The position numbers were made by a program, and so were the translations under genes. Shown in pieces: positions 1 to 64,000 of a stretch of 64,000 nucleotides of DNA. Numbering within the stretch: position 1 is the stretch's first letter; every line of letters begins with the position of its first letter. Under the pieces are notes generated by a model. The model ran no database searches. It saw only the letters and a list, made by a program, of their open reading frames with translations, and was not told where the DNA came from. This DNA comes from Planctomycetota bacterium (GTDB lineage: Bacteria > Planctomycetota > UBA1135 > UBA2386): contig CANMWZ010000012.1 in NCBI GenBank assembly GCA_947501605.1, positions 1-64,000 on the forward strand, read 5' to 3'.

Positions 1-26
1 CGCTGGGACCGCGTGCTTCTCGTGCT

Positions 27-1124
27 TCAATCGGCGCGGTGCGTGGCGCGGATCGGCATGCGCATCGTCTCCTCGCGGGCGCCGTCGGTGCGCAGGACGA
101 GTTCGGCACGCACGGTCTGGCGCGTCGCCGAGCCGACCCAACCCACGCGCACGCGCGTTCGCGGCATCGCGCCATCGAGCGGTTCGAGCGTGATGGCGAA
201 TGAGTCGGAGAGGTCGCTGCCATCCGCCGCCACGACGCGCGGCGTCGCGAAGCTGCTGCGCCCGCCGCTGCCGTGGTCGGTGACGACGAACGTGCGCTCC
301 GGTCGGTCGCGGTCGAAGTCGAACTCGCCCAAGAACAACATCGCCACCGAGGCCGTGAGGTCGGAGGTGAGCCTCGCCCTCACCGGGATCCGCACCGCGT
401 AGCCATTCCGATCGGTGACGACATCAATAGCGCCGGCGAAGAGGCCGAGCTGCGTCTCGTTTCCTGGGCGCAGCGTGGCATGCAGTTCGATGCCGTCATC
501 GATGTTCACGACGCTTGCGTGCAAGCGCTGATCGTCGCTGCGGACGTCGACGGCGTGGATCGGACGGCCATCGTCGCTGCGGATCTGCACGACCTCGGTG
601 CGTTCGCGGCTCCGCGGCACGTCGCCGAACGCCACGCTGGCTCGGGGCGTGATCGCGATCTTCGAGTCGATCGAGAACGAGAACGAGCAGCGCACCTCGT
701 TGCGCCCGCCGTCGCCACTCTCGGGCGGTGCGAACACGATCGCCGCGACGTGCTCTTCGACCTCCGTGTCCTCGGCTTCCAATCGCGAGGTGTCGATGCG
801 AACGCGCAAATGCAGGCGTTCGCCCGGAGCCAGCGATCGCAGCGCGAGAGGCAGTGGATCGAGCGTTCGCTCGCCGCCGTCGTCTGCGAGCACCACGAGG
901 CTCGCGCGCGCACACGTGCAATCGAGTTCGACGGCGATCGGGACCGCGCCACCGGCGGTCGCGGCGGGGTCGACCAGGAAGTCGTGCTGCACCGCTATGC
1001 CGTGCAGGATCGTGCCGAAGTCGAAGTGCGCGCCGTGTCGACCGCCGCTGCAGGCACCGACCGCGACTGCCAGCAATGGCAGCGCGCGGGCGAGCAGCGA
1101 TCGACGGCGGGGCCTACGTTCCAC
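27..1124 (-). CDS. Putative lipoprotein with Ig-like (DUF1573-like) beta-sandwich repeats
   Basis: 365-aa ORF; basic N-terminus, hydrophobic stretch and lipobox-like LAVAVGAC; DFG...HDF and DCTC elements plus a repeated 'VAFGDV/LFLGEF' pattern resemble DUF1573 proteins. Confidence 0.55.
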   Translation of the reverse strand: MERRPRRRSLLARALPLLAVAVGACSGGRHGAHFDFGTILHGIAVQHDFLVDPAATAGGAVPIAVELDCTCARASLVVLADDGGERTLDPLPLALRSLAPGERLHLRVRIDTSRLEAEDTEVEEHVAAIVFAPPESGDGGRNEVRCSFSFSIDSKIAITPRASVAFGDVPRSRERTEVVQIRSDDGRPIHAVDVRSDDQRLHASVVNIDDGIELHATLRPGNETQLGLFAGAIDVVTDRNGYAVRIPVRARLTSDLTASVAMLFLGEFDFDRDRPERTFVVTDHGSGGRSSFATPRVVAADGSDLSDSFAITLEPLDGAMPRTRVRVGWVGSATRQTVRAELVLRTDGAREETMRMPIRATHRAD

Positions 1125-1217
1125 AACCGAGGATCGGCTCGCGGCCGTCCCCGGCTGTGCTGTTCGCGACGGTCCGCGCGGGACGCGCGAGCCATCGGTG
1201 ACGTCGGCGCTTCCCGT

Positions 1218-3284
1218 TCAGCGCGTGACCCGGAAGCGGAAGCTCGCGGTGCCCTGCAGGCTCGATTCGACGACCACGAACTGGTCCTGCGCGGTCGGGA
1301 TGGCCTCTGGCCGGAACGTGCTGGTCGGTGCGCGGTAGCGCCAGAACCCGAGGTCGCCGACGAACGTGGCACCGAGGTGACGAGCCGGGTCCTTCACGGG
1401 CAGTCCGTTCACGAGCACCGTCTGGCCGTTGCCGTCGAGCAGCGCCAGGTAGACATCGATGCGCTGGTCCCATTGCACGTCGGAGGTGCCGGCCACGTCC
1501 CAGAGTCCCTTGCCATTGTCGTAGCGAGCGGCGGTGACGGCGACGACGTCGATGACCACGTTCGGATCGGTGACGTGCACCACGACCGTGTCCTCGGAGG
1601 CGCGGCCGTATTGATCGATCACGGTCAGTCGGAAGCTCAGATCGCCGGCTTGGGTCACCGTGCCTTGCAGAATGGCACCCTGCGAGTTCACGTTGTCGAT
1701 CTCGAAGCCGGCAGTCGGCGGGGCCCACAAGAACTGCGTCACGAGGCCTTGCGAGTTCGCGCCGCTGAGGGTCACGACCGTGCGGATGTCGACGGCTTGA
1801 TCGAGACCGGCGTCGGCAGTGGGGCCAGGAACCTGGGGATCCTGCGTCGACTTGCCGGCACCGACGATCTGCAGCGGCGCGACCGTGATGCCGCCGGCCG
1901 ACGACCGCACGACGATCTGCTCGGGCGGCACGTAGGTGGCGGGCACCGGTTGGCTGACGGACGCGTCGCCCTGGCCGCCGGTCAGGACCGGCGACACGAC
2001 GAAGTCGGCGAGGTCGACGTCCATCGTGCGCGAGGTCGACTTGTCGGTCGAGACGAGCTGCACGACGAGATTGCCGGGCGCGGTCGTGGTGCCGAGCGTG
2101 TAGACGGCGCTCTGCACGGTGACGAGGTCGGTCAGGTTTGCACGAGTCGCCTGCGTGAGCGGCGTGTCCGAGACGTTGTGGACCTCGAGGTTCGCCGGCA
2201 GCGACGCATTGGCACCGCCGAGGTCGATCTGCGCGAAGTAGTGACCGGAAGTGCCGTTCTCCTGCATCGGCACGAAGGTGCCGTCCTGCGCGCGCGCAAT
2301 CAGGCTCTGGCCTTCTGCCGACTGCGCGAACACCGTCACCGCTGTCGACATCGACGAACTCGCGGCATCGCCGGTCGCCGAGTAGTAGGCGTTGTCGATG
2401 CCGACGCCGTACTGCTCTGCGACTTGGCCCTGCATGCTGAAGGTCGTGCTGCGGATCGTGTCGGGCAACTCCGCGACCACGAGCGCGGGGAACAGTGTGG
2501 TGAGACCGGGCCCTTCGTACTCGACGAAGTTGCGACCGATGGGGCTGCCTTCGAGGGTCTCCAGCGTGAGCCCGCCGTCCGACAGGAACGTGCCCTTCGG
2601 TGCGTTGCGGTCGAAGCCGGTGGGGACCAGGAACGGACCGATGTCGCCGTAGAGCGCGCCTTGGAAGTTGCCGACCGCGAGGCCGAGGTCGCGCGTGTAG
2701 AACACGCCGCCGTCGACGTCGGTCTCGAGGACCTCCGCGCCGTAGGGATGGCGGATCGTGTAGGTCGACTCGGGGACGAGGTCGCGCAGGCGAATGCGAA
2801 GTCGCGCGAACACGACCTGCTGGCCGAGTTGCACATCGCCCGATGCGAATGCGCCTTCGATCGCCACGTGATAGAGCACGCGGGCGCGCGCTGGCAGCGG
2901 CGCGATCTCGAGATTCTCGATCGCGTAGTAGAACATCTCGTCGGGGAAGTTGAAGTCGCCGGCGAGGACCTGGGCTTCGGTCTGCGGGAACGAGACGGGC
3001 CGCAGCGGATCGGCGCGGAAGAAGCAGCGGCCGGGGTCCTTGCAGACGCCGAGCTTCAGCCCGCTGGTGTCCTCGTACCACGCCGGAAACCCGAGCGTGG
3101 GATCGAGAGGGCCGACGCGCTTCAGGCCCACCGGGCCGTTCGGGACCTGCGCGGTCGTCGAGGTTGCAGTCGCGACGAGCGCGAACAGAACAGCGAACGA
3201 AGCTGCGGTCTTCGCCTTGGTGAGGCGGCGCGAACTGGGGGAGCGGCGATCGAAATCGCCGGACGAGCTTTGTGGTCGATCCAT
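1218..3284 (-). CDS. Secreted protein with a C-terminal PKD/REJ-like Ig domain
   Basis: 688-aa ORF with signal peptide (FAVLFALVATATSTTAQ); PKD-like segment PTADAGLDQAV...VTLSGANS...FRLTVID; Thr/Val-rich beta composition. Confidence 0.7.
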   Translation of the reverse strand: MDRPQSSSGDFDRRSPSSRRLTKAKTAASFAVLFALVATATSTTAQVPNGPVGLKRVGPLDPTLGFPAWYEDTSGLKLGVCKDPGRCFFRADPLRPVSFPQTEAQVLAGDFNFPDEMFYYAIENLEIAPLPARARVLYHVAIEGAFASGDVQLGQQVVFARLRIRLRDLVPESTYTIRHPYGAEVLETDVDGGVFYTRDLGLAVGNFQGALYGDIGPFLVPTGFDRNAPKGTFLSDGGLTLETLEGSPIGRNFVEYEGPGLTTLFPALVVAELPDTIRSTTFSMQGQVAEQYGVGIDNAYYSATGDAASSSMSTAVTVFAQSAEGQSLIARAQDGTFVPMQENGTSGHYFAQIDLGGANASLPANLEVHNVSDTPLTQATRANLTDLVTVQSAVYTLGTTTAPGNLVVQLVSTDKSTSRTMDVDLADFVVSPVLTGGQGDASVSQPVPATYVPPEQIVVRSSAGGITVAPLQIVGAGKSTQDPQVPGPTADAGLDQAVDIRTVVTLSGANSQGLVTQFLWAPPTAGFEIDNVNSQGAILQGTVTQAGDLSFRLTVIDQYGRASEDTVVVHVTDPNVVIDVVAVTAARYDNGKGLWDVAGTSDVQWDQRIDVYLALLDGNGQTVLVNGLPVKDPARHLGATFVGDLGFWRYRAPTSTFRPEAIPTAQDQFVVVESSLQGTASFRFRVTR

Positions 3285-3487
3285 GGGGCGGTGCTGCAGA
3301 AGGCTTGCGGGAGTGAGGGGTCCCGGTACGAGACAACCCTACTTCGCGAACTCGCACTCGGCGGCGCGCTGCGCGCGCGCGGCTGGACGATGCGGTGCCC
3401 GGCACGGACGACGATCGCCGCGACATCGAAGAATGGCACGCGAGGTTGCGGCGGGCCGTGCGCGTGCAAATCCTGGCGATCGCGCCC

Positions 3488-3724
3488 GTGCTCGAGGACG
3501 TGTTCGGCCTCGATTCGCTGCGGCCGCTGAAAGCCGAAGTCATCGCGGCAGCCGTTGGCGGCGGCGATGCACTCGTCGTGCTGCCGACTGGCGGCAGCAA
3601 GTCGCTGTGTTATCCACTGCCGCCTCTGCTCACCGACACGTTGACCATCGTCGTTTCGCCGTTGATCGCGCTGATGAAGGACCATCTCGACGGCCTGCGT
3701 CTGCTGGGCTACCCGGCCGCCGCC
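3488..3724 (+). pseudogene. recQ: Degenerate N-terminal fragment of a RecQ helicase
   Basis: VLEDVFGLDSLRPLKAEVI...DALVVLPTGGSKSLCYPLP...TIVVSPLIALMKDH matches RecQ motifs 0, I and Ia with substitutions (GGGKS to GGSKS, CYQLP to CYPLP, DQV to DHL); similarity ends after ~80 codons. Confidence 0.8.
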
Positions 3725-4099
3725 GAGAGTCTTCCGCGACCGGTCGCAAGCCACCCAGGTCGCCAACGCCCGAAGCTCCAGCGGCACGTTGGCCCGAGGG
3801 ATCCCTACGACTCGGGCGCTCGCCCGCGGCAGCAACCCGGAGCTTGTCCAGGAGGCTCATGACGCGCCTCCCGCCGGGACCGCCCGACGCATCGTCGCTC
3901 CAGCAGAGGGCCCACGGCCTTGGCCGACCAGTCCACCCACGCTGCCCGGTTCGCGCGCGATCGCGACCACAGCGCTAGGGTCGGGGGCAGTGGCAACTGT
4001 GCGATTTCGGGCCGCCGTGGCCAGCCGGGGCGGTGGCCAAAGGACCGCCCGAGCCCCTCCCATCGGCCCCAGAAAGCGCCCCACGAGTCCGCCGACCAC

Positions 4100-4120
4100 T
4101 ACCCACTCCAGTACCCACTC
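4100..4120. repeat. 9-bp direct repeat TACCCACTC x2 with 12-bp period; candidate tyrosine-integrase arm site
   Basis: tacccactc-cag-tacccactc lies ~65-85 bp beyond the tRNA 3' end. Confidence 0.45.
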
Positions 4121-4185
4121 GGGGTTTCCACCCACCACAACACGCGAGAAATCGGCTCTAGACCCAAGAACTCGCGCGAAGCGGA

Positions 4186-4261
4186 TGGTAGGCCCTGCAG
4201 GACTCGAACCTGCAACCAAGCGGGTATGAGCCGCCGGCTCTAACCATTGAGCTAAGGGCCT
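4186..4261 (-). tRNA. tRNA with CAT anticodon, most likely tRNA-Ile2 (lysidine-modified)
   Basis: Reverse complement AGGCCCTTAGCTCAATGGTTAGAGCCGGCGGCTCATACCCGCTTGGTTGCAGGTTCGAGTCCTGCAGGGCCTACCA; cloverleaf with encoded CCA; C4-G69 and C5-G68 pairs (TilS determinants); lacks initiator features. Confidence 0.9.
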
Positions 4262-4325
4262 TCGAGGGCGGAGAGCCTACGCAGAATCCTTGGAGGGACC
4301 AGACCGTGCCCGCCAAGATGCGCAC

Positions 4326-5327
4326 GTGACTGCACGCCTCGATCCAGCTCCGATCCTCGCCGAACTGCGCCTTCTCCAAGAGTCGCTGCGCGCGGCGTTA
4401 TGCGAGCACATGCTGACGCAGGCCCAAGAAACTTGGGCGCGCGCCGAACGCGACGATGCCGGCGACACGATCTTTGGCATCGACGTTGCGGTCGAGGATC
4501 GACTGCTCGCGCACTGCCAGCGATGGGGACAGCAGCAGCGGTTCCGCCTGGTCGCCGAGGGGCTCGATCCTCGCGGCGTGGTGTTTGGCGACGACGGGCG
4601 CGGCGGGCCGCCGTTCGTGCTGATCGTCGACCCGATCGATGGCACGCGCGGCTTGATGTTCGACAAGCGCAGCGCCTTCTGCCTGATGGCGGTCGCCCCC
4701 GAGCTCGGGCCAACCACTTCGCTCGCCGATGTCGAGCTCGCGGTGATGACCGAGTTGCCCACGACACGGCAGCTGACGAGCGATGTGCTCTGGGCCATGC
4801 GTGGCAGCGGTGCCCACGGTGAACGGCACGACCTGCGCAACGGCAAACGCATCCCGCTCGCCGTCGTGCCGAGTTCGGCCGCCACGCTGCGCCACGGCTT
4901 CGCGACCGTCGCGTCGTTCTTCCAAGGCGGCAAGGAACTGACGGCGCGGCTCGACGAAGCGATCCTGCTGCGAGCGCTGGGGCCGTGGAACCCGGAGAAG
5001 GCCGAGGTCTACAGCGACCAGTACATCTGCAGCGGCGGGCAACTCGCAGAGCTAGCCCTCGGGCGCGATCGCTTCGTTCTGGATGCGCGGCCGCTCGTCT
5101 ACCGCAAGCTCGGCGTTCGGTCGTCGCTGTGTTGTCGGCCCTACGATCTCTGCTGTGCGTTGATCGCGCAGGAAGCGGGCTGCATCGTCACCGATCCGTT
5201 CGGCGCCCCGCTCGACGCGCCGCTCGACACCACTACGAACGTAGCGTGGGTCGGGTATGCCAACGCGGCACTAGCGCACCGCATGGGGCCGATCGTGCAG
5301 GACGAAGTCACGCGGTTGCTGGGCTGA
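4326..5327 (+). CDS. Inositol monophosphatase family protein
   Basis: AEG and IVDPIDGT metal-binding motifs; PYDL...AQEAGCIVTD C-terminal motif; start uncertain (4290 or 4326). Confidence 0.85.
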   Translation: MTARLDPAPILAELRLLQESLRAALCEHMLTQAQETWARAERDDAGDTIFGIDVAVEDRLLAHCQRWGQQQRFRLVAEGLDPRGVVFGDDGRGGPPFVLIVDPIDGTRGLMFDKRSAFCLMAVAPELGPTTSLADVELAVMTELPTTRQLTSDVLWAMRGSGAHGERHDLRNGKRIPLAVVPSSAATLRHGFATVASFFQGGKELTARLDEAILLRALGPWNPEKAEVYSDQYICSGGQLAELALGRDRFVLDARPLVYRKLGVRSSLCCRPYDLCCALIAQEAGCIVTDPFGAPLDAPLDTTTNVAWVGYANAALAHRMGPIVQDEVTRLLG

Positions 5328-5343
5328 ACGCACAGCTGAGCAG

Positions 5344-5985
5344 TCAGACTTGTCGCGGGACGCCGTCGCGAAGCCAGCCATCGACCTGCACGATCCGATC
5401 TTCCTCGGCGATCCATGCAGACAGCTTGCCGCCATAGACGCAACCTGTGTCCAAGCCGATGCAGTGCTTTGCGACCACGAGTCCGCGCCGCGCCCAGTGA
5501 CCGAAGACCACGCGCTTGTCGCCGCGATAAAAATCATCCCACGGCCGATAGGGCGGACCGGGCGGTGGCCAGTCCTCCGCTGGGCGATTGCCGTCAGCGT
5601 CGCAGTAGCGCACGTTGACGGCATAGTCCTGTTCGCGTTCGTCGAGCTGCGGCAAGTGCGCCACTTCCCACTTCGGGTGCAGTCCGGCGTGCACCATGAT
5701 GACGTCGTCGAACACGCGCACGAACGGCTGCTTCTGCAGCCATTCCACCTGCCGCGAGTCACTGAGCTTTCGCCGCTTCAACACGTGAAGGTCGTGGTTG
5801 CCGAGCACAGGTTCGGCCTGCAGCTGCATCAACAAGGCGACGGTACCCGGCGAGTCCGGGCCCTTGTTGACGAGGTCGCCGCAGGGCAGCAGACGGTCGC
5901 GCCCCGCCCGGAACGCAACGGCTACGAGTAGCCGCTCCAGTGGTTCGCGGCAGCCCTGGATGTCACCGATGAAGATGCGACGCAC
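5344..5985 (-). CDS. ApaH-like metallophosphoesterase (diadenosine tetraphosphatase/PPP family)
   Basis: GDIQGC, GDLVNKGPDS, LGNHD, VHAG, FGHW and LDTGCVYGGKL motifs. Confidence 0.88.
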   Translation of the reverse strand: MRRIFIGDIQGCREPLERLLVAVAFRAGRDRLLPCGDLVNKGPDSPGTVALLMQLQAEPVLGNHDLHVLKRRKLSDSRQVEWLQKQPFVRVFDDVIMVHAGLHPKWEVAHLPQLDEREQDYAVNVRYCDADGNRPAEDWPPPGPPYRPWDDFYRGDKRVVFGHWARRGLVVAKHCIGLDTGCVYGGKLSAWIAEEDRIVQVDGWLRDGVPRQV

Positions 5986-6059
5986 GGGGCAGACGATAGC
6001 GACGGCAGCGAGCGGAAACGCTGGCGGGATCCGGGGGCGATGTGCATTGTCTGCCACGC

Positions 6060-7598
6060 ATGTCACGTGTGATTCGTGCCGCCAGCGCCATCTCCGGTCT
6101 CACGCTGCTGTCGCGCGCGTTCGGCCTCTGGCGCGACGGCCTGATGGCGGCCGTGCTCGGCGCTGGGCCCGTGTCGGACACGTTCTTCCTGGCGTGGGCG
6201 CTGCCCAACCTGATGCGGCGGCTGCTCGGCGAAGGCGCGCTGTCGGCTTCGTTCGTGCCAGCCTACACAGCAGCGATAAAGAAGGGCGAAGCCGAAGCGC
6301 GCACGCTGTTGAGTCAGGTGCTGGGCGCGGTCCTCTTGCTGCTGCTGCCGCTGGTCGCAGTCGTCGTCGTCGCCAGCGTGGTGGCGACCGCCCTGGGGTG
6401 GGGCGAAGGCGATCGCACAGGATTGCTGCTGGAACTCAACGCCGTCTTGTTTCCGTACACGATCCCCATCTGTGTGACGGCGATGCTCGCCGGCGCGCTC
6501 AACACGCTCGCCGTGTTCGCGATGCCGGCGGCAGTGCCCATCGTGCTCAATGTGGTCTGGATCGCGGCGCTCTACCTAGTCGATCCGTTCGGCATCACCA
6601 CCGACGAAGGCGTCGCGCGATTCTTGGCGATCGCATTGTGCCTCGGCGGCTTCGCCCAGTTGTTGTTCGTCGTCGGACCGCTACAGAAACGTCGGGCACT
6701 GGCGCGACCGACGCTGCGCTGGCCGGCCCGCGGAACGCCTGCTGCTGCTGTCTTCCTCACGATGGCGCCAACGGTTCTCGGCATGTCGCTGGGCCAGATC
6801 TCGACGCTGCTCGATCAGGGCATGGCGTACTGGCTGCTCAAGGAAGGTGCCAACACCTACCTGTACCTCGCCAATCGGCTACTGCTGTTTCCGCATGCAC
6901 TGACCGCGCTCGCTGTGGTCGTCGCGGTGTTCCCGAAGCTGGCGAGCGACGCGACCGAAGTCGACCGCGCCGGCATGCGAACGACCCTCGGTCGCGCTGC
7001 GGCGGCGATGGTGTTCGTCACCGTGCCCGCGGCGATGGGCCTCTTCGTGCTGGCCGACGACGTGGTCGCCGGTCTCTTCGTGCGCCGCAACTTCGACGCG
7101 CAGGATGCGGCGGCGACGACGCTGACCCTGCGTTGCTTGCTCGCTGGGCTCCCGTTCCTCGGTTTGTCGCAACTCTACGCCCGGGCCTTCTACTCGGTCG
7201 GCGACATGCGGACCCCGGCGCGAGTCGCGGCGTGGCTGCTGTTGCTCAACGTGGCGCTCAACGCCGTGTTGGTCGCCGGCTTCGGCTGTGGCACCGAAGG
7301 CCTCGCGGCCTCGACCAGCTTCTGCGCCGCACTCAACACCGCTTGGCTCGCAGCAAGGCTGCGGCAGCACGTTCCAGCGGCAGCGCGCCGCCGCGATCTC
7401 TGGCTCCGCAACTGCATCGCGACAGCACTGATGTGCACGGCAATCTGGTGGCTGCGGCCAGCGGTCGAAGGCGATCGCGTGCAGCTGCTGCTATGGCGCG
7501 TGGCGCTGCCGATCACCGCCGGCATGGTGGTCTACCTTCTGGCACACTGGCTGCTGCGCAGCGAAGAACTAGGGACGCTGAGGCGGCGCAAGCGCTGA
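6060..7598 (+). CDS. murJ: Lipid II flippase MurJ (MviN)
   Basis: LSRAFGLWRD, LPNLMRRLLGEGALSASFVP, YLANRL and RAFYS motifs; ~14 hydrophobic segments. Confidence 0.95.
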   Translation: MSRVIRAASAISGLTLLSRAFGLWRDGLMAAVLGAGPVSDTFFLAWALPNLMRRLLGEGALSASFVPAYTAAIKKGEAEARTLLSQVLGAVLLLLLPLVAVVVVASVVATALGWGEGDRTGLLLELNAVLFPYTIPICVTAMLAGALNTLAVFAMPAAVPIVLNVVWIAALYLVDPFGITTDEGVARFLAIALCLGGFAQLLFVVGPLQKRRALARPTLRWPARGTPAAAVFLTMAPTVLGMSLGQISTLLDQGMAYWLLKEGANTYLYLANRLLLFPHALTALAVVVAVFPKLASDATEVDRAGMRTTLGRAAAAMVFVTVPAAMGLFVLADDVVAGLFVRRNFDAQDAAATTLTLRCLLAGLPFLGLSQLYARAFYSVGDMRTPARVAAWLLLLNVALNAVLVAGFGCGTEGLAASTSFCAALNTAWLAARLRQHVPAAARRRDLWLRNCIATALMCTAIWWLRPAVEGDRVQLLLWRVALPITAGMVVYLLAHWLLRSEELGTLRRRKR

Positions 7599-7611
7599 CC
7601 GCGCGTCGGCG

Positions 7612-8214
7612 TCACTCGACACGCACGAAGTCGATCCAGCTGCCAGTGTCCTGATTCACGCGCAGAACATCGTTGCGGAGCTCGAACAGCCGCATCTGCA
7701 CTTCGCCCGGCTTGTCGCGCAGCATGTCGCCGTCGTCGTCATCGAAGTGCCCCAGCACCGTCGTCATGCGCACTTGGCCACCGTTGTCCACGCGTGTCCA
7801 TGTGAAGACGTTGGCGCGCACGATGGGGACGTCCGGGTGCGGACCCTGGGCCTCGAAGTGCACCAGAATATGACGACGGCCAACGACCATGTAGCCGGTG
7901 CCGGGCTCGACGGCAGCTGAAGCCACGGAGCGCGAGCGCAACTGCCAGATGCCCTCGATCGGATCGCGGGTGCCGTAGCGCTCCGGGAGATCCCCGCGCT
8001 GGATCGGCTCCACGTAGGGCTCGGCGATCGGGTGCAGCGGTGCCGCATCCTTTGGCGGCGCCGCCGGGCGATCCTGCGGTTGCTGCGGAGCGGGCCTTGG
8101 GTCCGCGGCAGGAACGGGCACCGCAGGCTTCTGCGGATCCTGCGTGAACGGCAGCAGTGCGACTACAGCAGCACCGAGAACCGACCAGGCCATCTTCGTC
8201 GTCATCGCCGTCAT
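7612..8214 (-). CDS. Hypothetical secreted protein, possibly a lipocalin-like beta-barrel
   Basis: Strong SD (GAGGAGG) before ATG at 8214; signal peptide, Pro/Gln-rich linker, IEGIWQL motif and terminal DFVRVE. Confidence 0.65.
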   Translation of the reverse strand: MTAMTTKMAWSVLGAAVVALLPFTQDPQKPAVPVPAADPRPAPQQPQDRPAAPPKDAAPLHPIAEPYVEPIQRGDLPERYGTRDPIEGIWQLRSRSVASAAVEPGTGYMVVGRRHILVHFEAQGPHPDVPIVRANVFTWTRVDNGGQVRMTTVLGHFDDDDGDMLRDKPGEVQMRLFELRNDVLRVNQDTGSWIDFVRVE

Positions 8215-8233
8215 GGATCTCCTCCTCACGCCG

Positions 8234-9499
8234 TCAGTCGATCTGCACGATCAGTTCAACTTGGTCCTTGCCCACGTCGACCTTGACGCGGCGCTCGCCG
8301 GACAGCGTCTCGAAGTCACCTTCGGGATTCTTGATCTCGCGCTGGGCGCGCAACAGCACGTCGCCGCCAGGAACGCGATCGAGCACGAAGTAGCCACCCT
8401 CGTCTGTCTGCACCGTGGCACCACCAGCGGGGCCGCAGTCGTGCCACACCATCGCGCCGCCCATCGCAATGTGTGAGTTGCGCTCAATCACGCGACCGCG
8501 TAGCCGAGCACTTGGCACAACGCCGATTCGCACCGCGTCTTGGCCGGCACTCGCGTGCACCAGCGGATGCGTGAAGGCCAACGGCAGCCCGTAGACCAGG
8601 AGCCGCGGCTCGAGGCTCGGCGGCACGTGCTCGAGTTCGAAGGACCCGTCCGCAGCCACCAGAGCCTCGACCCCGGGCAGGCCCTTGGCGAGGACTCGCA
8701 GCGCCTTGTGGTCGACTCCGACTGGCACGTCGATGCGACCGCGAATCGGCTTGGTGGCGAGCAGTGGCACGATTAACGGCTCCTCGCCGCCGACGAAATG
8801 ACTGACGAACCCGATGGCGTAGCCCTTGGCCAAGACGCGCACACCGAGCACCGGCAGCGACGACGCGAACCCGGTCAACTCGTAGCGACCATCGGCATCC
8901 GTAACGGTCTCGCACAGCGGCACGCCGTGCTCACCGCCACCCATAGCGACCACGCGCGCGCCAGGGATGGCATGTAGACCGAGCGAACGGAGCCCCATCG
9001 AATAGAAACCCTCGGCGGTGCCGACGCGGCCTTTCACCGATGCGGGAGCAGACAGCGTGAGTTCGCACTCTCGACCGCGAACCACGTTGGCAAAGCCGGT
9101 ACCAACGCCTGGGCCTGACCAGCGCACGAGCGCGGCACCGGGCACGAGATCCGAGTCGAGCACGATCTCGTTGCCCTCCTGCAGACGAATCGTCGCCAGC
9201 GGCGGCGGCGGCGATGGCTGGTTGAACGCGAGTTGCTCGGGAAACAGCTGCAGCTCGAGCGGCGGCATGGCCGCATTCGGCGGCGGCACGAACGTGAGCC
9301 GCGTTCGCGAACCGGCCCAGCTCTGGTAGCCGTACCAAGCGACAGCGACGAGCGCGAGCGGCACCAGGATCCAGACGCTCAAGGGCACGCGCTGCAGCTT
9401 CGACTTGGGCTTTGACTGGAAGCGCGGCCGCGTCACCGAGGCCTTGGTTTCGATGCTGAGCGCGTCGGCGCCGGACGAATTCGGGGGCAGTTGGCTCAC
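8234..9499 (-). CDS. Membrane-anchored carboxypeptidase-regulatory-like repeat protein
   Basis: N-terminal TM helix; repeated GRV...PGARV...TDADGRY and TDEGGYF units. Confidence 0.75.
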   Translation of the reverse strand: MSQLPPNSSGADALSIETKASVTRPRFQSKPKSKLQRVPLSVWILVPLALVAVAWYGYQSWAGSRTRLTFVPPPNAAMPPLELQLFPEQLAFNQPSPPPPLATIRLQEGNEIVLDSDLVPGAALVRWSGPGVGTGFANVVRGRECELTLSAPASVKGRVGTAEGFYSMGLRSLGLHAIPGARVVAMGGGEHGVPLCETVTDADGRYELTGFASSLPVLGVRVLAKGYAIGFVSHFVGGEEPLIVPLLATKPIRGRIDVPVGVDHKALRVLAKGLPGVEALVAADGSFELEHVPPSLEPRLLVYGLPLAFTHPLVHASAGQDAVRIGVVPSARLRGRVIERNSHIAMGGAMVWHDCGPAGGATVQTDEGGYFVLDRVPGGDVLLRAQREIKNPEGDFETLSGERRVKVDVGKDQVELIVQID

Positions 9500-9867
9500 T
9501 GGTCAGAGCGTCTCGAAAGGCCTCGCCGAGCGCGAGGTTTTTGGTCGGCGGCGCGACCCTGGCAACCATGCGAAATGGCCAGCCCTAGGCAGCCGCTTTG
9601 CGGCTCCGGCGTTGGTCGCACGGGGTTGGCGAGACCTTACACGGACGAGCCAGGGTTCAGGTTTGCTCTTGGCCCAAGAAAACGCGCATCGCGACAGACA
9701 GCTCATCCATCGACCGCACGCGAGGCCGAGCCACGGCGGCCGAGGGCCCGGAGTGGGTTCGCCGCCGAGTCTGGAGCCTCCACGGCACGTCCACCGCGCC
9801 GCGATCGACCGTCGGGGCGGCCGCAGCCGCTGGCGCTTTGCGCGACCACTTCTATCGTTCGCAAACG

Positions 9868-10554
9868 ATGACGGACCCCAATGCCGCCAAGCGAGCCGTG
9901 GCCTACGCTGCCGCCGACTTGGTCAAGGACGGAATGCGACTCGGACTAGGCAGCGGGTCGACCTTCTTGTTCGTGCTCGAGCGGCTGGGCGAACGCATGC
10001 GCAACGAGTCGCTACGAATCAGTGGCGTGCCAACCAGCACCAGCACTGCAGCCGCGGCCCAGAAGCACGGCATCCCGCTCCTCGGCATGGTGGAGATCGA
10101 CTGGCTCGACCTCGCCATCGACGGCGCCGACGAGATCGATCCGCACAAACACATGATCAAGGGCGGGGGCGCAGCGCTCGCACGCGAGAAGATCGTTGCT
10201 GCGGCGGCGAAGGAGATGATCGTCATCGTCGACGAGAGCAAGATCGTGCCAGTACTGGGCGCGCGCTTTCCGCTGCCGGTCGAAGTACTGGCGTTCGGCT
10301 GGAAGCAGACCGAGCGCGCGGTCGCGGCAACCGGCTGCATTCCGTCACTGCGACGCACGGCGAGCAAGGATCCGGTCGTCACCGATAACGGCAACTACAT
10401 CCTCGACTGCAAGTTCGACGGCATCGCCGATCCAAAACGACTGCACGATCAGTTGAACGCGATCCCGGGAGTGCTCGACAACGGCCTGTTTGTCGGCATG
10501 GCAGGGCGCGTGATCGTTGGCAACACTGACGGCAAGGTCCGCTTTCTGCCGTGA
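9868..10554 (+). CDS. rpiA: Ribose-5-phosphate isomerase A
   Basis: GLGSGST, DLAIDGADE, KGGGAALAREK and TDNGNYILD motifs. Confidence 0.96.
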   Translation: MTDPNAAKRAVAYAAADLVKDGMRLGLGSGSTFLFVLERLGERMRNESLRISGVPTSTSTAAAAQKHGIPLLGMVEIDWLDLAIDGADEIDPHKHMIKGGGAALAREKIVAAAAKEMIVIVDESKIVPVLGARFPLPVEVLAFGWKQTERAVAATGCIPSLRRTASKDPVVTDNGNYILDCKFDGIADPKRLHDQLNAIPGVLDNGLFVGMAGRVIVGNTDGKVRFLP

Positions 10555-11042
10555 TCGTTTACCTACTGCGTCACGGCATCGCCGCGGACTGGGCCGAAGG
10601 CGGCGATGCCGAGCGGGCGCTGACCGACGAAGGCATCGGCAAGCTGGCGCGCGCCACCGCGGGTTGGCGGCGCGTCGTCGGCCCGATCGATGAGGTGTTG
10701 GTGAGCCCGTTGCTGCGCGCGCAGCAAACCGCTCGCATCTTCTGCGATGCAGTTGCTCCCAAGGCACCGGTCGTCGAGACCTCGGCGCTGGTGCCCGAGG
10801 CATCGCCGCTGCGCGCGCTCGAACTGATCCAGGCAGCCCAACTGATGGGCGCAACCGGCATCGCCTGCATTGCCCACGAGCCGCTGCTCGGTTCGCTGTT
10901 GGGCTTGCTGCTGTGCGGCAGCGGCCGCGCCGCCATCCCGTTCAAGAAGGGCATGCTCGCGATCGTCGAGATCGAGAGCAGCGCTTCGATGACTGGGCGG
11001 CTCGTGGCAGCGCTGAGCCAGAGGGTCGCCGCCGGGCTCTGA
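10551..11042 (+). CDS. sixA: Phosphohistidine phosphatase SixA
   Basis: LLRHG, D.ER.LT..G, SPLLRAQQTA and HEP motifs; 4-bp overlap with rpiA. Confidence 0.88.
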   Translation: MIVYLLRHGIAADWAEGGDAERALTDEGIGKLARATAGWRRVVGPIDEVLVSPLLRAQQTARIFCDAVAPKAPVVETSALVPEASPLRALELIQAAQLMGATGIACIAHEPLLGSLLGLLLCGSGRAAIPFKKGMLAIVEIESSASMTGRLVAALSQRVAAGL

Positions 11043-11054
11043 GCTCGGCGAGCG

Positions 11055-11080
11055 GCGCCGGCAACAGCCGCCGGCGCTTT
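11055..11080 (+). terminator. Putative intrinsic terminator hairpin between convergent genes
   Basis: GCGCCGGC-aacagcc-GCCGGCGC followed by TTT. Confidence 0.45.
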
Positions 11081-11092
11081 GCGCAACCACTG

Positions 11093-14000
11093 CTACCTGC
11101 CGTTGCCCTGCTGCACGGCTTCAGGCGGCTTCGGCGCCGGTGGCTGCGGACGCAGGAACAGCCCACTGACGCCCGTTGCCGGCACGACGAAGGGATCCTG
11201 GATCTCCCACTGCGTCCACTCTTCACCGTCCTGGAACATCAACGTCGCGAAGTAGGTGCCTTCTTCGAAGTCCGTCGAGTCAAAGTTGCCCTCCGCATCG
11301 ATGCCAAGGCCGGAGTCTTGTGGGGTTGCCTTGCTGCGGTCGGTCGGCGCTGCAGGATCAGCGCGTCGACACGTGATCCATGACCACTCCGGCTTCTTCT
11401 GCAACGCGGAGAGATCGATGCGGCCACTGACTTTGATCGCTGCCCGAAGCTGGAGCACGATGTCATCGCGTGGACGGCCGCTCTCGACGCGGATCTCCGC
11501 GAGTTCGCCGCGGAAGCCCTGCACCTCCTCGCCCCCCCAGCGCTGCATTTCGAGCTTGTAGATGCCCTCGGCGAGCTTCTCGAACGCGAAGCGACCTTCC
11601 TGATCGGTCTGCGTGTTGCGCCACATGTGACTGGAGGCTTGGCCTTCCTGCACTTCGAGCGGCCGGCCTTGAGCACTGATCTGGATACCGGTGGCGGGGC
11701 TGCCGTCGGGCTTGAACACGATGCCGCGCAACGCCGTCGTGCGCACGACGATCAGCAGGTCCTTGGTCTCGCCCTGTGCCAGCTGGAAGTTCGAGTACCA
11801 GATCGCGTCTTGGCGGAACATGCCACCTTCTCCGCCTGCGGGCGGCAGCAACATCAGGTGCACATTACCGACCGGGACATCGCGCATTTCGAAGCGCCCA
11901 CCGGCATCGACCTTGGCGAGGCGACGGCCCGCCTCTGTCCAGGCTTGCATCGTAGTGCCTTCGGCAGCAGCGCCATCGATCTGCACGACGCCGAGCACCG
12001 CTCCGATCGGGCCTTCGTACTTTTCGCCGACGAGGTCGAGCTTTGCTTCGACGGGCTGACCACTGACAACCTCGACTTCCATCGAAGGCAGGTTGTCCAT
12101 GAACATGTTCTGCCCCATCTGCATGACGCCGCCGGGTGAGCGCAGTGCGTCGATCGCGGCGATCACGTTGACTCGGTACTTGCCGGGCTGCAGCGCCCGG
12201 AACGCGAACTTGCCGTCGAGACCGGGCGTGGCAAGGGCCGGCACGCCCTCGGCTGCTTCCTTGCGGTTCTGCCAGTCCGTGCGCTCGGTGGCGAGGATCG
12301 TGTACTTGGCCGCCGGCGGCGGTTTGCCGTGGTCGCTGAGCAGTCCATCGATCCAACCGGGCTCGTACATGCGCAGTAGGACTTCGCCGTCGACAAGCTT
12401 GGCCCGACTGTGAGTGAAGCCCCAGCGGGGATGCTCGGCAGTCACACGGAACTCGTCGCTGTGCAACTCGGTCACCGCCAAGCGACCGTCGGCGCCGGTT
12501 CGGCCGGCGCAGATCGGCATCTCGCCGCGTTCGTGGTCACCTTCTTCCACCACGTAGACAACCGCGTTCCGGATCGGCAGGTCGCCGGGACCGAGGAGGC
12601 GAACGGCGAGCTGCTTGCCCGGCTTCAACTCCAGCTGTGCTTGCGTGATGCCGGCCAGAACTTTCACTGCGACGGATTCGGTCGCTGAGCCGTCGGTCTT
12701 GGCTGCAACGACGTAGTTGCCGAGCGGCAGATCAGCGATTGCGAGGCGCCCGTCTTCCAAGACCGAGACGCGACCCGTGAGGTCAAGGCCGCCTTGGAAG
12801 CCCATCAGCGACATGATCCTCGTCTGCTCGATTTCGGCGCCCGCAAACACGCGCAGCATCGGCTCCTTCACCAAGTTGCCCTGGAAGGTCACGCGCAGGT
12901 GCACGGTGGCGGCGGTAGGCAGCGTCACGACAACGTCGCGCAGGATGGGCTGCGATTCAGCCAGCACCCATGGATCGCGCGGGGAACGGCGCGCCGCAGC
13001 GGTCGCCTTGCCGCGGCCAAAGCCGAGCTTGGTGACACGGCCGTCCTTGTCGGTTGTGCCGAGTCGGCTCGCGAAGTCGATCGGTGCCGCCAGGCTCGAC
13101 GTGCCCGCAACGACCTCGGCGCCTTCGATCGCCTTGCCAGCGGCATCCACGACTCGAATGGAGACCTCCTCGCCTTCCATCATCTTCAGGATGCCGAGAT
13201 CCTTGGTTTGACCCTTCTCGAAGCGGGTGGACTTGTCCACCGCCGGCAGCAGGTTCTGCTTGGTCGCGGCGACGAAGTTGTTGCCGGGGGTGATGCCGAC
13301 GAGGCGGAAGGTGCCGTCGGCGGCGGTCCGCGTGCTCGGGATCGGCAGATGCTCGTACGCACTCGCAACCCAGGCCGGGAACTCGACGACTTGGACCGGG
13401 GATGACTTCTCTCGGATCAGCAAGCAACCCAGCGGGTCGAACCGTTCGACCGGTACGAACTCCAGCACTTGGCCCGGCAAGTCGACGGCCCGCACGAGTG
13501 CGTCGGCAACCGGATCGCCGTTCTCGTCGACCACGGTCCCGACCGCGATCGCCGCCTCATTGAGCACGATGTCGCCGAGATCGACGATTTCACCGGGCGA
13601 AGGCGTGTGCGCGAGTATCTGGTAGGTCGGCGCATCCGTGCCAATGCCGGCATAGAGCAGGCACATGCCACGAGGCCAGATCCCCTCGATGAGGAACGTG
13701 CCGTCGTCCTGGGTCTTGGCCTCGCCGGCGATGTACTCGGGAGTCATCGTCGACAACTGCGCGAACAGGTCGAGGCCGGGCTTCAACACCGAGTCGATCG
13801 CGCCGCGATAGATGCGAACGCCGCACGCCGGCTTCGGGGTCTGCTGGTGGTCGACGACGCGGCCCTTGAACCCCGTCATCGCCGCGCGGATCTCCGGGTC
13901 GTCCATCACGCTGGCGTCGACGGGTGCGACGGTGGCGCGGTGTGCATTCGCCTCGGTTGGCTGCGACTCAGGCTCGTTGCCGGTAGCCATCGGAGCCTCG

Positions 14001-14137
14001 ACCGGCTGAGGCGCCTGCATCGTCGGCCCGTCGACCGGCGGCGGCGGCGCAGAGGCCGATCCACCAAGACACCACACCAGGACGGCGGCGACCGCCGCGA
14101 TCACGACCGAGAGGACGAGCAGCTTGCTGCGTTGCAT
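11093..14137 (-). CDS. Large membrane-anchored carboxypeptidase-regulatory-like repeat protein
   Basis: ~1014 aa; N-terminal signal or TM segment; about 8 repeats of the G.VVD..G.P...A.V...T..DG.F type. Confidence 0.8.
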   Translation of the reverse strand: MQRSKLLVLSVVIAAVAAVLVWCLGGSASAPPPPVDGPTMQAPQPVEAPMATGNEPESQPTEANAHRATVAPVDASVMDDPEIRAAMTGFKGRVVDHQQTPKPACGVRIYRGAIDSVLKPGLDLFAQLSTMTPEYIAGEAKTQDDGTFLIEGIWPRGMCLLYAGIGTDAPTYQILAHTPSPGEIVDLGDIVLNEAAIAVGTVVDENGDPVADALVRAVDLPGQVLEFVPVERFDPLGCLLIREKSSPVQVVEFPAWVASAYEHLPIPSTRTAADGTFRLVGITPGNNFVAATKQNLLPAVDKSTRFEKGQTKDLGILKMMEGEEVSIRVVDAAGKAIEGAEVVAGTSSLAAPIDFASRLGTTDKDGRVTKLGFGRGKATAAARRSPRDPWVLAESQPILRDVVVTLPTAATVHLRVTFQGNLVKEPMLRVFAGAEIEQTRIMSLMGFQGGLDLTGRVSVLEDGRLAIADLPLGNYVVAAKTDGSATESVAVKVLAGITQAQLELKPGKQLAVRLLGPGDLPIRNAVVYVVEEGDHERGEMPICAGRTGADGRLAVTELHSDEFRVTAEHPRWGFTHSRAKLVDGEVLLRMYEPGWIDGLLSDHGKPPPAAKYTILATERTDWQNRKEAAEGVPALATPGLDGKFAFRALQPGKYRVNVIAAIDALRSPGGVMQMGQNMFMDNLPSMEVEVVSGQPVEAKLDLVGEKYEGPIGAVLGVVQIDGAAAEGTTMQAWTEAGRRLAKVDAGGRFEMRDVPVGNVHLMLLPPAGGEGGMFRQDAIWYSNFQLAQGETKDLLIVVRTTALRGIVFKPDGSPATGIQISAQGRPLEVQEGQASSHMWRNTQTDQEGRFAFEKLAEGIYKLEMQRWGGEEVQGFRGELAEIRVESGRPRDDIVLQLRAAIKVSGRIDLSALQKKPEWSWITCRRADPAAPTDRSKATPQDSGLGIDAEGNFDSTDFEEGTYFATLMFQDGEEWTQWEIQDPFVVPATGVSGLFLRPQPPAPKPPEAVQQGNGR

Positions 14138-14284
14138 GGAGGATCCCTTGGGACGAGCCGGCAATGAAGGGCCGCACGTGGCCGAACGTATTGCAGAGTC
14201 GTCTCCGACTATTCAGACACACCGAATGGCTTCGCTGACGTCGCCTACCCTTCTGGCATCGTTTGCCGTGAAGGTCAGCAGTCA

Positions 14285-14836
14285 CTAGCCGTCTATGCTG
14301 GCGCTGCGCCACATCGCGATGGCAGCCAACACCAGGGCATGGTCGATGGCACCTTGGCGAATGAGCGCATCGACTTCCGCCACCGGAACGAGCACCAGTT
14401 CGATGTCCTCGCCCGGGTCCTGGAGCAGGTCGCCCACCATACGACAATCCGTCGCAAGATAGGTGTGGCAACGATTGGTGAAGATCGCCGGATTGGGCGC
14501 CATCGAGCCCAGGGGGCGCAGTTCGCCGGCCAGGAAGCCAGTTTCTTCGCGCAGTTCGCGCGCGGCGGCCGCCGCCGGATCTCGTTCGTGGGGATCGATC
14601 AGCCCGCCGGGAATCTCGAGGGAGAACTGTCTCGTGCCGTGGCGGTACTGGCGCACGAGGATCAGCTGATCGTCCGCGGTAATCGCGACGACGTTGACCC
14701 AATCGGGCGTGCGCACCAAGAAGAAGCCGATGTCAGCGCCGGTTCGCGGTGACCGCCGGCGCGCCTTGACCACATCGAAGACTTTGTAGCGGACGAGCGA
14801 TTCTTCGCTGAGATGCTCCCAGTCGTCGAGTGGCAT
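14285..14836 (-). CDS. NUDIX hydrolase (ADP-ribose pyrophosphatase-like)
   Basis: RQYR, LEIPGG...AAARELREETG Nudix box and QDPGEDIE. Confidence 0.93.
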   Translation of the reverse strand: MPLDDWEHLSEESLVRYKVFDVVKARRRSPRTGADIGFFLVRTPDWVNVVAITADDQLILVRQYRHGTRQFSLEIPGGLIDPHERDPAAAAARELREETGFLAGELRPLGSMAPNPAIFTNRCHTYLATDCRMVGDLLQDPGEDIELVLVPVAEVDALIRQGAIDHALVLAAIAMWRSASIDG

Positions 14837-14841
14837 GTTGG

Positions 14842-16530
14842 CTATCGCCTTCGCGCGGTGATGCGCAGACCGGTGGTGGCGCGGCCCTTGGTAACCGTCG
14901 TGCGCATACCGCTCTTGCCGTCCGCCGAGCCATCGATGGCCTCGATCCTACCGTCGCCAAACGCGGCGACTTCGAGCACGAAGCCGCCATCGCTGCCGGT
15001 GGTCACCGCTTGCGGCAACGACAGCGGCCCACCGGCGAGTACTCGTCGGCCAGCGAGCGAACTGAGCGGCACATCGGGCACGAAGCGAACGCCCGTGCTC
15101 GGCATCGGGGCACCGTTTTGATCGACGACAACGCCGGCGAGCACGCTGCTGAGCCCTTGCTCTTGTCGTTGCTCCGCGGTTCCTGGCCACAGTTCGACCA
15201 GCACCGACGCGGCTCCGGGCGCGACGAGTTCACTGTGCGTGACAAAGCCCTCGGCGCCGACGTTGAGGCGCAGCGAGTCGGCGCCCTTCGTGCTTGCCGC
15301 GAACCAGCCGTCGGAGTCGGCCTCGATGAGCAACGGCTCGCCGTTCTGGACCAAGAGCGAGGCGCTAGCGCCAGGGATCGGGATGCCGGTACCGGCGGCG
15401 ACGATGCGGCCACGCACCGCGGTCGATGGCAGTGGCACAAGGCGGACGTCGACAACCTGCCGGCCGGTCGCGAACGGCCCCGGCTGCGCCGTTTCATGGT
15501 CGCGGTGGCGGACATCGAGCACATGATCGCCCATCGACAGCGGCCCGATGGCGAAGGCGCCGTCGCTGCCGCTGCGGGCAACGAGGCGCAGCGGGTCACC
15601 CTTTGCGAGGGCGATGTAAGCGCCGTCGACCGGTTTGCCATCGGTGCTGCGCACCACGCCGCGCACGCTGTCGCCGCGCTGAAGCTGGATCGTCATCGGC
15701 CCGCGCACGAACTCGGCGGTGTCGAGTTCGCGACGCGCGACGCAGCCGTCGGGCGTGGCGGCATCGAGCACAAAGGGCCCCGATTCCACGAACGCGATTT
15801 CGTCGGCGCCGCGCAGAACATGCACCAACGCGGCGTTGTGATGCCCGAGTTGCACGTGCAGTTCAGGAACAGCACGGACCGCCGCGAGCGTCCGTTGCTC
15901 GCGCCACGCACGCTGCACATCCTCGGATCCGGCACTGACGAGAGCTGGCATCGGCTGATCGGCACCGCCTTCGTGCAACGGCGACAAGCGGACGCAGACG
16001 TCGGCCGGCTGGTCGCCGCCCGGCAACAAGAAGCGGAACTGCCCGCGCGTGCTGTAGCGATCGGGGACGAGGCGCACCACCTGAGGATCGCTCGCGGTCG
16101 AGCCCGGTCGCGTCGGCGACAAGCGAAGGAGGTAGCCCGCGCGCACGACCATCAACTGCGCTGCCTTGCTGATCGGCAGCGGCGCGAGGCCGTTCGCGTC
16201 GGACCACGCCAACGCGGACTCGTTGTTGACCTCGCGGATGCGATAGACCGCCGCGTTCTCGATCGGCAGCGCCGAGTCAGAATCGACGATCTTCAGCACG
16301 GCGGTGATCTCGTTGGCGAGACCATCGGGAACGCGGGCTGGCTCCAGCGCAGTGGCCATGGCCAGCGGCGCACGATCGTCGCCTACCGAGCCCGGTGTTC
16401 CGCCAAGCCCCTCGATCGTCGGCTCGAGCTCGCCGGGCGGCACGGGCCCGAGGTCCACCGAGCCGGACCACAACCACCAGATCGCCACCGCGGCGAACGC
16501 AGCGGCGACGACAGCCAGAACGCCGCGCAT
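14842..16530 (-). CDS. Membrane-anchored carboxypeptidase-regulatory-like repeat protein
   Basis: N-terminal TM segment; repeats GVVRSTDGKPVDGA, GRIVAAGTGIPIPGA and GVVVDQNGAPMP. Confidence 0.78.
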   Translation of the reverse strand: MRGVLAVVAAAFAAVAIWWLWSGSVDLGPVPPGELEPTIEGLGGTPGSVGDDRAPLAMATALEPARVPDGLANEITAVLKIVDSDSALPIENAAVYRIREVNNESALAWSDANGLAPLPISKAAQLMVVRAGYLLRLSPTRPGSTASDPQVVRLVPDRYSTRGQFRFLLPGGDQPADVCVRLSPLHEGGADQPMPALVSAGSEDVQRAWREQRTLAAVRAVPELHVQLGHHNAALVHVLRGADEIAFVESGPFVLDAATPDGCVARRELDTAEFVRGPMTIQLQRGDSVRGVVRSTDGKPVDGAYIALAKGDPLRLVARSGSDGAFAIGPLSMGDHVLDVRHRDHETAQPGPFATGRQVVDVRLVPLPSTAVRGRIVAAGTGIPIPGASASLLVQNGEPLLIEADSDGWFAASTKGADSLRLNVGAEGFVTHSELVAPGAASVLVELWPGTAEQRQEQGLSSVLAGVVVDQNGAPMPSTGVRFVPDVPLSSLAGRRVLAGGPLSLPQAVTTGSDGGFVLEVAAFGDGRIEAIDGSADGKSGMRTTVTKGRATTGLRITARRR

Positions 16531-16538
16531 CGCGGTGG

Positions 16539-16985
16539 TCAGCCGAGCTGGCGCAGCGCGTCCTGCACCAGCTTGCCGTCAGCAACACCCTTGAAGCGCA
16601 CCATCCACTCCTTCATGAAACGGCCAGTGTCCTTGCCGCCCTGATAGCCGATCTCGGCGGCAAGCGCCTTGACCTTGGCACTCACCTCGACGGCCGACAT
16701 CTGCGCCGGGAGGTAGGTGCTGATCAGCGTGATTTCAGCCTGCTCCTTCAGTGCGATCTCTGGGCGGCCAGCCGCCGTTGCTTGCGCCACCGAGTCCTGC
16801 CGCGTCTTGACGGCCTTCTGCAAGATGGTCGCTTCGTCATCGTCCTTGAGCGCGTCGACTTGGGTGTCGATCGCCTTCTTCTTGAGGTCGCTGATCAGCA
16901 TGCGGACGACTTCGAGCTTTGGCTTGTCGCCGCTCTTCATCGCCGCCTTCATGTCCGCAGTGAGTCGATCGAGATAGGTGCCCAT
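16539..16985 (-). CDS. yqeY: GatB/YqeY domain protein
   Basis: DMKAAMKSGDK...K.RQDS...AGR.E...E..EI..YLP.Q pattern. Confidence 0.92.
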   Translation of the reverse strand: MGTYLDRLTADMKAAMKSGDKPKLEVVRMLISDLKKKAIDTQVDALKDDDEATILQKAVKTRQDSVAQATAAGRPEIALKEQAEITLISTYLPAQMSAVEVSAKVKALAAEIGYQGGKDTGRFMKEWMVRFKGVADGKLVQDALRQLG

Positions 16986-17003
16986 CGTGTGTTCTCTAGC
17001 GGA

Positions 17004-19478
17004 TTACTTGGTTTCGGCGGGAGTCGCTTCGGGCTCCTCGCTCGGGATACGCGCGACGGACACCAACCGATCGCCTTCGTTCAGCGCAATGCAGCGAACG
17101 CCTTGCGTGGCGCGGCCGATGACACTGATGTCGACCACCTTGGTGCGAACGATCTGGCCATCTTTGGTGATCAACATCACTTCGTCGATGTCGCGAACCG
17201 CCAGCAAGTTGACGACCTTGCCGTTGCGCTCGCTGGTCCGGATGTCGATGAGGCCCTGGCCGCCGCGCCCTTGCACACGGTACTCATCGACCTTGGTGCG
17301 CTTGCCATAGCCGTTTTCGCACACGGTCAGCAGCGTCTCGTCGCCGCTGCAGACGACCATGTCGACGACCTCGTCGCCTTCCTGCGGGCGGATGCCCCAC
17401 ACGCCGGTGGCGCCACGGCCCATCGCACGCGCGTCGTCTTCGGAGAAGCGGATCGCCATCCCCGCCTTGGTGCCGAGCACGATCGTCTGGGTCGGTGCGC
17501 ACAAGGACACACCGACGAGCTTGTCGCCCTCTTCGAGGCCGACGGCGATGATGCCGCCGGCGCGCGGCCGACTGTAGTCGGCGAGCTTGCTCTTCTTGAT
17601 GAGCCCGTTCTTCGTCGCCGTTACGAGGAACCGATCGCCGTCGAACGACTCGACCCGAAGTATCGCGGTGATCTTCTCGTTCTCTTGCACTTCGACGACG
17701 TTGGCGAGCGCGCGGCCCTTGGCTGTGCGGCCGTAGCTCGGCAGCTCGAACACGCGCTTCCAGTAGACGCGCCCCTTGTCCGTGAAAAACAGCAAGTGGT
17801 CGTGCGTGCTGGCGACGAAGAGGTTCCAGAGGAAGTCGCCTTCCTTGGTCTCGGCGCCACTGACGCCCTTGCCGCCGCGGCCCTGCGTTCGGTACTGGTC
17901 CAGCGCTGTGCGCTTGATGTAGCCCTCGTGCGTGACCGTGACGACCATCATCTCCACGGCGATGAGGTCTTCGTCGATGAAGCTGCCGACCTCTTCGTCG
18001 GAAACCACGGTGCGGCGCTCGTCGCCGTACTTCTCGACCATGTCTCGCAGATCCGCGCGGATGAGTTCGATCAACACCGTGCGATCCGACAGGATGCGCT
18101 TGTAGCTGATGATCTCATCGAGCACTTCCTTGTACTCGGCCTCGAGCTTCTCGATCTCGAGCCCGGTCAGGCGCGCGAGGCGCATGTCGAGAATCGCGCG
18201 ACACTGGATGTCTGACAGCGAGAATCGCGTCATCAAACGCTGACGCGCTTCGTCGACGTTGGCGGACGTCTTGATGATCTCGACGATCTCGTCGATGTTC
18301 TGCACCGCGATGCGCAGACCCTCGATGATGTGCAGTCGGTCCTGCGCCTTCTTGAGCAAGAAGCGCGTGCGGCGACTGATCACGTCGATGCGGTGATCGC
18401 GATACGCCTCGATCATCGACTTGAACGGCAGCGTCTTGGGGCGGCCGTCCTGGATCGCGAGATTGATGATCGAGAACGTGCTCTGCAGCGGCGACAGCTT
18501 GAATAGCTGATTGACCGTGACCGACTCATCCTCGACGCCGCGCTTCAGCTCGACGACGAGGCGAAGGCCGACGCGGTCGTTCGACTCGTCGTTGGCGTCC
18601 GAGATCGAGTCGATCTGGTCGTTCTTCACCAGATGGGTGATGCGCTCGAGGATCGTGGTCGTCTTGACCTGATAGGGGACCTCGGTGAAGACGATGAGCT
18701 TGCGGCCCCGCTTCTCCTCGATGTGGTACTTGGCCCGCACCTGGACCTGGCCGCGGCCGGTCGCGTAGGCGTTGCGGATCCCGGTCTTGCCCATGATCAT
18801 GCCGCCAGTCGGGAAGTCCGGACCGGGCACGAGCGTGAGCAGCTCGTCGAGCGTTACGTCGGGCTTGTCGAGCAGGCGCTCGATCGCGGCCGCCACTTCT
18901 CGCAAGTTGTGGGGCGCGAGACTCGCCGCCATACCGACGGCGATGCCTGTCGAGCCGTTGCAGATCAGGTTCGGGAACCGACCCGGCAGCACTACTGGCT
19001 GCATGCGGGTGTTGTCGTAGTTGGGGACCTCGTCGACTGTCTCCTTGTCGAGGTCTTCGAGCATGTGCACGGCCGGGTAGGCGAGGCGTGCCTCCGTGTA
19101 GCGCATGGCTGCGGGCGGGCTGCCGTCGATGGCACCGAAGTTGCCCTGCGGGTCCACCATCGGGTAGCGCATCGTGAACCACTGCGCCATGCCGACGAGG
19201 GTCGGGTAGACCACGGACTCACCATGCGGGTGATAGTTGCCCGAGGTGTCGCCGGCGATCTTCGCGCACTTACGGTGCTTGCTGCGGGGGCCGAGGTTGA
19301 GGTCGTCCATCGCCTTCAGCACGCGGCGCTGGCTCGGCTTCAGGCCGTCGCGCACATCGGGCAGTGCGCGACTCAAGATCACGCTCATCGAGTAGTTGAG
19401 ATAGCTCTCGCGCATCTCGCGTTCGATGAGCAGGTCGGTGATCCGGCCACTCGCGGGCGGTAGGTTGGTGTCGGTCAT
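17004..19478 (-). CDS. gyrA: DNA gyrase subunit A
   Basis: RALPDVRDGLKP, HPHG, AAMRYTEARL (catalytic Tyr) and GyrA-box QGRGGKG; beta-pinwheel repeats. Confidence 0.97.
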   Translation of the reverse strand: MTDTNLPPASGRITDLLIEREMRESYLNYSMSVILSRALPDVRDGLKPSQRRVLKAMDDLNLGPRSKHRKCAKIAGDTSGNYHPHGESVVYPTLVGMAQWFTMRYPMVDPQGNFGAIDGSPPAAMRYTEARLAYPAVHMLEDLDKETVDEVPNYDNTRMQPVVLPGRFPNLICNGSTGIAVGMAASLAPHNLREVAAAIERLLDKPDVTLDELLTLVPGPDFPTGGMIMGKTGIRNAYATGRGQVQVRAKYHIEEKRGRKLIVFTEVPYQVKTTTILERITHLVKNDQIDSISDANDESNDRVGLRLVVELKRGVEDESVTVNQLFKLSPLQSTFSIINLAIQDGRPKTLPFKSMIEAYRDHRIDVISRRTRFLLKKAQDRLHIIEGLRIAVQNIDEIVEIIKTSANVDEARQRLMTRFSLSDIQCRAILDMRLARLTGLEIEKLEAEYKEVLDEIISYKRILSDRTVLIELIRADLRDMVEKYGDERRTVVSDEEVGSFIDEDLIAVEMMVVTVTHEGYIKRTALDQYRTQGRGGKGVSGAETKEGDFLWNLFVASTHDHLLFFTDKGRVYWKRVFELPSYGRTAKGRALANVVEVQENEKITAILRVESFDGDRFLVTATKNGLIKKSKLADYSRPRAGGIIAVGLEEGDKLVGVSLCAPTQTIVLGTKAGMAIRFSEDDARAMGRGATGVWGIRPQEGDEVVDMVVCSGDETLLTVCENGYGKRTKVDEYRVQGRGGQGLIDIRTSERNGKVVNLLAVRDIDEVMLITKDGQIVRTKVVDISVIGRATQGVRCIALNEGDRLVSVARIPSEEPEATPAETK

Positions 19479-19768
19479 GCGGGGGCCGTCTTCAGGCTGC
19501 GGGTCAAGCCGACCATTCTTCACACCCTGCTGGGCGCTAGCAACGAGAGAGGTGCTGACACCACGCTGAAGCACAACTCCGTCGCCGAGCGCCCGGCCGA
19601 CGGGTCGGGGTCACGGGGTGCCACCGACGCTGCATCCTGGGACTCGACGTAGTCCGCACGCCGCCGAGTCCGCCCCGGGCGTCGGGCGCGCCGACAGGAT
19701 GCGTTGTTCAGCAGGCGGCTAGGGCTAGGATCTGCCTTTTCCTCGCCCCGCCCCTCGAAGAGGTCTGA

Positions 19769-20383
19769 GTGCATCGCAAGAACGTCATCATCCTGGTCGT
19801 CAGCCGTGAGATCCTGGATGGCACCGTCGTCGATCGGAACGCCGCCTTCATGGCCAACCGCCTCGGTGCGCTGGGCTACCGGGTCCGGACCATCCAGATG
19901 GTCGACCGAGTCGAAACCGAGATGGTTGCAGCCATGCGCTGGGCGCTCGATCAGAAGCCCGATTGCGTCCTGGTCTCCGGCGGGCTCGGGCCAATGGACG
20001 ATGACAGCACGCGCGCGTGCGCAGCCAAAGCCGTCGGCCTGCCGTTGCGCGAGGACCAAAAGGCGCTGGAGTTCGTCCGCGCGTCCTACCGGCGGCTGTT
20101 CGCCCTCGGTTTGGTCGATGACGCCGAGATGGACGCCGGCCGGCGCCGCATGGCCCTGCTGCCGGCGGGCGCGGATTGCGGCGAAAACTCGATCGGCGCC
20201 GGCCCGGCGGTGAGATTGGCAGTGGGGACCACGACCCTCTTCTTGCTGCCGGGTGTCCCCGCTGAGTTGCAGCGCCTGTTCCAGACGTTCGTCGTCCCGA
20301 CCATCGCCCCCGCGAGTTCTGCCCTCCCCGAACAGGGTGAGGCCGAGGGCCGGAACTGGTCGGGCGACCCGGTCGACGACTGA
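19769..20383 (+). CDS. CinA-like molybdopterin-binding-domain protein (N-terminal domain only)
   Basis: EILDG.VVDRNAAF, GGLGPMDDDST, RRRMALLP and LPGVPAE motifs; no CinA/PncC C-terminal domain. Confidence 0.8.
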   Translation: MHRKNVIILVVSREILDGTVVDRNAAFMANRLGALGYRVRTIQMVDRVETEMVAAMRWALDQKPDCVLVSGGLGPMDDDSTRACAAKAVGLPLREDQKALEFVRASYRRLFALGLVDDAEMDAGRRRMALLPAGADCGENSIGAGPAVRLAVGTTTLFLLPGVPAELQRLFQTFVVPTIAPASSALPEQGEAEGRNWSGDPVDD

Positions 20384-20402
20384 CCCTTTTGCGACGCCCC
20401 CC

Positions 20403-20924
20403 ATGCCTGCATCCGTCCTGCTGCTGAACGGCGACGACTACGAAGACCTCGAACTGCACTACCCGCGGCTCCGGTTGATCGAGGCGGGCTACCGCGCGGT
20501 GGTCGCCGGGACCTCCTCGGGCGCAATGCACCGCGGCAAGCACGGCTACCCGAGCAAGAACGACTGTGCTCTCGGCGAAGTGCGCGAGGCGGACTTCGCG
20601 GGGATCCTGCTGCCGGGCGGCTGGATGCCAGACAAGCTCCGCCGCGACGCGCGCGTGCTCGAACTCGTCCGCGCCTTCGACGCCGCCGGCAAGTTGGTCG
20701 CCAGCATCTGCCATGGGCCCTGGATCGCGATCTCAGCCGGGGTCGTGCGCGGCAAGACCTACACTGGCTCGGCTGGCATCAAGGATGACCTGGTCAACGC
20801 CGGGGCACGCTTCGTCGACGCCGAGGTCGCGGTCGATGGCCATCACGTGTCGAGCCGCAAGCCCGACGACCTGCCTGCGTTCCTGGTCGCAATGCTCAAG
20901 GTCCTCGCCGCTCGATCGAACTGA
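20403..20924 (+). CDS. PfpI/DJ-1 family protein (type 1 glutamine amidotransferase-like)
   Basis: YEDLELHYP, LPGG..PDKLR, ICHG nucleophile elbow and SRKPDDLPAF. Confidence 0.93.
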   Translation: MPASVLLLNGDDYEDLELHYPRLRLIEAGYRAVVAGTSSGAMHRGKHGYPSKNDCALGEVREADFAGILLPGGWMPDKLRRDARVLELVRAFDAAGKLVASICHGPWIAISAGVVRGKTYTGSAGIKDDLVNAGARFVDAEVAVDGHHVSSRKPDDLPAFLVAMLKVLAARSN

Positions 20925-20931
20925 AGCCGCA

Positions 20932-21996
20932 ATGGCTCCGCTCCCGCCGTTCTCCGACCGTCTGTTGCGGTGGTTCGACGCCGCCCGCCGCGATCTGCCG
21001 TGGCGCCGCACGCGCGATCCGTGGGCGATCTGGGTCAGCGAAGTGATGCTCCAGCAAACTCGCGTCGAAGCCGTTCGCAAGAGCTACGAGCACTTCGTCG
21101 CGAGCTATCCGACCGCGGCGGCCTTTGCCCGCGCGAGCGACGATGAGCTGATGCTGGCATGGCGAGGCCTTGGCTACTACCGACGCGCGCGACTCCTGCG
21201 CGATGGGGCGCGCGCGGTGGTCGCGAACCACGGCGGACGCGTTCCGCGCGATGCCGACGCGATCGGCGAGCTGCCTGGCGTCGGTGCCTACACGCGGGGA
21301 GCCATCGCGTCGATCGCCTTTGACCTGCCGCTGCCTGCCATCGACGGCAACGTCGAGCGCGTGCTCGCCCGCCATCTCGCGCTTCGCCAGGACGTCGCCA
21401 CCGCGCCGATGCGACGCGCGATCGCCGCCGCGGCGTCCGAGCGACTCGATCGAGCGCGGCCCGGTGACTTCAACCAGGCGATGATGGAACTCGGCGCCAT
21501 GGTCTGCACACCGACCTCGCCGCGCTGCGAACAGTGCCCCGTCGCCATCGATTGCCAGGGTCACCGAGCCGGCATCGCAATGGCCCTGCCCGTTCGCAAG
21601 CCGGCAACGCCACCCTTGCTCGTTGCCGCGTGCGTCGCCGTCGTTCCGGCAGGCAGTGGCGTGCTGGCCCTGCGCGTGCCGGCAAATGAGCCCAATGCAG
21701 GCCAATGGGACCTGCCAGGGCCGGGGGTGCTGCAAAGCGTCGACGAAGCCGACTTCACCCAACTGACCGCCGCGCGCTGCGGCGCCAGGATCGAACTTGG
21801 CCTGCGCCTTGTCAGCGTCCGGCATTCGATCACCAACCACCGCATCACCGTCGGCGCCCATGCCGGCACGAACACCTCGCGAGCTCGAGGCAAACTGGAA
21901 GTGCTGCGGCCAGAGGACCCCGCCGTGCCGTGGACCACGGTTGCGCGCAAGGTCTTTGCCGCTCTACGCACCGCAACGGGCACGAGCGATGCGTGA
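20932..21996 (+). CDS. mutY: A/G-specific adenine DNA glycosylase
   Basis: RDLPWR, WVSEVMLQQT, GLGYYRRAR, HhH LPGVGAYT, DGNV and the Fe-S loop C-x6-C-x2-C-x5-C. Confidence 0.95.
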   Translation: MAPLPPFSDRLLRWFDAARRDLPWRRTRDPWAIWVSEVMLQQTRVEAVRKSYEHFVASYPTAAAFARASDDELMLAWRGLGYYRRARLLRDGARAVVANHGGRVPRDADAIGELPGVGAYTRGAIASIAFDLPLPAIDGNVERVLARHLALRQDVATAPMRRAIAAAASERLDRARPGDFNQAMMELGAMVCTPTSPRCEQCPVAIDCQGHRAGIAMALPVRKPATPPLLVAACVAVVPAGSGVLALRVPANEPNAGQWDLPGPGVLQSVDEADFTQLTAARCGARIELGLRLVSVRHSITNHRITVGAHAGTNTSRARGKLEVLRPEDPAVPWTTVARKVFAALRTATGTSDA

Positions 21997-22053
21997 CGCG
22001 AGCCGGGCGGCTGGTATGGTGCGCGGAACCCGCAACAGAAGAGCAAGTCGATC

Positions 22054-22827
22054 ATGGGCATGATGTCCGGCAAGAAAGTGGTGATCTTCGGCGTCGCCAA
22101 CAAGCGTTCGATCGCCTGGGGTATCGCCCAGGCGCTGCTTCGCGAAGGCGCTACGCTGGCCCTGAACTATCAGAACGACCGCATGGAGGAGTCCGTGCGC
22201 AAGCTGTGCGCGGAGCTGCCCGGCGACACATTCCTCGCGCCCTGCGACGTCACCGTTCCCGGCGACATCGACAAGTTCTTCAGCAAGCTCGGCTCGGAGT
22301 TCGGTCCGCTCGACGGCCTCGTGCACTCGATCGCGTTCGCCAAGCGCGAAGAGCTCGGCGGCAACTTCGTCGACACCAGCTGGGACGGCTACCAGCTAGC
22401 GCAGCACGTGTCGGCGTGGTCGCTGATCGGTCTTGCGAAGGGCGCGATGCCGCTGATGGAAGGCCGCGACGGCAGCATCGTCTGCCTCAGCTACTACGGC
22501 GCCGAGAAGGTCGTGCAGAACTACAACGTGATGGGCGTCGCCAAGGCCGCGCTCGAGTCATCGATGCGCTACCTGGCAAACGACGTCGGTCCGCGCGGCG
22601 TCCGCGTCAACGCTATCTCGGCCGGCCCGATCAAGACGGTCTCGGCGATGGGCGTGGCGGACTTTGGCTCGCTGCTCGAGGGAATGGCCCAGAAGGCGCC
22701 GCTGCGCCGCAACATCGACCAGATGGACGTCGGCAACACCGCGACCTTCTTGCTCAGCGATCTCGCGCGCGGCATCACCGGTCAGACGATCTACGTCGAT
22801 GCCGGCTACAGCATCCTGGGCGCCTGA
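22054..22827 (+). CDS. fabI: Enoyl-ACP reductase
   Basis: GVANKRSIAWGIA, HSIAFA, YNVMGVAKAALE and NAISAGPIKT motifs. Confidence 0.96.
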   Translation: MGMMSGKKVVIFGVANKRSIAWGIAQALLREGATLALNYQNDRMEESVRKLCAELPGDTFLAPCDVTVPGDIDKFFSKLGSEFGPLDGLVHSIAFAKREELGGNFVDTSWDGYQLAQHVSAWSLIGLAKGAMPLMEGRDGSIVCLSYYGAEKVVQNYNVMGVAKAALESSMRYLANDVGPRGVRVNAISAGPIKTVSAMGVADFGSLLEGMAQKAPLRRNIDQMDVGNTATFLLSDLARGITGQTIYVDAGYSILGA

Positions 22828-22863
22828 GCGGGACGGATCCTGGGCGCCTGAGCGGGACGGATC
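22813..22863. repeat. Perfect 24-bp tandem duplication spanning the fabI stop codon
   Basis: ATCCTGGGCGCCTGAGCGGGACGG x2 plus ATC. Confidence 0.9.
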
Positions 22864-22907
22864 TTGATCGCTGGCCCAGCGCGTGAGCAGCAGCCAACGC
22901 GATCCGC

Positions 22908-24044
22908 TCAGCGGAGGCTGGCGCGCAGCTTCTCGAGCTTGGTGCGCTCGGCGTCGCTCAGTCCGCCCTTCGCGGCGTCAACCGCGAGCGTTCGATCGAG
23001 CAACGTCGACTGGGTTGGCATCCGCGGCGCGCTGCGACAGATCTCGGCGTAGGCATCGCGTTGCCGAGTCGCGCACGACAACAAGTTCAGCAGACTAGGC
23101 AGGTGTTCCGCGTCGAGTTGCAGCGCTCCCTCGTAGGCCTCGACTGCCTGCTTGAGCTCACCCTGCAGTTCGCAGACTGCTGCCAGCTGGAAGGCCGCGG
23201 CTGCAGAGTTTGGAAACCGCTCCTTGATCAAAGTTGCCGCCGAGGCGGCGGCGACGAGCTGCGCCCGAGCCTTCTCTGCCTCGCCGTCGCTCTCGTACAA
23301 CTCCGCTGCTCGAACGAGTGCAGCAACCACAGCCGCGCGAGTATCCTGGCTCTCGGGCTCCAACTCGGCACAACGGGCGAAGGCGCGACTCGCGGCCGCC
23401 GCGTCGTCGCCATTGCTTGCAATGCGCAGCAGGCAGGTGCCGAGGCGATAGTGCGCGAGTGAGTCCGACGGTCGACGACTTGCAAGTTCGCGCAGGTGCA
23501 CCAACGCGCGTCGGTCCTCGCCGAGTTCGTGCGCCCATTCCGCAGTCGCTGCCAACAGGTCGAGGAACTCGGGAAGGTCCGTTGCCGCCGAGAGCTTCAG
23601 GCAGTCCTCGGCCGCGGTCGCCGCGGCGGACAAGTGGCCGATCTCAGCCAGAACCCGGCCGCGAACCAGGCCGACAACCGGATCGGCGGGTGCGAGGCGC
23701 AGCGCTGTGAGGCTCTCGCCGTCAGCCGCGCTCTGGATCGCCATCGGGGCCGGGCCCTGCTCGGGCGAAGATCGCAGCAGGGCAAGGGCGAAGACGCTGC
23801 GCGCACGCGCTCGGCGCGGGTCCCGTTCGAGCACGGATCGAGCTGTCTCGACAGCCTCGGAGTAGCTCTCCGCCGCAAGCAGCCGCAGGGCCTCGGTCTC
23901 GTCGGTGGCCACCGCGGCAGCATCGACGCCTGGGCCGGCGGCCGGCAACTCGCGCGCCGCCATTGCCTCAGGATCGGTGGACACGCCAGCGCAGCCGGCC
24001 GGTACTGCCAACGCGCACAACCAGGGGATGACCACCAAACGCAT
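22908..24044 (-). CDS. TPR-repeat lipoprotein
   Basis: Lipobox-like LAVPAGC; TPR-like helices (AHYRLGTCL, AAFQLAAVC...AVEAYEGALQLD). Confidence 0.8.
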   Translation of the reverse strand: MRLVVIPWLCALAVPAGCAGVSTDPEAMAARELPAAGPGVDAAAVATDETEALRLLAAESYSEAVETARSVLERDPRRARARSVFALALLRSSPEQGPAPMAIQSAADGESLTALRLAPADPVVGLVRGRVLAEIGHLSAAATAAEDCLKLSAATDLPEFLDLLAATAEWAHELGEDRRALVHLRELASRRPSDSLAHYRLGTCLLRIASNGDDAAAASRAFARCAELEPESQDTRAAVVAALVRAAELYESDGEAEKARAQLVAAASAATLIKERFPNSAAAAFQLAAVCELQGELKQAVEAYEGALQLDAEHLPSLLNLLSCATRQRDAYAEICRSAPRMPTQSTLLDRTLAVDAAKGGLSDAERTKLEKLRASLR

Positions 24045-24098
24045 GCGTCCAATCATGAACTGGCCGTCGCGCACGGCAAGGCTACGCTTCCTCGCCCC

Positions 24099-25022
24099 AT
24101 GGCTCGCATCGCCGCAGACGTCACTTGGCTGATCGGCAACACGCCGCTGGTCGAGCTCGCGAAGCTGTCGCCCCCTCACTGCAGGATCGTCGCCAAACTC
24201 GAGGCCTACAGTCCCAGTGGCAGCAACAAGGACCGCGCGGCGCTGGCCATGATCCAGCACGCCGAACGCTCGGGCTTTCTGCGGTCTGGAGGCACCATCG
24301 TCGAGAGCACCGTCGGAGACCTCGGGCTAGCCATCGCAATGGTCGGTCGCCGCCGCGGCTACCGCGTCGTCCTGACGATGCCACAGGGCGCGCCGGAACA
24401 CCGCGCCAGCTTGCTGCGAGCTTTGGGCGCGGAGGTGGTGACGACGCCAAAGGAACTCGGCATGCGCGGCGCCATGGCGCAGGCCGATCTCTTTGCCAAG
24501 CAGACTCCAGGCTCCGTGTGTCTTCAGGCGTTCACCAACCGCACCAACGCACGAGTGCACGCCGAGACGACGGCGCGCGAAATCTGGAACGACACCGACG
24601 GCAAGGTCGCGATCGTCGTGGTGCCAGTAGGCACTGGTGGTACGGCCGCAGGTTGTGCCGCCTTTCTGCGTGAGCGCGGCGTTGCCGTGATCGGAGTCGA
24701 GCCCGAAGCCAGTCCGGTGCTGCAAGGTGGGCGCGCTGGTGTGCACGACATCCCTGGCATCGGCGCCGGCTTCATCCCCGACATCCTCGCGGTCGACCAA
24801 CTCGACGAGGCCATCGGCGTGTCGTGCATCGAGGCGCAAAGGCACGTGCAATTGCTCGCCCATGAAGAGGCACTGCTCGCAGGACCGGCCAGCGGCGCCG
24901 TCCTGTGTGCTGCCATTCGCGTCGCCAAGCGGCCGGAGAACGCGGGCAAACTGATCGTCGCCTTGCTGCCAGACTCAGGGGACCGCAACTTTGACCATGC
25001 CTCGTATCGCCAGGGGACCTGA
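24099..25022 (+). CDS. Cysteine synthase (CysK)-like PLP enzyme with an altered substrate loop
   Basis: IGNTPLV, KLE...SGSNKDR (PLP Lys), VGTGGT, GIGAGFIP and LPDSGDR; the TSGNT loop is replaced by TVGDL. Confidence 0.85.
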   Translation: MARIAADVTWLIGNTPLVELAKLSPPHCRIVAKLEAYSPSGSNKDRAALAMIQHAERSGFLRSGGTIVESTVGDLGLAIAMVGRRRGYRVVLTMPQGAPEHRASLLRALGAEVVTTPKELGMRGAMAQADLFAKQTPGSVCLQAFTNRTNARVHAETTAREIWNDTDGKVAIVVVPVGTGGTAAGCAAFLRERGVAVIGVEPEASPVLQGGRAGVHDIPGIGAGFIPDILAVDQLDEAIGVSCIEAQRHVQLLAHEEALLAGPASGAVLCAAIRVAKRPENAGKLIVALLPDSGDRNFDHASYRQGT

Positions 25023-26018
25023 GTGAACAACCCGAGCACCAAGACCGAGATCGCTACCCTGCTCGCCAAAGTCGAGCAGGTGCGCGGCAGCCTGAACGCG
25101 ACGGTTCTAGGCCAAGAACAACTGATCGGGGATCTGCTCGTGGCGATCCTCGCCGGCGGCCACGTGCTACTTGAAGGCCTTCCGGGTCTCGGCAAGACAC
25201 TGCTTGTACGATCGCTCGGCCAGGGACTAGGTCTCGCGTTCACACGCATCCAGTTCACGCCGGATTTGATGCCGACGGATGTCACCGGTACGACGTTGGT
25301 CGACGAGGTTGGCGGCAAGCGAACCTTCCGGTTTCAGCCAGGTCCGATCTTCGGTGGGCTCGTGCTGGCGGACGAAATCAACCGCGCAACGCCGAAGACG
25401 CAGTCGTCCTTGCTGGAGGCAATGCAGGAGGGCTCGGTCACGATAGCTGGCGAAACGCACCGCCTTCCGCAGCCGTTCCACGTCATCGCGACCCAGAACC
25501 CGATCGAGCTTGAGGGCACCTACCCGCTGCCGGAGGCCCAGCTCGACCGCTTCTTGTTCAAGCTCGAAGTGCGCACGCCATCGGTCGAAGCGATGGTGCG
25601 GATCCTTGCCGGCACGACCAGCGTGGCGATCGCTGTGGCAAGTGCGCGGTTGGCCCAAGAAGACCTGCTGCGACTCCAGCACTGCGTTCGCGAAGTTCTG
25701 TGCGGCAATCACCTGTTGCAGTTCACCGCCGAGCTGATTGCGGCCACGCATCCCGACTCCGAGCAGGCCAGCGAAAAGACTCGACGGTTCGTCCGCTATG
25801 GCGCAAGTGCCCGAGCCGGTCAGGCGATCGTCCTGGGAGCGAAGGCTAGGGCTCTCCTTGCTGGTCGCGCAGCCGTGACCCGGGAAGATCTGGTCGCCGG
25901 TTTGCTGCCAGCGTTGCGGCATCGAGTGCTGCTTGGTTACGAGGCAGAAGCGGTCGGCACGCGCGTCGCCGACCTGCTCGAAGACTGGGTGCAGGCAGCG
26001 GACCGACGCGTTCGCTGA
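25023..26018 (+). CDS. MoxR family AAA+ ATPase
   Basis: GHVLLEGLPGLGKT, RIQFTPDLMPTD, LADEINRA, ATQNPIELEGTYPLPEAQLDRF. Confidence 0.95.
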   Translation: MNNPSTKTEIATLLAKVEQVRGSLNATVLGQEQLIGDLLVAILAGGHVLLEGLPGLGKTLLVRSLGQGLGLAFTRIQFTPDLMPTDVTGTTLVDEVGGKRTFRFQPGPIFGGLVLADEINRATPKTQSSLLEAMQEGSVTIAGETHRLPQPFHVIATQNPIELEGTYPLPEAQLDRFLFKLEVRTPSVEAMVRILAGTTSVAIAVASARLAQEDLLRLQHCVREVLCGNHLLQFTAELIAATHPDSEQASEKTRRFVRYGASARAGQAIVLGAKARALLAGRAAVTREDLVAGLLPALRHRVLLGYEAEAVGTRVADLLEDWVQAADRRVR

Positions 26019-26378
26019 AGCGATTCGCAAGGTGCGCGGATCGAAGCAGACACGCGGTCAACCGCGTCTTCACGGTCGCTTCGTGCAGAAAATCTGACAG
26101 CGAGGGAAAGATTTGAGCTCTGGCACGTTCACAAGGGCTGCATGGGACGAGCGCCCTGGCCGCCCAGCTTCGAGACCCGCAGGGAGTTTCGGAGCGACAC
26201 GAGAGGGCATGACGGTGGCTAGGGCCGACATGGTGGCCGGCGATCCTTGGGAGAGGATCGCCGGCCACCTACTTTTCTGCCGGGCTGTTTGCCAACACGC
26301 GTCCGCGGGATCGGGCGAACCACTTTGCGGCCGTATGTCCGCTGGCGCGCGGTGTGACCTTGTCCCAGAGTGGGCGCC

Positions 26379-26717
26379 ATGGTTCCTGGTAGCGATGCAA
26401 ACTCGGCCTTCCTGAACAGAGCCCAAGACCTACTCCGCGCCCTGCTTCTCGAGCTGGACGCGTTCGACCCCGATGAGCTCGAAGCGGAATCGAGCGAGGG
26501 CGTGGTTCGACTGACCTTCGCCGATGGGAGCAAGTGCATCCTCAACCGTCAGTCTGCCGCCAATCAGATGTGGCTCGCGGAAGGCGCGACTGCGTGGCAC
26601 TTCGAGTTCGATCCGTCGGCGGAAGTTTGGGTCGACACCAAAGGCCGAGGCGAGTTGCGCCGCGTGCTTGCCGAAGTCGTGAGCCGACGTCTTGGCCGCA
26701 AGGTCGAGCTGCGCTGA
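26379..26717 (+). CDS. cyaY: Frataxin-like iron donor CyaY
   Basis: GVVRLTFADGSKCILNRQSAANQMWLA...WHF...WVD pattern. Confidence 0.88.
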   Translation: MVPGSDANSAFLNRAQDLLRALLLELDAFDPDELEAESSEGVVRLTFADGSKCILNRQSAANQMWLAEGATAWHFEFDPSAEVWVDTKGRGELRRVLAEVVSRRLGRKVELR

Positions 26718-26729
26718 GCCGGCGTCAAC

Positions 26730-28112
26730 TCAGGCCGTATGCACGGCGACCGGTGTGGCCAGAGGGAAGTGCAGGACGAACGCAGCACCTCTGCCTGGTT
26801 CACTCAGAACTTCGATCCGACCCTGGCTCGCGCGGACGAATCGCTCCACCGCGGTCAATCCAAGACCTGTGCCTTGGCCTACGGGCTTGGTCGTGAAGTA
26901 GGGATCGAAGATCCGTTGCTGGACCTCGGGTGCAATGCCGCAGCCAGTGTCGACGACCTCAACGCGCGCAAAGCCATCAACCAGTTCGGTGACCACGCGC
27001 AACGTCCCACCATCGGCCATCGCGTGACGCGCGTTGATTGCGAGGTTCCACAACGCGTGCTCGAGGCCACGCGGATCGAGCTGGACTTGCAGGACGGCAC
27101 TGCAGCGTAGGAACTCGACTGCGATCGAAGCCGGCATCACCCGCTGAGCTCGCTGGCAAAAGGCCGCCACCCATTCGTTGAGGTCGCCGCTCTCGATGAC
27201 GCCGTCGTCTGGATGCGCGAGCGCCATCAGTTGGTCGAGCAACGGCCGTGACTGCTCCAGCGTCTCACCGACGAGGCGCAGTCGCTCACCCGGCTTCTCT
27301 TCGCCATCGAGCGTATTGAGCGTCACGTGCCCAATCATCACCTGGAACGCGTTGCGCAGTTGGTGGGTGACCAACCCAGCGAGATCCCCGACCGTTTCGA
27401 CGCGGAGTGCGTGGCGGAGCAACTTCTCGCGATATCGAAGCGCGCGCGCGTGCTCAAGCTCCCTGCGTCGGTGCTGCTCGCCGGTTAGCAGGGCGGCGAT
27501 CAGCACCTTGTGGACCAGCACGCCAGTCAGTGCCGAGCCGAGCGTCAGCGCAATGAGGCTCATCGAGTGCAGCCACAAGTCAGACTGGATCCCAGGCAAC
27601 AGTGCCTGCTCTCGCTCGAGCGGCGCCAGTGACATCGCGATCGCCGCGACGAGTGCGAGGGAAAGACCAGGGACGATGCCGAGACAGCAACTCGCCAGCA
27701 TTGCCAAAATCGGCTGCGCATACCAACCAGGGTAGAACGCGCCACGCAGCCACGACGCCAGTACGGACACACACAGCAGGGCCGCGAACAACAGTAGGCC
27801 GGCAAGCTGCAGGCGGCCGCGACGCATGCTCCACCACGCGTAGCCGTAAAGGGGCGCGGACAGTAGCGACGGCAGAGCTCCGCCCCACGGCGCGTGCGCA
27901 CTCCACAGGGCCTCGCCCCACAACAACATGGCCGCGATGCCGTATGCGAGACTCGCCAGCCCGAGTCCAAGCGAGAGGCTGCTCACGAACGCGCCGAGCC
28001 GCGACACGAGCGGCAGGCCCGTGGCTTGGAGGAAATCGAGAAGCGACTCCTCGCTGACTCGTGGCGGCGACTGCACCGCGCACATACTACGAACGCTGTC
28101 GCACATTGCCAT
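26730..28112 (-). CDS. Membrane sensor histidine kinase
   Basis: About 6 TM helices; H-box LAGLVTHQLRN, N-box NLAINARHAM, DTGCGI, FDPYFTTK and GTGLGL; start uncertain. Confidence 0.9.
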   Translation of the reverse strand: MAMCDSVRSMCAVQSPPRVSEESLLDFLQATGLPLVSRLGAFVSSLSLGLGLASLAYGIAAMLLWGEALWSAHAPWGGALPSLLSAPLYGYAWWSMRRGRLQLAGLLLFAALLCVSVLASWLRGAFYPGWYAQPILAMLASCCLGIVPGLSLALVAAIAMSLAPLEREQALLPGIQSDLWLHSMSLIALTLGSALTGVLVHKVLIAALLTGEQHRRRELEHARALRYREKLLRHALRVETVGDLAGLVTHQLRNAFQVMIGHVTLNTLDGEEKPGERLRLVGETLEQSRPLLDQLMALAHPDDGVIESGDLNEWVAAFCQRAQRVMPASIAVEFLRCSAVLQVQLDPRGLEHALWNLAINARHAMADGGTLRVVTELVDGFARVEVVDTGCGIAPEVQQRIFDPYFTTKPVGQGTGLGLTAVERFVRASQGRIEVLSEPGRGAAFVLHFPLATPVAVHTA

Positions 28113-28142
28113 CGCGCGAGAACACCGCGACTCCGGCAGACA

Positions 28143-28778
28143 TCACGGCGCGAGTTCGGGTTCCAACGGCGGCACCTCGATGGCGACACGGCCATGAAGG
28201 ATCGGATGGTCGAATGCGAGCCGCCACGAGTGCAGCATGGGCCGCACAAACGCCTCGTCGCCCCGAGCGCGGTAGCCGTACTTGCGATCCCCAGCGATGG
28301 GGCAACCTAGCGCCTGCATGTGCACACGGATCTGGTTGCGACGGCCTGTGGCGAGACGACAGCAAACCAGGGTGAGTCGGCCTCGGCGATCCAAGGTCTC
28401 ATAGTCCGTGATCGCCAACTGGCCGCCGTGCGAGACGACGCGCACCATGCCGTCCTGTTCGCGCAGCTGCGACTCGATGCGCCCCGCGGCGGGTGATGGC
28501 CGGCCAGAGACCAAAGCGAGGTATTCGCGTTGCACCGCGTGCTCCCGGAACAGCGGGTCCATGGCGTCCCGGCCAGCCTCCGTGAGTGCAATGACGAGTG
28601 CGCCCGTCGTGCCTTCGTCGAGCCGATGCACGGCATACACCCGTGCACCGAGCTGGTCGGCGAGCAGGTCGAGAACGGTCTTACCGCGCCGACCTGGGGC
28701 GTTGACGACCAGCACCGAAGCCGGCTTGTGGACGACCAGGAGGTGGTCGTCCTGGTGCAGGATCGGGATCGCCGCCAT
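28143..28778 (-). CDS. RluA family pseudouridine synthase
   Basis: KPAS, VHRLDEGTTG, TGRRNQIRVH, GDRKYG and LHSWRL motifs. Confidence 0.93.
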   Translation of the reverse strand: MAAIPILHQDDHLLVVHKPASVLVVNAPGRRGKTVLDLLADQLGARVYAVHRLDEGTTGALVIALTEAGRDAMDPLFREHAVQREYLALVSGRPSPAAGRIESQLREQDGMVRVVSHGGQLAITDYETLDRRGRLTLVCCRLATGRRNQIRVHMQALGCPIAGDRKYGYRARGDEAFVRPMLHSWRLAFDHPILHGRVAIEVPPLEPELAP

Positions 28779-28813
28779 GCGGCTGGCGAGACTACCCGCG
28801 GAAGCCGCTCCCG

Positions 28814-30151
28814 CTACTGCAAGCGCAGCTTGAACTGCTGGATCTTGCGATAGAGGGTCGCGCGCCCGATGCCGAGCAACTGAGCAGCACGGCGAACATT
28901 GCCCCGAGTGGCGCGAAGCGCCCTCGACAACAGCCGCTGTTCTTCTTCTTCGAACGGCCGGATCGACTCCTCGTCGAGGCGCTCGTCCGCGGCCGGAGCC
29001 GTGGCGGTGCTGGTCGCCGTACCGGCGGATGCCGTTTGCGAGGTCGCGAGCGCTGGCAGCGTCAGGTGCCGTTCGTCGATCGGCGCGCCGCCGGCGACCA
29101 AGTAGGCGCGTCGGACCACGCTTTCCAACTGCGCCACGTTGCCGGGCCACGGCATGCCCTCGAGCATGGTGCGGCCCGCCGAGCTGAAGCCCGCGGGACG
29201 TTGGCCGGAAGACGCCGAGAGCTGGTGAACCAAAGCGTCGGCCAGGATAGCAATGTCCTCGGTCCGTTCGCGAAGCGCTGGAACCACGATCGGGTAGCTG
29301 TGAAGCCGATAGTAGAGATCCTCGCGGAACGTGCCCCGCGCAACCAGTTCTGGCAGGTGTGCACTCGACGTCGCGATGATCCGAGCTTGCGTGCTGTCAG
29401 CACCCGTACGCGATGCTCGTTCCTTGAGGAAACGGACGAGCGCCTGCTGGGCTGCGGCTGGCATCTGTTCGACATCTTCGATCAACAACGTCGAAGTCTG
29501 CGCCTCGACGAGCGCACGCTGAAGTGTCTCGGCATCGAGATTCGAACCTGAGTTCACGACGAGCGGCCGGTTGCCGCGGCGGCTCTTGCAGTGAACTACG
29601 CGCGCTGCCATCGACTTGCCCACGCCTGGAGCACCCTCGATCAACACGGTCGTGTCGCCATCAGCAGCCCGACTGAGAGTCGACTGCAGCCGCCGCATGA
29701 GCGGGCTGCGGCCAATCAGCGCGGAGCCATCTCGCACTCCGGAGACAATCGACTCCTGCTCACGCAAGGAGCGCAGCAACTGCTCGCGTTCGAGCAGAAG
29801 TTCTACCACCGCGAGTCCGGCCTCACCTGTCAGCGTGCTGGGAAGCTGAACCAGCGTGCCGATGTCGTTGGAAATCGCGCGACTGCCGAGCAAGGCAATG
29901 GAAACATGGAGGTCTGCGGCGATTCGCGCCACCTCCTCGGAGATCGCGGCTTCGACCAGGACTAGGTCAGGGCGGTCCTGAGCGAGCGCTGCACATCCGG
30001 TCTCCGGTGAGTCCGCGGACACGACCTCGTGCCCCGCTTGGCGCAACGTTTCGGCCAAGTCCTGACCCTTGACAGGGCTCGTGACGACCAGCAGGCGCGC
30101 CATGCGCCGGGTGTTCGTGCCAGATCTCGCCTTCGACAGTTCCATAGTCAT
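28814..30151 (-). CDS. Atypical NtrC/Fis-family regulator (pseudo-receiver, degenerate AAA+, Fis HTH)
   Basis: Walker A GAPGVGKS, FREDLYYRL, WPGN and a Fis HTH are present; GAFTGA is absent and Walker B reads LLIEDVE. Confidence 0.85.
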   Translation of the reverse strand: MTMELSKARSGTNTRRMARLLVVTSPVKGQDLAETLRQAGHEVVSADSPETGCAALAQDRPDLVLVEAAISEEVARIAADLHVSIALLGSRAISNDIGTLVQLPSTLTGEAGLAVVELLLEREQLLRSLREQESIVSGVRDGSALIGRSPLMRRLQSTLSRAADGDTTVLIEGAPGVGKSMAARVVHCKSRRGNRPLVVNSGSNLDAETLQRALVEAQTSTLLIEDVEQMPAAAQQALVRFLKERASRTGADSTQARIIATSSAHLPELVARGTFREDLYYRLHSYPIVVPALRERTEDIAILADALVHQLSASSGQRPAGFSSAGRTMLEGMPWPGNVAQLESVVRRAYLVAGGAPIDERHLTLPALATSQTASAGTATSTATAPAADERLDEESIRPFEEEEQRLLSRALRATRGNVRRAAQLLGIGRATLYRKIQQFKLRLQ

Positions 30152-30246
30152 GTTTTCCCGCTCCTGGATCGGATCTCCCACGGGCCAACATGAAGCTCTG
30201 GGCAACGGCAGTTGCGCTCTTGTCCGCACAGCGGATCATCGACGCG

Positions 30247-31326
30247 ATGGCACGGACTCTTGCGTGGCGTCTTTTCTCGTTCGCATTCGCATTACTGCCT
30301 TGGCTGAATCACCTTCACGCACAAGAAGCAGGTCCAGAAGCCGGCACGGAGACGATCAAGGCCTTCCACTTCGAGGGCACAACTCTCGGTGGCCGGCACC
30401 TCGACCAGGACGACTTCAAGGACTGCGCAGTGCTCGTCGATTTGTGGGGGACGTGGTGCGGACCGTGCCGACAGGCAGTGCCTTCACTCGTACAGCTACA
30501 CCAGAAGTACAAGCACCGCGGACTTGAGATCGTGGCCTTCTGCTACAGCGCAGCGGGCGGCGCCGACAACACCGACAAGGTCCGCGCCTTCGCCGCCGAG
30601 AACCGCATCACCTACGATCTGTTGCCGGGAGACTCCGCTGTTCGAGATCAGGTCCCGGGCTTCAGTGGCTACCCGACGATGCTGCTGTTCGAGCGGGGCT
30701 GGAAGCACTCCGCGACTCACGTAGGGTGGGGCCCTGAAATGGCGGCCGAACTCGAAAAGTGGCTCGAGAAGACGCTCAGCGACGGCAAGTCTGGCGGGGA
30801 GAAGACCGCAGACGATGAGACCAAAGACGACACTGAGCCAGAGGCACCGGAAGAGGTGCCCGCCGGTCGCTTCTTCCTACCTGGCAAGGGTGATCGCGAT
30901 GTCGAATTGGAGTTCGAGGATGCTCAAGGTCAACGAGGCAGCCTAGCAGACCTACGCGGCAAGCCGTTGCTGTTGGCGCTGACAACGACATGGGACCGCG
31001 AAAGTGAGCGCACCGCTCGTCTGCTGCAGGCACTGCACACTGAGTTTCCCCAAGTTGGCGTGGTTGCGTGGCACCTAGAAAAGCCCACTGATGCAGCCGC
31101 AAAGGTCGCGGCAGTGCACGCCTTCAAGCAGCGGTTGTCGCTGACCTACCGGGCTTTCACGACGGATCTCCAGAGCGCGCGACAGAAGGTGCACAAGTTC
31201 GCGGCCTTCCCCACCCTCTTGCTGATCGATGCGAACGGCGTGCTGGTCGAGCGCGAAGGTGGCATCTCTGACGAAATCGAGCAGCGCATTCGCACTCGAC
31301 TGACAGAGCTCACGAAGCCACAGTGA
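30247..31326 (+). CDS. Exported TlpA-like protein with two thioredoxin-fold domains
   Basis: Signal peptide; LWGTWCGPC and cis-Pro loop GYPT in domain 1; second domain has TTTWDRES and AFPT with no CxxC. Confidence 0.85.
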   Translation: MARTLAWRLFSFAFALLPWLNHLHAQEAGPEAGTETIKAFHFEGTTLGGRHLDQDDFKDCAVLVDLWGTWCGPCRQAVPSLVQLHQKYKHRGLEIVAFCYSAAGGADNTDKVRAFAAENRITYDLLPGDSAVRDQVPGFSGYPTMLLFERGWKHSATHVGWGPEMAAELEKWLEKTLSDGKSGGEKTADDETKDDTEPEAPEEVPAGRFFLPGKGDRDVELEFEDAQGQRGSLADLRGKPLLLALTTTWDRESERTARLLQALHTEFPQVGVVAWHLEKPTDAAAKVAAVHAFKQRLSLTYRAFTTDLQSARQKVHKFAAFPTLLLIDANGVLVEREGGISDEIEQRIRTRLTELTKPQ

Positions 31327-31362
31327 CTGTCATCGATCTCAGAACCTGCACAGCAGTGCTGA

Positions 31363-31782
31363 TCAGGAGTCGGCGAGGCGTCGGGCGAGTTCGTCGAAGT
31401 CGACCGACTGGAGGTCAAGATACTGAATCGGGGTCATCTTCTTGAACTTGCGATACTCGTCGATGCTACTGAGCTCGACATAGTCCCTGGCCGTCATCTT
31501 GTTGGCCTCCAATTCGCGTGGCGCAAGTTCCTTGGTGCTGTTGGTCTTCTCCAACGTCTGCTTGGCGCGATGGCAGATCGCCAGCGTGTTCTCGAGATTG
31601 GATCTGATCTTCAACAGGCGCTCCTCGTTGGCACCAGGAAGTCCCATGCTCTTCGAGATCTTGCCGATGGCCACCTCCAAGACGGCGATCAAGCAGTTGA
31701 GCTTGGTCGTCAGGCGAGCGCGGTACTCGCTCGAGGAGAGCATGTCGGGACGGCCGTTGTGATCGTTGTTGCTGGTTTCCAT
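31363..31782 (-). CDS. Hypothetical helical/coiled-coil protein
   Basis: 139-aa ORF with typical codon bias, a charged helical pattern and an upstream promoter-like element. Confidence 0.7.
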   Translation of the reverse strand: METSNNDHNGRPDMLSSSEYRARLTTKLNCLIAVLEVAIGKISKSMGLPGANEERLLKIRSNLENTLAICHRAKQTLEKTNSTKELAPRELEANKMTARDYVELSSIDEYRKFKKMTPIQYLDLQSVDFDELARRLADS

Positions 31783-31813
31783 CAGTTAAGCTCGTAGGTG
31801 ACGAGAACTGAGG

Positions 31814-31830
31814 AGCACGGCACATGCCAA
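31814..31830 (-). promoter_or_regulatory. Putative sigma54 -24/-12 promoter
   Basis: Minus strand TTGGCATGTGCCGTGCT gives exact GG-N10-GC spacing, ~30 bp upstream of the ATG at 31782. Confidence 0.55.
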
Positions 31831-31951
31831 GCTCGGCATGACGCGCAAAGAACCGGAAGCGCCGTTGCCACTGGCGGAACATCTCGAAGCCCCAACTCGA
31901 CACCTAGACGACCGTCGCAGCAGCGCATCGCTTCCGTCCGATTTCTACGAC

Positions 31952-32003
31952 GGAGTCCTAGGATTGGGACTCCTTGGCCCGTGCTAGTGACCCCGTGCTA
32001 GTG
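31952..32003. repeat. Inverted repeat followed by a 12-bp direct repeat
   Basis: GGAGTCCTA-ggat-TGGGACTCC hairpin, then CCCGTGCTAGTG x2 (31978-31989 and 31992-32003). Confidence 0.6.
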
Positions 32004-32045
32004 GGGTGACTGACGACCGAGACGGCGCCGCAGATCAGGGACCGG

Positions 32046-33182
32046 TCAGTTGCCGGTGACGGCTTGCTGGCAGAGGCGAAACGACACGTCCTTCAAGCGC
32101 TGAAGCGAACCACTGCCGACAACCCAGTAGATCGTGCCGGCCTCGTGGAAGACGTAGGCGCGCATCGCTCGATCGTCGTAGCTGGCAATCGCATGTGCCG
32201 CTGACGATGTGATCGTGGCGGTTGCGATGTGATCGAGGAACGGGTTGCCCCCACTGCGCGACTGCAGGATGAAGAACTCGTCGATGCCGTCTGAGTAGCC
32301 AAGGACCACCGTTTGATCGCCGTTGACCGGATCCTCGGTGACCTGGACGAACTGCTGGCGGTAATCGCTGACTGTGCCGCCAATCGCGGGCTGAAGCGGA
32401 ACAAAGACACCAAGCCTCATATTCGCGCTCTGCAGGTCGCCAAAGCGTGAGACTGTCATCCTTGGGCGCCAACTCCAAGCGGGCTTCGTGGCGCCTCGTG
32501 AACTGACCTGGATCGCCGAACCCATCAAGGCGAAACTCGTAGTCTCCAGTTCACTGATCAGCCGGAGCTGAGAATCGTACTCGCCGGTGTAGAGCGCGAC
32601 GCCAGTCACCACATCGAGGTCGAGCACCCAGATGCCTTTGTCGGTCCGCGTGGGAAACACAACGATCCGGCGCACTCCGCGACCAATGCGTGTGGCTTGG
32701 CCAAAATCAAAGATCTGGTAGTTCTGCTGCGCGAGAGCCGGGTCAGTGACGTGGAACCCACCGTGCATGTGCAACAAGCCAGCGTTGTTGCGGTAGACCT
32801 CACTCCACACCGCCTGAGCAGTCGCGCTCGGAGGGATAGAGCCAATCAAGTCGAGGAAGTCGAGCCTGAAGGCAGAGTCGCGAGTGCCGTCTCCCTGCAG
32901 CATCAGCTGTTCGCGCACTTGCACGATCTCACTATTGCTGCCCAAGAACCGGCGCACACGAGTCGCCTGATACGACGACTGAAAGGGCGCTTGCGCCAAG
33001 TGCTGGAACGTCACCGGAGCACCGTTCGCGAGGACACCGTTCGCGAGGACACCGTTCGCGAGGACACTGCCACCGCCGCCGCCTCCGACGCCCTGAGCTG
33101 GCGCGAGCGCCACGACACAGAGCGAGGCTACCGCCAGCGCATGCGCGCGCAGCGATTGCAGGGTGCGGGAGAGACGGTTCAT
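32046..33182 (-). CDS. RseB/MucB-like periplasmic sigma-E regulatory protein
   Basis: Signal peptide; RIGRGVRRIVVFP...WVLDLDVVTGVALYTGEYD and LGYSDGIDEFFI resemble MucB/RseB; third gene of an ECF/anti-sigma operon. Confidence 0.65.
   Translation of the reverse strand: MNRLSRTLQSLRAHALAVASLCVVALAPAQGVGGGGGGSVLANGVLANGVLANGAPVTFQHLAQAPFQSSYQATRVRRFLGSNSEIVQVREQLMLQGDGTRDSAFRLDFLDLIGSIPPSATAQAVWSEVYRNNAGLLHMHGGFHVTDPALAQQNYQIFDFGQATRIGRGVRRIVVFPTRTDKGIWVLDLDVVTGVALYTGEYDSQLRLISELETTSFALMGSAIQVSSRGATKPAWSWRPRMTVSRFGDLQSANMRLGVFVPLQPAIGGTVSDYRQQFVQVTEDPVNGDQTVVLGYSDGIDEFFILQSRSGGNPFLDHIATATITSSAAHAIASYDDRAMRAYVFHEAGTIYWVVGSGSLQRLKDVSFRLCQQAVTGN
33020..33067. repeat. 15-bp tandem repeat x3 in frame (VLANG x3)
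   Basis: CACCGTTCGCGAGGA x3 plus CAC. Confidence 0.9.
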
Positions 33183-33224
33183 GAGCAAGGGGTCAGGCTA
33201 ACGCGGAGGGAGTGCGCCTGACCA

Positions 33225-33265
33225 AAGAGGCAGGCATCCAACAAGAGGCAGGCATCCAACAAGAG
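33225..33265. repeat. 18-bp intergenic tandem repeat x2.3
   Basis: AAGAGGCAGGCATCCAAC x2 plus AAGAG. Confidence 0.85.
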
Positions 33266-33286
33266 CAGAGCGGAGCAACGCGGCGA

Positions 33287-33901
33287 TCACCGCACGACCC
33301 CCAAACGGAGAGCCGCCGTCGGGTGCATGGCCGACGGCAGTTCAGAGACAGGCACGAAGACGATCTGGAGATCGGTGGTTGTTCCCTCAGAACGTCCGAT
33401 GCGCCAACCAAATACGGCCAACAACGCCACAGATGCGGCGACGGCTGCCAACATTCCGACCGATGCCGTTCGCCGCTGGGGTTGGGAAACCGCGCGTGCC
33501 CGAGCTTGGCGCCAGAGCCAAGCAGGGTTTGCTCGAACCGGCTCGGCGAGTCGGGCGGCCAGTCTGTCCTCCGCCACCTGAAGCGGCCACGGCAACTGCT
33601 CGACAGGTGCCACGACCCGCAGGGCGTCGGTGAGCTGCACACCGACCGGCGTTCGCTCGAAGGTGTCGATAGCACGTTCGTGGATCGAGGCCAGGAAGGC
33701 CGGGCTCGAGAGCTCTACAGGTACGGTGGGAGGCCCGCCCAAGTGGTCGCCCAAAGCAGCAGCCAGCTTGACTCGGCGAGCACAACTTGGGCACACCACA
33801 GCATGAGCCGACATCGCACCCTGCTGCCGCAGAGCGTCTACATGCGCAGCCAACTCGCGCGCAAAAGCCCGACAGGCAGCGGACATCGAGGATTCGTTCA
33901 T
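33287..33901 (-). CDS. Zinc-binding (ZAS-type) transmembrane anti-sigma factor
   Basis: HAVVCPSC (HxxxCxxC), one TM helix, 4-bp overlap with the ECF sigma gene. Confidence 0.8.
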   Translation of the reverse strand: MNESSMSAACRAFARELAAHVDALRQQGAMSAHAVVCPSCARRVKLAAALGDHLGGPPTVPVELSSPAFLASIHERAIDTFERTPVGVQLTDALRVVAPVEQLPWPLQVAEDRLAARLAEPVRANPAWLWRQARARAVSQPQRRTASVGMLAAVAASVALLAVFGWRIGRSEGTTTDLQIVFVPVSELPSAMHPTAALRLGVVR

Positions 33902-34524
33902 GCTCCACCTCCGTAAGACCGCCCTGCGGCAACCACGTTTTCTAGGTGCGGGAAGCGCTCGCGGAGGACGCGCTCCAGCGCCAAGTGCGCCCGTGCGAGT
34001 CGACTCTTGACGGTGCCAAGAGAGAGCACAAGAGTCGCAGCAAGCTCCTCGTAGGACATGTCTTCCAGGTATCTGAGCGCCAGGATCACCCGCAGCTTGG
34101 GGCTCAGCATGCCGATCGCTTGCTCAATCTGACCGCCAAATTCTCGCGCCTCTGCCGCGGCTGCGGGTGTCGGGCCAGGCTCCGCCGCTGCTTCAGACGC
34201 GAAGTCAAACTGCTCAGCGTGCTGCCAGCCACGGGAACGGGCACGGCGACGTTGGTCGATGCTGCAGTTGACCACGAGCCGAAACAACCAAGTGCTGAAC
34301 AGGGACCCGGCGCGGAAGCCATCGATCTTCCTGAAGACCAGCGAGAAGCTCTCCTGGACCACGTCCATCGCATCAACCGAGCTGCACGTGATGCGATACG
34401 CGATCGCGTATACACGCTCGCGGTAGCGCAGGAAGAGTTGTTCAAACGCGACTTCGAAGCCCTCGTGGTTGGGGTTGCGACAGGCGTCAACCAAGTCGGC
34501 ATCAGGATCCGGCACGAGCTTCAC
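33898..34524 (-). CDS. ECF RNA polymerase sigma factor (RpoE-like)
   Basis: AFEQL, DVVQESF, FSTWLFRLVVN (region 2); MSYEELA...GTVKSRLARA (region 4); GTG start chosen at 34524, ORF extends to 34608. Confidence 0.93.
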   Translation of the reverse strand: MKLVPDPDADLVDACRNPNHEGFEVAFEQLFLRYRERVYAIAYRITCSSVDAMDVVQESFSLVFRKIDGFRAGSLFSTWLFRLVVNCSIDQRRRARSRGWQHAEQFDFASEAAAEPGPTPAAAAEAREFGGQIEQAIGMLSPKLRVILALRYLEDMSYEELAATLVLSLGTVKSRLARAHLALERVLRERFPHLENVVAAGRSYGGGA

Positions 34525-34530
34525 AGGATT

Positions 34531-34560
34531 GAGACGTTTGGAGCACGGATTTGGGTTCCC
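34531..34560 (-). promoter_or_regulatory. Putative ECF autoregulatory promoter
   Basis: GGAACC-N17-CGTCTC ends 6 nt before the GTG at 34524. Confidence 0.5.
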
Positions 34561-34662
34561 CTTGCCTGGGAACGCCGAGAAAAGTCGGTCCGCCAGACGC
34601 AGCTCCATACGACGCAGCCATGTCAGCGCCAGCCGAGTGCGACCAACCCCGACGGAGCTACT

Positions 34663-35547
34663 TCAGCCGCCAGTGATCGACCCGACACCGCCGGGGAGGA
34701 CTAGGACGGTCCCGACACTGGCGGCGCACTCGACGCCACAGATGAGGTCGTTGCAGTCCTGGCATTCGGCGCCTGAGACCACAAAGGCCGAACCACCCGA
34801 GCCACCCCCGACCGACTGCAGTTGCAGCACACAGACACGGTTGTTGGGAACAGTGCCGGTAGAAACACTCGCCACTGACTGAATCGCGAACAAGCCGGCG
34901 GCAAACGGGACCACAGAGCAGGTCGTGCCGTTGTGATCCAACAATGGGACCGACGTGTGCAGGGAACGCGTACCGATTCTGGCTACCGCACTGATCGCAC
35001 AAGGCAAGACCGCCTGCAGCACAGTCACCGACACCAACGACACCGACAAGTGCACCCAGAGGCCTTCATTGGCCACAGCGCGCTGCTCCATCGCGATCGG
35101 CTGGAGCGACAACGTCGACAGCGGGATGCGCAAACCCGGCACACTACCGACCTCGGCATACGCCTCGAGATTGGTCAACAACTCGACGTCGCCCATGAAG
35201 CGGAACAAGAGGTGCATCACCGCTTCGCTACCACCGGCACTGTTGCGGGTGGTGACCACGAGGCGCATCTCATGATCGGAGGGCATCGGCAGGCTGCGGT
35301 AGCGCGGATTGCCTCGCTGAACCACCTCGACAAAGTCCAACGTTCCGTCGCCGTCCGAGTCCGGGGACAACGCGTTGGTCAAGCAGGCCCACTCCAACGA
35401 GTCCGGCAGGAAGTCGCCATCCGAGTCCAGAGCGATTGCTGGCCGATCGGCGTGCAACACCTGTCCTTGTGATGCTCCGCTCACCTGCCAGCCAGCAACT
35501 GCCAGCAGGACCGCAATCACTACAGAAGCAATCGGGCGCAGGGTCAT
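34663..35547 (-). CDS. Secreted protein with Ca-binding DxDxDG repeats and a Cys-rich C-terminus
   Basis: Signal peptide; DSDGDFLPD and DSDGDGTLD; C-terminal CVL...ECQDCNDLICGVEC. Confidence 0.7.
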   Translation of the reverse strand: MTLRPIASVVIAVLLAVAGWQVSGASQGQVLHADRPAIALDSDGDFLPDSLEWACLTNALSPDSDGDGTLDFVEVVQRGNPRYRSLPMPSDHEMRLVVTTRNSAGGSEAVMHLLFRFMGDVELLTNLEAYAEVGSVPGLRIPLSTLSLQPIAMEQRAVANEGLWVHLSVSLVSVTVLQAVLPCAISAVARIGTRSLHTSVPLLDHNGTTCSVVPFAAGLFAIQSVASVSTGTVPNNRVCVLQLQSVGGGSGGSAFVVSGAECQDCNDLICGVECAASVGTVLVLPGGVGSITGG

Positions 35548-35740
35548 GAGCGGGGGTTCCTGGAGCTAGCCACCTAACCGGTGGAGGTTTCGGCGGGCTC
35601 CAAACGAGCCGGTGGATTTCAACCGCCAAGCGCGACGAATGCAACGCCCCACAAGGACCCAAGATCACAGGGGCAGGGCGAACCGGCCGATTCTGCGGTT
35701 GTGTCGCACGCGGGGCCCCGGTAAAGACCGAACCCTGCTG

Positions 35741-35817
<77 letters not shown>

Positions 35818-35828
35818 TCCGCCCCACC

Positions 35829-37613
35829 GTGAGCGACCTCAACTTCCGGCTGGACCTGCGAGCCCCCGAACGGCGCCGCATCGTCGTCTCTCTAGAACTC
35901 GACGTGGCCTGCCTGGAGCTGCAGTCAGACGCTTCGGTCGACGGCATCGATTTTTTCCTGCCGACCTGGACGCCAGGGAGCTACCTGATTCGCGAGTATG
36001 CAAGACACCTCGGGCCGGTGGGCGCCACCGATGCCGAAAGCGGCCACGAGCTTGCCGTCGCAAAAACGACGAAGAACCGCTACCGCGTCCGCCGCACGCG
36101 CGAGCTGCGTCGACTCCGACTCGACTACTGGGTCTACGCGCACGAGTTGACCGTTCGAACGGCGGACGTCACCGCGGAGCACGCCTATTGGAATCACGCC
36201 TGCGTGCTGTTGTGGCCTCTCGGGCACAAGCACTTGACGGCCAACGTGCAGGTAGAACTGCCGACGCATTGGAAGCTCGCGGGAGGGGTGCCAACAACCA
36301 CTCTTCGCGATGGCGTCGTCAGCTACGAACTACCAGACCTCGATAGTGCGATCGACGCACCGATCCTGGCCGGAACGTTTACCACCCTGGAGGTGGATGC
36401 TCGCGGCATCCGCCATGTTCTCGCGATCGACGGGGTCGACGGCGCGCGCATCGACCCGAAGTTCACGACTGACGTGCGCACCGTCATCGAACGCGCTGCC
36501 GATGTCTTCGACGGCACGCTGCCATACTCACACTACACCTTCCTGTGCCTGTTCGCGGACAGCGGCTACGGCGGATTGGAGCACGCCAACTCCACCACCC
36601 TGCTGACTCCGCGCACATCTCTAGGCGGAGGCAAAGGCTACCAGGAGTTCCTCGGCCTGCTGGCGCACGAGCTCTTTCACGCCTGGAACGTGAAGCGCAT
36701 GCGCCCCGTCGAACTGTGGAACTACGACTACGAGGTCGAGAACCTCACGCCGATGCTCTGGCTCGCCGAAGGTTGGACGGCGTACTACGACGACCTCATC
36801 TGCCGCCGCGCTCATTTGTTGTCGGTCGAGGAGTACCTCGCAGTCGTCGCGAAAAACATGACGGCGCTGTGGGCTGGCATGGGCCGATTCCGCCAGTCGC
36901 TCGCGGAGTCGAGCTTTGATGCGTGGATCCGCTACTACCGCCCCGATGAGAACACCCGCAACAGCACTCAGAACTACTACGGAAACGGCGCGCTGGCAGC
37001 GATGGTGCTCGACCTCACCATCCGGCGGGCAAGCAACGGTGCGCGCTGTCTCGATGACGCACTGCGCTCGCTCTACCGCGAGACATACTCCGCCAACCGG
37101 GGCTACCGAATCGACGACGTCGAACGTTGCTTGGCACAGGCTGCGGACTGCGATCTCTCGATGCTGCTGTCGTCGCTGACTCGCGGCCCACTGGATCCAG
37201 ACTTCGCCAGCTTGCTCGCCGACTTCGGCGTGCGCGTTGAGCCCATTGACCGCGATCGACCATATCTGGGCTTTGGACTCGAGAGTGGCACGACGAAGGT
37301 CGCGAACGTGAGTGACGACTCGCCAGCCTTCGCGGGTGGCATCGCACCCGGCGACGAAATCCTCGCGTTGAACGAGCTCCGCGTGAGCAACGAGCGTTGG
37401 GCCGACTTGGTCCGCTCAGTTGCAATCGTGAACAAACCGCTACGGGTTCTCGTTGCGACGCGCGGGGTCGTGCGCGAGCGCGTGATCACGCCGATGGAGA
37501 TGCCGAACCTCGGCGTGCGCCTAGCTCTCGAGCGCGACGTCACCGAGCACGTCGTGTCGCTGCGCACAAGCTGGCTAGGCACGGATGCACCAGCGAAGCA
37601 GTCGACGAGCTGA
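35829..37613 (+). CDS. M61 family glycyl aminopeptidase with PDZ domain
   Basis: PTWTPGSY, GGLEH, AHELFHAWNVKR, LWLAEGWTAYY, NYYGNG; C-terminal SPAFAGGIAPGDEI PDZ domain. Confidence 0.94.
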   Translation: MSDLNFRLDLRAPERRRIVVSLELDVACLELQSDASVDGIDFFLPTWTPGSYLIREYARHLGPVGATDAESGHELAVAKTTKNRYRVRRTRELRRLRLDYWVYAHELTVRTADVTAEHAYWNHACVLLWPLGHKHLTANVQVELPTHWKLAGGVPTTTLRDGVVSYELPDLDSAIDAPILAGTFTTLEVDARGIRHVLAIDGVDGARIDPKFTTDVRTVIERAADVFDGTLPYSHYTFLCLFADSGYGGLEHANSTTLLTPRTSLGGGKGYQEFLGLLAHELFHAWNVKRMRPVELWNYDYEVENLTPMLWLAEGWTAYYDDLICRRAHLLSVEEYLAVVAKNMTALWAGMGRFRQSLAESSFDAWIRYYRPDENTRNSTQNYYGNGALAAMVLDLTIRRASNGARCLDDALRSLYRETYSANRGYRIDDVERCLAQAADCDLSMLLSSLTRGPLDPDFASLLADFGVRVEPIDRDRPYLGFGLESGTTKVANVSDDSPAFAGGIAPGDEILALNELRVSNERWADLVRSVAIVNKPLRVLVATRGVVRERVITPMEMPNLGVRLALERDVTEHVVSLRTSWLGTDAPAKQSTS

Positions 37614-37667
37614 TCCCAGCTCGTCGTTACGGTCGCGGCGCTATTGCCGCATCACTGCGACGAGTGC

Positions 37668-37952
37668 TCAGGAAAGTCGCGCGTGGGTGCCGTCGCAGTA
37701 CGGCGCGTTCTGGCTGAGTCCGCACGCACACCACACGACGGTCTTGGGCTCGTCGAACATGACCTTGATGGGCACAACATCCGAGCCGCGGTGCGTTCCA
37801 TCGCAGTAGGGATACTGCGCGCTGCGTTCGCAGCGGCACCACGCGTGCTTCCCGGCCTCGCACCTCGCGACGAACGGGCCCTTTTGCTTGCGCCCGGGCG
37901 GAGGTGTGCCGCTTGGGCGATTGCCAATCGGATTGTCTTCGTCAGCAGACAC
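37668..37952 (-). CDS. Double CDGSH iron-sulfur (NEET/MiNT-like) protein
   Basis: CRCERSAQYPYCDGTH and CACGLSQNAPYCDGTH. Confidence 0.92.
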   Translation of the reverse strand: MSADEDNPIGNRPSGTPPPGRKQKGPFVARCEAGKHAWCRCERSAQYPYCDGTHRGSDVVPIKVMFDEPKTVVWCACGLSQNAPYCDGTHARLS

Positions 37953-37962
37953 GGCCTCACTC

Positions 37963-38583
37963 TCAGCGGAAGCGGCGGATCACGCCGCGCACGACGCCGC
38001 GAATCGTGACTCGACTGACGTAGATGGGCTCCATGCTCGAGTTCGCCGGCTGCAAGCGAATGAGCCCGTTGCGCTCGCGATAGAAGCGCTTGAGCGTTGC
38101 CTCTTCGTCCTCAAGGATCGCGACGACGATGTCGCCATCGTTCGCTGTCTCCCGACGCTCGACCACCACGAGGTCGCCATCGTCGATGTGGTCTTCGATC
38201 ATCGATTTGCCGCGAACGCGCAGCAGGTAGATCGCATCGCCGGTCGGCACGAGTTCAGCGAGACTGATGTCCTCACGATCTTCGAGCGCCTCGATGGGAC
38301 GACCCGCCGCAATGCGACCGAGCAACGGCAAGGTCGGGAGGTTTGCGATGGGCTCCTCTGCTGCGTCGGGGTCGTGAAGGATCGCAACGGCTCGGGCCTT
38401 GGCGCGGTCGCGATAGATTGCACCCTTGCGCGACAGTTGCTTGAGGTGCTCATGGATCGTGATCTTGCTCACGCCTAGAGCTGCCGCGGCCTCATCAAGA
38501 GTCGGTGCGATGCCCTTCTCGCGACGGAAGTCGCGGAAGTAGCGCAGCACACGGATCTGCTTCTCCGTCAGCATTAGCTTCAT
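37963..38583 (-). CDS. lexA: SOS repressor LexA
   Basis: wHTH (LTEKQ...PTLDE), AAG cleavage site, GKSM catalytic Ser, TLKR catalytic Lys; SD GGGAGG. Confidence 0.96.
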   Translation of the reverse strand: MKLMLTEKQIRVLRYFRDFRREKGIAPTLDEAAAALGVSKITIHEHLKQLSRKGAIYRDRAKARAVAILHDPDAAEEPIANLPTLPLLGRIAAGRPIEALEDREDISLAELVPTGDAIYLLRVRGKSMIEDHIDDGDLVVVERRETANDGDIVVAILEDEEATLKRFYRERNGLIRLQPANSSMEPIYVSRVTIRGVVRGVIRRFR

Positions 38584-38600
38584 GTGGAGAACCCTCCCAG

Positions 38601-38616
38601 GTTCGGTTGTCGTTCG
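38601..38616. promoter_or_regulatory. Candidate LexA box (GTTCG-N6-GTTCG) directly upstream of lexA
   Basis: GTTCG GTTGTC GTTCG, 17 bp upstream of the lexA ATG. Confidence 0.7.
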
Positions 38617-38629
38617 TCACCCAACTGGC

Positions 38630-38932
38630 TCATGCGAAGAGGGCCAGCACCAGGAAACCGAGCAGCATGATACAGCTACCAACCAGCTCAACCGTACGAC
38701 CAAGTCGCTGGCGCGCAAATTGATGACCGGCAGGCAGGACTTCGGCGAGGTGCCCCGGCCGCTGAGTCCCCGGCCGAATGGCTGGCTGCAGCCTCATAAC
38801 GGCAAGCATCTTGTGATCGCCTGCTGGCGGAGTAGCGACCTGCCGCTGTCCCTGCGAGCGCGTGGAGGACGCCGGCAGGGCAGTGGGACGGCTGATTGGA
38901 CGGCGGGGGGAGCTGAGGTTGGCGGTGATCAT
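38630..38932 (-). CDS. Small protein with a C-terminal TM anchor; first gene of the lexA operon
   Basis: SD AGGAG 6 nt before the ATG; disordered Pro/Arg/Ser N-terminus and terminal LVGSCIMLLGFLVLALFA. Confidence 0.6.
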   Translation of the reverse strand: MITANLSSPRRPISRPTALPASSTRSQGQRQVATPPAGDHKMLAVMRLQPAIRPGTQRPGHLAEVLPAGHQFARQRLGRTVELVGSCIMLLGFLVLALFA

Positions 38933-38943
38933 CGATGGCTCCT

Positions 38944-39005
38944 GTTCGTGGCAGGTTCGTTCGTCTTTGGTTCGCCTACGTTAGCAACCTGTTCGGGTAA
39001 CACAA
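38944..39005 (-). promoter_or_regulatory. Sigma70-type promoter overlapped and followed by three candidate LexA boxes
   Basis: Minus strand TTGTGT-N16-TAACGT with extended TG; + strand boxes 38944-38959, 38959-38974 and 38980-38995 (GTTCG/GTTAG-N6-GTTCG). Confidence 0.65.
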
Positions 39006-39282
39006 GGCAAAACTTTTGACAGTTCTCCACAGAGTGCGACGGCTGCGGCGGGCCCCAACACCTCGTCCCAGCGGAAGTCGCATGCCTCCCGTCCCAGACT
39101 CGCGGCCACCACTCTTGCCTCGAGGCAGAGCAGCTTCAGAATGCCACATCATCCCTGGCTTGCCTCGGTGGCCCGCGGTCAGGGTCGTCGACAGGCATCT
39201 CCGGTCGTCCCGCTCTCCCGCCCCGTTGTCACGTCGGTCCCGGTCTGGGTCGGTCCCCCGGTCGGCGATGGAAGGTCTCCTG

Positions 39283-39945
39283 ATGCTGGTCCAGTTGTCC
39301 CGTCCGCTCGTCTTCCTCGACTTCGAGACCACGGGCCTCGACACGCAGAACGACCGCATTGTCGAACTCGCGTTCGTCAAGTTGCACCCGGACGGCAGGC
39401 GCGAGCCATTGGTCCAGCGCATCAACCCCGGCATGGAAGTCAGCAAGGGCGCTTCGAAGGTCACCGGCATCCACACGTCCGACGCGTGTGGTCTGTTCTG
39501 GGGACCGCCGCTGAAGAAGGTCGGCGCCAAACTCGCTGAGTTCCTCGTCGGCAGTGACATCGCCGGCTTCAACCAGATCAGCTACGACGTGCCACTCTGG
39601 CTCGCCGAGTGCAAGCGCCACGGGATCGCCTTTGAGCTCGGCGATCGGAAGCAGGTCGATGTGCGCATTCTGTTCAACACCAAGGAGCCGACGTGGGATC
39701 GGTTTCTCATGGGCCCGCGCAATCTCTCAGCCGCCGTGCGCCACTACTGCGGCCGCGAACTCGTCAACGCACACTCCGCCGAGGCCGACTGCAACGCCAC
39801 CGCCGATGTGCTGCTAGCGCAACTCGATCGCTATCCGGATCTACCGCGCGACGTCCCCGGCCTGCACGAGTTCTGCCAGCGCAACCGTCGCGAAGCCCGA
39901 GAAGAAGAAGCGGGCGACAAGAAGAGCGGCAACTCCTTCGCATGA
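39283..39945 (+). CDS. DEDDh 3'-5' exonuclease (DnaQ/epsilon-like)
   Basis: FLDFETTG, GFNQISYDVP and AHSAEADC motifs. Confidence 0.92.
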   Translation: MLVQLSRPLVFLDFETTGLDTQNDRIVELAFVKLHPDGRREPLVQRINPGMEVSKGASKVTGIHTSDACGLFWGPPLKKVGAKLAEFLVGSDIAGFNQISYDVPLWLAECKRHGIAFELGDRKQVDVRILFNTKEPTWDRFLMGPRNLSAAVRHYCGRELVNAHSAEADCNATADVLLAQLDRYPDLPRDVPGLHEFCQRNRREAREEEAGDKKSGNSFA

Positions 39946-40385
39946 GCGCTTGGCAACAGCGCGTTCGCTATCGCTTCGGCGATATCGACCACGCTGGGAT
40001 TGCCTATTACCCAAAGCTCTTGCACCTCTTTCACTGTGCGTTCGAGGACTGGTGGAGCGACGCGCTTGGTCATCCGTACGCGCAGATCCTCGATGTCGAC
40101 AAGATCGGCTTCCCAGCAGTGCATCTCGACGTCGACTTCTACACGCCGGTGATCTACGGCGATGAACCAGTGGTGCATCTCGGCGTGCTGCGCATCGGCA
40201 CTTCGTCAGTTGAGTTTGCGTTCTGGCTCACACGCGGCACCGAACCACGGCCTCTTTGCCGCGCACGCATCACGACGGCGGCGGTTGACATGAACACGAT
40301 GCAGAAGATCGCGGTGCCCGACCGATGGCGATCGAAGTTCGCGGCCTTCTCGATCCGCGAAGAGGATTTGCCACGGGGACGCTGA
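39942..40385 (+). CDS. Acyl-CoA thioesterase (4HBT/YbgC family)
   Basis: RFGDIDHAGIAYYP hot-dog motif; ATGA overlap with the exonuclease. Confidence 0.9.
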   Translation: MSAWQQRVRYRFGDIDHAGIAYYPKLLHLFHCAFEDWWSDALGHPYAQILDVDKIGFPAVHLDVDFYTPVIYGDEPVVHLGVLRIGTSSVEFAFWLTRGTEPRPLCRARITTAAVDMNTMQKIAVPDRWRSKFAAFSIREEDLPRGR

Positions 40386-40408
40386 CGACTTCCTGGCCGC
40401 ATCCAAAC

Positions 40409-41173
40409 TCAGCGCTTGGCCTTGAACTCCCGAGGGAAGTAGCTGCTGGGCGCGTGCGACTCGACACCGAACACCGTCGCGATGTTGCTCTCGTCGAGGA
40501 CGCGCTCTGGCTCGCCGCTGGCGTGCACCAAGCCGTCGTGCAGCAGTACCGCGCGATGCGCTACTGGGGCCAACAAGTTCAGGTCGTGTGCCGCCACCAG
40601 AAGACCCCGCCCCTGGTCGGCGAGCAGCCGCAAGAGGTCGCACAGCAGCACCGCGTGTTCTAGATCGAGGTTGGTCGTCGGCTCGTCGAGCAGCAACAGC
40701 GGCGCCTCGGTCGCCAACGCGCGCGCGATGGCGATGCGGCGCAGTTCGCCACCGCTGAGCGTCGTCACCGGACGATCGCAGAAGGACAGGGCGTCGACCA
40801 CCTCGAGCGAGCATGCGATCGCCCCGCGGTCCGCTGCGGACTCAGGTTGCATCGACCCGCGATGCGGATGCCGCGCCATCGCGACCAGTTCGCGACCAGT
40901 GAACTCAAACGGCGTCTCCGTTGCCTGCGGCACGAACGCGATGCGCCGCGCCCGCGCCCGCGGCTCCCAGGTCGCGAGTGCACGACCATCGAGTTGCACC
41001 TCGCCGACATCGGCTCGCTGCGCCCCGAGAAGAACACGCAGCAACGTGCTCTTGCCGGAACCGTTGCGTCCCGCGAGCAGCACGAGCTCGCCAGGCACGA
41101 CCTCGACATCGACGCCGGCGAGCACCACGCGTGCACCGTGGCGCACTTCGATCCGTCGACCGCGCAAGGTCAT
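40409..41173 (-). CDS. Iron-siderophore/cobalamin ABC transporter ATPase
   Basis: GRNGSGKST, LSGGE, LLLDEPT and AHDLN. Confidence 0.93.
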   Translation of the reverse strand: MTLRGRRIEVRHGARVVLAGVDVEVVPGELVLLAGRNGSGKSTLLRVLLGAQRADVGEVQLDGRALATWEPRARARRIAFVPQATETPFEFTGRELVAMARHPHRGSMQPESAADRGAIACSLEVVDALSFCDRPVTTLSGGELRRIAIARALATEAPLLLLDEPTTNLDLEHAVLLCDLLRLLADQGRGLLVAAHDLNLLAPVAHRAVLLHDGLVHASGEPERVLDESNIATVFGVESHAPSSYFPREFKAKR

Positions 41174-42183
41174 CGCAGGGCCTCTCCCCGGCGATGACGT
41201 CGCAGCAAGAACAAGAAGTACGGCGTTCCTAGCATGCTGGTGACGACGCCAAGCCGCAGATTGGCGATGGGCACGTTGCGACACACGATGTCGGCAGCGA
41301 GCAAAACGACGGCGCCGGCAAGGGCCGAGGCCGGCAGCAAGAAGCGATGCGCCGGTCCGACCAGCAAGCGCGACAAGTGCGGCACAACGAGACCGAGAAA
41401 CGCGATGCCGCCAGTGTTGGCTACCGTAGCAGCGGTCAGTCCGCACGCGAACCAAAGCAACCAGCGCCGTGCCTGTGCGACGTCGAGACCCAAACTGAAG
41501 GCGGTGTCGTCCTGCAAGGTCAGCAGATCGAGGTCGCGCGCGCGAAACACCAACGGCAACCCGAACCCGACGAACCCGATCAAGGTGATCAGCGCCTTCG
41601 TCCAACTCTGCGCGTCGAGACCGCCCATCAACCAGAACAGCACACTCGAACTCGCGGTGTAGTTGTCGACGGTAAACGTGACGACAAACGTAGTCAGTGC
41701 ACCGATCAACGTGTTCATCGCAACGCCCGCGAGCAAGAGGCCTGCGACCGAGAACCTTGCGCCAGTCCCCGCGAAGGCGAAGACCAGTGCGGTAACTACC
41801 GTCGAACCGAACATCGCCGCGATGGGTGCCGCGAGCACGCTGGCGACCGCGAATCCAGACGCGATGGCGACCGCTCCACCGAACGCGGCGCCGGCGGCAG
41901 TGCCGACGACATCGGGCGAGGCCAGCGGATTGCGGAACGCGGCCTGCATCACGGTGCCAGCAAGCCCAAGAGATGCGCCACCAAACACCGCCACCAGCAA
42001 TCGCGGCAACCTCAACTGCAGCACGATCTCGCGATCGAGCTCGTCGCCGTTCGCGCCACCGAACAGCGCTGCAACCATCCGCCACACTTCGGCAAAGCCC
42101 GGCCCGACTGGCACCCAGCAGAGGTGTACCACCACCACAAAGACGAGCACGGCTGACAAGGTGAGCAAGAACGCGCGCGGCAT
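41170..42183 (-). CDS. FecCD/BtuC family ABC permease
   Basis: LRLPRLL, QAAFRNPLASP, GIAFLGLVVPH and GTPYFL. Confidence 0.94.
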   Translation of the reverse strand: MPRAFLLTLSAVLVFVVVVHLCWVPVGPGFAEVWRMVAALFGGANGDELDREIVLQLRLPRLLVAVFGGASLGLAGTVMQAAFRNPLASPDVVGTAAGAAFGGAVAIASGFAVASVLAAPIAAMFGSTVVTALVFAFAGTGARFSVAGLLLAGVAMNTLIGALTTFVVTFTVDNYTASSSVLFWLMGGLDAQSWTKALITLIGFVGFGLPLVFRARDLDLLTLQDDTAFSLGLDVAQARRWLLWFACGLTAATVANTGGIAFLGLVVPHLSRLLVGPAHRFLLPASALAGAVVLLAADIVCRNVPIANLRLGVVTSMLGTPYFLFLLRRHRRGEALR

Positions 42184-42200
42184 GATCCGCCTCGCGCTCG

Positions 42201-43145
42201 TCACGGGTTCCCCCACGCCCGCAATTGCTGCTGGACGATCGCAGCAATCTCGATCGCATGGTGCGACGTGTTGCTGAGCAATGACCCCGGCACGTGAACG
42301 ATGCGGCCCTTCTGCACGCACGGCAGCAGCCGAAGCCCAGGATGCTGCTGTAGCCACTCCGCTCGCGCTTCGGCGCCGTCCTCATAGCTGAGAATCAACG
42401 CGTCAGGTCGCCACGCCAGCACGGTTTCGATGTCGAGCTTGCGATAGCCGCCGACACCGAACAGCGCCGGCAAGTGCGTTGCCCCCGCAATGCGCACCGC
42501 GTCATCGAGCAACGAGCGCGAGCCATAGGTGTCGAGCGCCCCGTTGAGGTTCATCACTCGCCAGGCAGCGAGCCCTTCACCCTGCGAGCGGATATCGCGC
42601 GCCCGGGCCGCGAGCCGCTCGCACATGGCCTCGGCCGCAGCATCGGCACCAACGACCCAGCCAAGAAGACGGATGTCCGTGGCTACGTCGGCAAAGCTCG
42701 CGATCGCACGTGTGCGCACCACAGGGATGCCGAAGCTGTGCAACAGCATGGGCGTCTCGGCGAGTGTGAACTCATCGACGATCACGAGGTCGGGGCGCGC
42801 GGCAATGAGCTGCTCCGGGGATGCCCCTAGCAGAAGCAGGTCCTTGGCGATCCCCGCAACTCTGCTGTAGCGCGGCTCAGCAGCGAGAACGTGGACGCCA
42901 GCGATGCGGTCCTTCGGCAGGAGCTCGAGCAGCACTTCGGCACTGAGCACGGAGGCCGCGACGATCCGGCGCGGGGCGCTGGCGATGGTCGCGGCGTTGA
43001 TTGCGCGCGGGAACGGTGCGTCGATGCGCTCTGTCAGCTCAGCGGGAACCGTGTGCGTCCCGGCCTCTGCCCCCGGCGCGGTCGCCATTGCGATGCCGCA
43101 CCCCAAGACGGCGAGCATCATGACGTGGCCTGGACGAAGGGGCAT
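42201..43145 (-). CDS. BtuF/FepB-type periplasmic substrate-binding protein
   Basis: APRRIV, EQLIAARPDLV and ETVLAWRPD helical-backbone SBP motifs. Confidence 0.88.
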   Translation of the reverse strand: MPLRPGHVMMLAVLGCGIAMATAPGAEAGTHTVPAELTERIDAPFPRAINAATIASAPRRIVAASVLSAEVLLELLPKDRIAGVHVLAAEPRYSRVAGIAKDLLLLGASPEQLIAARPDLVIVDEFTLAETPMLLHSFGIPVVRTRAIASFADVATDIRLLGWVVGADAAAEAMCERLAARARDIRSQGEGLAAWRVMNLNGALDTYGSRSLLDDAVRIAGATHLPALFGVGGYRKLDIETVLAWRPDALILSYEDGAEARAEWLQQHPGLRLLPCVQKGRIVHVPGSLLSNTSHHAIEIAAIVQQQLRAWGNP

Positions 43146-43530
43146 TCGCGCATCATGGCTGCGGGCACGTTGCGAGGAAATCGGCGAGAGCAGGCTTCGA
43201 GGTCGGAAACGGAGACGGGGACGGCTATTCGCCACAGCAGATCCTCGAGGTCCCGCCACCGGCAACGGTGGAAGACGAGCGCATCACGATCGGCAGGCTC
43301 GCGCAATGAGGGGCCGTCGGTGGCAAGCCGTCGATTCGGATCCATGCGCTACTCGTGGGTCGGTGCCGATGGCTGGATCCAGGTCCTGGACCTACCCTCC
43401 TGCCGGCTTTGGGCCCGGTCGACCTACACGGCAACTGGTCGCGCTGCGAATGCACCTCGCCTACTTCGCCGTCAACTGTGGGTTGCGCCATGGCGCTGCG
43501 TATCGCAGGCCACCTCTCGTTGCCTTACTC

Positions 43531-44712
43531 ATGCCGATACTCCCACGCACCCTCGCCTCCTTCCTCTGTAGCGCCGCCGCGATCTCCCAGGGGAATGCCG
43601 GCTATGCCGACCTGAGCTTCCAGAACCCCACGGCTCAAGGCACGGCCACCTTGACTGCTACCGTCTACTACCCGGCCATGGCGCCGGGCCGCGATGCTCC
43701 TCTGCTACCGCGGGCTGGTGGTCATCCCGTCGTGGTCTTCTTGCACGGACTCAACGTTCTCGGCCGTGGCTACGGTGCCCTTGGTCAGCGGTTTGCCGAG
43801 CAGGGCTACGTGGTGGTACTCGGCAACACCGCTCTGAGCTCAGCGACCACCCAGATCAACGACGGCATCGCCATGTTTCCGGCACTGGTGCAGGCCAACG
43901 GTCAGGCAGGCCATCTGCTGCAAGGGGCCTTGGACATGGGCCGAGCGGCTGTCTCCGGCCACTCGATGGGCGGCTCGTCGACGTGCGGCGTCCTGGCGGC
44001 CAATCCGGGCTATCGCGCGGGCTTCTGTTTCTCGCCTGGAGTGGCGCCTGCTGCCGCCCAAGTACACGTACCCATGGGAATCTGCCACGGCACCGGCGAC
44101 ACGTTTCTCGACTGGCAGACCTTTGGCGTCGCGCTCTACCAAGGGCTGGTCAATGTGCCGGTACTGAAGTTCTTCTACGTGCTCGGCCAAGACTGCACGC
44201 ACGGCAACGTCGCCGGCTACACCCAGAACAACCAGATCGACCTCGACGTGTTCGCCGCGTCGAGCCAAGTAGCACTCGGGTTCTTCGACCGCTTCCTTCT
44301 CGACGACGCGGCGGGCCTCGAATCTGTGATCGGTCCGACAGCACGCGCAGAAGCGCGGCTGTTCCAGTTGGACACCGCAATCTACTCGCCGCAACTCTGG
44401 GTCGTCGGCAATCCGCGACCGGGGCAAACCGTGACCTTCACCACCGCCGCCGCCCCTGGCCCCGCCGCCTTGTTTTGCGCGCTGGCTGAAGGCAACTGGC
44501 CCACGCCCTTTGGCACGGCGTTGCTCGACCTCACATCGCTGATCGAGGTTTCGACCGGCGTGGCCGGCATCGACCATCTCTGGCTGTCGCCGCTGACGAT
44601 CCCCAACGACGCTGCGCTGGTCGGCCTGCAGCTTCCCTTCCAGGGCTTGGCTACCTCGGAGCTTGGCGCGTTTCAGGTGACCGGTATGGTGCGAGTGCAG
44701 GTCCTGCCCTGA
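43531..44712 (+). CDS. Secreted alpha/beta hydrolase with a C-terminal beta-rich domain
   Basis: Signal peptide; VFLHG, GHSMGG nucleophile, HGTGD and THG; C-terminal GNPRPG...IPNDAALVG domain. Confidence 0.85.
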   Translation: MPILPRTLASFLCSAAAISQGNAGYADLSFQNPTAQGTATLTATVYYPAMAPGRDAPLLPRAGGHPVVVFLHGLNVLGRGYGALGQRFAEQGYVVVLGNTALSSATTQINDGIAMFPALVQANGQAGHLLQGALDMGRAAVSGHSMGGSSTCGVLAANPGYRAGFCFSPGVAPAAAQVHVPMGICHGTGDTFLDWQTFGVALYQGLVNVPVLKFFYVLGQDCTHGNVAGYTQNNQIDLDVFAASSQVALGFFDRFLLDDAAGLESVIGPTARAEARLFQLDTAIYSPQLWVVGNPRPGQTVTFTTAAAPGPAALFCALAEGNWPTPFGTALLDLTSLIEVSTGVAGIDHLWLSPLTIPNDAALVGLQLPFQGLATSELGAFQVTGMVRVQVLP

Positions 44713-44915
44713 CGAAGACCATGCGGTGGATCGGGCCTTGGGCGCCGCCGCAGTCACCAAGCACCGCAAAAACCGCGACCGCGCGCTGCTAGGTCATCGT
44801 TCGCGACTTCACCATAATTGGGTAGCACCTCCGCTGTGGCAGCGGACCCGCGGTCCATGCTTGCCCGCACGACCGACTCTGCGGCCTCGGCCCCTACTCC
44901 AAGGCTCCACTCACC

Positions 44916-45980
44916 ATGCGCTTCCGCTTTGCCGTGCCCCTGCTCATTCTGTTCGTCGCCGTTGCTTGGCTGAACTGGCCCAGCACTTCGGCACCAACGC
45001 ATGGCCCTCTGATCACCGTCGAGCGCGGCTCCATCATCCGCCGTGCCATCGCTTCGGGGCAGGTCGATCCGGTCCAGGAAACCCAGGTCAACACCCAACT
45101 GACCGGGTTCGTACGCACGTTGCACACGCAGCTCGGCAAGAAGGTGTCGGCCGGTGAGCCTCTGGCCGAGGTGTGGCCGGCCTTGACCGAACAGGACCTA
45201 CTGCGCGCCGAACGCGGCCTGCAGCAAGCGATCGAAGGGGAAGAGGCGGCGGCCGAGTTCCACGAGGGCCAACACCTGCTCGCGAGCATGACGCGGTTTC
45301 TGCAGGGCCAGAAGAACCTCGATCGCATGCAACAATCGGCGCAGCGCGGGCGGCGAATGGCCGAAGAGTCGCTGAAGTTGCTCCGCGAGGGCAAGGTCGA
45401 GATCGACGGTCGACTCGTCGACTTCGTGGTCCGCGCGCCGGTCGCCGGCCACGTGCTCCAGCTAGTACGGCAGGGCGATCCAATCACGCCGGCGAGCAGC
45501 TATGGCCTGGGCACTGTACTCGCGGTGATCGGAGACCTCGATCGTCCCGTGTTCCGCGGCACGGTCGACGAAATCGACGTTGGCCGGCTACGAACGGGAA
45601 TGCCCGCAAGCGTGACGCTCGGTGCGTTGCCGGGCGTCGTGCTGACCGGAGCCGTCGTCGAAATCGGTCTCCGAGCACGACGTCAAGACAACGCGGCGTT
45701 GTTCGATGTGCGCATCCAACTCGAGCCCCGAGCCGACGTGATGCTCCGCGCCGGCTACAGTGCCGTTGCCGAAGTCGAGGTCGCCCGCGTCGATGAGGTG
45801 TTGGTGCTCCCCGAACGCTGCTTGGTGCATCGAGGCGGCGAGTCGTTCGTCACACTGCTGCAGGCCGATGGCAAGACTGAGGAGCGCGCCGTCAAACTCG
45901 GACTCGGCGACGGCCTGCGGATCGAGATCGTTGACGGCTTGCCGGCCGACGCTCGCGTACTCGAGCCCCTCGTGCGCTGA
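44916..45980 (+). CDS. MacA-like periplasmic adaptor subunit
   Basis: N-terminal TM segment, ASGQV, VRAPVAG, VDEIDVG and GLGDG..EI..GL. Confidence 0.9.
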   Translation: MRFRFAVPLLILFVAVAWLNWPSTSAPTHGPLITVERGSIIRRAIASGQVDPVQETQVNTQLTGFVRTLHTQLGKKVSAGEPLAEVWPALTEQDLLRAERGLQQAIEGEEAAAEFHEGQHLLASMTRFLQGQKNLDRMQQSAQRGRRMAEESLKLLREGKVEIDGRLVDFVVRAPVAGHVLQLVRQGDPITPASSYGLGTVLAVIGDLDRPVFRGTVDEIDVGRLRTGMPASVTLGALPGVVLTGAVVEIGLRARRQDNAALFDVRIQLEPRADVMLRAGYSAVAEVEVARVDEVLVLPERCLVHRGGESFVTLLQADGKTEERAVKLGLGDGLRIEIVDGLPADARVLEPLVR

Positions 45981-45982
45981 GC

Positions 45983-47221
45983 ATGCGTGCGCTCGCCGAC
46001 ACCCTGCACGAACTGTTGCGCGATCTCGGCGCACAAAAGTTGCGCACCGCACTGTCTCTCCTGGGCATCGCCTGGGGCACGCTGGCGACGGTGCTCTTGC
46101 TGGCGTTCTCGTTCGGGTTCGAGGAGCTGTTCGTCGAACGCGCACGCGGCCTCGGTGACGGCCTGACGATCGCTTGGCCGAACCGAACGACGCTGGCCGC
46201 GCGCGGACTGCCGGCTGGACGACTGCTGACCATCCGTCGCGACGACGTGACGGCGGTGGCTGACGAGGTGTCGTCGTTGCAGAGCATGAGCGCCGAGTAC
46301 GCGCTCACCGAGCGCGTGCGCATCGGTGGAACGGTGCATCGCGTGCCGCTCTCTGGTGTAGACCCTCAGTTCGCTGGGCTCCGTTCGCTGAGGCCTGCCG
46401 GCGGAGGTCGATTCCCGAACACGCGCGACTCCGAACTGCGCGCCCGCGTCGTGTTCCTCGGCGATTCGCTGGCCAACACGTTGTTCCCTCGACAAGACCC
46501 GATCGGGCGCACCGTGACGCTGCACGGTTTGTCGTTCACCGTAGTCGGCGTGTTGCAATCGAAGCTGCAGGACAGCGACTACGGTGGTCAGGACAAAGAC
46601 CGAGCGTGGATTCCGGCGACCACGTTCTTGGCGGTGTTCGGCCAACGCGGCATCAGCAACTTTGTCTTCCGCGCGATCGACGCCACGAAGCAAGAAGAGT
46701 GCACGCGGAGCGTGATCGCCGCGTTCGCACGACGACTGCAGTTCGACCCGAGTGATCGCGAAGCCCTGTCCATCTGGGACACGACCGAACAGCGACGGAT
46801 GCTGTCGTTCATCTTCCTCGGGTTTCACACGATGCTTGGAATCGGTGGAGTGTTCACGCTGGTGGTCGGCGGTCTCGGCATCGCGCATCTGATGCAGCTG
46901 ATGGTGCGGCGGCGCACCGTCGAGATCGGCCTCAAGCTCGCGGTCGGTGCCGAACCAGCCCGCGTTCGCAATGAATGGCTCTTGCAGGCGCTCGCCTTGG
47001 TGCTCGCCGGAGCCGGCGGCGGACTGTTGTTCGCCATCGCTGCCATCGCCGCAGTACGCAGCTCTCCATTCACCGCGCAAGTCGGCATGCCCTTCGTACC
47101 ATTGCCGCTCGCCATCGCCACCGCTGCACTGTTGGCCGGTATCGCGTTCGTCGCCGGTTACTTGCCGGCCCGAACCGCATCGCGCCTCGATCCCGTCAGC
47201 GCACTGCGAGGTGGCGGATGA
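45983..47221 (+). CDS. MacB/FtsX-like ABC permease
   Basis: RTALSLLGIAWG, GGRF, EIGLKLAVGA and PARTASRLDPVSALR. Confidence 0.9.
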   Translation: MRALADTLHELLRDLGAQKLRTALSLLGIAWGTLATVLLLAFSFGFEELFVERARGLGDGLTIAWPNRTTLAARGLPAGRLLTIRRDDVTAVADEVSSLQSMSAEYALTERVRIGGTVHRVPLSGVDPQFAGLRSLRPAGGGRFPNTRDSELRARVVFLGDSLANTLFPRQDPIGRTVTLHGLSFTVVGVLQSKLQDSDYGGQDKDRAWIPATTFLAVFGQRGISNFVFRAIDATKQEECTRSVIAAFARRLQFDPSDREALSIWDTTEQRRMLSFIFLGFHTMLGIGGVFTLVVGGLGIAHLMQLMVRRRTVEIGLKLAVGAEPARVRNEWLLQALALVLAGAGGGLLFAIAAIAAVRSSPFTAQVGMPFVPLPLAIATAALLAGIAFVAGYLPARTASRLDPVSALRGGG

Positions 47222-48448
47222 ACGAGTTCTTGGACCTGCTCGGCGAGACCTGGAGCAACCGCCGACGGCTCATGCCCGCCGTGATCGGTCTCTGCTTTGG
47301 CACGCTCGGACTATCGATCCTGCTCGCGTTCGGCGACGGCTTTGACACCGCGATGAACAGCGCTCTAGGGCGCTCAGGTGAAACGATGATCCGCTGGTTC
47401 GGCGGCACCACTTCGCGGCCGTTCCGAGGCCAGCCCGCAGGACGCCTCGCGGCCTTCAGTCCGAGCGATGTCGAGTTGTTGCGCAGCGCACCCGGCGTCC
47501 TTGCCGCCAGTCTCGAGACTGGCCTCAATGCCCGCGTGGTCGCCGATGATGGGACGCGCAGCGCCAATCCGTACATCGCCGCGGTCGGTCACGAATGGCT
47601 GCTGGTGCGTCGCCGCGCGGTGGAGCCGGGCGGCCGCTTCTTGTCACCTCTGGACGAAGGCGATCGGCGGCGTGTTGCGGTAATCGGCGCCGAGCTCGCG
47701 CAGCAGTTGTTTCGCACTGAAGCCGTCGTTGGCCGAACGGTGCGCGTGTTCGAGCAGCCTTTCACCATCGTCGGCGTACTCGGTCAACAGACGCAGTTGA
47801 TGCAGAGCAACGGCGACGATGCCGGCAAGCTGTTCGTGCCGTTCCGCACCGTGGCGCCGCTGCGCGGTCTGCGCGCGCCCCAAGTGGTCATGACGCGGAT
47901 CGACAACGCCCTGCTTGCGCGCGAGCGCGAGGCCCAGCAGCGCGTGTTGCTGGCCAACCGCCTGCAATGCGACCCCGCCGACGTCGCCGCCTTGCGCGTG
48001 TCCAATCACGCGATCACGGCGCGCGAGATTCGCGGCATCCTCACCGGCACGCGCGTGTTCCTCTTCGTCATCGGCGTGCTCGGTCTGCTGGTCGCCGCCA
48101 TCGGCGTCGCCAACATGACCATCGTGCTGGTGGAAGAGCGCATCCCCGAGATCGGCTTGCGCATGGCGTTTGGCGCCACACCACGGCAGATCCGGCGGCG
48201 CCAACTCGCCGAGACGCTGGCAATGGTCGGCATCGGCGGCGGCGGCGGCCTGCTGCTCGCCGCCGCGTTGTTCTGGGGCGTGAATCAACTGCCATTCGAC
48301 CCGATCGCGAAGGGCTACCTCGGCGAGCCGGTGTTGTCCGTGACGACGTCGCTGACCATCGCCGGACTGCTCGGCCTCTGTGGCGGCATTGCCGGTTGGC
48401 AGCCGGCCGTGCGCGCCGCCAATGTGCAACCCGTAGAGGCCCTGCGTC

Positions 48449-48456
<8 letters not shown>
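47218..48456 (+). CDS. MacB/FtsX-like ABC permease
   Basis: GGRF, IGVANM, ERIPEIGLRMAFGA and PAVRAANVQPVEALR. Confidence 0.9.
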
Positions 48457-49147
<691 letters not shown>

Positions 49148-49319
49148 TGCGAGGCCTCACCGAAGTGAGTAGGGCTGCAGCCGCCGAGAATGACCGCGGC
49201 CAACGAACGCCGACTCGCACGGCTGTCTCTGCAGTAAAGACGCCGATTGTCGCGGTACCCACCCACCAGGGGCAGCAGCAGGCTCACGGCGCTCGTTCAC
49301 GACTCCTTCGCCTCGTCGA

Positions 49320-50390
49320 TCACCGCCGTCCACGACGGACCCGCGGAACCAACGATTGATCGATCGGCGTGCGCGACACCAGCACGCTGGTGACGCCGGC
49401 GGCGCGCGCGTGTGCGCATTGTGCGCCGACGTCCGCATCCACACTCCAGCCTTCGACCACTGCCAATAGCGACTCGCCAAGCAACTCGCGCGCATGCTGC
49501 TTCTTCTCGCGCGCGCGCAGGTGCTCGATCGCAAACTCGACCCAACCGGCGGTGCCACCAAAGCGCGGCAAGTCGCGACCGAACGCGCGATAGGCCAGCA
49601 GGAGCGCCACCTGCGGCGCGGCGGCACGGAGCGGGGCCCACTGCGCGTCGAACTCGCGCCAGCACGCACCGCCGTAGCAGCCGACGCCGTGGCAGGCGCC
49701 GTCCTTGACCGTGTCCGCCTCCTCGCACTCGGTGACCCATACCGGGATCACCAAGCTCTGCGGCACCATGGCCGCCACTTCGCACACAAAGCGCGCCGCC
49801 GCGTCGTTGCCGAGCGGAGTTGCACTGCGAAGGGGTACGCGACCGCCGAGCGTGTAGTCCGTAGCCCAGCGGCACAGCACGTTGCCGCAGCCGCACGCGG
49901 AGGGCGGGCCCTGCAAGTCGTTGAGAAACACGAAGTCTGCGGGCGGTAGCGCAGCGAGGCGCGCGGCGAGTCGATCTCGCTGCACGGCGAAGACCTCGGC
50001 ATAGGCAATCGGCACCCACGGCCAGGCCTGCACGACCTCGCCCACAGCCAACGCATGCGCCCCGTGCTGTTGTTGCCACTCCTCGTGGCCTTGCAAACTC
50101 GCGACCCACTCGGGGTGCGCATTGGCCAACGCTTCGTCGCGGCCAATCTCAAACCAATAGCCAAGCTGCAGGCCCTGGCTTCGCACCTGCTGCGCCGCCG
50201 CCAAGACTGCTTCGTCGGTGCTCTGTGCACCGACTACCAGCACCACCGTGTCGAGCGGAGCAGCAACGTCGACGAGCGCGCGCGACCAGACAGCGCCCGG
50301 CTCGATCAGCTCGCCGTACTTGAGCGCGCGCGGTTGCGGCGACACCAAGCACGCCGCGAGCAGCGTGGGGGCGAGCAGCAAGGTCCGCAC
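49320..50390 (-). CDS. Hypothetical exported Cys-rich protein, possibly a TIM barrel
   Basis: Lipoprotein-like LLAAC; SACGCGNVLCRW and ECEE...ACHGVGCYGGAC clusters. Confidence 0.65.
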   Translation of the reverse strand: MRTLLLAPTLLAACLVSPQPRALKYGELIEPGAVWSRALVDVAAPLDTVVLVVGAQSTDEAVLAAAQQVRSQGLQLGYWFEIGRDEALANAHPEWVASLQGHEEWQQQHGAHALAVGEVVQAWPWVPIAYAEVFAVQRDRLAARLAALPPADFVFLNDLQGPPSACGCGNVLCRWATDYTLGGRVPLRSATPLGNDAAARFVCEVAAMVPQSLVIPVWVTECEEADTVKDGACHGVGCYGGACWREFDAQWAPLRAAAPQVALLLAYRAFGRDLPRFGGTAGWVEFAIEHLRAREKKQHARELLGESLLAVVEGWSVDADVGAQCAHARAAGVTSVLVSRTPIDQSLVPRVRRGRR

Positions 50391-50392
50391 GA

Positions 50393-51373
50393 CTACTTCT
50401 TCGCCTCGTCCGTCGACGGCGGCTCAACGTGCACCGCGGTATCCGGATGCTCGGCGACCCAGGCAAACCACTTGCACTGCACGCTGTCGACCCAGGTCAA
50501 CTCCTCGCCGCGCAGCAATCCGTCGATGCCGCGCCCGGCGATCGACCAACGCGTGCTCGTGTTCTTGTCCTTGAAGGGCGCCGTCACAGGGGCGATGCCG
50601 TCGACGCCGAACTCCAGCTTGGCATCGCCCTTGACGGCGCGAAACGCCGTCGCTGCGCGGGCCGCGTCCTGCACGAACACCGCCACGCTGATGCCGCCGA
50701 CCTTGTCCTGCAACACTGCGCACGGCGGCAGCTCGCTCAAGGGGAACGCCATGCACTTGCCATTGACCAACACACCGAGCACCGGAGCCTCGGCCGGCAG
50801 GCGCGTGTCGATGGCTCCGCGCGTCGCCACGCTCGCGAGCTCCGGCTCTGTCGGCAACTCGACGACGGGGTAGCGCTTGCCGTCGAACAGGTCGTAGGCG
50901 GTGGATTCGGGGTGCAGCGAGAGCCAGTGGCCCCACGTAGTGGTCAGGCTTGGAATGCGCGGCAACTGCTCCCCGTTGCGCGGACCTGCGATACCGCGGC
51001 CCGTGAGCGCGGAGAACAGCGTTCCGTCCTCGTGCTTCACGACCATCACGCCGCGCCGCCATCCGTGGAATGAGTAGCCGTAGGCCTTCTCGTAGGCGGC
51101 GACGTAGCCGCCGTCCGGGTCGTAGAAGAACAGGCCGTAGGTATCGTTGACCACGCGTGGTCCGGCCAAGAAATGGCGCAGTGGCGCGGCCCCACCGTTG
51201 TGGCGAGCGCGGATCCAGGCGATCACTGGGTCGCCCGTCGACACGAAGCCCTTCTGGTGCTGCGTGATGACATACGAGCACGGCGGCTCGTTCAGGGCCG
51301 CGCAGGGTGGGCAAGCGGTGATCGCTTCTGGATCTTGCTGCAACAGCAGCGTGAGCATCAGGGTCGTTAGCAT
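50393..51373 (-). CDS. DUF3179 family exported protein
   Basis: TTWGHWLSLHPES, FKDKNTSTRWSIAGR.I.G.L.G.EL and KWFAWVAEHPDT. Confidence 0.8.
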   Translation of the reverse strand: MLTTLMLTLLLQQDPEAITACPPCAALNEPPCSYVITQHQKGFVSTGDPVIAWIRARHNGGAAPLRHFLAGPRVVNDTYGLFFYDPDGGYVAAYEKAYGYSFHGWRRGVMVVKHEDGTLFSALTGRGIAGPRNGEQLPRIPSLTTTWGHWLSLHPESTAYDLFDGKRYPVVELPTEPELASVATRGAIDTRLPAEAPVLGVLVNGKCMAFPLSELPPCAVLQDKVGGISVAVFVQDAARAATAFRAVKGDAKLEFGVDGIAPVTAPFKDKNTSTRWSIAGRGIDGLLRGEELTWVDSVQCKWFAWVAEHPDTAVHVEPPSTDEAKK

Positions 51374-51494
51374 GGTGCCTAGCAGATCCGACAAGCGTAG
51401 CGACGACCCAGCTCGGCGCAGCGTCGGCACCCGGCAGCGATCCGCGCTCGAGCACGGGCCGCCGCCGTGTCGAAGGGCTCTTGCAGCGCACCGA

Positions 51495-52394
51495 TCACAA
51501 CGGCTGGCTTCGGCCTGTCCGCCGTACCGTCGTACTCGCTGGCAATCCGCGCTGCCGCTGCGCAATCGCCAGCAGGGCCTCGTGCACCTCGTCGATCGTG
51601 CGGGCCAGGGTCGACGTGCCGGCCGTGAGGCCCACAACCGCGCGGCCATCGAACCATTGGTCGTCGAGTTCGCTCGCCCGCTCGATGTGCAATGCCGGCA
51701 CACCCTGTTCGGCCGCACTTGCAACCAACTGCTTCGTGTTGTTCGAGTTGTGACCGCCTACCACGACCAACGCATCAATCCTCGGCAACAGCGCTCGCAA
51801 CGCGTCGACTCGGGCCTTGGTCGGGCTGCAGATGGTGTCGGCGAAGTGCACCACGGCGTGCGGGTTTGCCGTGCGAATTGCGGCCAACAGCTGCTCGGCG
51901 ACATCGACTTGGGTGGTCGTCTGGCAGACGACCCCCAGGTGTGCATCCGGCCAAGTCGCGACATTGGCGGCCGTGGTGACGACGATTGCATCGGTCAAGT
52001 CTTCGATGATGCCGAGGACCTCGACGTGATCGCGCTTGCCGAGCACGACGACGCGGCAACCTTGCCGTTGCAGTTGCTGCGCCGCCGCGTGGGCCTTCTG
52101 CACGAGGGGGCACGTGGTGTCGATGAGTTGCTTGCCAGCGGCCTCGAGTCGCGTTCGCTCACGCTCACTGATGCCGTGCGCAGTGACCAGCACGACGGGC
52201 TTCTCGGGCACCTGGCGCTCACCCTCAGGCGACCTTGTGAAGCCGCGCCGGTCGAGGTCGCGCAAGACCTCGGGGTTGTGCACCAACTCGCCGTGGATGG
52301 TGACGGCCGTCGGAGCCGAAACCTGATCGAGTACGTGCAGGGCATCGCGCACGCCAAAGCACATGCCGAGTTCTTCGGCTCGCAGGATCTTCAT
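51495..52394 (-). CDS. ispH: 4-hydroxy-3-methylbut-2-enyl diphosphate reductase
   Basis: GMCFGV, LVHN, TAHG, DTTCPLV, HVEV, QTT, TIC, SNN and AGTST; SD GGAG. Confidence 0.94.
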   Translation of the reverse strand: MKILRAEELGMCFGVRDALHVLDQVSAPTAVTIHGELVHNPEVLRDLDRRGFTRSPEGERQVPEKPVVLVTAHGISERERTRLEAAGKQLIDTTCPLVQKAHAAAQQLQRQGCRVVVLGKRDHVEVLGIIEDLTDAIVVTTAANVATWPDAHLGVVCQTTTQVDVAEQLLAAIRTANPHAVVHFADTICSPTKARVDALRALLPRIDALVVVGGHNSNNTKQLVASAAEQGVPALHIERASELDDQWFDGRAVVGLTAGTSTLARTIDEVHEALLAIAQRQRGLPASTTVRRTGRSQPL

Positions 52395-52417
52395 CGCGTT
52401 CTCCATGGTCGGTATCT

Positions 52418-52434
52418 GCTTGGCATTGCAAAGT
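52418..52434. promoter_or_regulatory. Palindromic operator copy upstream of ispH
   Basis: Minus strand ACTTTGCAATGCCAAGC. Confidence 0.6.
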
Positions 52435-52477
52435 TTCACTCCGTGGTGCTGCAGGAGGTGAAGTGACAAGGTCGGCG

Positions 52478-52864
52478 TCACGCCGGCTGAAAGCCGTCGG
52501 GGTCGCTGCGCTTCTTTGCCCTGGACGACTTGGCCGCCTCATTGGCGTCGCTGACTACGGCACCGAGGACGGCGACGTAGTCGAGGAAGCGCTTGCGTCC
52601 GACATCGGTCAACCGGCAGAGCGTCTGCGGCCGCTTGCCTTTGAAGCCTTTCCAGATCTCGACCAGTGCAGCGTCTTGAAGCACGGTCAGATGGCGACTG
52701 AGGTTGCCGTCGGTGAGCTGGCACAGCTCCTTCAGATCCGTGAACAGCACGCCTTCGACGCGGGCCGCGAGTGAGGTCAGGATGCCGAGGCGGGCCTTTT
52801 CGTGGATGACGCGATCGAGTCCGTCGTAGGCGTAGCGGCCGGTCGATTGCTTCTTCTCGGTCAT
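52478..52864 (-). CDS. Winged-helix transcriptional regulator (HTH_34/MarR-ArsR-like)
   Basis: LDRVIHEKARLGILTSL...FTDLKE...TDGNLSRHL...LT..GR..F..Y. Confidence 0.9.
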   Translation of the reverse strand: MTEKKQSTGRYAYDGLDRVIHEKARLGILTSLAARVEGVLFTDLKELCQLTDGNLSRHLTVLQDAALVEIWKGFKGKRPQTLCRLTDVGRKRFLDYVAVLGAVVSDANEAAKSSRAKKRSDPDGFQPA

Positions 52865-53469
52865 GCGAGTTCTCCATCGCGCTCGAGCTGCCAGTAGAGG
52901 ATTGCGCTCAGCACGAGTTGCCCGAGGGTGAACGGAACGCCCATGGCCCACGGTTCGAGTGCTTGTTGGCCGAGCCACAAACACGAGGTGCCGCTGAGCA
53001 AAAAGAACGCGCCGACGACGAATCCAAGGCCCGGCAACAGGCGCCACGCCGCCAGGATGCCGAGACCGAACAGCATCTGCCACAGACCCGGCAACAACCA
53101 CAACTGGTCGCCCAGCCGAGTCGCCACAAAGGTCGTGAGGGCGGCGCCCGCGAACAGTGCCGGTGCGAACTGCTCCCACGCCAGCAGCGTCGTGGCGCTG
53201 GCCAAGGTGCCGCTGCTGCGGCGCACGCGGAAGGCCATCTCCATCGCTGCCGCCACCATCGAGGTGACCGCGCTGCCGACCCATAGGATCAGATATCGCA
53301 TCGGTTCGGCGGTTGGGTCAGCGATCCAACAACTCTGCGCGAGCGCAGCGATGAGGGCGAGGACCGCTGAAAACGCCACGGGCACGGCGCGCAAGCAGCG
53401 CAACCGTTCGGTGCGCGCGAGCTGGGACCGGATCACTGTCAGTTGGTCGATGGCGTCGCGAAGTTCCAC
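52861..53469 (-). CDS. Integral membrane protein translationally coupled to the wHTH regulator
   Basis: GTG start MELRDAIDQL; about 6 TM helices; ATGA overlap with the regulator. Confidence 0.8.
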   Translation of the reverse strand: MELRDAIDQLTVIRSQLARTERLRCLRAVPVAFSAVLALIAALAQSCWIADPTAEPMRYLILWVGSAVTSMVAAAMEMAFRVRRSSGTLASATTLLAWEQFAPALFAGAALTTFVATRLGDQLWLLPGLWQMLFGLGILAAWRLLPGLGFVVGAFFLLSGTSCLWLGQQALEPWAMGVPFTLGQLVLSAILYWQLERDGELA

Positions 53470-53485
53470 GGGCAAGAGCCTCCAG

Positions 53486-53525
53486 GCTTTGTGCAGCAAA
53501 GTAGATGGCCGTGCAATGGTGTCAA
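53486..53525 (-). promoter_or_regulatory. Sigma70 promoter with an overlapping palindromic operator
   Basis: TTGACA-N16-TACTTT; the -10 overlaps ACTTTGCTGCACAAAGC. Confidence 0.7.
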
Positions 53526-53741
53526 GTACCTGGATCGTCGCCAGCGGGCCGGCCCGCTGGGCTCTTGTCCATCGTGCGCCCGGCTGCGAGCTCAGCGTTG
53601 CGCTTCCGCCACTCCGCACTGCAACACCGACCAACGCGCACGGCCGGCGCCGCCCAGTTGGGGGTCGCGATTCGCCGTGTTTGCTCCTCCCCGATCCCGC
53701 GCGTTGCGTCCCCCCATTACGCTTCGTCGCTCGTGCTTCGC

Positions 53742-56700
53742 ATGCTCCGTCACCGCCAACGTCTGGTTCTCGCGCTCCTGCTTGCGCCATCACTCGCAGT
53801 CCAAGACCCTGCGGCGTCGATCCCGGTCCGGGTCACGGCAACGGTGGACCCCAGCTCGATCGCGGTCACCGGCAGTGCGCGCCTGCAGCTGCACTTCGTC
53901 GCCGAGGAAGCGCTCGATCGGCCACTCTCCGTACGCATCGAGCTGCGCCGCGGTGGCCGCTCCTTTCTGCGCCGCGACCACACGCCGCCCGTCGCCACCA
54001 AGCAGTGGACCAAGGGCAAACCCGTCGACTACGCGATCCCGTTGGTGTTCCGCACCCAGCCCGCCGGCGTGAAAGCAGGCGACACCGTCGAGGTATGCCT
54101 CGGGTTCTTCGATCCCGCCATCGACAAGGTCGTGCCGGGGCTCGCATCGTCCATCGGCAGCGACGGCATGGCAGCGGTGGCCAGCTTCGTGTTCCCCGAC
54201 TTGTCGGCAACACCCGATGCCGCGGCCGTCGACGCCGTGATCGCAGCCGCCACCGCACTCGCCGCGAGACAACCCCAGGACGCCTGGGATCAGCTCGAAT
54301 TCACCTTCCGGCGCATCGACGACTACCCGCTGAAGGACAAGCTGCAGAAGGCGCTCGCCGCGGTGGGCAAGATGCCGCCGGCGCCGCTTACGTTCGAAGA
54401 ACACGACATCGTGCAAGGCCGCATCCGTGAGGAACGCGCGCGCTACCTGCGCCAGGTCGCCGGTCGCATGCACGATCGCGGCAAGCTGCTCGGCGCCCTG
54501 TTGCTGCTCGACGACGTCGGCGGCGCGCTGCAAGAGGACGCCGACCGCGCCGTGCTCGGGGCGCTTGGCGACCAACAGCGCGTTTCTCAGGATCGCGACG
54601 GCATCGTCGCCAAGGTCTTCGCACTCGACGACGCGCAGGACCGCGAGCTCAAGCAGCTCGACGCCAACACCCCAAAGGGGCAAGCGCGCTTCGAGGTCGC
54701 GACGAAGATGGCGAAGGACCGCAGCAAGCGGGCCGTCGCCCGTGAGCTGATGCGCACGCTCGAGTTCACGCCGGAGCTGCGCCAAGAAGCCGAGGTCGCG
54801 CGGGCCGCGATCGAGAAGGCCTGGCTGGACGACGTCCCCGCCGAGGAGCGCGTCGAAGCCGAAGCCGCCATGAATCACCCATGCTGGGCGCGAACTGGGC
54901 AGCGCGTCTCCCATCGCTTCGTGCTGATCGGCCCGCAGCAACTCGTCGACGGCATCGTCGACGACAGCCTGCTGCGCTTCGACCTCGCCTACCTCTACCT
55001 CACCGATCTGTTCGGCCGCGTGCCCAACCCCGATGGCGATCGCGTCACCGTCTACTGGAAGGAACTGTGGGAGTTCGGCGGTGGCGTCGGTGGCGGCAAG
55101 ATCATCGACATCGGCAACGCGGATGCGACGCAGAAGGCGCTGCGCGTCGACAACGGCCTGCTCTACCACGAGCTGACCCACTGCATCGACGACACCGCAC
55201 CGGTCTACGGCGGGATGCACGAAGGACTCGCCGATTTCGGCGCCGCCGTCGCGATGACGGAACTCCATCAGGTTGCCGGCGGCCGCGCCGCCATGGGCTT
55301 GGCGGCACGCGCGTTCTTGCAGGACTACCTCGATCGCGATCTCGAGTACTGGCGCATCCCCAACTACGGGCCCAGCGCCGGCTTCTTCCTGCACTTCATC
55401 ACGACGTACGGCAAGAGCGGCGACGGCTACCGCTGGCAGTTGTATCGCAAGTTCTTCCGCGACTACCGCGCGTGCCCCATCAAGGACGCGCGCACGCCAA
55501 CGCTGGCTCGAGCTTTCGCGTTCCATCTCTGCGAAGCGTTCGGTGATCAGGCACTCGACGATCTCATTCGCTTCCGTTGGCCGCTGCTGCCGAGCGATCT
55601 CGCCGCAATTCGGCTCGAGCAGACAGCCGCCAAGAAGACCGCGCTCGGGCCGACTCTCGAAGACTCCCCCGGTTCGCCAGTGCCGCGCGATCGCATGGCC
55701 TCGCGCCTACAAGCGGAGCGCGCTGAGCTTGCGGACCACACCCAGGAGCTCGGCGTCGTTCGCGACTGGTGGATCATCGGCCCGTTTCGCAAGCAAGGTG
55801 TCGATCCCGACACCTTCCGCTTCCCACCAGAAGTCGAGGTCGACCTGAAGGCGCGCTACGAGAGCATCAATTCCAACCCCACCTGGCGGAAGCCCGGACC
55901 CAAGCCCGTGACGGTCGATGCGACCGGCTGGCTCGCGTTTGACTTTGCCTACATGGACGACAGCGCGATCTACGCGCTGACGCACGTCGCATCCGACAAG
56001 GAACAGGAGGTGTCGTTCCACCTGCGTGCCGACGACGACGTCACGCTGTTTGTCGACGACGAACTGATCGGCAAGCATGACCACGCCCGCGGCCCGCTCG
56101 GACCGTGGCGTCCTGACTGGCGCGTGCAGCTGCCGGACGCAGTCCGCTTTGCCGTCAAACTGAGGAAGGGCCGCAACAAGGTGCTCGTGAAGGTCAAGAA
56201 CACGTCCGGGCCATCGGGCCTGACCCTCGCCATCGCGCAGCGCAATGGTCTACCGCTGCCCGGTTGGAGCACAGACCTCGACGAACCGACCAAGCAGCTC
56301 GCGGCGGTCGAGTTGCCCGACGGCCAGAAGTGGCCATCTCGGTTTCGTGTGCGCTTTGACCAGACCGGAGCCCACCGAAAGCTGGACCCGACGGTCGGCA
56401 AGTGGCGCGTGCGCAATGGCGCGCTCGAGGGCTTCGCGACCGAACGCGAAGTCGAGTGGCGCAAGTACACCGTTCGCCCCGGCTTTCCCAAGGACTCGCC
56501 CTCCAACCTCGCTTGGCTTCCCGAGAAGGCAACCGAACAACTCGACGCTTTCCGTCTGGTTGTCGAGTTGCCGGCCGACAACGCCGCGCCGAAGGCCTGC
56601 GTCATCGTGCAGGGCGACGGCCAGCGCGATGCCCTGTGCGGTCTCACGCTGATCCTCGAGCCGCACGACGACAGGGTTCGTGCCTACATCGAACGCTACG

Positions 56701-56936
56701 ACTTGCGTATCCACATGTCAGACCTCGTGCCCTTCACCAAGGACGGCAAGAAGTCGGTGGAACTCGAACTCACGTATTGGGCCAAGCGACTGTCGGTAAA
56801 GCTCGGCGGTCAGGTGTTGTTCGACCAAGCACCGCTGCTCCCGATCCCGGGCAAGACACGGATCGGGATTGCGACGTGGGGAGAGCAACTGCGCGTCGAG
56901 TCCATCGAACTGCGCGGGCCCTCGCGCACCAAGTGA
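53742..56936 (+). CDS. Large secreted multidomain gluzincin-type metallopeptidase with PA14-like and lectin-like domains
   Basis: Signal peptide; YHELTH...HEGLADF; DWWIIGPF...RADDDVTLFVD...LRKGRNKVLVKV; C-terminal GKWRVRNG...GIAT beta-sandwich. Confidence 0.75.
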   Translation: MLRHRQRLVLALLLAPSLAVQDPAASIPVRVTATVDPSSIAVTGSARLQLHFVAEEALDRPLSVRIELRRGGRSFLRRDHTPPVATKQWTKGKPVDYAIPLVFRTQPAGVKAGDTVEVCLGFFDPAIDKVVPGLASSIGSDGMAAVASFVFPDLSATPDAAAVDAVIAAATALAARQPQDAWDQLEFTFRRIDDYPLKDKLQKALAAVGKMPPAPLTFEEHDIVQGRIREERARYLRQVAGRMHDRGKLLGALLLLDDVGGALQEDADRAVLGALGDQQRVSQDRDGIVAKVFALDDAQDRELKQLDANTPKGQARFEVATKMAKDRSKRAVARELMRTLEFTPELRQEAEVARAAIEKAWLDDVPAEERVEAEAAMNHPCWARTGQRVSHRFVLIGPQQLVDGIVDDSLLRFDLAYLYLTDLFGRVPNPDGDRVTVYWKELWEFGGGVGGGKIIDIGNADATQKALRVDNGLLYHELTHCIDDTAPVYGGMHEGLADFGAAVAMTELHQVAGGRAAMGLAARAFLQDYLDRDLEYWRIPNYGPSAGFFLHFITTYGKSGDGYRWQLYRKFFRDYRACPIKDARTPTLARAFAFHLCEAFGDQALDDLIRFRWPLLPSDLAAIRLEQTAAKKTALGPTLEDSPGSPVPRDRMASRLQAERAELADHTQELGVVRDWWIIGPFRKQGVDPDTFRFPPEVEVDLKARYESINSNPTWRKPGPKPVTVDATGWLAFDFAYMDDSAIYALTHVASDKEQEVSFHLRADDDVTLFVDDELIGKHDHARGPLGPWRPDWRVQLPDAVRFAVKLRKGRNKVLVKVKNTSGPSGLTLAIAQRNGLPLPGWSTDLDEPTKQLAAVELPDGQKWPSRFRVRFDQTGAHRKLDPTVGKWRVRNGALEGFATEREVEWRKYTVRPGFPKDSPSNLAWLPEKATEQLDAFRLVVELPADNAAPKACVIVQGDGQRDALCGLTLILEPHDDRVRAYIERYDLRIHMSDLVPFTKDGKKSVELELTYWAKRLSVKLGGQVLFDQAPLLPIPGKTRIGIATWGEQLRVESIELRGPSRTK

Positions 56937-57062
56937 CGAGAACTAGAGACCATGCAAGAGCTCGTCCGCGGTCAGAAGGATGCCGACTTCTTCGAGCACC
57001 ACAGCCATCGCCTTGCCAGCACCAGGTAGTTGCCGGTCGACGCCGCGCGAGAACTGCGCGCT

Positions 57063-58466
57063 TCACGACAGCACAGCACGCACGACGCGACCGTGCACGT
57101 CGGTGAGTCGAAACTCGCGACCCTCGTAACGAAACGTCAGCCGTTCGTGATCGAAGCCGAGCAAGTGCAGCAAGGTCGCGTTGAGGTCGTGCACGTGCAC
57201 CGGGTCGGCGACCACGTTGTAGCCCAGTTCATCGGTGGCTCCGACCTGAGCCCCCGCGCGCACGCCGCCGCCCGCAAGCCAGGTGACGAAACAGCGCGGA
57301 TGATGGTCGCGGCCGAAGCTACCGTCCTCGAGCTCGCCCTGGGCGTAGACCGTCCGACCGAACTCGCTGGTCCAGACCACCAGCGTGTCGTCGAGCATGC
57401 CGCGCTGGCGGAGGTCGATCAGCAGCGCCGCCGTCGCACGATCGATGTCCGCGCACTGCCGCGGCAGGTCCAAATCCAGGTTGCGGTGTTGATCCCAACC
57501 GCGATGGTAGATCTGGACGCAGCGCACGCCGCGCTCCAGCAGTCGCCGCGCCATCAGCGCATTGTTGGCAAACGTGCCCCGCGTCATCACCTCCTGGCCA
57601 TAGAGCGCACGAACGTGCTCCGGCTCGGACTCGAACGCGACGAGTTCTGGCACCGCCATCTGCATGCGGAACGCCAACTCCGCTTGCTGCTGCCGCGCCG
57701 CGATGCCGGGATCGAGATAGCGCTCGTGAGCTGCCGCGTTGAGTTCGGCCATCGCTGCGAGTTGCTGGCCGCGGTTCGCACGCGTGATGCCGGCTGGGTT
57801 CTGCAAGAACAGCACGGGATCGCCCTGACCGCGCAGCAACACCCCCTGGTGCTCTGCCGGCAGAAAGCCTGCGCCCCACAATCGGTGATAGAGCGGCTGA
57901 TCGACCTTGGGCCCGCTCCATGAGGAGTGCAGCACGACAAAGGCAGGCAAGTCGCGCGCCTCGCTGCCCATCGCCCACGCGAGCCACGCACCAAAGCTCG
58001 GGCGCCCCGACTGCTCTGAACCGGTCTGCAGCAGATTGATCGCCGGTTCGTGGTTGATGGCGTCGGTATGCATCGAACGCACGATCGCCAGTTCATCGAT
58101 GACTTGGGCCGTGAACGGCAGCAAGTCGCTGATCCACGCGCCGCACCGCCCCCGTTGCGCGAAGGCGCGCCGCGTGTTGACGATGCGAAGTCGCTTCTGA
58201 CTCGAGGTCATCGTCGTGATGCGTTGGCCTTGTCGCACCGAGTCCGGCAAGTCAGATCCGTGCCAGCGCGCCAGTTCTGGCTTGTGGTCAAACAGGTCGT
58301 GCTGCGAAGGTCCGCCCGACATGTGCAGGTAGATCACGCGGCGCGCGCGCGCGGCAAAGTGCGGCAATCGCCGTGGCTCATCGCCCAGTCCGAAGAATGC
58401 GGCGCCTGCCGTCGCGAACACGGACCTCGCCAAGAACGTCCTGCGGTCCGTTACGGGTGCGTCCAT
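57063..58466 (-). CDS. DUF1501 family protein (Tat-exported, sulfatase-like)
   Basis: RRTFL, MSGGPSQHDLFD.KP, INHEPA, GWDQH, SEFGRT and GRDHHP. Confidence 0.93.
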   Translation of the reverse strand: MDAPVTDRRTFLARSVFATAGAAFFGLGDEPRRLPHFAARARRVIYLHMSGGPSQHDLFDHKPELARWHGSDLPDSVRQGQRITTMTSSQKRLRIVNTRRAFAQRGRCGAWISDLLPFTAQVIDELAIVRSMHTDAINHEPAINLLQTGSEQSGRPSFGAWLAWAMGSEARDLPAFVVLHSSWSGPKVDQPLYHRLWGAGFLPAEHQGVLLRGQGDPVLFLQNPAGITRANRGQQLAAMAELNAAAHERYLDPGIAARQQQAELAFRMQMAVPELVAFESEPEHVRALYGQEVMTRGTFANNALMARRLLERGVRCVQIYHRGWDQHRNLDLDLPRQCADIDRATAALLIDLRQRGMLDDTLVVWTSEFGRTVYAQGELEDGSFGRDHHPRCFVTWLAGGGVRAGAQVGATDELGYNVVADPVHVHDLNATLLHLLGFDHERLTFRYEGREFRLTDVHGRVVRAVLS

Positions 58467-58467
58467 G

Positions 58468-60963
58468 TCAGTTGCGATGCAGCGCTTCGTCGAGCGACAA
58501 CAGCAGGTTGGTGAGCACCGTCCACGCCGTCAGTTGCTCCGTCGCTGTCGTCAGCGTCGGGTGCCGATCGAGCAGGCGAAGACAGGTCGCTGTCTCCGCC
58601 GTCGTCGGTTCGCGCTGCAGCACGGTGCGGAAGGCAAAGTGCACCCGAACCACGTCATCGTCGCTCGCCGCAAGACACCGTTCGGCAAATGCGCGCGCCG
58701 CCTCGACGAGGCCTTCGTCGTTCCACAGGGCGAGAACTTGCAGCGGCGTGTTGGTCACTTGGCGTTCGACCACACAGTGCTCGCGACCCGGCGCGTCGAA
58801 GATCGACATGAGGGGTGGCGGGGCCGTGCGCTTCCAAAACGTGTAGAGGCTGCGGCGATGCAGCGCGTCGCCGGTGTCGGCCGTGTAGCGCTCGGTGTTG
58901 CTGCCCGGAAACGCGACGGCCTCCCAGATGCCCGGCGGCTGCGAGATACGCACGCTCGGCCCACCGATCGTCGGCACCAGCAAGCCGGCGATGGCCAGCG
59001 CCTGATCCCGAATCGACTCGGCCGGCAGACGAAGGCGCGGCATGCGCATCAGGTAGAGGTTGTCGGGGTCCCGCTCTAGCTGCAAGGGCTGCACGCGCGA
59101 CGACTGTCGATAGGTCGCCGAGGTCACCAGCAGAGTGTGCAGGTGGCGCTCGTCAAAGCCGCTGTCGCGAAACTCGCAGGCCAGCCAGTCGAGCAGCGCT
59201 TCGTGACTGGGACGCGCGCCGAGAACGCCGAAGTCGTGCGGCGTTGCGACCAGCCCGCGCCCGAAATGGCGCTGCCAGATGCGGTTGACGGCGACGCGCG
59301 CGGTCAGCGGATGGTCGCGATCGAACAGCCACGCGGCGAGCGCACGACGGTCCGCTGGCAACGAGGCCGGCAACGGCGGCAAGAAGCTCGGCGTGCCGGG
59401 AGTCACGCGTTCGCCGTGCAGGTCGTAGCGCCCGCGCAGCAGCACGTGCACGGCTCTTGGCTCAGCCAAGTCCGCGCTGACCATGCACTGCGGCAGAGCA
59501 GCATCGAACGCGGCGAGCGCCCGCAGCGCGTCCCGCAGGCGCTCGGGCTGCGCCGTCAACTCCGCCGCAGTTGCGTGGATCGCGAAGCGACCGATGAGAT
59601 GCCGCGCATGCACCGACTGGTGGCACAGACGAACTTCGATCGTCGTCGTCGCTGCAGGCAACGGCGCCGCAAATGCGACCTGCAGGTGCATCGGTTCGTG
59701 CCGGCCTTGCACAGCCCATCCGGTGGTCGCATCGCCGTCGATTGCACGCATTGGCTCGTGGCCCTCTTGCGCGTAGTCGGCATCGGCGGTCGCCAGCGCG
59801 ATGCGCTGCGGTTTGCCCTCGACAGAGGCGAACACTGCAAGCTCACAGAGCACGAAGTTGCCGTTGTCGGCGCGACCTGGACCGCGTTCCGGCAGACTGT
59901 CGTCGGGCAAGACCGAAAGCCGCAGCGCACGCACCGCGGCAAAGGAACCGGTGGCGCGCACCACGTAGTCCGCGCGCTCCGGCACCGCCCCGGTCGCCAC
60001 CAGGGACCCATCGTCGCGCGCTGCAAACGGCGTTGGGCCAACGGCCGCGAGATCGAGCCGTTGCCACCCAAGGCCATCAAACCCGGCCTGCGCAGCGATC
60101 ACCGCCGCATCGAGACGCTGGCGTTCGGCGACTTCGTGGACCCGCGGCGCCGGGATCGCCGGCGCCGGCGCGAGGTCCCCACCATCGTTGCCGGCCTCGG
60201 CGAAGGACGCGAAGTAAGCCGACAAGCGGTAGTAGTCGCGCTGCGACAGTGGATCCGACTTGTGGTCGTGGCACTGCGCGCAGCCGACCGTCAACCCGAG
60301 CAAGGCCGTGCCAAAGGCGTCGGTTCGGCTCTTGGCATAGAGGACGAGGTACTCCTCCGGGATCAGCCCGCCTTCGTCGGAGCTCGGGTTGTTGCGCAAG
60401 AACCCGCTGGCGATGCGCTGCGCGGTGGTCGCGTTCTGCAACAGGTCGCCGGCGAGTTGTTCGGTGACGAAGCGATCAAACGGCATGTTCGCCAGCTGGG
60501 CGTCGAGCACCCAATCGCGCCAGCGCCACAACGAACGCACTTGATCGCGCTGCATGCCGTGAGTGTCGGCATAGCGAGCAAGGTCGAGCCACAGGCGCGT
60601 CGACTCCTCGGCTGCCGCTGGCGACGCGAGCAACTGCTGCACGACGCGTTCGTGGGCATCGCTGCTCGCGTCGAGTTGAAACCTCTCGAGGTCGGCGAGA
60701 GTCGGCGGCAAGCCGGTGAGGTCGAAGGTTACACGCCGCAGCCACTCAGCCCGAGACGCCTCGGGCGACGGCGACAAACCGCGACCAGTGGAACGCGCAA
60801 GCACGAAGCGATCGACGTCATTGCGGGACCAGTCGTCCGCAGCTCGGGTCGCGAGGTCGACCTTTGGCACCGCGGGGCGAACCGGCGGCACGAAAGCCCA
60901 GTGCCGTTCTTGGGCGCCTAGGCCTGTGACCAACAGACTGGCGATGAGGAGGCGAGCCGCCAT
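58468..60963 (-). CDS. DUF1549/DUF1553 (PSD1) planctomycete protein
   Basis: HWAFVPP, RRVTFDLTGLPPT, WLDLARYADT, CAQCHDHK, HPLTARVAVNRIW, RRSLY and TNTPLQ. Confidence 0.93.
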   Translation of the reverse strand: MAARLLIASLLVTGLGAQERHWAFVPPVRPAVPKVDLATRAADDWSRNDVDRFVLARSTGRGLSPSPEASRAEWLRRVTFDLTGLPPTLADLERFQLDASSDAHERVVQQLLASPAAAEESTRLWLDLARYADTHGMQRDQVRSLWRWRDWVLDAQLANMPFDRFVTEQLAGDLLQNATTAQRIASGFLRNNPSSDEGGLIPEEYLVLYAKSRTDAFGTALLGLTVGCAQCHDHKSDPLSQRDYYRLSAYFASFAEAGNDGGDLAPAPAIPAPRVHEVAERQRLDAAVIAAQAGFDGLGWQRLDLAAVGPTPFAARDDGSLVATGAVPERADYVVRATGSFAAVRALRLSVLPDDSLPERGPGRADNGNFVLCELAVFASVEGKPQRIALATADADYAQEGHEPMRAIDGDATTGWAVQGRHEPMHLQVAFAAPLPAATTTIEVRLCHQSVHARHLIGRFAIHATAAELTAQPERLRDALRALAAFDAALPQCMVSADLAEPRAVHVLLRGRYDLHGERVTPGTPSFLPPLPASLPADRRALAAWLFDRDHPLTARVAVNRIWQRHFGRGLVATPHDFGVLGARPSHEALLDWLACEFRDSGFDERHLHTLLVTSATYRQSSRVQPLQLERDPDNLYLMRMPRLRLPAESIRDQALAIAGLLVPTIGGPSVRISQPPGIWEAVAFPGSNTERYTADTGDALHRRSLYTFWKRTAPPPLMSIFDAPGREHCVVERQVTNTPLQVLALWNDEGLVEAARAFAERCLAASDDDVVRVHFAFRTVLQREPTTAETATCLRLLDRHPTLTTATEQLTAWTVLTNLLLSLDEALHRN

Positions 60964-61021
60964 CGACCCAGCGTAGCGGCACTGGCGCGCGACCGGTCAC
61001 GCGGCGGTGTTCGGACCTGCG

Positions 61022-61111
61022 ATGTCCGGCAGCCACCCGATCGATTCCCTGCTTCGGCACGCCGAGTTCTTGCGGCGTCTGAATCGACGCTTTCCTCGCC
61101 TGCCGCGCTGA
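61022..61111 (+). pseudogene. Possible 5' remnant of an ECF sigma factor gene
   Basis: MSGSHPIDSLLRHAEFLRRL then a stop at codon 30; resembles the LLxHxxFxRRLA start of planctomycete ECFs. Confidence 0.3.
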
Positions 61112-61237
61112 CCACGCGACCGCTCTCGCCGCCGTTCCCGTGCTCGCCGAAGTGGTACGCGGCGGTCAAGCTCTGGATGCAGTGACTGGCGCGCAAACGA
61201 CGCCCGCACGGCTGGGACTCGGTATGTTCTGCCGCGC

Positions 61238-61486
61238 ATGTCGCACGCACCGCCAGCTAAGAGCCCACCATCGGGCGCGCCCAATCGACACAAGATGGTA
61301 CTGCTGACCTGGATGGGAATCTGGCCAACGATCACGACCGTGCTCTGGCTCTTGCTGCCACACCTCCTGCCGCACTTCCCGCTGCCGGTGGTCACGCTGA
61401 TCGTCACCGCGATCGTGGTGCCGTTGATGGGCTACGTGGTCATGCCGTTCTTGCTGCGGCGGTTTGGGGGCTGGGTTCGGCAGTGA
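61238..61486 (+). CDS. Small two-TM membrane protein
   Basis: PNRHKMVLLTW..IWP...LMGYVVMP.L.R.F..W pattern, like the membrane domain often attached to ABM-domain proteins. Confidence 0.75.
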   Translation: MSHAPPAKSPPSGAPNRHKMVLLTWMGIWPTITTVLWLLLPHLLPHFPLPVVTLIVTAIVVPLMGYVVMPFLLRRFGGWVRQ

Positions 61487-61589
61487 CTGCAGGAGTCGGC
61501 GAATCGCGCGCGGTGCCGCGTGTGCTGCGCGCGCCAGTCTGTGGCCGCCCATTCGCCCAGCGAAGCCCCTCTCGGTTACCCTTCGCCCG

Positions 61590-62402
61590 ATGGTCCGCAC
61601 CGAAGTCCACCGCATTACTTCCGGCACTGGGTTCCGGCTCGCCGATCACGATCCGCGTAGCACCAAGGCCTTCGATGGCGACAAGGCTGCGGCGCTCGAG
61701 CACCAGGCGCGTTGCAACGCGCGGCTCGAAGCCCTCCAAGAAGCCATGTACGCCGAAGGTCGCCAGCGCCTACTGGTCGTGCTTCAGGCAATGGACGCTG
61801 GCGGGAAGGACGGCACGATCCGCAGTGTTTTCGACGGCGTGAATCCCCAGGGCGTAACGGTCAAGTGCTTCAAGAAGCCGACCGAAGCGGAGCTCGCGCA
61901 CGACTTCTTGTGGCGCGTCCATCCGCATGCTCCGGGCCAGGGCGAGATCGCGATCTGGAACCGCAGTCACTACGAAGATGTGCTGGTCGTACGGGTTCAC
62001 AACCTCGTGACCAAACCAGTCTGGCATCGCCGCTACCACCACATCGCCGCGTTCGAACAACTGCTCGTCGAGGAGGGCACCGTGGTCCTCAAGTTCTTCC
62101 TCCACATCTCCAAGGACGAGCAGCAGCAACGGCTGCAGGAGCGCATCGACAACCCGGCGAAGCGATGGAAGTGGAACGACGGCGACCTCGCCGAACGCCA
62201 GCATTGGGACGACTACCAGAGCGCCTACGAAGACGCGATCGCGGCAACGAGCACGAAGACCGCACCGTGGTACGTGGTTCCCGCCGATCGCAACTGGTAC
62301 CGCAACCTCATCGTCTCCCAGGTTCTGGTCGAGACGCTCGAAGCGATGAAGATCGGAATGCCAGAAGTGGATCCGAAGATCGCCAGCATCCGCGTCGAGT
62401 GA
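61590..62402 (+). CDS. ppk2: Polyphosphate kinase 2 family protein (class III-like)
   Basis: LQAMDAGGKDG, FKKPT, HDFLWR, NRSHYEDV and APWYVVPAD. Confidence 0.94.
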   Translation: MVRTEVHRITSGTGFRLADHDPRSTKAFDGDKAAALEHQARCNARLEALQEAMYAEGRQRLLVVLQAMDAGGKDGTIRSVFDGVNPQGVTVKCFKKPTEAELAHDFLWRVHPHAPGQGEIAIWNRSHYEDVLVVRVHNLVTKPVWHRRYHHIAAFEQLLVEEGTVVLKFFLHISKDEQQQRLQERIDNPAKRWKWNDGDLAERQHWDDYQSAYEDAIAATSTKTAPWYVVPADRNWYRNLIVSQVLVETLEAMKIGMPEVDPKIASIRVE

Positions 62403-62555
62403 GCGAGTGCCGTTCGCTCGACATGTTGGCGCCGGATCATCGACGGCCTCGCGGCCAACCTCGCAGCGGTATCAGCCGATGGCAGCAGTCGCCCGACTCT
62501 CGCTGCGACACCAGACCCATGGACCTCGTCCGGCGCAGGCACAGAGCGACCGCTC

Positions 62556-63230
62556 TCAACCGCGCAGCTTGTCCAACGGCAGATCGCGCTTGTTGAGGTA
62601 GAAGTCGATCCGTTCGTACTCCGTGTGCGTCTTGCGCTCGGCGACTTCGGCCATGGTCTTTGGCGGTGGCACGATGACCTTGTCGCCCGGCTTCCAGTTG
62701 ACCGGCATCGCACAGCCGTGCTTCTCTGACATCTGCAGGCCGTCGAGCAATCGCAGCAGTTCGTCGCAGCTGCGACCGACGCTCATTGGGTAGTAGACCA
62801 GCGCGCGAATCGTCCGCTTGGGATCGAGCAGAAAGACCGAGCGCACGGTCGCCGTGCTCGAAGCGCCGGGATGCAGCATGCCGTAGGCCATCGCGACCTT
62901 CATGTCGAGGTCGGCGATCATCGGGTACTTGATGGCAACACCGAGGATGTGCTCGAGGTTCTCGATCCACGCAAGGTGACTGTGGACCGAGTCAATGCTC
63001 AGTCCGATGAGCTTGGTGTTGCGCAGGGTGAACTCTTCACTGCGCCTTTGGAACTCGGTCAACTCGGTCGAGCACACCGGCGTGAAATCGGCCGGGTGGC
63101 TGAACAGCATCACCCATTTGCCGTCCTGCCATTTGCTGAAGTTGAGTTCGCCGTGGGTCGTAATCGCGGTGAAGTCGGGGGCGAGATCGCCGATGCGCGG
63201 AATGCCGCCACTCGTGGTGCAGGTGTCCAT
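62556..63230 (-). CDS. Peroxiredoxin (Prx6/1-Cys-type), in frame with the upstream rhodanese ORF
   Basis: IGDLAPDF, FSHPADFTPVCSTE, LSIDSVHSH, TVRSVF, YYPMSVGR and PVNWKPGD. Confidence 0.93.
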   Translation of the reverse strand: MDTCTTSGGIPRIGDLAPDFTAITTHGELNFSKWQDGKWVMLFSHPADFTPVCSTELTEFQRRSEEFTLRNTKLIGLSIDSVHSHLAWIENLEHILGVAIKYPMIADLDMKVAMAYGMLHPGASSTATVRSVFLLDPKRTIRALVYYPMSVGRSCDELLRLLDGLQMSEKHGCAMPVNWKPGDKVIVPPPKTMAEVAERKTHTEYERIDFYLNKRDLPLDKLRG

Positions 63231-64000
63231 TTTGGGCTCTTGGTTTGGATGCTCAGGCGTCACTGTGCGTGAATGAGTCGGGGGAAACGCGGCGAGCCAA
63301 CCGGCCATGCCGCCTTCAAGATCACTGGGTTGCTCGTGTCCGTGCTGCACCGCGATCGTGGCAGCAATCGTCGAGCGATAGCCGCTCTGACATTGAAACA
63401 CGAGCGAACGGTTGCGCGGCAACTCGCCGATGCGCGACCCGAGGCTGCCGAGTGGGATGTGCACACTGCCGGCGATGTGGTTCTGCGCGCGCTCACCCGC
63501 TTCGCGAATGTCGACCACGAGCGGCGGTGCCGGCCCGTCCAGCACCGCGGCAAGTGCCGGCGGCAGCAGGCGGATGAGGCGAGGCAATGCTCGACCTCGC
63601 CCGAGCGCCGCCGCCTCAGGTGCAGCGAGGACTCCGTGCACGAGGTCGAAGCCGATGCGAGAGAGCCGCATCACGGCTTCGCGTTCGCGGCCGACATCGG
63701 CGATGACGACGATTGGACGCGCGCCATCGACAAGCGCGCCGACCCAACTCGCGAAGCGGCCATCGAGTCCGATGTGGATGCTCCCGCGTACAAAACCGGC
63801 GGCCAACGCATTGGGATTGCGCACGTCGAGCACCGTCATTCCCTGCTGCTGGCAATCGAGCAACTCGGCCATCGACAACGGTCGCAAGCGCGTTGCGATG
63901 GTCGAGTCGAGCGTCGGGAGTTGCTCGCGGTTCTTGGCTGCTGCCCGCGCGAAGTACGCTGGCGCCGGTGGTAGGTCCTTCACCGCCAGGTCGACGAACT
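63231..64000 (-). CDS. 3' part of an MBL-fold hydrolase/tandem rhodanese protein (5' end outside the window); no stop before the peroxiredoxin
   Basis: EFV...LPPAPAYF...KNR linker of MBL-rhodanese proteins; inactive rhodanese 1 and active rhodanese 2 (CQSGYRS, LEGGMAGW). Confidence 0.85.

Follow-up and report, generated by a model that had tools for sequence, protein, structure and literature searches.

Direct repeats at a planctomycete lexA locus as probable operators of a widespread Planctomycetota LexA clade, and a small membrane-protein gene at the head of the predicted lexA operon

The lexA locus of a Planctomycetota bacterium (GCA_947501605.1, contig CANMWZ010000012.1, positions 1-64,000; this whole stretch of 64,000 nucleotides is hereafter the window) carries four copies of a short direct repeat, and it raises the question of whether these repeats are the operators of the adjacent LexA and, if so, which genes they control. 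In Verrucomicrobia, the LexA box is the palindrome TGTTC-N4-GAACA. The LexA of Planctomycetes is reported not to recognise the E. coli motif (PMC3108266), and one text on planctomycetes does not mention LexA (PMC12673574). Direct-repeat LexA boxes as such are described as established (PMC8565304; PMC3323433; PMC7739468), the alphaproteobacterial one being GTTC-N7-GTTC (PMC8565304; PMC3323433). In our literature search, no paper was found on a Planctomycetota LexA box or on the small protein considered below, and specialised LexA-motif papers or their supplements could mention one.

On the forward strand, GTTCG-N6-GTTCG occurs exactly at 38601-38616, 38944-38959, and 38959-38974, and a fourth copy with one mismatch, GTTAG-N6-GTTCG, lies at 38980-38995, just where a preliminary description of this DNA had placed them. 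Read on the lexA strand, the repeat is CGAAC-N6-CGAAC, that is, GAAC-N7-GAAC preceded by C. We refer to the copies, all on the minus strand and in the direction of lexA, as box A (38980-38995, CGAAC-N6-CTAAC), box B (38959-38974), box C (38944-38959), and box D (38601-38616), the last three each reading CGAAC-N6-CGAAC. The exact 11-bp period that had been ascribed to all of them holds inside each box and not between boxes, as boxes B and C have base 38959 in common (offset 15) and box A has an offset of 21. The local cluster is far beyond chance: the 684-bp stretch 38584-39267 holds three exact copies, and none of 20,000 dinucleotide shuffles had more than one. By contrast, the word is ordinary elsewhere. 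The window contains 13 matches at up to one mismatch against 9.1 expected, and the exact word occurs 33 times in this genome of 66% GC against 30-56 times for other out-of-frame spacers, i.e., without genome-wide enrichment. The case for an operator therefore rests on position and conservation.

The position of the boxes is tied to a predicted promoter. Aligned lexA promoters show TTG, a 16-bp spacer filled by one box, and then TAACnT (31 of 36 loci), with TTG at other spacers in 0-3 of the 36. Here, the predicted -35 hexamer is TTGTGT (39000-39005, minus strand) and the predicted -10 hexamer is TAACGT (38978-38983, minus strand), TAACnT preceding the small gene described below in 38 of 56 non-redundant loci. 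Box A occupies the spacer and contributes its second half-site to the -10 hexamer. From this alignment, box A appears to sit on an ordinary -35/-10 promoter facing lexA; a promoter scan of the locus returned no consensus promoter, and the call rests on conservation. An overlap between the last repeat and an extended -10 element had been proposed before: the overlap of box A with the -10 hexamer stands and is conserved, while the TG of an extended element appears in only 6 of 38 loci. Box B lies immediately downstream of the predicted transcription start, box C abuts the ribosome-binding site of the small gene (AGGAG, 38939-38943), and box D lies between the stop codon of that gene and the lexA ribosome-binding site (GGGAGG, 38593-38598). 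Box D is also the best match genome-wide for a matrix trained on relatives only. An additional box upstream of the -35 hexamer was found in 16 of 32 loci.

Two further features of this region are recorded as observations in their own right. At 38585-38604, a half-site in inverted orientation comes after the lexA ribosome-binding site (GAAC-N8-GTTC with GGGAG between), which would let the lexA leader fold a short hairpin over that ribosome-binding site, and the layout is similar in several close relatives. A perfect TTGACA at 39017-39022 on the plus strand is oriented towards the divergent exonuclease gene, with the -35 hexamer of the lexA operon at its back.

The gene itself (37963-38583, minus strand) encodes a 206-aa protein with an N-terminal winged helix and an S24 peptidase domain, and it is the sole match in the genome to TIGR00498 (175 bits, cut-off 111). 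The cleavage site A93-G94 and the catalytic residues S127 and K165 are invariant in six of six sequences and align to solved LexA chains, so by its sequence this LexA is intact, and recA is present in the genome. Its nearest named relatives are from Planctomycetota metagenome-assembled genomes, followed by Phycisphaerae and Acidobacteriota.

Conservation at lexA was assessed on the loci returned for 29 of the 53 relatives with a match. In 15 of these 29 relatives, a strict GAAC-N7-GAAC is found no farther than 1500 bp upstream of lexA. When TAAC was allowed as a half-site, because box A (CTAAC) suggests it, strict [GT]AAC-N7-[GT]AAC was found within 900 bp upstream in 21 of 29, against 2-10 at other spacers; the conservation check put forward in the preliminary description thus came out in favour of the motif. 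The second Y-family polymerase gene of this genome (DinB-like) has GTTCG-N6-GTTAG just before its start, and the corresponding polymerase loci of relatives carry a strict site in 15 of 18 cases, against 0-1 at other spacers. At recN, a strict site is present in 4 of 30 relatives' loci, comprising all four in this genus and none of the 26 outside it. From these sequences, the motif consensus is C[G/T]AAC-N6-C[G/T]AAC, i.e., the known GAAC-N7-GAAC geometry with a 5' C.

Such repeats might instead be promoter elements (-10/-35 hexamers or the motif of an ECF sigma factor) or low-complexity AAC-rich leaders. This reading would account for the TAAC half-site inside the -10 hexamer, for a GTTTG at recA that overlaps a TTG, and for the background-level word count in the genome. 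However, boxes B, C, and D lie outside the promoter hexamers, the sites may face either way with respect to transcription, the enrichment at the polymerase is confined to spacer 7, and the targets are SOS genes, and we regard it as highly improbable. Sites that overlap promoter hexamers and occur in both orientations are as expected of a repressor.

The recA promoters call for a looser description of the same repeat. The strict pattern is found in only 1 of 30 relatives, whereas a degenerate form, GTTTG-N6-GT(TC/AA)G, is found in 28 of 30; this form was formulated after inspecting the data, and the -35 element may explain part of its conservation. With a matrix trained without recA, at period 11, 28 of the 30 recA promoters exceed the 95th percentile of the null and 20 exceed the 99th, compared with 11 and 10 at period 12 and at most 7 and 1 at periods 9, 10, and 13. 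The first half-site is fixed as GTTTG, and the second is GTAAG in 15 and exactly GTTCG in 11 of 28 orthologues. The strict pattern thus misses recA, and the motif, as judged from these alignments, tolerates TAAC and other half-sites. The scan of repair genes that had been suggested earlier gives a divided answer: recA is recovered by the degenerate pattern and by the matrix and not by the strict pattern, and two other repair genes are not recovered, as uvrA has a site in 0 of 21 and ssb in 1 of 25 relatives' loci (background 40 of 3571). Both of these genes belong to a loosely conserved SOS core (PMC3323433), from which the present regulon would differ. In this genome, uvrB, ruvA, the other dinB, dnaE, and dnaA also have no site.

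Within the genome, for which 3663 genes were called with a simple purpose-made caller, a matrix built from relatives' lexA sites only ranks lexA first and recN third. The same matrix gives an intergenic excess without spacer specificity, with 13 matches at spacer 7 and 14 at spacer 8. The recA site of this genome is weak out of sample, ranking 251 of 3663 after training on lexA and polymerase sites and 2593 after training on lexA alone, and a rank of 3 requires relatives' recA sites in the training set. Training on all relatives' sites places recN, lexA, recA, and the polymerase as the top four of the genome, a result that is partly circular. Several other matches were set aside. None of 25 relatives has the site that precedes a 268-aa gene here (C8:67901), and the matches at C7:121938 fall, by eye, within an apparent tRNA gene. 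Further matches in this genome, located near dnaA, genes for an aminoacyl-tRNA synthetase, a histidine kinase, and RNase E/G, and others, were not taken as operators.

Some repair genes showed unusual arrangements. About 144 codons into the boxed polymerase gene (contig C85), close to a contig end, the reading frame is lost. The dnaE2 gene, at the end of contig C8, lacks its 5' part, its upstream region being cut by the contig end. The two may form one cassette split by the assembly, and in one relative (G036) a DnaE-like start follows the polymerase. Another relative (G003) has three near-identical polymerase 5' regions within 4.5 kb of contig C369, two of them with altered boxes. The uvrA gene of this genome (C3:101618-107482) encodes a tandem double-length protein of about 1950 aa, as it does in most members of the family.

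We also considered whether the box follows this LexA. A sample of 150 Planctomycetota genomes contains several LexA types, and upstream DNA of lexA and recA was taken for 50 of them: 30 across families from lower-scoring matches, chosen before any sites were inspected, and 20 top-scoring ones. None of the conclusions depends on the unpublished genome G229. A site scoring at least 17 at lexA or recA is present in 15 of 27 genomes within the clade of this LexA, and also in the single genome (G086) that joins the clade in the larger, 124-row tree; of the 22 genomes whose LexA is of another type, none has such a site. The remaining 12 of the 27 in-clade genomes have no strong site at either gene. 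As box and LexA clade share one origin, this co-occurrence is to be counted as one event rather than 49 independent ones; it points to this LexA as the reader of the box. At Y-family polymerase genes of 10 genomes with other LexA types, no site was found in any of 17 loci, so the motif could not be extended to the whole phylum. Within the Phycisphaerae-containing branch, the repeat is present in 17 of 33 loci, against at most 5 at other spacers, several of these loci being near-copies. The box had been regarded as a candidate for one lineage, and it instead follows the LexA clade across many Planctomycetota families, Phycisphaerae included.

SOS-independent DNA-damage regulators exist in bacteria. 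It might be that another damage-responsive regulator, such as a WYL-domain or other winged-helix protein, binds the repeat and that LexA is merely one of its targets, all the more so as LexA canonically binds palindromes and the candidate operator was assigned from sequence. Against this stand the four boxes at lexA itself, which fit autorepression, the association of the box with the LexA clade, and the presence of other conserved words before lexA genes of other types, e.g., GAAC-N4-GTTC in three genomes of one family. In addition, an alphaproteobacterial LexA is reported to bind the same geometry (PMC8565304). We therefore consider a different reader very unlikely, and the repeats very probably are LexA operators of one widespread Planctomycetota LexA clade. 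A direct-repeat LexA box, as first proposed for this locus, is in this way well supported by its conservation at lexA, recA, and the Y-family polymerase and by its co-occurrence with the LexA clade.

The other LexA types came with candidate sites of their own. In the family mentioned above (f35; loci L225, L226, and L228), GAAC-N4-GTTC is a palindrome of the Gram-positive type 45-52 bp before lexA. By eye, a CACA-N3-TGTG-like palindrome is seen before lexA in four loci (L219, L235, L243, and L247) of families f46, f20, and f60; the lexA genes there encode an ST(G)(T/S)VR helix, and the palindrome is a candidate LexA box. Planctomycetota thus hold several unrelated LexA types with differing candidate sites.

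The LexA clade is monophyletic in both of our trees, which are unrooted, with support of 99/96 in the 46-row tree and 95/85 in the 124-row tree. The former tree and the AU tests used 46 of 127 rows, and the latter omitted three long-branch rows. In the 46-row set, monophyly of all Planctomycetota LexA was rejected (p-AU 2e-7), as was a grouping of the clade with Bacillus and Nonomuraea LexA (p-AU 0.007), while a grouping with alphaproteobacterial LexA was not rejected (p-AU 0.197). In the 124-row tree, the clade groups with Acidobacteriota LexA at moderate support (85/86). Because the position of the Alphaproteobacteria shifts between the trees, we claim no donor and no order of events. The preliminary description had taken a direct-repeat box here to imply convergence or lateral transfer within the PVC group. 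Our trees, built without Verrucomicrobiota LexA, do not demonstrate this: the clade is monophyletic and, in the larger tree, groups with Acidobacteriota. On these unrooted trees, convergence is no likelier than a common origin of direct-repeat binding, and the direct-repeat LexA of this clade would then be tied, at moderate support, to Acidobacteriota LexA rather than being a fresh invention.

Comparison with known systems gives the box a known geometry with flanks of its own, and a direct-repeat LexA box alone is of a known kind and modest news. The closest parallel is the alphaproteobacterial box, with the same core half-site, direct orientation, 11-bp period, and boxes at lexA; strict GAAC-N7-GAAC precedes lexA in four of four named alphaproteobacterial loci. 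However, of 130 half-sites here, 115 have C as the preceding base, against G or A for 13 of 14 in Alphaproteobacteria, TAAC is a frequent half-site here (42 of 130), unlike in the alphaproteobacterial box, and the recognition helix reads SKITIHEH here and SKSGIHRL there. The two LexA groups also form separate supported clades, although the AU test given above does not reject a sister relation. The LexA box of Acidobacterium capsulatum is reportedly a direct-repeat motif as well. Acidobacteriota LexA forms the nearest outside group to the host clade in the 124-row tree, and one Terriglobales locus has CGAAC-N6-CGAAC before lexA, as here, but the Acidobacteriota failed as a positive control, with the strict repeat preceding lexA in just 1 of 32 loci. 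In Balneolaeota, an EMSA-tested LexA box is likewise a direct repeat, and direct-repeat recognition by LexA is said to have arisen several times (PMC7739468). The resemblance extends to the regulon, which is small and includes lexA, recA, and translesion polymerases, whereas the Balneolaeota half-site is unrelated in sequence to that of our host. The present results provide an SOS operator that can be tested, together with a compact regulon, in much of a phylum whose LexA motif we did not find described in the literature.

The arrangement suggests how control might work. Through the direct repeat C[G/T]AAC-N6-C[G/T]AAC, LexA would silence a predicted operon of the small gene, lexA, and a CDGSH gene. 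Box A would keep RNA polymerase off the -10 element, boxes B and C would obstruct the transcription start and the leader, and box D would add control directly at lexA. Upon DNA damage, RecA would trigger the self-cleavage of LexA, and a small regulon would be released, comprising the small gene, lexA, the CDGSH gene, recA, the polymerase, and recN, without uvrA and ssb. At recA, the GTTTG half-site is probably fixed because it doubles as the TTG of the -35 element, which would make for a weak, leaky operator.

Boxes A-C stand off from lexA by about 350-410 bp, an interval taken up by a 100-codon gene that the preliminary description had overlooked. This unannotated gene (38630-38932, minus strand) has its own AGGAG abutting box C, and it encodes a protein with a basic Ala/Arg/Ser/Pro-rich N-terminus and one C-terminal hydrophobic helix, identified from hydropathy, that ends at the stop codon. 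By their placement, boxes A-C guard this small membrane-protein gene at the head of the predicted lexA operon. An open reading frame with a terminal hydrophobic helix occurs just before lexA in 30 of 30 loci of the family of this genome (working label f1) and in 16 of 24 loci of sister families, compared with 0 of 14 in the Phycisphaerae-containing branch, 1 of 30 for other LexA types, and 1 of 28 in Acidobacteriota. As background, such helix-ending frames precede 30 of 3543 genes of this genome and none of 77 control loci at recA, recN, and the polymerase. Substitution patterns indicate that the small gene evolves as coding DNA: in the final 30 codons, compared across 56 non-redundant loci, substitutions at the three codon positions number 1098/621/1749, single-base changes are silent in 978 and replacing in 659 cases, and each of the other five frames of the tail has stops in 10-43 of the 56 loci.

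Eight of nine sequences with assigned start codons are in a public protein collection, where the named ones are called "hypothetical protein." A profile of the tail matched 143 representatives, each match ending no more than 4 residues from the C-terminus. Family length ranges from 29 to 214 aa, with a freely variable N-terminus, and within the tail E at -19 (43 of 56), G at -16 (48), and A at -4 (53) are conserved. Pfam gave no family for the full protein or for 52 tails, apart from two weak chance-level matches, and ESM Atlas gave no named match, with a best score of 0.84 and a model pLDDT of 0.44. No second copy of the small gene was found in this genome.

The gene on the other side of lexA encodes a CDGSH iron-sulfur protein (PF09360; 37668-37952, minus strand), begins 10 bp behind lexA, and adjoins it in 60 of 63 loci, which are partly redundant; it is likely the third gene of the lexA operon. 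A CDGSH iron-sulfur gene is an unusual candidate SOS gene. Upstream, a DnaQ-like DEDDh 3'-5' exonuclease gene (39268-39945, plus strand) is a divergent syntenic neighbour, found beside lexA in 46 of the same partly redundant 63 loci. We did not accept it as a LexA target, as all four boxes here are on the lexA side of the intergenic region, away from the exonuclease. A plus-strand open reading frame at 38582-39019 matched no family. One RNA-library contig covers 37638-38776, i.e., the CDGSH gene, lexA, and the 3' half of the small gene, such contigs revealing neither strand nor a single transcript. Contigs of a second RNA study cover 37731-38056 and 38337-38763, and two further runs cover nearly everything; none of this RNA coverage was counted as evidence.

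What the small protein might do is suggested by its setting. A single-helix gene beside lexA is described as a signature of damage-induced division inhibitors (PMC6851548), and FtsW is the reported or predicted target of several SOS division inhibitors (PMC13396833). On the model of SidA, YneA, and SosA, the small protein could be induced by damage and hold back division from the membrane through the septal synthase FtsW, a proposal that we put forward as tentative and rather doubtful. All planctomycetes are stated to have lost ftsZ, and division without FtsZ is an open question (PMC12673574). FtsZ/tubulin was absent from this genome and from all 26 others searched, and SEDS proteins are kept in 26 of 26 genomes. 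Here, an FtsW-like SEDS protein, matching below the curated cut-off, is encoded in the dcw cluster murF-mraY-ftsW-murG-murC, so the common target of inhibitors of the SidA/YneA/SosA type is present. The coordinates of the host FtsW are C4:20908-21978, and those of RodA are C1:86926-88080. With SidA, YneA, SosA, ChiZ, and DivS, the protein shares its small size, its one membrane helix, and a gene beside lexA under LexA boxes. By contrast, it has no sequence match to these inhibitors in Pfam or ESM Atlas, its chain ends with the helix and so lacks an extracellular part and a LysM domain, its gene is upstream of and co-oriented with lexA rather than divergent, and its host has no FtsZ. YneA, for comparison, requires its extracellular LysM domain (PMC13396833).

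The operator reading may equally be right with a different role for the small protein. TisB is a membrane-depolarising dormancy peptide. A TisB-like peptide of this kind, a tether at the membrane, or a relic retained through linkage would suit a protein with one hydrophobic helix, nothing after it, and no LysM or other extracellular domain, with an N-terminus that varies freely, and with a gene that is absent from the Phycisphaerae-containing clade (0 of 14). We lean slightly towards one of these roles, even though the conserved residues of the tail suggest a specific partner and the position of a single-helix gene beside lexA is the known mark of division inhibitors (PMC6851548). If the division brake were nevertheless the case, for which the chances seem modest, the protein would lend itself, as a natural inhibitor, to isolating the FtsZ-independent division machinery. 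As a conserved candidate for a damage-controlled membrane microprotein, it gives a concrete handle on planctomycete division without FtsZ. Elsewhere in the window, tRNA-Met is encoded at 4186-4261 and tRNA-Arg(CCG) at 35741-35817.
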